From positions 1 through 24,542 of IMG/VR virus record IMGVR_UViG_3300032303_000159: 24,542 nucleotides of DNA. One strand, 5' to 3'. Below the pieces are notes generated by a model. The model searched no databases. It was not told where the DNA came from and saw nothing but the letters and a program-made list of their open reading frames with translations. Positions within the stretch are counted from its first letter, which is position 1; each line of letters begins with the position of its first letter. The translations under genes were made by a program, and so were the position numbers. Shown in pieces: positions 1 to 24,542 of this stretch. This stretch comes from a virus. Taxonomy: Duplodnaviria; Caudoviricetes.

Positions 1-514
1 TTAGTTTCACATTTTTCATATCTTTAAGCCTGTTAGCTAAAGACACTCTTGCTATAGCCATCAGGTCTGCACCTAGTCCTTGAACTGGATAGTTAAGGAT
101 TTTAGTGCGAGGCCATTTGACTTTACCATACTTTACTTCAGGTTCGTAGTTATATACTCTACCTGTTGGCATTGTTATCTTTCTATCTCTCATAGCTTTG
201 GCTACAATATCTTTATGCCATTGACCAAGTCCTTTATACTTACTATAGAACTCGTCAATAACATTCTGCCAGAACGATTCACTATTACTTACATCTGTGA
301 AATTATTATCGTTAGCATAACTATAAGCAGAACCACCATAGATAAGCCGAAAGACAAACGTCTTAGCAATGAGGCGAGAAGGAAGCCCAAAACGAAGTTG
401 ATTATCTGCGTGTTGATCAGTTCCATCTCGTATCTCTTGTATTGCTATTGGATCTTGCGAAAGATAAGTTGCACATACCCATTCAAGAGCCTTTGCATCC
501 GCTTGTAAGAGCAT
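1..514 (-). CDS. DNA polymerase family A, C-terminal (palm/fingers) subunit; runs off the window edge
   Basis: Not in the ORF track. Hand translation from ATG at 514 (AAGGA RBS upstream) gives MLLQADAKALEWVCATYLSQD...SRLIAKTFVFRLIYGG...TMPTGR...ILNYPVQGLGADLM. This contains PolA motif A (DxxxxE), motif B (RxxxKxxxFxxxYG) and the NYPVQG motif. Confidence 0.93.
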   Translation of the reverse strand, partial: MLLQADAKALEWVCATYLSQDPIAIQEIRDGTDQHADNQLRFGLPSRLIAKTFVFRLIYGGSAYSYANDNNFTDVSNSESFWQNVIDEFYSKYKGLGQWHKDIVAKAMRDRKITMPTGRVYNYEPEVKYGKVKWPRTKILNYPVQGLGADLMAIARVSLANRLKDMKNVKL

Positions 515-602
515 CACATTCCTTTTGTTTTTCTGCTACTTTAAGTTGTTCTACTGCTTGTTCAGCATTTTGTTCATCAAACTCTTTATTATACTCACTC
601 AT
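483..602 (-). CDS. 39-aa acidic microprotein between the two polymerase halves
   Basis: MSEYNKEFDEQNAEQAVEQLKVAEKQKECDALTSGCKGS, preceded by a GGAG RBS. It overlaps the end of Pol-N and the start of Pol-C in the third frame. Confidence 0.55.
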   Translation of the reverse strand: MSEYNKEFDEQNAEQAVEQLKVAEKQKECDALTSGCKGS

Positions 603-1755
603 ATCTACTCCCGAATAATGTTTTAATTTCGCCATCAAAGTTTTGTAGGTTAGGTTTACTTGAACTAAGTCTACCTGTTCTAGCCACACATTGATTAAGC
701 TGTCCGTGTAATCTTCCTTCATGCCAGTTCATCTCCTTTCTTAAATCTACCAGTCCTCTATAGTAAGCTGTTAATCGTTTCTCTAGTGTTGCCCTTTTAA
801 CCAGGACTTCAACCAGGTCTTTACCATACTTACTTCTAGTCTTTACAGACTTTAAGGTCTGATCATCTGTTGAGAAAAAACCTTCTTTGTTTAACTCCGA
901 TCCTTTAAGGGGAGTTATAAGTCTAGGGAATACTATTTCATGTTCGACCCACCTTTCTTTTTGTTGACCCATACGAGTCCCTGTTTTAAATACGCCAATA
1001 ACTTCTCTACGCCTGACTTTAAAAGTCCCGCCATATAGAAGAGAAGATACATGCTCCGTGCTATTAGGATTAAACTCCACAAGCTCATGATACTCAAAAA
1101 GGATTCTGTCAATGATTTCAATTTGGTCTTCAAGTTCTTTAGCCAAATGATTGCTACTATTCTCATCAAATAAAAGTCCATTAAATTCCATCTCCTGTAA
1201 TATAATTAAATCTTGGTTATGTAAACTAATAAGTCTTTGCATAGGTTTTGTAGCTACCGCAAATTCTTCCATCTGTTTATCATATACCTTTTGCGTTAAC
1301 TGCAAATCACCAATTAAGTATTCTTCTAAGATATCTTTAGGAATGTTAGGTGTATCTATCTTGTTGCCCCAATACTCTGTAGCAACAACATCAAGTTTAC
1401 TACCCAAATCATAGTAAGCAGAGACGCCATTGAGACTTGGATAGGGATATTGTTGTCCTGTAAGTATAAAATGTACCAACTGACAATCCCAAATACGCTT
1501 ACCCACAAAGTTAATGCCATACTTGCGAAGCCAATGCAAATCAAACTTAATATTAAAGCCAACCAATATCTCACTCTCATCAATGTCCTTTTGTATTTCA
1601 TCTAGTTTATGGCGATAAGGTTCGTCACCGTACTCAATGCTAATGGTACGGGGAGTAGAACCGAGGAGCCCTACATAACATAATTTATTAGTCTCATCAA
1701 AGGGATTGCCTTTGTTGCTAATGGTTGTTTCTACATCTAAGACTAAGCTGCGCAA
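595..1755 (-). CDS. DNA polymerase family A, N-terminal part (3'-5' exonuclease + thumb)
   Basis: ExoI LDVET, ExoII GFNIKFDL, ExoIII YLIGDL, FNPNS, and RTGRLSSSKPNLQN. Stops just before motif A. Confidence 0.93.
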   Translation of the reverse strand: MRSLVLDVETTISNKGNPFDETNKLCYVGLLGSTPRTISIEYGDEPYRHKLDEIQKDIDESEILVGFNIKFDLHWLRKYGINFVGKRIWDCQLVHFILTGQQYPYPSLNGVSAYYDLGSKLDVVATEYWGNKIDTPNIPKDILEEYLIGDLQLTQKVYDKQMEEFAVATKPMQRLISLHNQDLIILQEMEFNGLLFDENSSNHLAKELEDQIEIIDRILFEYHELVEFNPNSTEHVSSLLYGGTFKVRRREVIGVFKTGTRMGQQKERWVEHEIVFPRLITPLKGSELNKEGFFSTDDQTLKSVKTRSKYGKDLVEVLVKRATLEKRLTAYYRGLVDLRKEMNWHEGRLHGQLNQCVARTGRLSSSKPNLQNFDGEIKTLFGSRYE

Positions 1756-1895
1756 TCGCCAGTTCCTTTGTTAAGTGGATAGAATTTATCTACAGCATCA
1801 AGAAGAGTTTCATTCTCTTCTACAAAATCTAGTATATCATGGATATCTTCTGGAGACAAGTCAGGTCTTAATAACAATATAGTTTCTACACTCAA
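1743..1895 (-). CDS. 50-aa hypothetical protein
   Basis: TTG start with GAGGAG RBS; MSVETILLLRPDLSPEDIHDILDFVEENETLLDAVDKFYPLNKGTGDCAA. Overlaps both neighbouring genes. Confidence 0.65.
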   Translation of the reverse strand: MSVETILLLRPDLSPEDIHDILDFVEENETLLDAVDKFYPLNKGTGDCAA

Positions 1896-2035
1896 AATAA
1901 ACACTCCTCTAATTTAGTTATATCAATCTTAGGTTCTTTATATTTAATACTACCACTAGCAGGATAATCAAACCATCTAATGATTGAACCATCCCAATCT
2001 AGTAATACCCACCTAGTCCACTTAGAGATCTTCAT
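1892..2035 (-). CDS. 47-aa hypothetical protein
   Basis: MKISKWTRWVLLDWDGSIIRWFDYPASGSIKYKEPKIDITKLEECLF; fills the gap between the helicase and the next ORF with short overlaps. Confidence 0.6.
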   Translation of the reverse strand: MKISKWTRWVLLDWDGSIIRWFDYPASGSIKYKEPKIDITKLEECLF

Positions 2036-3263
2036 ATCGTGCAATCTCAGGTTTAATTAATACTTGTGTTGAACCATGACGTAAGTCAGGTCTTGTATCT
2101 TTATCACCAATAAGTTTATTCTTACTGATGTTAAAGTATCTAGTACGACTGGTGTTATCTTGTTCTTTACCTATTCCCAAGATCCAATCAGCTTCGCCTT
2201 GCTTGGCTGTTTTACTGCCATCAACCATGTCCATAGTAAGAAATAGTTTACCTTCGGCTTCACCACTTGCTTGTGATACAGCGATGACTGGTGCGTATGT
2301 TTTAGCAATCTCTCTTGCCCATTGGTAAATGGCTTTAAGTTCAAGATCATTACGTTCTCCTTTGAATCCACGAATCTTATCTATCTGGTCAAAGATAATA
2401 AGAGCAGGGTTATAATGTTTAAGCACAGCTTCAATACGATGTTTACTACTTGAGTCTTCGAAGTCTAGAATCTTAATTCTATCTTGAGTTAACTCTTCGT
2501 ATTTAGCTTGTTTGACTTCGTCGTTAATAAACAACTCGTTGATGTTGAGACCGAGTGCAGCTTGGAAGACTCGTATGCCCACTTTATTTCCTTGTTCTTC
2601 ATTATTAAACCATAGTATATCACCGTCAGTTTGGCTGACCATGCTCGTAATCTCTGACGCAAGGAATGTAGTTTTACCTGTTTCTGGCCTAGCGAAGATA
2701 AACCCAAAGTCACCTTTTCTAAGAGACCCAAGACTTTGATTAAGCCATTTAACCCGCCAACGTAGGCCTGGTGTATGTATCTGTGTTTCATATAGCTCCT
2801 TTAAATTCATTCTAACTGGTGTAATTTCTGATACTTCAACTTCTTGATGTTCAAACTCATTGAACAAGTCAAGTAATTGATCCGTTGTTTTCTTACCTGC
2901 TTCTACATCTAAAGCCATCAGTGCTACTTGCCCTGCAAGGGAACGTCTGCGGTGTTCTTCTAACAGTCCTACAAGTAATTCTCTATTGGATACATCTTGT
3001 TTAAATACATCTTCTAACAAAGAAGATAGATCTTTTCTTTCATTATCTTTTAATAAATAATTACTATTATAATATATATCTAATTCATTTATATTTATAG
3101 TTATAGTATTTATATATTTATTATAATATAAATCTATTATATTAAATAATTTATATAATTCATTATAATTAATCTTAATATAATTAATGTTAACATACTT
3201 GTAATACTTTGTAAAGAGTTCTTTGTCTTCACAGAACAACTTAATTATCTGTTTTTCAACCAT
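2022..3263 (-). CDS. Replicative SF4 (DnaB-like) DNA helicase
   Basis: Walker A ARPETGKT, catalytic NNEE, Walker B IIFDQ, VSQAS, GSKTAKQGEAD and ISKNK; adjacent to primase. Confidence 0.92.
   Translation of the reverse strand: MVEKQIIKLFCEDKELFTKYYKYVNINYIKINYNELYKLFNIIDLYYNKYINTITININELDIYYNSNYLLKDNERKDLSSLLEDVFKQDVSNRELLVGLLEEHRRRSLAGQVALMALDVEAGKKTTDQLLDLFNEFEHQEVEVSEITPVRMNLKELYETQIHTPGLRWRVKWLNQSLGSLRKGDFGFIFARPETGKTTFLASEITSMVSQTDGDILWFNNEEQGNKVGIRVFQAALGLNINELFINDEVKQAKYEELTQDRIKILDFEDSSSKHRIEAVLKHYNPALIIFDQIDKIRGFKGERNDLELKAIYQWAREIAKTYAPVIAVSQASGEAEGKLFLTMDMVDGSKTAKQGEADWILGIGKEQDNTSRTRYFNISKNKLIGDKDTRPDLRHGSTQVLIKPEIARYEDL
3048..3188. other. Very AT-rich block inside the helicase 5' coding region
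   Basis: 8 G/C in 141 bp by hand count; encodes a Y/N/I/K-rich peptide. Confidence 0.85.
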
Positions 3264-3934
3264 TCGGTTATTTCTCCTGTGTTATATTCTTTAGGATCTT
3301 TAGGTGTGATAATAACATCAGCATTGATTCCCTTTTGTTTAAGATTCCTAGCCATTTTAACAGCCTCTATTGCTTTATCCCTATCTAGCCATACCTTTAC
3401 ATTTTTAAAGCGTTCTAGGATGGTTTCTGTGAGTTTTAGAGGCATAGTAGAACCTAATAGAGGTGTGGCACATACACCCCCATTAGATTTTACCACCTTA
3501 ATTGAAGACACTACGTCTTCCACACAAACTAGTGTATTACCTAACCCATAGAATAGTAAAGGTTTTTTACCCTTTGATCTATACTTTGCTCCATATCCAC
3601 TAAAGTTTCTACCCTGATAATATTCAGGTGTGTTAACTAAGACTAACATTTGTTCAGTATTATTCCAACCAATTTTATAAGTTTCTGCATCTTGTTTAGT
3701 TATCCCATATTGTAAAAGCCATTGCATAGCTTCTTTAGGTATGTTATAATCAACATCCAGTTCGAATGAGGAAGAGCTCTCACCTGCGGATGAGCTCAGA
3801 CGAAGACGAATGGATGCCAAGTCATTAGTTTTTTTAGTATAGCCACAACCAAAACAATATGACCCATCAGTATACTCTGCTAAGTTATCACGACTACCAC
3901 AACTAGGACAGTTAGTATGCCTTATAAACGACAT
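3245..3934 (-). CDS. DNA primase (Zn-binding domain + TOPRIM)
   Basis: CPSCGSRDN...CFGC zinc finger, YQGR, TOPRIM VEDVVS and WLDRD, C-terminal KDPKE; GGAGG RBS. Confidence 0.92.
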   Translation of the reverse strand: MSFIRHTNCPSCGSRDNLAEYTDGSYCFGCGYTKKTNDLASIRLRLSSSAGESSSSFELDVDYNIPKEAMQWLLQYGITKQDAETYKIGWNNTEQMLVLVNTPEYYQGRNFSGYGAKYRSKGKKPLLFYGLGNTLVCVEDVVSSIKVVKSNGGVCATPLLGSTMPLKLTETILERFKNVKVWLDRDKAIEAVKMARNLKQKGINADVIITPKDPKEYNTGEITEWLKNR

Positions 3935-3997
3935 AGTTCCTCCATAGATAGCATCGCTACGACCAGATCGTCTGGTCTACTCTGCAATCGTATGTCG

Positions 3998-4228
3998 TCA
4001 ATGACCACAATAAGCTTCAGTAATCTTTTTAGAATCATACTTGTTTTCTTTATTGTAAACTTGTTTATGAGTATCATCTTTATACAAAGGAGTTAACTCT
4101 GCATGATGCACATCTTTAATCTTCATAGTTTGTTTTAAATCAGAAGGTAAGAATGTCCAAAGATGATGAACCCTTAAGTTTCCATTAGTATCAAACTCTT
4201 CATACAACCAAGCGTCAGGTGTTTTCAT
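3998..4228 (-). CDS. Hypothetical protein (76 aa)
   Basis: Operon-strand ORF overlapping its upstream neighbour, with a GAGG RBS. Confidence 0.7.
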   Translation of the reverse strand: MKTPDAWLYEEFDTNGNLRVHHLWTFLPSDLKQTMKIKDVHHAELTPLYKDDTHKQVYNKENKYDSKKITEAYCGH

Positions 4229-4403
4229 ATTTCTTTATTACCTCTCCAGTAGACTTATCAAGTTCATAAGTAGCTAAGTCATTGTTATTAAGTTTTTGTT
4301 GTTTAATTCTTTTAGGGAATATTAAATCCCAATTATCTTCGCCTTCTTTAGATAGGGTTTTGTTAATTAATCTATCTCCAGTTATATCATTCCTGCCACT
4401 CAT
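4215..4403 (-). CDS. Hypothetical protein (62 aa, MSGRNDITGDRL...)
   Basis: Start moved to ATG 4403, which has an AGGAG RBS; the longer track start overlaps the upstream gene extensively. Confidence 0.7.
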   Translation of the reverse strand: MSGRNDITGDRLINKTLSKEGEDNWDLIFPKRIKQQKLNNNDLATYELDKSTGEVIKKYENT

Positions 4404-4608
4404 TTGGTAAATCTCCTTGTAAGTCATCAAGTTCAACATCATCTTCAAAAGAATCTCCATCTCTGAGATCTTCTCTGACAATAGCTTCTATATCACGTTC
4501 TACAGGATGATAGCAATGATTACAAAGATCAAAGTATTCCCCAGTTATTGCAGATTTTCTTGTTGCTTCAAAATCATTTAAGATTTTGTTGCAGGCTAAA
4601 CAACGCAT
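4387..4608 (-). CDS. Small zinc-finger protein with acidic tail
   Basis: MRCLACN...DLCNHC (CxxC/CxxC); AGGGG RBS. Confidence 0.75.
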   Translation of the reverse strand: MRCLACNKILNDFEATRKSAITGEYFDLCNHCYHPVERDIEAIVREDLRDGDSFEDDVELDDLQGDLPNEWQE

Positions 4609-4619
4609 TTTATACCCCT

Positions 4620-5369
4620 TTAAATTATACTTCTATAATAATTGTATATTGCTTTTGCATATTTGTCAAGCGTTGTTCCTTCTAAACCAGGAGCGGTATT
4701 AACTTCAAAGACAAAGAATTGATTATCAATTAGTCGGTGCCCAATATCAACGGCACCGAAATCAAGGCCCAGTAATTGAACAGCCCTGCGGGCTGATGAT
4801 AGTAGTTCTTCGGTCGGAGCAATTTCTGCCCTTGCGTAGACCCATCCGTTGCTATGGTTTCTAATGCCATTGCCATTACCATACCCCAGTTTCTTTTTCT
4901 TTTGTTGAACATCAAGTATCTGATCACGGAATACGTGAACACGATACTCGTGCTTATGTTTAGTAGCTACAGTATACAATGGAGCATTGACTAATTCATT
5001 AAAAGTATTAGCAATAATAATACCACGGCCACTATGTCCTGTGGTTGTAGTTCTACAATATATATCTTTACCATTAGCAAGCTTATATATTTCTTGTTTA
5101 CTAATAGACCATTTAGGAAGATTAGTAAACCCATTTTGAGAAAGTATATTGAATGTAGTAAGTTTGTCACAAGCTAATTGAATAGAATTAGGTTTATTTA
5201 AATCCTGTTCCATCCACCTAAAATGAGGTGGATTGGAGTTGCCCCAGTTTACAATGACATCTTTACGTCTAGCGTTATAGGAAGGCGAAACCCTTAGAAT
5301 ACCAAGGGTTCTAGCCAATCTTTTAGCAGATACACTATCTACTTTATAAGGAAAAAGTTTAAGACTCAT
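4620..5369 (-). CDS. ATP-grasp peptide/amide ligase (RimK-like, phiEco32-type)
   Basis: VNWG, DKL, GHSGRGI loop, EYRVHVF, RNHSNG, LGLDFGAVD and EVNTAPGL are typical ATP-grasp motifs. Confidence 0.88.
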   Translation of the reverse strand: MSLKLFPYKVDSVSAKRLARTLGILRVSPSYNARRKDVIVNWGNSNPPHFRWMEQDLNKPNSIQLACDKLTTFNILSQNGFTNLPKWSISKQEIYKLANGKDIYCRTTTTGHSGRGIIIANTFNELVNAPLYTVATKHKHEYRVHVFRDQILDVQQKKKKLGYGNGNGIRNHSNGWVYARAEIAPTEELLSSARRAVQLLGLDFGAVDIGHRLIDNQFFVFEVNTAPGLEGTTLDKYAKAIYNYYRSII

Positions 5370-5487
5370 TGTTATTCTCCCACCAATAATAAATTAAAAG
5401 TGCAATACCAATAATAATTAGTAAAGGTATTATTACTATCCATTCTGCAACTTCTTTAGCTAACCAAAACTTTATGTATTCATTCAT
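5359..5487 (-). CDS. 42-aa single-pass membrane peptide
   Basis: MNEYIKFWLAKEVAEWIVIIPLLIIIGIALLIYYWWENNNES; ATGA overlap with the GATase stop, AAGGA RBS, and it overlaps the ATP-grasp start. Confidence 0.7.
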   Translation of the reverse strand: MNEYIKFWLAKEVAEWIVIIPLLIIIGIALLIYYWWENNNES

Positions 5488-6425
5488 TTAGTTTTTCCTT
5501 TTAATAAAGAAGGTGATGCATAGTTATGATATGCAGGTACACCTACTGGTTCTATTGAGTCATCTTCATATTCATAATCATCTACAAAAGATAAAGAATG
5601 GAATGGAACATTATAAAGAAACTCTACAGTTCCTTGATATGTTTCAAACATAAGATCACAAGTAAAGTCTTGGTTAACTGCTACAACTTCCATTAGTTCA
5701 CCAGTCTCATATACTTTAAGAGTAGCAGGATCAGCTACGTCTTCTAGTAATTCTACTAGTGTACCTACTGCAATTACACTAGGTGTTGGTGTTGTAGCTA
5801 CCTTTACACTAGCTTTGTATGTTGCTACTGGTTTACGCCAGTTACCATAACTGTAATCAGTATCTTTCCATGTTGTAACAGGAGCTATATAAGGCTTATA
5901 ACTTGTATTAGAATACCAAATCTCATCATCCCAAACACCCTTATTTTCGTTGAAGATGTTGTGATTTCCATGACGATCGAGGAAGATAAGTTTACTATAT
6001 CCAATACGAGATTCAATTAAGTCTTTCAATGGATCTTGGAAGATAGCCAAGTTACCCCACTTGTTAACAAGCGGTTGAAGAACGTTATTATTAAATCCAA
6101 TGGTATCACTGTGATCAGAATCACCGAAACCATTGATAATGCCGTTATGGACAAAGCCAACTGCATTATTAATTGCAAAGGGATGACAATTTGTTTTATC
6201 AATTTTACCATGAGTCTTTATCCTAAAATGTAAGACAACTTTCTTGTCTTGATGTTTAACATATTCTTTGTAGAATTCTTTTAGTGAAAAGAAACCTTTC
6301 TTAATATGTAACTGTTTATCTTCTGCAAACATGAAGCCTGCCCCATCTGGATTAGAATCATAACACTCTTTAAGTGTGTTGTATGGAATAATCTTTTCTT
6401 CTGGTTTATATATTGCTATACACAT
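5484..6425 (-). CDS. Class II (Ntn) glutamine amidotransferase with C-terminal extension
   Basis: N-terminal nucleophile M-C, NPDGAG, HFRIKTHG, NCHPF, HNGII and SDT. Confidence 0.9.
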   Translation of the reverse strand: MCIAIYKPEEKIIPYNTLKECYDSNPDGAGFMFAEDKQLHIKKGFFSLKEFYKEYVKHQDKKVVLHFRIKTHGKIDKTNCHPFAINNAVGFVHNGIINGFGDSDHSDTIGFNNNVLQPLVNKWGNLAIFQDPLKDLIESRIGYSKLIFLDRHGNHNIFNENKGVWDDEIWYSNTSYKPYIAPVTTWKDTDYSYGNWRKPVATYKASVKVATTPTPSVIAVGTLVELLEDVADPATLKVYETGELMEVVAVNQDFTCDLMFETYQGTVEFLYNVPFHSLSFVDDYEYEDDSIEPVGVPAYHNYASPSLLKGKTK

Positions 6426-7989
6426 TGTTAATGTCCTTTTTTAAATGATTACTAAGTTCAGGAAACATACGTTTACGTTGTGATAACCACGCAACGAATG
6501 CTTCATGATGTGTTTGTTTCTTTAGTGCTTCGTTTGATTGAGCAGGCATGCAATAATCAACAAGTGCTTGAACAAATTGTAAACGCATTGCAAACTCTTT
6601 GTAATTCATTGGAGTCGCAAACAATCTGACTTCAATTGTTTTCTCATTGTTAAGATTAAGTGCATTGTATCTGTCACCACCATGTCGATTCTTTCTTGGA
6701 AAGATAATAGTACGATCACTGTTCATACGTGCATAGTTATTATCTATGCGACCTGCAATGTGATGTATAAATTCTTTATTATCAAAACGATTTAAGAATT
6801 CAGTCAACTTGCCAATTGTCAACTGCGACAAGGGTTTCCGAGACACATGTACATGCATACCTACGTTGTTTGCTACCTTAAGATCCTTAGGTATGTTATC
6901 GTAAAACTTCTTAAAGATTTCAAGATGAATGTCTAATGTTGCAGGACAAGTTACAATCTCAAAACCATTACGAATTGAACCATCTGTTTTCATAAGAGCA
7001 TGACCATGCATTAGCTTACCAACACCTAATTGTGCACGATTACGATTATCTGTTTCATATTCTAATTCACAACCAAGATACACAGTGTTTGGTCTAACAC
7101 GAGTAGCTTTAAACTTAAGCATACTTTCTACACGAGTAGAATAGTTATGAAGTTTATATGATGCATCTAAACAATGATGACATACCTTGTCAATCATAAG
7201 TTCTGTAACAGTTTCATTACCACAATTAGTACAAGTATCAATATCTACTTCATCACGATTATATACATGACCATCATGAAAGAATTGTTCAGGCTTGAGC
7301 CATATATCATAACGTTCATTAAATGTATATCCATATTCTCTTGGATCAGTAAACTTATGCATCTGTACCCAATCGGAAGTGCCTAGTCTTACACGCTTTT
7401 GAGTACCATCTACATGATACTGATTAGTTAAAGCGTCTTTGTAATAAGCCCACTGAGGTATATCTTTAACTGCAAATAAATCTTCAAGGCTTATAGGATT
7501 ATCTAATGATTCTACTAACTGTCCTATCTCTACTGCTTTGTCAAGCATAACTTGAGTAGTACGATTAGGTCGTAATGCATTAGAACGAAGACGCCTTTTT
7601 AGATTACCCCAAAAGCCTTTCTTTAGAGTTCCATTTTTATTATGAAATTCTATTGGATTAACAAGATAATATAAAGCATCTATAATTGTAGAAGCATTAG
7701 CTCTATAACTCTGATGAGTTAATAAGTTTGTTTCTCTACATGCATCACGATGCACATTGTAAACAGTTAAACGTCTACTTTTATTAGTCTCATCGTTGGT
7801 ATAAAATTGCAATACACGCTGTTCTTTATACCAAATGGTAGACAAAGTAAAGGTAGTGCGAACAGACCTTTGTTCATTGTAATCCCAATTGGTATCTTCT
7901 TTAGTCCAATAAGTTTGTCGTATGTCTGGATGTTCCCATCTAAACATATTAAAAGCTTTATTGAAATCATTAAAACTATAAGGTTTCAT
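6406..7989 (-). CDS. Putative amidoligase (COOH-NH2 ligase, glutamine synthetase-like) with Zn ribbon and long N-terminal extension
   Basis: GCELEY, DGSI, GFEIVT, GMHVHV, RYNALN and TIEVRLF motifs; CTNC...CHHC precedes the ligase domain. Confidence 0.85.
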   Translation of the reverse strand: MKPYSFNDFNKAFNMFRWEHPDIRQTYWTKEDTNWDYNEQRSVRTTFTLSTIWYKEQRVLQFYTNDETNKSRRLTVYNVHRDACRETNLLTHQSYRANASTIIDALYYLVNPIEFHNKNGTLKKGFWGNLKRRLRSNALRPNRTTQVMLDKAVEIGQLVESLDNPISLEDLFAVKDIPQWAYYKDALTNQYHVDGTQKRVRLGTSDWVQMHKFTDPREYGYTFNERYDIWLKPEQFFHDGHVYNRDEVDIDTCTNCGNETVTELMIDKVCHHCLDASYKLHNYSTRVESMLKFKATRVRPNTVYLGCELEYETDNRNRAQLGVGKLMHGHALMKTDGSIRNGFEIVTCPATLDIHLEIFKKFYDNIPKDLKVANNVGMHVHVSRKPLSQLTIGKLTEFLNRFDNKEFIHHIAGRIDNNYARMNSDRTIIFPRKNRHGGDRYNALNLNNEKTIEVRLFATPMNYKEFAMRLQFVQALVDYCMPAQSNEALKKQTHHEAFVAWLSQRKRMFPELSNHLKKDINNVYSNI

Positions 7990-8097
7990 ACATGACTCCA
8001 GTGACTACGGGCAAAATTACCCACATAACACACTCGTAGATTGCCGACTACTGCCCACGGCATACGCGGACAATCATACGAATGTGCTATAAGTGTA

Positions 8098-8262
8098 TTA
8101 CTTGCACAAATATAAATACTGGGGATTGACAAGGCCAATCACCATGTATGTAACACACAGTACCATAATTGCAAATACAAATATTAAAACAAGTTTATCA
8201 AACAATTTTAAAGTTTGTTTGTACTTAGGTACAATTGTATACTCTTGACTATAATCGTCCAT
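8098..8262 (-). CDS. 54-aa membrane protein
   Basis: MDDYSQEYTIVPKYKQTLKLFDKLVLIFVFAIMVLCVTYMVIGLVNPQYLYLCK; AAGGAG RBS; one hydrophobic helix. Confidence 0.7.
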   Translation of the reverse strand: MDDYSQEYTIVPKYKQTLKLFDKLVLIFVFAIMVLCVTYMVIGLVNPQYLYLCK

Positions 8263-8446
8263 TTAGAATCTCCTTAAGTTGAAATTGAATTTCTACATCG
8301 AGTTTACCAACAACAAAGTCTGCCCCATATTTTAAGATGGAGTCTTGGAACTCACCAATTACATGATAGAAGAATGCTTCTTCTTGATCTATCTGAGCAT
8401 CAACAGAATCGCTATCATCAATATAATCAAAATCATCTGCACACAT
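8249..8446 (-). CDS. 65-aa acidic hypothetical protein (MCADDFDYIDD...)
   Basis: Start at ATG 8446 with AAGGA RBS. Confidence 0.7.
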   Translation of the reverse strand: MCADDFDYIDDSDSVDAQIDQEEAFFYHVIGEFQDSILKYGADFVVGKLDVEIQFQLKEILNGRL

Positions 8447-8558
8447 TTTTACATTTCCTTTCTTCTTTACCTTTAGAGTAACCAACACGATAAGCAACCC
8501 ATGATCCATATAATACTAGAACAATAGATTGGATGAATAAATAAAGTTCAATTGACAT
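8433..8558 (-). CDS. 41-aa membrane peptide
   Basis: MSIELYLFIQSIVLVLYGSWVAYRVGYSKGKEERKCKNVCR; GGAG RBS. Confidence 0.65.
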   Translation of the reverse strand: MSIELYLFIQSIVLVLYGSWVAYRVGYSKGKEERKCKNVCR

Positions 8559-8559
8559 A

Positions 8560-8736
8560 TTAATCTCCGTTAGATGCAGCTTGATATTGTAACACTTTGA
8601 TCTTATTAATCAATAGGTTACGCTTAAGTTTGCGTTCATTTTTAGGGAACGCTTTGTATATCTTCCAGAATGCATGTGCATAGATTTCTTCTAATGCATC
8701 TGTATTATACTTTTCTAATTTAATATCTGTAGTCAT
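8560..8736 (-). CDS. 58-aa basic hypothetical protein
   Basis: MTTDIKLEKYNTDALEEIYAHAFWKIYKAFPKNERKLKRNLLINKIKVLQYQAASNGD; AAGGA RBS. Confidence 0.65.
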   Translation of the reverse strand: MTTDIKLEKYNTDALEEIYAHAFWKIYKAFPKNERKLKRNLLINKIKVLQYQAASNGD

Positions 8737-8830
8737 GATGGATTCCTTTAGGATCTAATTGTTCAAGACGCACACACAAATCGTGTGCGAGTAATTCTAT
8801 TGTTGCTTTACAAATTAAATATGAAGTCAT
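8720..8830 (-). CDS. 36-aa hypothetical protein
   Basis: MTSYLICKATIELLAHDLCVRLEQLDPKGIHHDYRY; TAAGGA RBS. Confidence 0.5.
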   Translation of the reverse strand: MTSYLICKATIELLAHDLCVRLEQLDPKGIHHDYRY

Positions 8831-8897
8831 ATTAATTTCCTTATTATAAATGTTGTGCCCCATTATTACAAGAGTTGTTGGCTCTTGCGAATGAGAC

Positions 8898-8924
8898 AAA
8901 AAAAAGCCCTCAATTAAGAGGGCT
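8898..8924 (-). terminator. Rho-independent terminator after the 124-aa gene
   Basis: Minus strand reads AGCCCTC-TTAATT-GAGGGCT followed by a T run. Confidence 0.85.
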
Positions 8925-8947
8925 ATAAACTATGGAGATTGTATAAC

Positions 8948-9322
8948 TTAAGCTGCTACTGCTATGTCACCTTCTACAACAGTGTAATCTACTTTAACTT
9001 TAGAAGTTGAAGGATTATCTGTTGAATCTGTTGATGCAGAAGCATTGTACATTGATGATTGATTGTCAATTGCTTCTGTGTTACCAGAGTTAGCTCGTTT
9101 AGCTACAGAGAGTTTGATACGATTACGTAGATCAGATAGTTCATCTACGAGATCAACGATCTCTTTAGCAAACGGTGATTTGTATCTTCGAAAATTTGTT
9201 TCTGCTTCTTGTAACAGTTGCAATGCTAGATAGATTCTTAAACCTGAGTTAGCTGGTTTTGTAATCTCATTGTACTTAGTAAAGTCAAAGTTAGATTTAG
9301 TTGTTGATGTTGATTGTGCCAT
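8948..9322 (-). CDS. 124-aa hypothetical protein, first gene of the leftward arm
   Basis: Start MAQSTSTTKS at 9322 with AGGAG RBS; helical core with a low-complexity S/T tail; has its own terminator. Confidence 0.8.
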   Translation of the reverse strand: MAQSTSTTKSNFDFTKYNEITKPANSGLRIYLALQLLQEAETNFRRYKSPFAKEIVDLVDELSDLRNRIKLSVAKRANSGNTEAIDNQSSMYNASASTDSTDNPSTSKVKVDYTVVEGDIAVAA

Positions 9323-9620
9323 AATAATGCTCCTAATTAAGGTTAATAATAAATGTCTCTTACGAGACAATTACTGTGCCATCACGGATTATTTAGTTAT
9401 GTTACATAGTAGGCTGCTTGTGGTCAGGGCTCTCTGCAAGAGGCACTGGACACATTGCAGATACTTCTGTAACAGAATGAAATGATTTGTGATGCACTTT
9501 GTAATTGACGTAAGAGATATATTATTAATCCTTATGGAGAGCATTTATGGTGCAATCTGTCAACAACCATAAAGATACATTGACTGACTAAATACAATAG
9601 GAAGTATGGCTAACGAAAGG
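9243..9620 (+). repeat. Long imperfect inverted repeat (arms ~9243-9394 and ~9480-9620); candidate structured ncRNA
   Basis: Colinear paired blocks: GTTAGCT/GGCTAAC, ATTGTA/TACAAT, AGTCAA/TTGACT, GTTGTTGA/TCAACAAC, GATTGTGCCATAA/TTATGGTGCAATC, ATGCTC/GAGCAT, TAAGG/CCTTA, TTAATAAT/ATTATTAA, TCTCTTACG/CGTAAGAGA, CAATTAC/GTAATTG, GTGC-ATCACGGATTATTT/AAATGATTTGTGATGCAC. Confidence 0.85.
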
Positions 9621-9647
9621 GGATAGTGTTAGATAATTAGTGTGAGC

Positions 9648-9660
9648 TAAGTTATTGATT
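9648..9660 (-). promoter_or_regulatory. IHF binding-site consensus
   Basis: Minus strand AATCAATAACTTA matches WATCAANNNNTTR exactly, in non-coding DNA. Confidence 0.5.
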
Positions 9661-10026
9661 GATTAGTGAGGTGGGATACACAGTAGACTTACTCAAGCTA
9701 GGGCTATGATTAGGTACTATAGTTAATCTATTATGTGTATGTATATTGATTATAGATTAGTTGTAGTTATATTGTATGTTATGTGTATGCTATAGCCAGG
9801 GGGATAGGGGTGAGTGTGTGTGGATATACCCCTAGGGGGAGCAATATATAAATTATATGTTCTTATGCTAGGGAGTAAACTAGATTTTATAAGGAATTAT
9901 CAATTAGGTCCAGTAAAGGTTTAGAATAAGGGCACCCTTACGGGGCTATTAGACTATGGTCCTCGTCTTAACTAAGTTCGTATTCTTAGACTTCGGACTT
10001 ACGTCCTCAGTCAACTACGTACCCTC

Positions 10027-10160
10027 TATTAATTACTAATTAATATTATTATATTAATATTATTATTATATTATTATAATATTATATATATATATTATAT
10101 AAATATATATAATTATAATATAATTAATAATTATTATAATTAATAATTAATTTATTTTAA
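10027..10160. other. Pure A/T block, candidate origin DNA-unwinding element
   Basis: A single C (10036) in 134 bp; 10037-10160 has no G or C. Confidence 0.8.
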
Positions 10161-10182
10161 CAGATCTTTATTCACTTGTCAA
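10154..10182 (-). promoter_or_regulatory. Leftward sigma70 promoter
   Basis: TTGACA-17 bp-TAAAAT with extended -10 TG. Confidence 0.75.
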
Positions 10183-10221
10183 GAAAAATATAAAATATTA
10201 CGAACAAGACCTCAATACCTA

Positions 10222-10250
10222 TTGACAAGTCTTAAAAACTGTGATATACT
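10222..10250 (+). promoter_or_regulatory. Rightward sigma70 promoter for the packaging/structural arm
   Basis: TTGACA-17 bp-TATACT with extended -10 TG. Confidence 0.8.
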
Positions 10251-10276
10251 ATTACCATACGAGTGAAATATTATTT

Positions 10277-10924
10277 ATGATTCGAGAAAACCTCCCAGAA
10301 GATACCAAGGAAGACAAGCTCTCTGGCTATAAGCTAGATGACAAAGAGATTATTCTAAGTAAGAAACGTGGTCCTGGTTTTAAGTTTAACAACCCTAGTT
10401 ACTTTAACCTTGAACAGAAGACAGATGCTTGTGCTCTGTATTGTGTTTATGGTGATGTAGACCAAGTCAGTGAAATGACTGGTATAGATCCTAAGTTCCT
10501 ACGTCAATGGCGTGATGAACCTTGGTGGTCTGAGATTCAAAAGAAGGTGTTTATTGAACAAAATGAAAAACTCGCATCTAGAATTTCTGGTGTACTTGAT
10601 CGTTCTCTTGATCATCTGGTCGATAGACTGGACAACGGGGACTATCTATGGGATGTCAGGAAATCCAAGCTGGTAAGAAAACCAGTAGATACTAAAGTTC
10701 TTTCGAACTTGTTCAATAATTTAATCACACGTAGGCAGTTAATACGTGGCGAACCAACTAGCATTACTACGCAGGTAGCGGTAGATGATAGACTTAAACT
10801 ACTCGCTGCTCAATTCCAAAAATTCGCACTAGCGAAAGAAATCGAAGGGGAAACTTATGGCAACACCAATGAAAAAACCAATGAAGAAAATGACAATGAA
10901 AAAGGGCATGAAAGAAAGCTCTAA
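10277..10924 (+). CDS. Probable terminase small subunit
   Basis: HTH-like segment (ACALYCVYGDVDQVSEMTGIDPKFLRQW) followed by helices; first gene of the arm containing TerL. The start is placed at ATG 10277 because the track start lies inside the promoter. Confidence 0.6.
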   Translation: MIRENLPEDTKEDKLSGYKLDDKEIILSKKRGPGFKFNNPSYFNLEQKTDACALYCVYGDVDQVSEMTGIDPKFLRQWRDEPWWSEIQKKVFIEQNEKLASRISGVLDRSLDHLVDRLDNGDYLWDVRKSKLVRKPVDTKVLSNLFNNLITRRQLIRGEPTSITTQVAVDDRLKLLAAQFQKFALAKEIEGETYGNTNEKTNEENDNEKGHERKL

Positions 10925-11000
10925 AGCTGAAAAAGCAATGGATAAAAAACAAATGATGGGCAGTTCTAAAATGAAAAAAGGCGCTAAGTGTGGCTACTAA
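10857..11000 (+). CDS. 47-aa Met/Lys-rich microprotein
   Basis: MATPMKKPMKKMTMKKGMKESSKAEKAMDKKQMMGSSKMKKGAKCGY; AGGGG RBS; overlaps the terS 3' end. Confidence 0.7.
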   Translation: MATPMKKPMKKMTMKKGMKESSKAEKAMDKKQMMGSSKMKKGAKCGY

Positions 11001-11142
11001 ACCTGGCCTCTATGCTAACATCCATGCTAAACAAGCTAGGATCAAAGCTGGTTCGGGTGAGAAGATGCGTAAAGTGGGAACGAAAGGTGCTCCTACTGCA
11101 AAAGCGTTTACAAAGAGTGCTAAGACTGCGAAAAGGAAATAA
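10990..11142 (+). CDS. 50-aa basic microprotein
   Basis: GTG start; MATKPGLYANIHAKQARIKAGSGEKMRKVGTKGAPTAKAFTKSAKTAKRK. Confidence 0.75.
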   Translation: MATKPGLYANIHAKQARIKAGSGEKMRKVGTKGAPTAKAFTKSAKTAKRK

Positions 11143-11146
11143 CTAA

Positions 11147-11329
11147 ATGGCAACTAAATCTAAAAATTGGATTGCTTCTGCAATCAAAAAGCCTGGAGCA
11201 CTCAAGAAGTCTCTAGGAGTTAAGAAAGGCGAGAAGATTCCAGCAGGTAAACTAGCTAAAGCAGCTAAAGCTCCTGGTAAAATGGGTCAACGTGCTCGTC
11301 TTGCACAGACTTTAAAAGGTTTTAAATAA
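11147..11329 (+). CDS. 60-aa Lys-rich microprotein
   Basis: AAGGA RBS; very basic (KNWI..AIKKPGAL). Confidence 0.8.
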   Translation: MATKSKNWIASAIKKPGALKKSLGVKKGEKIPAGKLAKAAKAPGKMGQRARLAQTLKGFK

Positions 11330-11330
11330 G

Positions 11331-11594
11331 ATGGCTACCAAAAAGAAGGGCGTAAGCCTCTCTATTGGTCGTGGTGAGAAGCTTCCTGCATCAAAAGGTG
11401 CTGGACTTACGGCTAAAGGCCGTGCTAAGTACAATGCTGCTACAGGTTCTCACCTAAAAGCCCCACAACCACAGGGTGGTGCTCGTAAGAAATCATTCTG
11501 TGCTAGGATGTCTGGTGTTCCAGGCCCTATGAAAGACAGTAAAGGGAGACCTACTCGTAAGGCAGCTGCACTAGCCCGTTGGAAATGCAACTAA
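11331..11594 (+). CDS. 87-aa basic protein (resembles DUF6321 from recall)
   Basis: GLTAKGRAKYN, RKKSFCARM and RKAAALARWKC motifs. Confidence 0.75.
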   Translation: MATKKKGVSLSIGRGEKLPASKGAGLTAKGRAKYNAATGSHLKAPQPQGGARKKSFCARMSGVPGPMKDSKGRPTRKAAALARWKCN

Positions 11595-12386
11595 ATGGCA
11601 GCCGATTACGTTGAGTTCTACCCTTCACAGGAATATGTAGATAAGAACTGGGCACCTGTTAAGATGCCTCTTAGTTCTTTCAACTCTCTAGCAAAGTCAC
11701 AGGCTATTGCAGAGAAAAAAGGAATATTAGCACCAGAAACTACAAAGTACTACCTACCTTCTGCTCTTACAGAGGGAAGATTTGGTGATTATGGTGTAAA
11801 TGAAGTAGCAGTTAACTATGGAACTCCTATTACCAAAGATGTTAAGGATGTTCTTGCTACTGAACAAGACTATAAACAACAATTAATGGCTTTGTTTCGT
11901 AATCAAAGTCAGATCCCTAAAGGGATTGATATAAGTAAGACAGGTGCTGAACTTAAAAAACAAAGACAGGCATATGGAGATGTATCTACTGATGAATCTT
12001 TATGGCCAGGCAATCAAAGCCAAAAACGTCTAAAAGAAATTGCAAGTTCTTTAGGAGTAGATCATCTTGTATCTCCTAAAATATTAAAAATAAAACAAGG
12101 GGACACTCTTGCAGATGCTAAGTATGATATGTATGATCCAAAAGATACATCATCCTTAGATGAAAGAGCTGCTCTTAAAACACTAGCAGTTGCTAACAAG
12201 TATCATGAGTCTGGTGGTAAAGCTAATGGACTTAAACTCTGGGAAATGTATAACGGAGCTGGGCCTAAAGCCCGTGAGTATGTTAAAAAGGTTCAACATG
12301 CTGATGAGATGATGACTCATCCTGCTAACAAAGATATGTACAACGCATATTTAAAACTTGTAGAAGAACATAGAAAAGTTAAATAA
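11595..12386 (+). CDS. Possible lysozyme-fold / lytic transglycosylase-like protein
   Basis: Candidate catalytic Glu at a helix end (SALTEGR) and C-terminal WEMYNGAG...YVKKV, resembling the SLT YNxG...YVxKV motif. Confidence 0.45.
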   Translation: MAADYVEFYPSQEYVDKNWAPVKMPLSSFNSLAKSQAIAEKKGILAPETTKYYLPSALTEGRFGDYGVNEVAVNYGTPITKDVKDVLATEQDYKQQLMALFRNQSQIPKGIDISKTGAELKKQRQAYGDVSTDESLWPGNQSQKRLKEIASSLGVDHLVSPKILKIKQGDTLADAKYDMYDPKDTSSLDERAALKTLAVANKYHESGGKANGLKLWEMYNGAGPKAREYVKKVQHADEMMTHPANKDMYNAYLKLVEEHRKVK

Positions 12387-12646
12387 TGCCAAGTACACCA
12401 AATTATAAACGAGATTACAAAGACGAGTATAAGAAACATCACTCTAGTCCGCAAGCTAAGGCCGATAGAGCTGCACGAAATAAAGCAGCAAGGGCTAAGG
12501 GTCAACCAGGTAAAGATGTAGACCACAAGGTACCTTTACGCAAAGGTGGAAGCAAGTCTTTAAGTAATACTAAACTTAGAAGTGTTTCTTCTAATAGATC
12601 AGCTAATGGTCATAAACCAGGTGAGAAACAAATAAAACGTAAATGA
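12386..12646 (+). CDS. HNH endonuclease-like protein
   Basis: DVDHKVPLRKGG...SN...NRS (H-N-N variant); translationally coupled to terL. Confidence 0.75.
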   Translation: MPSTPNYKRDYKDEYKKHHSSPQAKADRAARNKAARAKGQPGKDVDHKVPLRKGGSKSLSNTKLRSVSSNRSANGHKPGEKQIKRK

Positions 12647-14154
12647 AACTAACCCCAGATCTTATCCATGGATTTGCTGGGGCTTGTTTAGCAAAGAGGT
12701 ACGATGGTTCTACCCCTACTCCGCAATGCCATCTGGAGTGGTGGGATCTCTGTTGCAGCGACAATCCTCTTGTAGCAATCGCAGCCCCGCGGGCACACGG
12801 TAAATCAACTGCGATCACTCATGCCTACTTGCTCGCTGCTCTTTTATTTAGAGACAGGAAGTTTGCTTTAATAGTTTCAGATACTGAGAGTCAGGCAACT
12901 AACTTCCTCAGTGATCTTAAAGATGAACTTGTTAACAATGAAGACTTGATTAACCTATTTGGTATCAAAGGTCTTATTAAAGATTCACAGACTGACATCA
13001 TTGTAGAGTTTACAGATGGTGAACAGTTTAGAGTTCTAGTACGTGGTGCAGAACAAAGAGTCCGAGGTTTGAAATGGGACCAACGACGACCAGATTTAAT
13101 TATATGTGATGACTTAGAAGGCGATGAACAAGTACAAAGCAAAGACCGTAGAGAGAAATTCAGAAGATGGTTTTACGCTGCACTTCTTCCTTGTAGGTCT
13201 CAGCATGGTATTGTACGTGTTGTGGGAACTGTGTTACATCTCGATTCCCTACTCAATCGTGTTATGCCTCCCGATTATGATGGCGATTATACTAAGGTTG
13301 ATCCGCTAAGAACTTATTCAACACGGAAACGTGTAGAGTGGAGATCTGTAAGATACAGAGCTCACTCAGAAGATTACCAGCACATACTATGGGCTGACAG
13401 ATATAATGCAGAGTTCTTTCAAACTAAGAAAGAAGATTATACTAAACAGGGTATCCCTGAAGTATATGCACAAGAGTTTTTAAACTATCCAATTGATGAG
13501 TCGACAGCTTACTTTAAACGTCCTGACTTTATTGAGATACCAAAGTTTACACTAGATGCAATTAAACACAAAGAAAAGAAACTTACTTACTATGCTGCAG
13601 TTGACTTCGCCATCTCTACTAGAGAACGTAGCGATTATACTGTCATTGCTATTGGTGGTATTGATTCAGATGGTCTAATGAACATTGTAGACATTCGAAG
13701 AGGAAGATGGGATTCCTTGGAGATTGTTGAAGAGATGTTTGCAGTACAAAAGAAGTTTGAACCTCAATACTTTGTAACTGAACGAGGAGCTATTGAGAAG
13801 GCTCTAGGTCCAATACTAAGACGTGAGCAGTTAGCTAGACAACAATACATGAGTCTATTCCCTATGACTCCTACAAAAGATAAACAAACTAGAGCACGAT
13901 CATTTCAAGCTAGGTTTAGAGCTGGTGGTGTTAGGTTTGATAAGAGTGCTCCTTGGTATCCTGACTTAGAAGAAGAGATGGTTCGCTTCCCTAAAGCTAG
14001 ACATGATGACCAAGTGGATGCTTTAAGTTGGTTAGGTCTTATTGTAGACCAAGTACAAGATGCTGATACTCCTGAAGAGGAAGATGAGTATGAGTATGAA
14101 AATGCTAAACGTCAACATCAACAAGATGGACGATCACAAATAACTGGATATTAA
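12643..14154 (+). CDS. terL: Terminase large subunit
   Basis: Walker A APRAHGKST, Walker B LIICDDLE, coupling motif VGT, nuclease AVDFA, SDYT and HDDQVDA. Confidence 0.95.
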   Translation: MKLTPDLIHGFAGACLAKRYDGSTPTPQCHLEWWDLCCSDNPLVAIAAPRAHGKSTAITHAYLLAALLFRDRKFALIVSDTESQATNFLSDLKDELVNNEDLINLFGIKGLIKDSQTDIIVEFTDGEQFRVLVRGAEQRVRGLKWDQRRPDLIICDDLEGDEQVQSKDRREKFRRWFYAALLPCRSQHGIVRVVGTVLHLDSLLNRVMPPDYDGDYTKVDPLRTYSTRKRVEWRSVRYRAHSEDYQHILWADRYNAEFFQTKKEDYTKQGIPEVYAQEFLNYPIDESTAYFKRPDFIEIPKFTLDAIKHKEKKLTYYAAVDFAISTRERSDYTVIAIGGIDSDGLMNIVDIRRGRWDSLEIVEEMFAVQKKFEPQYFVTERGAIEKALGPILRREQLARQQYMSLFPMTPTKDKQTRARSFQARFRAGGVRFDKSAPWYPDLEEEMVRFPKARHDDQVDALSWLGLIVDQVQDADTPEEEDEYEYENAKRQHQQDGRSQITGY

Positions 14155-14157
14155 TAA

Positions 14158-16239
14158 ATGAATTTAGACGTAAAAATAAATATTAATAAACTTATGAACT
14201 CCCCTAACATTGCAGAGATGTTAGATCAAAGGGATCTTACTACCATAGGTTTTAATGTTATTACAGAGTTTAACTTAGACAAAGACTCTCGTTCACAGTG
14301 GGAAAGACGTGTAGAAACTGCTATGAAGTTAGCTCTTCAAGTAGCAGAAGCTAAGTCATTTCCATGGACTAATGCATCAAACATTAAGTTTCCATTAGTT
14401 ACTATTGCAGCATTACAGTTCCATAGTAGAGCTTACCCTGCTTTAATACCAAGTGACCAAGTAGTTAAAGTAGATCATGACTCTACAACAAATCCAGATC
14501 CAAGAGCAGTAAAAGAAATAGAAGACCGTAACCTTCGTGTTGAGAAACACATGAGTTATCAGTTATTAAAACAAGATGAGTCTTGGGAATCAGAGATGGA
14601 TAAAGTACTTATCACAGTACCTATCGTCGGTTGTGCTTTTAAGAAAACATACTGGGACTTTAATGAAGATCATCCAGTATCAGAAAATGTACTAGCAAAA
14701 GACTTTGTTGTTTCTTATTGGACAAAAAACTTAAAAGATTGCAATCGTCAATCTCACATTCTTTACCTTTCACAAAATGATGTTATCTCAAGACAACGTA
14801 GAGGCATCTGGTCAGATTTTCAACTTAGACCTCAACAAACAGTAGTTGGGGATAATTTATCTGAAGCACAAGATTTAGCTCAAGGCAATCATCAACCACA
14901 ATCAGATCCAGGAACTCCATATGAGTTCATCGAACAACATCGTTGGGAAGATTTAGATGGTGATGGTTATAAAGAGCCATACATTATTACAGTGCATAAA
15001 GAATCACGTAAAGTGGTTAGAGTAGTAGCAAACTACTTTGAAAGTTCAATTAAGAGAAATAGCAAGGGTGAGATTTTAAATATTAAACCTGAAAGTTATT
15101 TTACTAAATACCCATTCATTCCATCACCTGACGGTGGTTTCTATGATATTGGTTTTGGTATTCTACTAGGACCTCTTAATGAATCTATCAATACAATTAT
15201 TAACCAACTTGTTGATGCTGGTACTATGGCTAACACTGCTGGCGGATTCCTCTCAAGGGGAATTAAAATTAGGGGAGGCAACTATAATTTTGCTCCTATG
15301 GAGTGGAAGCATGTTGATTCAACTGGTGAAGACCTAGCTAAAGGTATTTACCCACTACCAGTTCGTGAACCAAGCAACGTATTATTTACATTACTACAAA
15401 CCTTAGTTAACTATGGTGAACGTATTGTAGGCTCTACAGACATTATGGTAGGTGAGAATGTAGGTCAGAATACTCCTGCAGAAACATCACGTACTATGGC
15501 AGAACAAGGTATGAAAGTATTTGCTGGTATTTTTAAACGTATCTATCGTTCATTAAATGAAGAAGTACGTAAAGTATATCGCTTAAATCAACTCTACTTA
15601 CCTGAAGAAGTTAAATTTGCAGGTGGTGCTGTATTAGCATCTGACTACCAAACAGATAGTACAGACTTACGTCCTGCAGCAGATCCGCATGTAGTATCTG
15701 ATGTACAACGAGTTATGCAAGCTGAGACATTAAAACAAACTGCATTAAGTACACCAGGATTTAATGTATACAAAGTTATGAGACGGTACCTTGAAGCACT
15801 CAAGATACCTAATATCGAAGAAGTTCTACCAGATCCTCAAGGTCCTAACGCTATTCAAAGCGGTCCAGATGTTAAGGTTCAAGTTGAGCAAATTAAAGCC
15901 CAAGAACGTAAACTTTCACTTGAGACTAAGTTCAAACTTGGTGTCATGAAGTTACAACAAGAGGCTGAGTTAAACAAGGCTAAGATACTTAAGATGGAAG
16001 CAGAAGCATCTAAAGCTTTAGAAGAAGCTGGAGGTATTCAAGCAGGTCATGATATCGCTATGCTTCAAACTAAGTTAGGTGCGGCTAAAGCTCATCAAGA
16101 AGGTATCTTGAAGTCTATTGAGATGATGATGAAAGCAACCGAGGGAGCAGTAAATTATGACAGTAACGCAACAGGAATTCTTGGATTGGATGGAACATCC
16201 AGCAACCAAGGCACTCAAGAAAGCCCTACACAACGATAG
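14158..16239 (+). CDS. Portal protein
   Basis: 693 aa directly after TerL; KSFPWTNASN motif and a long C-terminal coiled coil like P22-type portals. Confidence 0.88.
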   Translation: MNLDVKININKLMNSPNIAEMLDQRDLTTIGFNVITEFNLDKDSRSQWERRVETAMKLALQVAEAKSFPWTNASNIKFPLVTIAALQFHSRAYPALIPSDQVVKVDHDSTTNPDPRAVKEIEDRNLRVEKHMSYQLLKQDESWESEMDKVLITVPIVGCAFKKTYWDFNEDHPVSENVLAKDFVVSYWTKNLKDCNRQSHILYLSQNDVISRQRRGIWSDFQLRPQQTVVGDNLSEAQDLAQGNHQPQSDPGTPYEFIEQHRWEDLDGDGYKEPYIITVHKESRKVVRVVANYFESSIKRNSKGEILNIKPESYFTKYPFIPSPDGGFYDIGFGILLGPLNESINTIINQLVDAGTMANTAGGFLSRGIKIRGGNYNFAPMEWKHVDSTGEDLAKGIYPLPVREPSNVLFTLLQTLVNYGERIVGSTDIMVGENVGQNTPAETSRTMAEQGMKVFAGIFKRIYRSLNEEVRKVYRLNQLYLPEEVKFAGGAVLASDYQTDSTDLRPAADPHVVSDVQRVMQAETLKQTALSTPGFNVYKVMRRYLEALKIPNIEEVLPDPQGPNAIQSGPDVKVQVEQIKAQERKLSLETKFKLGVMKLQQEAELNKAKILKMEAEASKALEEAGGIQAGHDIAMLQTKLGAAKAHQEGILKSIEMMMKATEGAVNYDSNATGILGLDGTSSNQGTQESPTQR

Positions 16240-16381
16240 GGAGTACATGAAAGAACAACTTGTCAGAGGTTTAAGTTCTGATGAGAATGAAATAAGAGGT
16301 AGATGTAACGCAATATTAAATATCCTTAGTGTAACTTATGAGGATTTAGTAGAAGGAGCAAGAGAAGATGCAAAATACTAG
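16157..16381 (+). CDS. Hypothetical protein (74 aa)
   Basis: GGAG RBS; overlaps the portal 3' end by 83 nt; WMEHP motif, helical. Confidence 0.7.
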   Translation: MTVTQQEFLDWMEHPATKALKKALHNDREYMKEQLVRGLSSDENEIRGRCNAILNILSVTYEDLVEGAREDAKY

Positions 16382-16676
16382 TGGAATCCATCCAAAGGGT
16401 CACAGAGTTTTAATACTCCCAGATCCAGTGGAAGAAGTAACACAGAGCGGTATTATTTTGTCAGTCGGTGAAAATAGAGATAGGGAAAGACTAGCACAAC
16501 TAAAAGGTACTATTGTCGAATTAGGCAATACTGCATGGTTAGACCAACCAAGCCCCTGGGCTAATGTTGGAGATCATGTAATTTTTGGTAAGTACTCAGG
16601 CCTAATCTATCAAGGCGATGATGACAAAGAATACCGAATCATAAATGATTTAGATGTTGTAGCATTAGTTGATTAA
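16368..16676 (+). CDS. groES: GroES/Cpn10-like co-chaperonin
   Basis: HPKGHRVLI, mobile loop TQSGIIL, GTIVELG, VGDHVIFGKYSG and YRIINDLDVVA. Confidence 0.9.
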   Translation: MQNTSGIHPKGHRVLILPDPVEEVTQSGIILSVGENRDRERLAQLKGTIVELGNTAWLDQPSPWANVGDHVIFGKYSGLIYQGDDDKEYRIINDLDVVALVD

Positions 16677-16686
16677 AGGAAAACAA

Positions 16687-17550
16687 ATGTCAGAAGAAAA
16701 ACAAGTAGAGCAACAAGAAGCAAGTACTGAGCAAGAAGTCCAACAAGTAGATCCACAGACTGAAAAAGAAGCCCGTATATTTGGTTGGGTTCCTAAAGAA
16801 GAGTTTAGAGGTTCTGATTCTGATTGGGTAGATGCAGATGTATTTGTTAAACGTGGTAAAGAGATTAATCCTATTCTCCGTAAGAATAATGAATTACTTA
16901 TGAAGAAGCTGGACGCTAGTGCTAAAGAAATTGACAGCATTAAAGCATCCGTTGAAGAGTTCAAGAAGTTCCAAAAGGAATCATTTGAACGTAAGTCCGC
17001 TGAGTATGAAGTTCAAATCGCTCAGTTAAAGACACAAAAACGAGACGCAATTGCAGCAGGGGATGGCGATAAGGTAGTTGATATTGACGACCAAATCGAT
17101 TCATTAAAAGAAGCTCAGAAGGAAAATAAACTGGAAGCGGCTAAAAAGCCAGAGCCAGTTAAAACTGAAGCTCAAGCTAGTGTACCTGATGATCCAGAAT
17201 TACAAAGTTGGTTAGGCAGAAATCAGTGGTTTGGTGAAGATACCGAAATGACTGATATGGCTAATGGACTAGGAGCATCTGTACGTAAGCAATTCCCTCA
17301 CCTTTCTGGTCGTGCTTTTTTAGACAAGCTTGATGAAAAGATTGTGGAGTATTTCCCTCAAAAAGCCTTAGGCAATAAAGCTAAGGGTAGTGCAGTAGAT
17401 TCTACTGGTAACGTTAGGGGAGGTACATCATCTGGTAAGAAGTCTTATGACAACCTACCTAATGACGCAAAAGAAGCTTGCGATCGATTCATTAAAAATG
17501 GATGGATCAAATCTAAACAAGAATATGTCGAATCATACGACTGGAGCTAA
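16687..17550 (+). CDS. Probable capsid scaffolding protein
   Basis: Acidic N-terminus and long coiled coil, between portal and capsid genes; start at ATG 16687 (AAGGA RBS). Confidence 0.65.
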   Translation: MSEEKQVEQQEASTEQEVQQVDPQTEKEARIFGWVPKEEFRGSDSDWVDADVFVKRGKEINPILRKNNELLMKKLDASAKEIDSIKASVEEFKKFQKESFERKSAEYEVQIAQLKTQKRDAIAAGDGDKVVDIDDQIDSLKEAQKENKLEAAKKPEPVKTEAQASVPDDPELQSWLGRNQWFGEDTEMTDMANGLGASVRKQFPHLSGRAFLDKLDEKIVEYFPQKALGNKAKGSAVDSTGNVRGGTSSGKKSYDNLPNDAKEACDRFIKNGWIKSKQEYVESYDWS

Positions 17551-17561
17551 GGAGAACAATT

Positions 17562-18056
17562 ATGGCTAAAGCATTAACAATTGAAGAGAAAAAAGAACAG
17601 GCACTTACTAGAAACGCAAATGAACGTCCTACACGTGAGCGTGTTAGAAATGTTTTTAATGGCACTCAAGCTAAGTTAACTGTTAACAACCAAATCCCTG
17701 GATACCACCTACACATCTTTAATGATGAACCAGGTAGGATTCAGACCGCAACAGATGGTGGTTGGGAGTTTGTAACCCCTGATGAAGTGGGCGGTGTAAA
17801 AGATAGTGTTACGTCTGGCAATACAGACTTAGGAGATAAGGTAAGATACCTAGTTGGTACAAGCGAGAAAGGTGATGGTCTTTATGCATACTTGATGAAA
17901 ATCAAGGAAGAGTGGTGGCAGCAAGATCAAGATGAGACACAAAAACGTAATGATCGCGTAGATGAAGCTATCCGTGGTGGTGTAAATGTTGCAAGTGGTA
18001 CGTCCACTGAAGGCTTTTATACTCCTAAGGGTGGTATTAACTACAAAACAAAATAA
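17562..18056 (+). CDS. Head-module hypothetical protein
   Basis: AAGGAG RBS; lies between scaffold and capsid genes. Confidence 0.75.
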   Translation: MAKALTIEEKKEQALTRNANERPTRERVRNVFNGTQAKLTVNNQIPGYHLHIFNDEPGRIQTATDGGWEFVTPDEVGGVKDSVTSGNTDLGDKVRYLVGTSEKGDGLYAYLMKIKEEWWQQDQDETQKRNDRVDEAIRGGVNVASGTSTEGFYTPKGGINYKTK

Positions 18057-18080
18057 CTTTAATTTCTAAAAGGAAATAAA

Positions 18081-18704
18081 ATGGCTAACGCAAATACCCC
18101 TCGTGGACTTAGCCCAGTAGGTACAATTACTGGTGCTCCGTACAACGAACAGGGTCGCCTTTACGCTATTGCTAACGACGCTTCTAACACTTACGCTATT
18201 GGCGATGTTGTTAAAGTTGCAACAGGCAGTGACGCAAATGGTGTACCTTATGTAAACAAAGCGGCTACTACTGATACACCAGTTGGTGTTATTGTAGGTA
18301 TCCGCGTATCAGATCCAGGTGTATCTCTTGTAGGTACAACATTGGCTCTAAACACAATCTATCTACCACTTAGCTCAGGTACTCGCTACGCTTATGTAGT
18401 TGATGATCCGAATGTTATTTTCGAAGTAGAAGGTGATGCTACAGGTGTAGCTGCTGCTGACGTATTCAAACTTGCTGGTTTAACAATTACTGCTAACCAA
18501 ACAACTCTTGCAATGTCTGCACCGCTATCAAACACAGTATTGAACGCTTCTTCATTCCTTGCTTCTAGTGCTTCTGGCTCTTTAGCATTGCCATTACAAA
18601 TTATTGGTCTAACACAAGCAGTTAATAATGCTGCTGGTGCTTATGCTAATGCATTAGTAAAATGGAACAAGCATCAATTCCTCAACCCAGTTGGCACGGC
18701 TTAA
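18081..18704 (+). CDS. Probable capsid cement/decoration protein
   Basis: A/G/T/V-rich beta protein immediately upstream of the major capsid gene; IGDVV and VVDDPN motifs. Confidence 0.6.
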   Translation: MANANTPRGLSPVGTITGAPYNEQGRLYAIANDASNTYAIGDVVKVATGSDANGVPYVNKAATTDTPVGVIVGIRVSDPGVSLVGTTLALNTIYLPLSSGTRYAYVVDDPNVIFEVEGDATGVAAADVFKLAGLTITANQTTLAMSAPLSNTVLNASSFLASSASGSLALPLQIIGLTQAVNNAAGAYANALVKWNKHQFLNPVGTA

Positions 18705-18719
18705 TAAGGAGAATATAAC

Positions 18720-19634
18720 ATGGCTGGTATTATAACAACCGCTTCACATCCGAAGGCTCTATGGCCTGGGATCAAAGCATGGTGGGGTCAAGTCTACGAT
18801 GAACATCCAGAAGAATATTCTAAATTGTTCGATAGTGACACTTCACGTCAAAACTATGAAGAAGATGTACAACTTACAGGTTTCGGTTTAGCTCCAGTTA
18901 AATCCGAAGGTTCTGGAGTTTCATACGATTCAGAAGTTCAAGGTTTCACAACACGATACACTCACGTTGCTTACGCACTTGGTTATATCGTAACAAAAGA
19001 AGAGTTAGATGACAACTTGTATGAACAAGTATCACGTCGTAGAGCTGCAGCATTAGCAATGTCTTTCCGTCAAACGAAAGAAAATATTGGTGCTAACATC
19101 TACAACCGTGCATTTAACGGCACATACTTAGGTGGTGACGGTGTTGCTTTATGTTCTACAGCACATCCTAACACATCTGGTGGTACTTTTGCTAATAAGC
19201 CTTCAGTAGATGCAGATCTTTCTGAAGCTTCTTTAGAAGATGCTTTGACAGCTTTAATGGGTTTCCAAAATGACCGTGGTCTTTTGATCAATGTTATGCC
19301 GAAATCTTTAATTGTTGCTCGTCAAAACTTCTGGAATGCTAACCGTATTCTTAAGTCAGCATATACACCATCAACAGCAAATAATGCAGTGAACGTTTTA
19401 GTGGCTACAAATGCGTTACCAGAAGGTATCGTAATGAACCACTATTTATCTTCACCTAATGCATGGTTTGTAAGAACTAACATCCAAAACGGTCTCAAGT
19501 ACTACTCACGTGTTGGTATTCAATTTGATCAAGACAATGATTTTGATACAATGAATGCTAAGGCTAAGGGTTACGAAAGATACTCATTTGGCTGGACAGA
19601 CCCTAGAGCAATCTACGGTGTTAACGGTCCTTAA
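18720..19634 (+). CDS. Major capsid protein (HK97 fold, Mu gpT-like)
   Basis: 304 aa; GFGLAPVKSEG, GGDGVALCSTAHP, AWF and ERYSFGWTDPRAIYG; strong AAGGAG RBS; followed by a terminator-like hairpin. Confidence 0.88.
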   Translation: MAGIITTASHPKALWPGIKAWWGQVYDEHPEEYSKLFDSDTSRQNYEEDVQLTGFGLAPVKSEGSGVSYDSEVQGFTTRYTHVAYALGYIVTKEELDDNLYEQVSRRRAAALAMSFRQTKENIGANIYNRAFNGTYLGGDGVALCSTAHPNTSGGTFANKPSVDADLSEASLEDALTALMGFQNDRGLLINVMPKSLIVARQNFWNANRILKSAYTPSTANNAVNVLVATNALPEGIVMNHYLSSPNAWFVRTNIQNGLKYYSRVGIQFDQDNDFDTMNAKAKGYERYSFGWTDPRAIYGVNGP

Positions 19635-19653
19635 TTAGGACTATATGAGATGT

Positions 19654-19690
19654 AGAGGGGACGAGTTAAAGTTCCCTCTTATCTTTACTT
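19654..19690 (+). terminator. Probable intrinsic terminator after the major capsid gene
   Basis: AGAGGGGAC-8 nt-GTTCCCTCT stem followed by T-rich TATCTTTACTT. Confidence 0.55.
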
Positions 19691-19700
19691 AGGAGTTAAA

Positions 19701-19760
19701 ATGTCATATCCAATAGAAGAAAAAAAAGGTAAACGCCCACCTGTCAAAAAGGGTAAATAA
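19701..19760 (+). CDS. 19-aa basic peptide
   Basis: AGGAG-5 nt-ATG; MSYPIEEKKGKRPPVKKGK. Confidence 0.55.
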   Translation: MSYPIEEKKGKRPPVKKGK

Positions 19761-19831
19761 TTTAATTGTTCTCTGATGACGCTTAGAGATAAGCGTTGTT
19801 AAAAAACATAACAACGTCAAAGGAGATTTAT

Positions 19832-20545
19832 ATGGGTAATCCAACAAGATTTACAAGTGGAGTAGGTACAGCTTACCAAGGTGAAACATTAGGTAACTAT
19901 CCTCTTCCAGATCCGTTTCATACTGGTAGTACACAAGGTTTAGGTATTTCAATTTATGAAAATGACTTTAACACACTTATTGGTACTGATTATACAGTAA
20001 CTGGTTCTTCATCAACATTTACATTGTCAAGTACAATCGTTGGTGGTGCAGGTGTATTAACACCAGGTGCAGCTACAACAGCTACAGCTGCTTACAAAGC
20101 GGGCTCATTCTTACAATTCCAAGCTGGTAATCAGTTCTGGTATGAAGCACGATTTAAAGCATCAGCTGTATCAAGTACTAAGTCATTCTATGTAGGTTTA
20201 CGTAATGGTTCAGGTGTAACTGATGGTTTATGGTTTGCTAAAGCAGCATCATCAACATCTGTTAACTTAGTATCAACAGTAGGTTCTACAGCTACTACTT
20301 TAGTAACTGGCGTAGCAACAGCTACAGCAGATACATGGCTTAACTTAGGTTTCTATTATGATGGTACTGATCTACTAGTCTATTCAGACAATGCTTTAGT
20401 AGCTCGTGTTTCATCTCCAACAATTGGTACTTCAGGTACAACATTATCAAGTGTGCTAATGGGCCCTGTTTTCCAAATTACTCCAACAGCAACTGATACA
20501 TTAACTGTTGATTTCGTTTTAGCTGCTCAAGAACTAGTACGCTAA
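19832..20545 (+). CDS. Virion structural protein (beta-sandwich/lectin-like)
   Basis: Start MGNPTRF with AAGGAG RBS; T/S/G-rich; WYEARFK and LGFYYDG patterns. Confidence 0.65.
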   Translation: MGNPTRFTSGVGTAYQGETLGNYPLPDPFHTGSTQGLGISIYENDFNTLIGTDYTVTGSSSTFTLSSTIVGGAGVLTPGAATTATAAYKAGSFLQFQAGNQFWYEARFKASAVSSTKSFYVGLRNGSGVTDGLWFAKAASSTSVNLVSTVGSTATTLVTGVATATADTWLNLGFYYDGTDLLVYSDNALVARVSSPTIGTSGTTLSSVLMGPVFQITPTATDTLTVDFVLAAQELVR

Positions 20546-20557
20546 TAGGAGAATAAC

Positions 20558-20974
20558 ATGGCTAATTCAGTTCAGATTCAAACGTTAGTTGATAGTGAAC
20601 GTAACTTAGTTGTTAAATTAGTTGGTATTTTAGATACAAGTAACGTAAGTTTAGCTACATTAATTGATCCAGCACTTGTTGCTGCAGTTAATGCTTCAGG
20701 TTTAAACTCACAACAACCTACTAAAATAGCAATTAAAAAAGTAACTTATGACGTAGAAGATGGCTTAGCTGTTAACCTTTATTGGGATGCCACAGCAGAT
20801 GTTCCTATCTGGAGATTTGTAGGTAGGGGATTTGTAATGGGAGAACACATTGGTTTCTTACAAAATAATGCTGGTGCAGGTGTGACTGGTAAAGTTTTAT
20901 ATGACACAGACGGTTATTCATCAGGCTCTTTATCATTCAGTTTATTGATTGAATGTATTAAACAATGGACTTAG
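20558..20974 (+). CDS. Structural-module hypothetical protein
   Basis: AGGAG RBS; beta-rich sequence. Confidence 0.7.
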   Translation: MANSVQIQTLVDSERNLVVKLVGILDTSNVSLATLIDPALVAAVNASGLNSQQPTKIAIKKVTYDVEDGLAVNLYWDATADVPIWRFVGRGFVMGEHIGFLQNNAGAGVTGKVLYDTDGYSSGSLSFSLLIECIKQWT

Positions 20975-20975
20975 T

Positions 20976-21326
20976 ATGGAACAAATCATAGGATTATTAT
21001 TCTTTGCACGTAATGTTACGCACATTGAACATTTAAAGACTAAAAGTTATGCTAAACACAAAGCTCTTGGTCATTTCTATGATGATGTTATTGATTTAGC
21101 AGATAAACTTGCAGAAGCGTATCAAGGGGATCAAGGTCTCTTAGGAGACATCCCCTTATATGCTAAGTTACCAGATTATGCAATTGATGTATTCTTAGAG
21201 AAACAACTTAAGACTATTGATGAACTGCGTAAAGATGCAACAGATAGATCAGCTATTCAAAACATTATTGACGAAGTTGTTGAGTTATATTTGAGTACAC
21301 TTTATAAGTTAAGGAATTTATCATGA
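20976..21326 (+). CDS. Ferritin/Dps-like four-helix protein (resembles DUF5856 from recall)
   Basis: THIEHL...SYAKHKALGHFYD...DKLAEAYQG and TLYKL match Dps-like spacing of H/D/E ligands. Confidence 0.7.
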   Translation: MEQIIGLLFFARNVTHIEHLKTKSYAKHKALGHFYDDVIDLADKLAEAYQGDQGLLGDIPLYAKLPDYAIDVFLEKQLKTIDELRKDATDRSAIQNIIDEVVELYLSTLYKLRNLS

Positions 21327-21478
21327 TCACTTCTGATGCTAAAGTAAAACAAATGGAGATCTCTGCTATTGTTACAAGAGCGGATGGAACTATTGAAAAT
21401 CTTGGAACAATTCAATATTGGCACAAGAACCCTTTTAAACGTATTATATGGAGAATTAAAAAATGGCTACACTATTAG
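21323..21478 (+). CDS. 51-aa hypothetical protein
   Basis: ATGA overlap, AAGGA RBS; MITSDAKVKQMEISAIVTRADGTIENLGTIQYWHKNPFKRIIWRIKKWLHY. Confidence 0.7.
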   Translation: MITSDAKVKQMEISAIVTRADGTIENLGTIQYWHKNPFKRIIWRIKKWLHY

Positions 21479-21828
21479 TAAACACAGGTAAAGCTGTAGT
21501 TACAAACCGTATCAAAGGCTCTGGAACTGAACCTTCCTATGTTGCTTGGGGTACAGGTGCTGGAACTACTGCTGCTACTGATACAACTTTATTTACTGAA
21601 ACTGGTACTAGAGTTGCAGGTACATCAACACAACAAACAACTACTACAACAAGTGATACATATCAAGTTGTAGGTACACAAACAGCAGGTTCTAGCTTAA
21701 CTATTACTAACGCTGGTTTGTTTGATGCATCTACATCAGGTAACTTATTTGTTAAAGGTGACTTTTCTGGTATCGCATTAACATCTGGCGATAGCATTCA
21801 GTTCACATTCAAAACACAATTTAGTTAA
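21463..21828 (+). CDS. Tail/fibre-associated structural protein
   Basis: YVAWGTG, ITNAGLFDA and GDSIQFT motifs resemble tail-collar/fibre subunits; Thr-rich. Confidence 0.6.
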   Translation: MATLLVNTGKAVVTNRIKGSGTEPSYVAWGTGAGTTAATDTTLFTETGTRVAGTSTQQTTTTTSDTYQVVGTQTAGSSLTITNAGLFDASTSGNLFVKGDFSGIALTSGDSIQFTFKTQFS

Positions 21829-21849
21829 TAAGATTGGGGGGCCTGAGCT

Positions 21850-22677
21850 ATGGCTCTAAATCAATCAGCAATTAACGTAAAAGTAATAAACGGGGCTGAG
21901 ACTACACAGTTTAGTCAAGCCCTGAATGTTACTGCTACAGTTACTGCTTCGTTCTTACGAGCATTAAGTGCTATTAAATCTATAGTTAGTACGACTACGT
22001 CTACACTTATTAGAAGTTTTGTATATATGAAGACTGTTACAACGTCTTTAGTTACAAGTATAGTTTCAATAGCTCAAACAGGTCGTGGTAAAATATTAAC
22101 AGTATCTTCTACTAGTTTAAATACATTAGTTAATAGACTATCTTTACTTAGAACTTTAGTTGCTACTAGTACTATAGTTCAAACGCTTCAAAGAACTTTT
22201 GGTAAACTTGTTTTACAAGCAGAGGTAACAGTAGCTACAATACTAACAGCTACTAATAGACTTGTAACATTATTAGCTTATTCAACAGCTACATCTAGTT
22301 TTACAAGAGCAATAGCTTTTAAAGTATCTACAGCTTTATCTACAGTAACTGCTACTTTAACTAGAACTAAAACTTTAGTAAGAACAATTACAGCTACCCT
22401 AGTTAGTTCTATCAGTACATTAATAGCAGTTAAATTATATTATCAAATTTTAACTGTAATATCTACAACAACTTCTACTTTAGTAAAATTAGTAGGAAAA
22501 CCATTGACAATTTCTGTAAATTGTGGTATTATATTAAGTAAGCTCGTTTATAAAACACTTACTGTTCTATCTACAGTATCTTCAAGTATTATTAAAAGTG
22601 CTATATCTTTTACAAGATACCCAGTAAATAGACTTATGTATGCTGCTACAAGAATAAGAAAAGTCTTTTACCTATAA
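21850..22677 (+). CDS. Repetitive Thr/Ser/Val/Leu-rich basic structural protein
   Basis: Degenerate ~18-21 aa repeats; only 2 acidic residues. Confidence 0.65.
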   Translation: MALNQSAINVKVINGAETTQFSQALNVTATVTASFLRALSAIKSIVSTTTSTLIRSFVYMKTVTTSLVTSIVSIAQTGRGKILTVSSTSLNTLVNRLSLLRTLVATSTIVQTLQRTFGKLVLQAEVTVATILTATNRLVTLLAYSTATSSFTRAIAFKVSTALSTVTATLTRTKTLVRTITATLVSSISTLIAVKLYYQILTVISTTTSTLVKLVGKPLTISVNCGIILSKLVYKTLTVLSTVSSSIIKSAISFTRYPVNRLMYAATRIRKVFYL

Positions 22678-22689
22678 GGATCTGTTTAA

Positions 22690-23001
22690 ATGAGTGCAGC
22701 TTTTTCATATAAAATTACTTTAGAGAATGAACAGTTTACCTTTGACTTTTCTACAATAATGTCAACAGGAGAGACGATCTCTTCAGCTACTTGTGTAGTA
22801 CAAGTTAGAGATGGCGTTGATGCTAATCCTAATGCAATACTTCTAGGTAGTCCTGTAGTAAGTGGTCAACTAGCTGCTCAACGTATTTATAATGGATTAG
22901 ATGGTGTCATTTACCGAATTGAAATGACAGCAGTATCATCTTTAGCTAACACTTATACTATTGTAGCAGACTTACCAGTATTAGCTCCACTTAACGTTTA
23001 G
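22690..23001 (+). CDS. Probable fibre-tail adaptor protein
   Basis: K..E.FTFDF...GETISSA...GxDGxxY Ig-like adaptor pattern; AAGGA RBS. Confidence 0.55.
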   Translation: MSAAFSYKITLENEQFTFDFSTIMSTGETISSATCVVQVRDGVDANPNAILLGSPVVSGQLAAQRIYNGLDGVIYRIEMTAVSSLANTYTIVADLPVLAPLNV

Positions 23002-23010
23002 GAGATAACT

Positions 23011-23424
23011 TTGAGTTATACCTCTAGATACGATAATGGAGATTGGATAGCAGACTGTGATGTCTGTGGTCGTAAATATAAAGCTAGTGCCTTAAGTCAA
23101 CGTTGGGATGGTTTAATGTGTTGTGATGACGATTGGGAAATACGTCAACCACAAGACTTTGTAAGAGGTGTACCTGATACTCAGATAGCTCCATGGTTAA
23201 GACCAGAACCTCCAAATAGCTTTATACCAGTTACTTTGTCACAAGGCATGACAAACACAGGTCCTTCAATAAGTACAACAACTCTAGTACCTTTTGTTGT
23301 TTATGCTCCTTGGAATCCACATTTTTATAGTACAGTAACAGCAACTCTATCATACGCTAGAGTACTTCCAGCAACACTAACAGCACTTAATGGCTCGGCA
23401 ATTAACACTAAAACTTTAGGATAA
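23011..23424 (+). CDS. Cys-containing structural-module protein
   Basis: CDVCG...WDGLMCC...RQPQDF...PWLRPE; AGGAG RBS with TTG start. Confidence 0.7.
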   Translation: MSYTSRYDNGDWIADCDVCGRKYKASALSQRWDGLMCCDDDWEIRQPQDFVRGVPDTQIAPWLRPEPPNSFIPVTLSQGMTNTGPSISTTTLVPFVVYAPWNPHFYSTVTATLSYARVLPATLTALNGSAINTKTLG

Positions 23425-23428
23425 TATT

Positions 23429-24542
23429 ATGGCAGGATTAAATTTATTTACAAATAACGCAGGTACCACATTAGCTACAGGTATTAATAGCTCTGTTACC
23501 TCATTAACTGTTGCATCAGCTACTGGTGGTTTATTTCCAAACCCTACAGCTGGTCAGTACTTTTACTGTACTTTATCTAATGCAGCAGGTACTACAATTG
23601 AAATTGTTAAAGTAACTGCTAGATCAACTGATACATTTACTATTGTTCGTGGTCAAGATGGTACAAGTGCAGCAGCATTTATTGCTGGTGATAAAGTTGA
23701 ACTCCGTTTAACAGCGGCTGATCTTCAGAACTTCCCACAGTTAGACTCAACTAATACTTTTGCGTTAGCTCAAACATTTAGTACAGCCCCAGTATTTACA
23801 GATGCAACGGGTACTCGTTCTGCTATATCAGCAGCTAAATCTGGTGCTAATAGTGATATTACATCTATTACTGGTTTAACTACTCCTCTTACAGTAGCTC
23901 AAGGTGGAACTGGGGCAACATCACTAGCTGCTGCTACTATTGCTACACAAGGGTATACAACTACTGCTACTGCGGCTGGTACAACTACACTTACTGTATC
24001 TAGCACTCAGTTACAATTCTTTACAGGAACCTCTACACAAACTGTTACATTGCCTGTAGCTAGCACCTTAACATCTGGACAAAGATTTGAAATACATAAC
24101 AACTCTACAGGATCTGTTACAGTTAATTCTTCTGGAGCTAACTTAGTTGCAACTGTATTAGGTAATACAACAGTAGTATGCACTTGTATTTTAACTTCTG
24201 GAACAACAGCAGCTTCATGGGATGTTGATATTCAAGGATTTACTACTACACTTCCTGTAGCTAATGGCGGAACGGGTTCTGCTAGTGCAACAGCATACGC
24301 GGTATTAACTGGAGGTACCACTTCAACAGGTGCATTCCAATCTATTGCTTCAGTAGGAACAACTGGTCAAGTTCTCACATCTAACGGTGCTGGTGCATTA
24401 CCAACATTCCAGGCAGCATCAGGTGGTGGTGCAGGTGGAATTCAAAAGTTCATATACACAGGATCAGCTCAAACATTTACTGTGCCAACTGGTTGCACTG
24501 CTCTTTATGTAACTGTGCAAGGCGGTGGTGGTGGTGGTGGAA
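23429..24542 (+). CDS. Tail fibre protein (runs off the window edge)
   Basis: Not in the ORF track. MAGLNLFTNNAGTTLATGI...EIVKVTARSTDTFTIVRGQDGT..., GANSDITS, two VAxGGTG repeats, GQVLTSNG, and the start of a Gly-rich domain (TFTVPTG...GGGGGG). Confidence 0.85.
   Translation, partial: MAGLNLFTNNAGTTLATGINSSVTSLTVASATGGLFPNPTAGQYFYCTLSNAAGTTIEIVKVTARSTDTFTIVRGQDGTSAAAFIAGDKVELRLTAADLQNFPQLDSTNTFALAQTFSTAPVFTDATGTRSAISAAKSGANSDITSITGLTTPLTVAQGGTGATSLAAATIATQGYTTTATAAGTTTLTVSSTQLQFFTGTSTQTVTLPVASTLTSGQRFEIHNNSTGSVTVNSSGANLVATVLGNTTVVCTCILTSGTTAASWDVDIQGFTTTLPVANGGTGSASATAYAVLTGGTTSTGAFQSIASVGTTGQVLTSNGAGALPTFQAASGGGAGGIQKFIYTGSAQTFTVPTGCTALYVTVQGGGGGGG

Follow-up and report, generated by a model that had tools for sequence, protein, structure and literature searches.

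Promoters that work on single-stranded DNA are already known from conjugative plasmids, and hairpin promoters from phage N4. Type I toxin mRNAs that are silenced by folding back on themselves, as well as the RNase III hairpins of phage T7, fold on the mRNA strand. The Frpo rods of plasmid leading regions fold on the template strand, recruit host RNA polymerase, are silent in duplex DNA and can prime synthesis, according to the available parts of the papers on them (PMC9849209, PMC11541004, bioRxiv 2026.01.09.698686, PMC12672017). GNA mini-hairpins, which occur in single-stranded DNA origins and in the N4 promoters, are far more stable in DNA than in RNA, as given in the accessible part of PMC13037366. 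Here we describe a cassette of less than 1 kb, found in a widespread group of uncultured tailed phages, in which a small early gene has an inverted, non-coding copy of itself ahead of it. The cassette is a real, selected and undescribed architecture, for which we infer a mechanism below. A literature search, largely without subscription papers, retrieved no phage gene with an inverted, start-less copy tracking it base for base.

Genomic context of the cassette

The window, that is the whole stretch of 24,542 nt analysed here (IMG/VR record IMGVR_UViG_3300032303_000159), represents 55% of a podovirus-type genome, and the sequencing runs that contain its DNA mostly carry freshwater or lake labels. 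The plus strand encodes terminase, portal and capsid, and the minus strand PolA, DnaB, primase and an amidoligase cluster. The early arm has the rod at its head, and beyond the rod come a spacer rich in G/T, then G tracts, an AT tract and a divergent pair of sigma70-type promoters. The features of the locus are:

8897..8924, minus strand: intrinsic terminator closing the 124-aa gene (terminator scan; RNA contig end at 8934)
8948..9322, minus strand: 124-aa gene, the first early gene; its ~75-aa helical-hairpin core is conserved in a wide uncharacterised phage family
9330..9334, minus strand: Shine-Dalgarno AGGAG within the conserved AACCTTAATTAGGAG box (sequence)
9354..9369, minus strand: small GNRA-type hairpin at -47 to -32, with compensatory variants; broken in the copy arm
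9243..9435, plus strand: gene arm, the template strand of leader, RBS and codons 1-26 (fold and arm alignment)
9436..9438, plus strand: loop GCA at the apex, reading t-GCA-a in the window; 5 of 12 close relatives have c-GNA-g
9439..9620, plus strand: distal arm, which repeats leader, RBS and gene start in inverted, degenerate form; its own ATG (9547-9549) opens 14 codons only
9621..9800, plus strand: G/T-rich, C-poor spacer (T70 A52 G45 C13); similar skew family-wide
9799..9839, plus strand: G tracts and CCCCTAGGGG palindrome, candidate genome terminus region; similar tracts in rod-less relatives
10154..10182, minus strand: strong sigma70-type promoter aimed at the rod across the junction (11 of 12 consensus matches in the promoter scan)
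10222..10250, plus strand: divergent sigma70-type promoter ahead of a terS-like gene at 10277-10924 (promoter scan)

Across the family, the cassette gene is the first or second gene past the late/early junction, and a divergent terS-like gene lies inside the available flanking DNA in 30 of 63 locus clusters (53 of the 63 have at least 1.5 kb of flank). Cobaviruses have two converging arms and terminal repeats (DTR) with G+C-rich starts, as described in the available part of PMC6775973. Because of these G+C-rich repeat starts, the genome terminus probably lies near 9800-9840 in the window, and the 3' end of the folding strand would therefore be located at that terminus. The contig ends of relatives cluster too loosely to place the terminus.

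Between the G tract and the AT tract, a GC-richer conserved block (9950-10025) is common to distant relatives. The AT tract itself (10026-10160) is long and near-pure A/T, contains internal palindromes and is kept in relatives with and without the rod; it is a candidate origin or part of a terminal repeat. The minus-strand promoter at 10154-10182 has no gene for 800 nt ahead of it and may act only on concatemers or circles. Elsewhere in the window, the minus-strand cluster at 4620-7989, comprising ATP-grasp, glutamine-amidotransferase-like and amidoligase genes, is present in Alcaligenes phage QDWS535 too. DNA polymerase A is divided between two genes in the window (595-1755, minus strand, and the gene upstream of it) and in one relative (G001), and is whole in another (G004). 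A GroES-like gene (16368-16676, plus strand) sits between portal and scaffold, with the same annotation in relatives.

The gene start and its upstream copy form a single rod

RNA folding of 9243-9620 yielded a single unbranched rod on both strands, with -153.6 kcal/mol on the plus strand (z -11.7) and -127.6 kcal/mol on the minus strand (z -12.3); none of 100 shuffled sequences was as stable. This bears out the rod-like fold-back that a sequence-only reading of the DNA had proposed. That reading had paired 9243-9394 with 9480-9620, and the inverted repeat is indeed present; pairing, though, runs past 9394 and 9480 and ends only at an apex loop of 3 nt (9436-9438), which lies 115 nt upstream of the gene's ATG (9322). 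Alignment between the arms is good over 9264-9435 and 9438-9602, the outermost helices being weaker, and the helices are unbroken from the apex across the leader into the gene. The left arm is, as already read from the sequence, antisense to the leader, the RBS and the first ~26 codons of the 124-aa gene.

The two strands of the rod are not equivalent. With DNA parameters the plus strand folds at -77.1, versus -65.0 for the minus strand, and the plus-strand wobble bias noted earlier was found with both parameter sets, with 12 G·T pairs versus 4 (RNA) and 14 versus 1 (DNA). In the arm alignment, G·T mismatches number 11 on the plus strand versus 3 on the minus strand, and G·A mismatches 9 versus 1. 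The other long inverted repeats in the window are confined to the AT tract and a repetitive tail gene.

The suspicion that this is not a known RNA family agrees with Rfam, since the covariance models of Rfam 15 gave no match in the window at gathering score. At an E-value threshold, Rfam gave sub-threshold matches only, mostly on the terminator, and no ribozyme or sRNA. A blastn search of the region against 50,697 annotated phages returned a single 35-nt match, likewise on the terminator. Cruciform extrusion from the duplex was considered and rejected, as both hairpins amount to about -140 kcal/mol versus an estimated several hundred for the duplex.

The rod is conserved and covaries in related phages

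Protein homologs of the 124-aa gene form 84 clusters at 50% identity, and a degenerate pattern search returned 88 loci, 87 of which were true homologs by HMM. The locus set, from which 2 truncated and 9 duplicate loci had been removed beforehand, comprised 111 loci whose upstream DNA was long enough; 94 of them are distinct, and they fall into 63 clusters, with protein identities down to about 30%. Loci with little or no rod (L082, L128, L136, L156, L160) were kept in the denominators, and since the clusters are related to each other, the counts given here are not independent. In 56 of 63 clusters the apex of the best inverted repeat was located between -100 and -160 relative to the start codon; the inverted-repeat score was at least 85 in 37 of 63 clusters versus 1 of 55 control windows.

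Among 12 close relatives, 87.9% of cells were paired and 32 of 151 pairs showed two-sided change. None of 500 shuffles reached this value; the shuffle ignores relatedness, and slid controls dropped to 35-45% paired. One G·U pair is invariant in all 12 close relatives, and the bulges in the rod are conserved. Covariation in the 12 relatives and the apex position in the 56 clusters thus indicate that the rod structure is selected, as had been suggested, and is not a product of neutral decay.

Relatives that lack the gene, one of which has a 75% identical terminase, keep the junction layout and have no rod. No rod was found in MW202796.1 (10-22 kb) or Alcaligenes phage QDWS535 (25-50 kb), both of which have window-like junctions, nor in SIO1 (whole genome) or CRP-901 (33-53 kb only). 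A scan of MW202785.1 (17-40 kb) gave one score of 96, within the portal gene. Because close relatives exist that lack gene and rod alike, the cassette is non-essential for replication of the group. A cassette with rod also occurs on a contig of an archaeal MAG (L178, JAHEYD010000038.1), probably a mis-binned phage; the genome collection gave 2 matches, of which this was the only true one.

The distal arm is a degenerate inverted copy of the gene

The earlier reading overlooked what the right arm is, namely an inverted pseudo-copy of this same gene. Gene and leader recur in this distal arm in inverted and degenerate form, with frameshifts and without a start. Of 60 clusters, 48 have the copy anchored at the RBS region, and in 16 it extends over at least 80% of the ORF; one additional whole-gene case (L161) was missed by the filter. 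Rods are 190-415 bp long. In relatives with a whole-gene copy the base of the rod lies beyond the stop codon, and in one of them (L093) the rod spans ~830 nt and ends ~35 nt beyond it. In the lineage of the window the copy reaches only from the leader to about +60-80, and judged by this comparison the window rod is a short form of the family-wide cassette.

The copy follows its own gene closely and has lost the reading frame. Its best match is the own gene in 41 of 48 cases. The ATG of the copy is lost in 20 of 48, and where an ATG is kept the longest ORF has 37 codons. The mismatch rate between copy and gene is equal at all codon positions (0.15-0.17), and an insertion of at least 3 nt is found just ahead of the SD in 21 of 45 cases. 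The RBS and first codons are the most constant part of the copy. In four close relatives, both copies match their own gene at 72 of 87 pairwise differences, the pairs not being independent. Neutral decay of one old duplication was rejected on the two-sided covariation, the anchoring of the copy and its match to the own gene, and this base-for-base tracking.

Mismatches favour the template strand as the folding strand

Pooled over 37 rods, the ratios of template to sense mismatches were 326:127 for G·T, 431:67 for G·A and 119:28 for G·G, while shuffled-arm controls gave 1.6:1, 1.7:1 and 2.5:1, respectively. G skew was 0.61 at mismatches versus 0.30 in the flank and was higher in 32 of 37 rods. 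The caveat that local G/T skew might be the source of the wobble bias is therefore correct in part: base composition accounts for some of the strand bias, and the remainder exceeds the shuffled-arm ratios. In 59 of 62 cases, the template strand gave the more stable DNA fold. Mismatch spectrum and fold stability together support the view that the plus strand of the window is the folding strand.

The template strand is also rich in c-GNA-g hairpins (25 versus 2.2 expected), the sense strand having 2 versus 0.9 expected. For 29 of 48, a reading as sense-RNA cUNCGg is impossible, and 19 of 48 fit RNA cUNCGg as well. Only 29 of 63 clusters have cGNAg loops, most of them from a single GC-rich clade, and the positive control for these loops failed, with 3 on the T-strand of the F leading region and 5 on its sense strand. 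From the sequence patterns we infer that DNA, and not RNA, would be the folded form.

Relative to base marginals, the 37 pooled rods are depleted in G·G (119 versus 225) and enriched in T·T (158 versus 114) and C·C (28 versus 14). G·G is a stable mismatch in RNA. The pattern of depletion and enrichment resembles the order of mismatch-repair efficiency.

The gene, its transcript and its promoters

Downstream of the stop codon, a terminator is present in 40 of 58 clusters. A sense-strand hairpin similar to that of the window leader is found in 57 of 63 clusters versus 9 in the CDS control, with a median start at -48, and sense-strand GNRA loops number 12 versus 0.8 expected. This hairpin is broken in the copies inspected. 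It is likely the 5' stem-loop of the mRNA and would mark the mRNA 5' end.

The AlphaFold model of the 124-aa protein has pLDDT of at least 90 over 63 residues; residues 11-80 are confident and form a short helix and a helical hairpin. Across the family, these proteins are soluble helical hairpins, 72-125 aa in length. The 124-aa protein matched no PHROG or Pfam family, gave no usable atlas match and had no real match among annotated phages or plasmids. A fold search with it retrieved only uncharacterised phage homologs or generic helical hairpins (best Z 7.8).

Promoter analysis revealed that the gene arm has no sigma70 -10 behind a -35-like hexamer in 20 of 21 testable clusters. A composite -35/-10 element, with the -10 on the distal arm, is found in 3 of the 21, none in 17 and an ordinary gene-arm promoter in 1; 14 further clusters were dropped from this test, their -35 lying outside the aligned part. 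The window has no qualifying -35. The L001-type lineage has an ordinary TTGCAA-17-TAACAT promoter.

Sigma54 promoters (-24/-12) carry GG and TGC elements at fixed spacing, according to the available part of PMC3844500. A sigma54-like motif, CTGGCGYGG-N4-TGC, lies on the distal arm facing outward in 26 of 63 clusters versus 4.8 expected (strict form, 17 versus 0.0). It is found 145-190 nt upstream of the ATG on the template strand (L094, L102, L106, L110, L116, L132, L133 and others) and is absent from the window. The core of the motif also resembles Chi sites. In 3 other clusters, TTGCAW-16-TAYAGT is present.

In four metatranscriptome assemblies compared over 8400-10000, coverage was limited to the gene, with 8934-9346 as the widest extent, and the stretch 9347-10000 had none; the contigs are unstranded and come from related strains, and the gap at 9347-10000 was not used as evidence. 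RNA contigs of two studies end at 9346, without loose ends. These ends are a weak hint at a short mRNA; strain divergence at -24 could also cause them, and the ordinary promoter of the L001-type lineage would explain an RNA end at 9346 without any fold. On the sense strand, a terminator stands directly ahead of the copy in two loci (L097, L108) and at -700 to -250 in 8 clusters.

In several genomes, another gene on the same strand lies upstream of the cassette. In five of these (L097, -797; L102, -690; L127, -815; L143, -877; L159, -804) it encodes a highly acidic protein of 106-151 aa, with a terminator in those inspected, including L097. As a guess from composition, this protein is a candidate DNA-mimic anti-defence protein.

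A proposed single-stranded DNA fold-back for reading the gene

We consider it about an even bet (probability roughly 0.5) that the cassette is a single-stranded DNA fold-back acting like the plasmid Frpo promoters and provided, in addition, with a gene-length surrogate of the non-template strand. In its favour are the conservation and covariation of the rod, the tracking of the gene by its copy, the template-strand bias, the DNA-type loops, the likeness to Frpo rods and the rarity of a -10 in the gene arm. Against it stand the low number of composite promoters and the want of a -35 in the window, the ordinary promoter of the L001-type lineage, the failed loop control and the narrow spread of the loops, the share of composition in the strand bias, the same-strand gene upstream in several genomes, and the close relatives without the cassette. 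End-replication gaps and resection after entry are familiar from T7 and RecBCD biology. Resection (5'->3') once the DNA has entered, or alternatively a gap left by end replication, might make the gene's template strand unpaired near the genome end, the 3' end of the template presumably facing the terminus. The copy would then fold back as a substitute partner strand for the template, and host RNA polymerase would start and complete a free mRNA on the fold, with a start near -48; the fold may also give rise to a replication primer. For RNA to be released, the non-template strand has to rewind, and the RNA that bacterial polymerase makes on a single-stranded template is only ~20 nt long, as described in the available part of PMC2241882. 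With a gene-length copy this ~20-nt limit on transcription of single-stranded DNA would be lifted. The copy is short in the lineage of the window, and there the polymerase would thus need to move from the fold into ordinary duplex. A more far-reaching version, in which the gene is read from one strand only, with the full-length, co-evolving pseudo-copy as its missing non-template strand, and is activated solely by a single-stranded genome end, arising from host resection on entry or from an end-replication gap, so that the cassette is a self-contained sensor of single-stranded DNA, is tentative and may well be wrong. A gene-length version of a single-strand promoter in double-stranded DNA genomes of podovirus type would imply a programmed single-stranded state at the genome end, and would be a way round the block on transcribing single-stranded DNA.

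That the functional product is instead a rod RNA of antisense polarity made from the plus strand, and serving as antisense regulator, decoy or template for host polymerase (6S-like and Obelisk/HDV-like forms included), is unlikely. Such an RNA would fit the better RNA fold of the plus strand, the G·U bias and the invariant G·U pair, and an ORF paired along a rod resembles the Obelisks as portrayed in the available part of PMC10827157. The sequence-only reading had proposed a discrete ~380-nt transcript starting at 9242, directed by TTGTAA-16-TAGATT at 9209-9236. This string is present, but it is unlisted in the promoter scan and lies in coding codons; of 14 close relatives, only 5 keep it intact, 2 more have something promoter-like there and 7 have lost it, and the whole-gene relatives place the start site inside the rod. 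The transcript also lacks a plus-strand terminator after the right arm and an Rfam ribozyme or sRNA match, and its strand carries GNA triloops of DNA type and a depletion of G·G despite the stability of this mismatch in RNA. A DNA-metabolism element is somewhat less probable: it might be a primer or a signal for the terminus or packaging at the genome end, or it might result from repeated gene conversion by fold-back, through which the copy stays matched to the gene. DNA heteroduplex and conversion would most easily explain the base-for-base tracking, the rod is close to the late/early junction with its terS-like gene, and rods of the Frpo type prime synthesis too. Yet the copy is specific to the leader and ORF of this one gene, as illustrated by its end shortly past the stop codon in L093, it has lost start codon or frame, and gene-less relatives with the same junction layout have no rod.

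Two readings place the function in transcripts of other origin. Read-through RNA from the promoter at 10182-10154 would carry the antisense copy in front of the gene and might fold back and hide the RBS, silencing the gene after circularisation or in concatemers, with a short mRNA from an internal start escaping this control. The strength of this promoter, the still considerable stability of the sense-strand fold and the constancy of the copy over RBS and first codons are in line with it, but the sense strand carries C·A and C·U mismatches, the opposite of what selection on an RNA helix would leave, and sense terminators stand ahead of the copy in some loci; we regard this as quite improbable. 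We give still less credence to outward transcription of the copy from its own promoter, yielding a non-coding mRNA mimic that would act as a regulator sponge or form an R-loop on the template strand. The outward sigma54-like motif and the TTGCAW-16-TAYAGT element might drive it, and an RNA-DNA hybrid would give the same mismatch spectrum. However, a trans-acting RNA has no need of helices that are unbroken from apex through leader to gene, neither motif occurs in the window lineage, and the sigma54-like motif is limited to related clades. A retron or reverse transcriptase origin was rejected, with no RT family among the ORFs scanned (54 of 101 called, in two complete relatives).

Comparison with known systems

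The fold-back-silenced type I toxin mRNAs and the T7 RNase III hairpins share with the cassette an upstream sequence complementary to the translation start region. They differ in that the mismatch spectrum of the phage rod favours the strand opposite the mRNA, and the phage protein is a soluble helical hairpin. Obelisks (PMC10827157, in its available part), and likewise HDV-like elements, have a small helical-protein ORF paired along one side of a bulged rod. The phage rod, in contrast, is fixed at one locus of a DNA genome, with RBS and terminator, has a strong one-strand bias and shows no ribozyme match, Pfam family or sign of circularity.

With the N4 virion-RNAP hairpin promoters and the primase-site mini-hairpins of G4 and ssiA, as far as the available part of PMC13037366 describes them, the cassette has in common c-GNA-g DNA loops on the template strand and a position in the phage early region. 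The likeness in GNA loops holds at family level, the apex of the window itself being without c-GNA-g. The N4 and G4 hairpins have 5-7 bp and are read by a phage enzyme, whereas the phage rods are far longer. No RNA polymerase family was found among 54 of 101 called ORFs in two complete relatives, which have several large virion proteins without a family.

The Frpo/ssi/ssp elements found in F and IncI plasmid leading regions are likewise long imperfect rods on the template strand, placed just upstream of a gene that is expressed early. Frpo1 and Frpo2 are of similar size (arms ~150 nt) and have a similar G·T bias, each 9:4 template to sense as computed here. A blastn search of four F leaders against 63 phage leaders gave no match of Frpo1 or Frpo2, and one 20-nt match from another leader. 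Unlike the phage rod, which spans the RBS and ORF up to the whole gene, Frpo rods stop ~45 nt short of the ATG, and reconstituted -35/-10 elements occur in only 3 of 21 testable phage clusters. The Frpo rods belong to a conjugative T-strand, the cassette to a double-stranded DNA tailed phage with terminase, portal, capsid, PolA and DnaB. On the features tested, the cassette stands outside Frpo, the N4 promoters and all Rfam families, and it probably works like Frpo.
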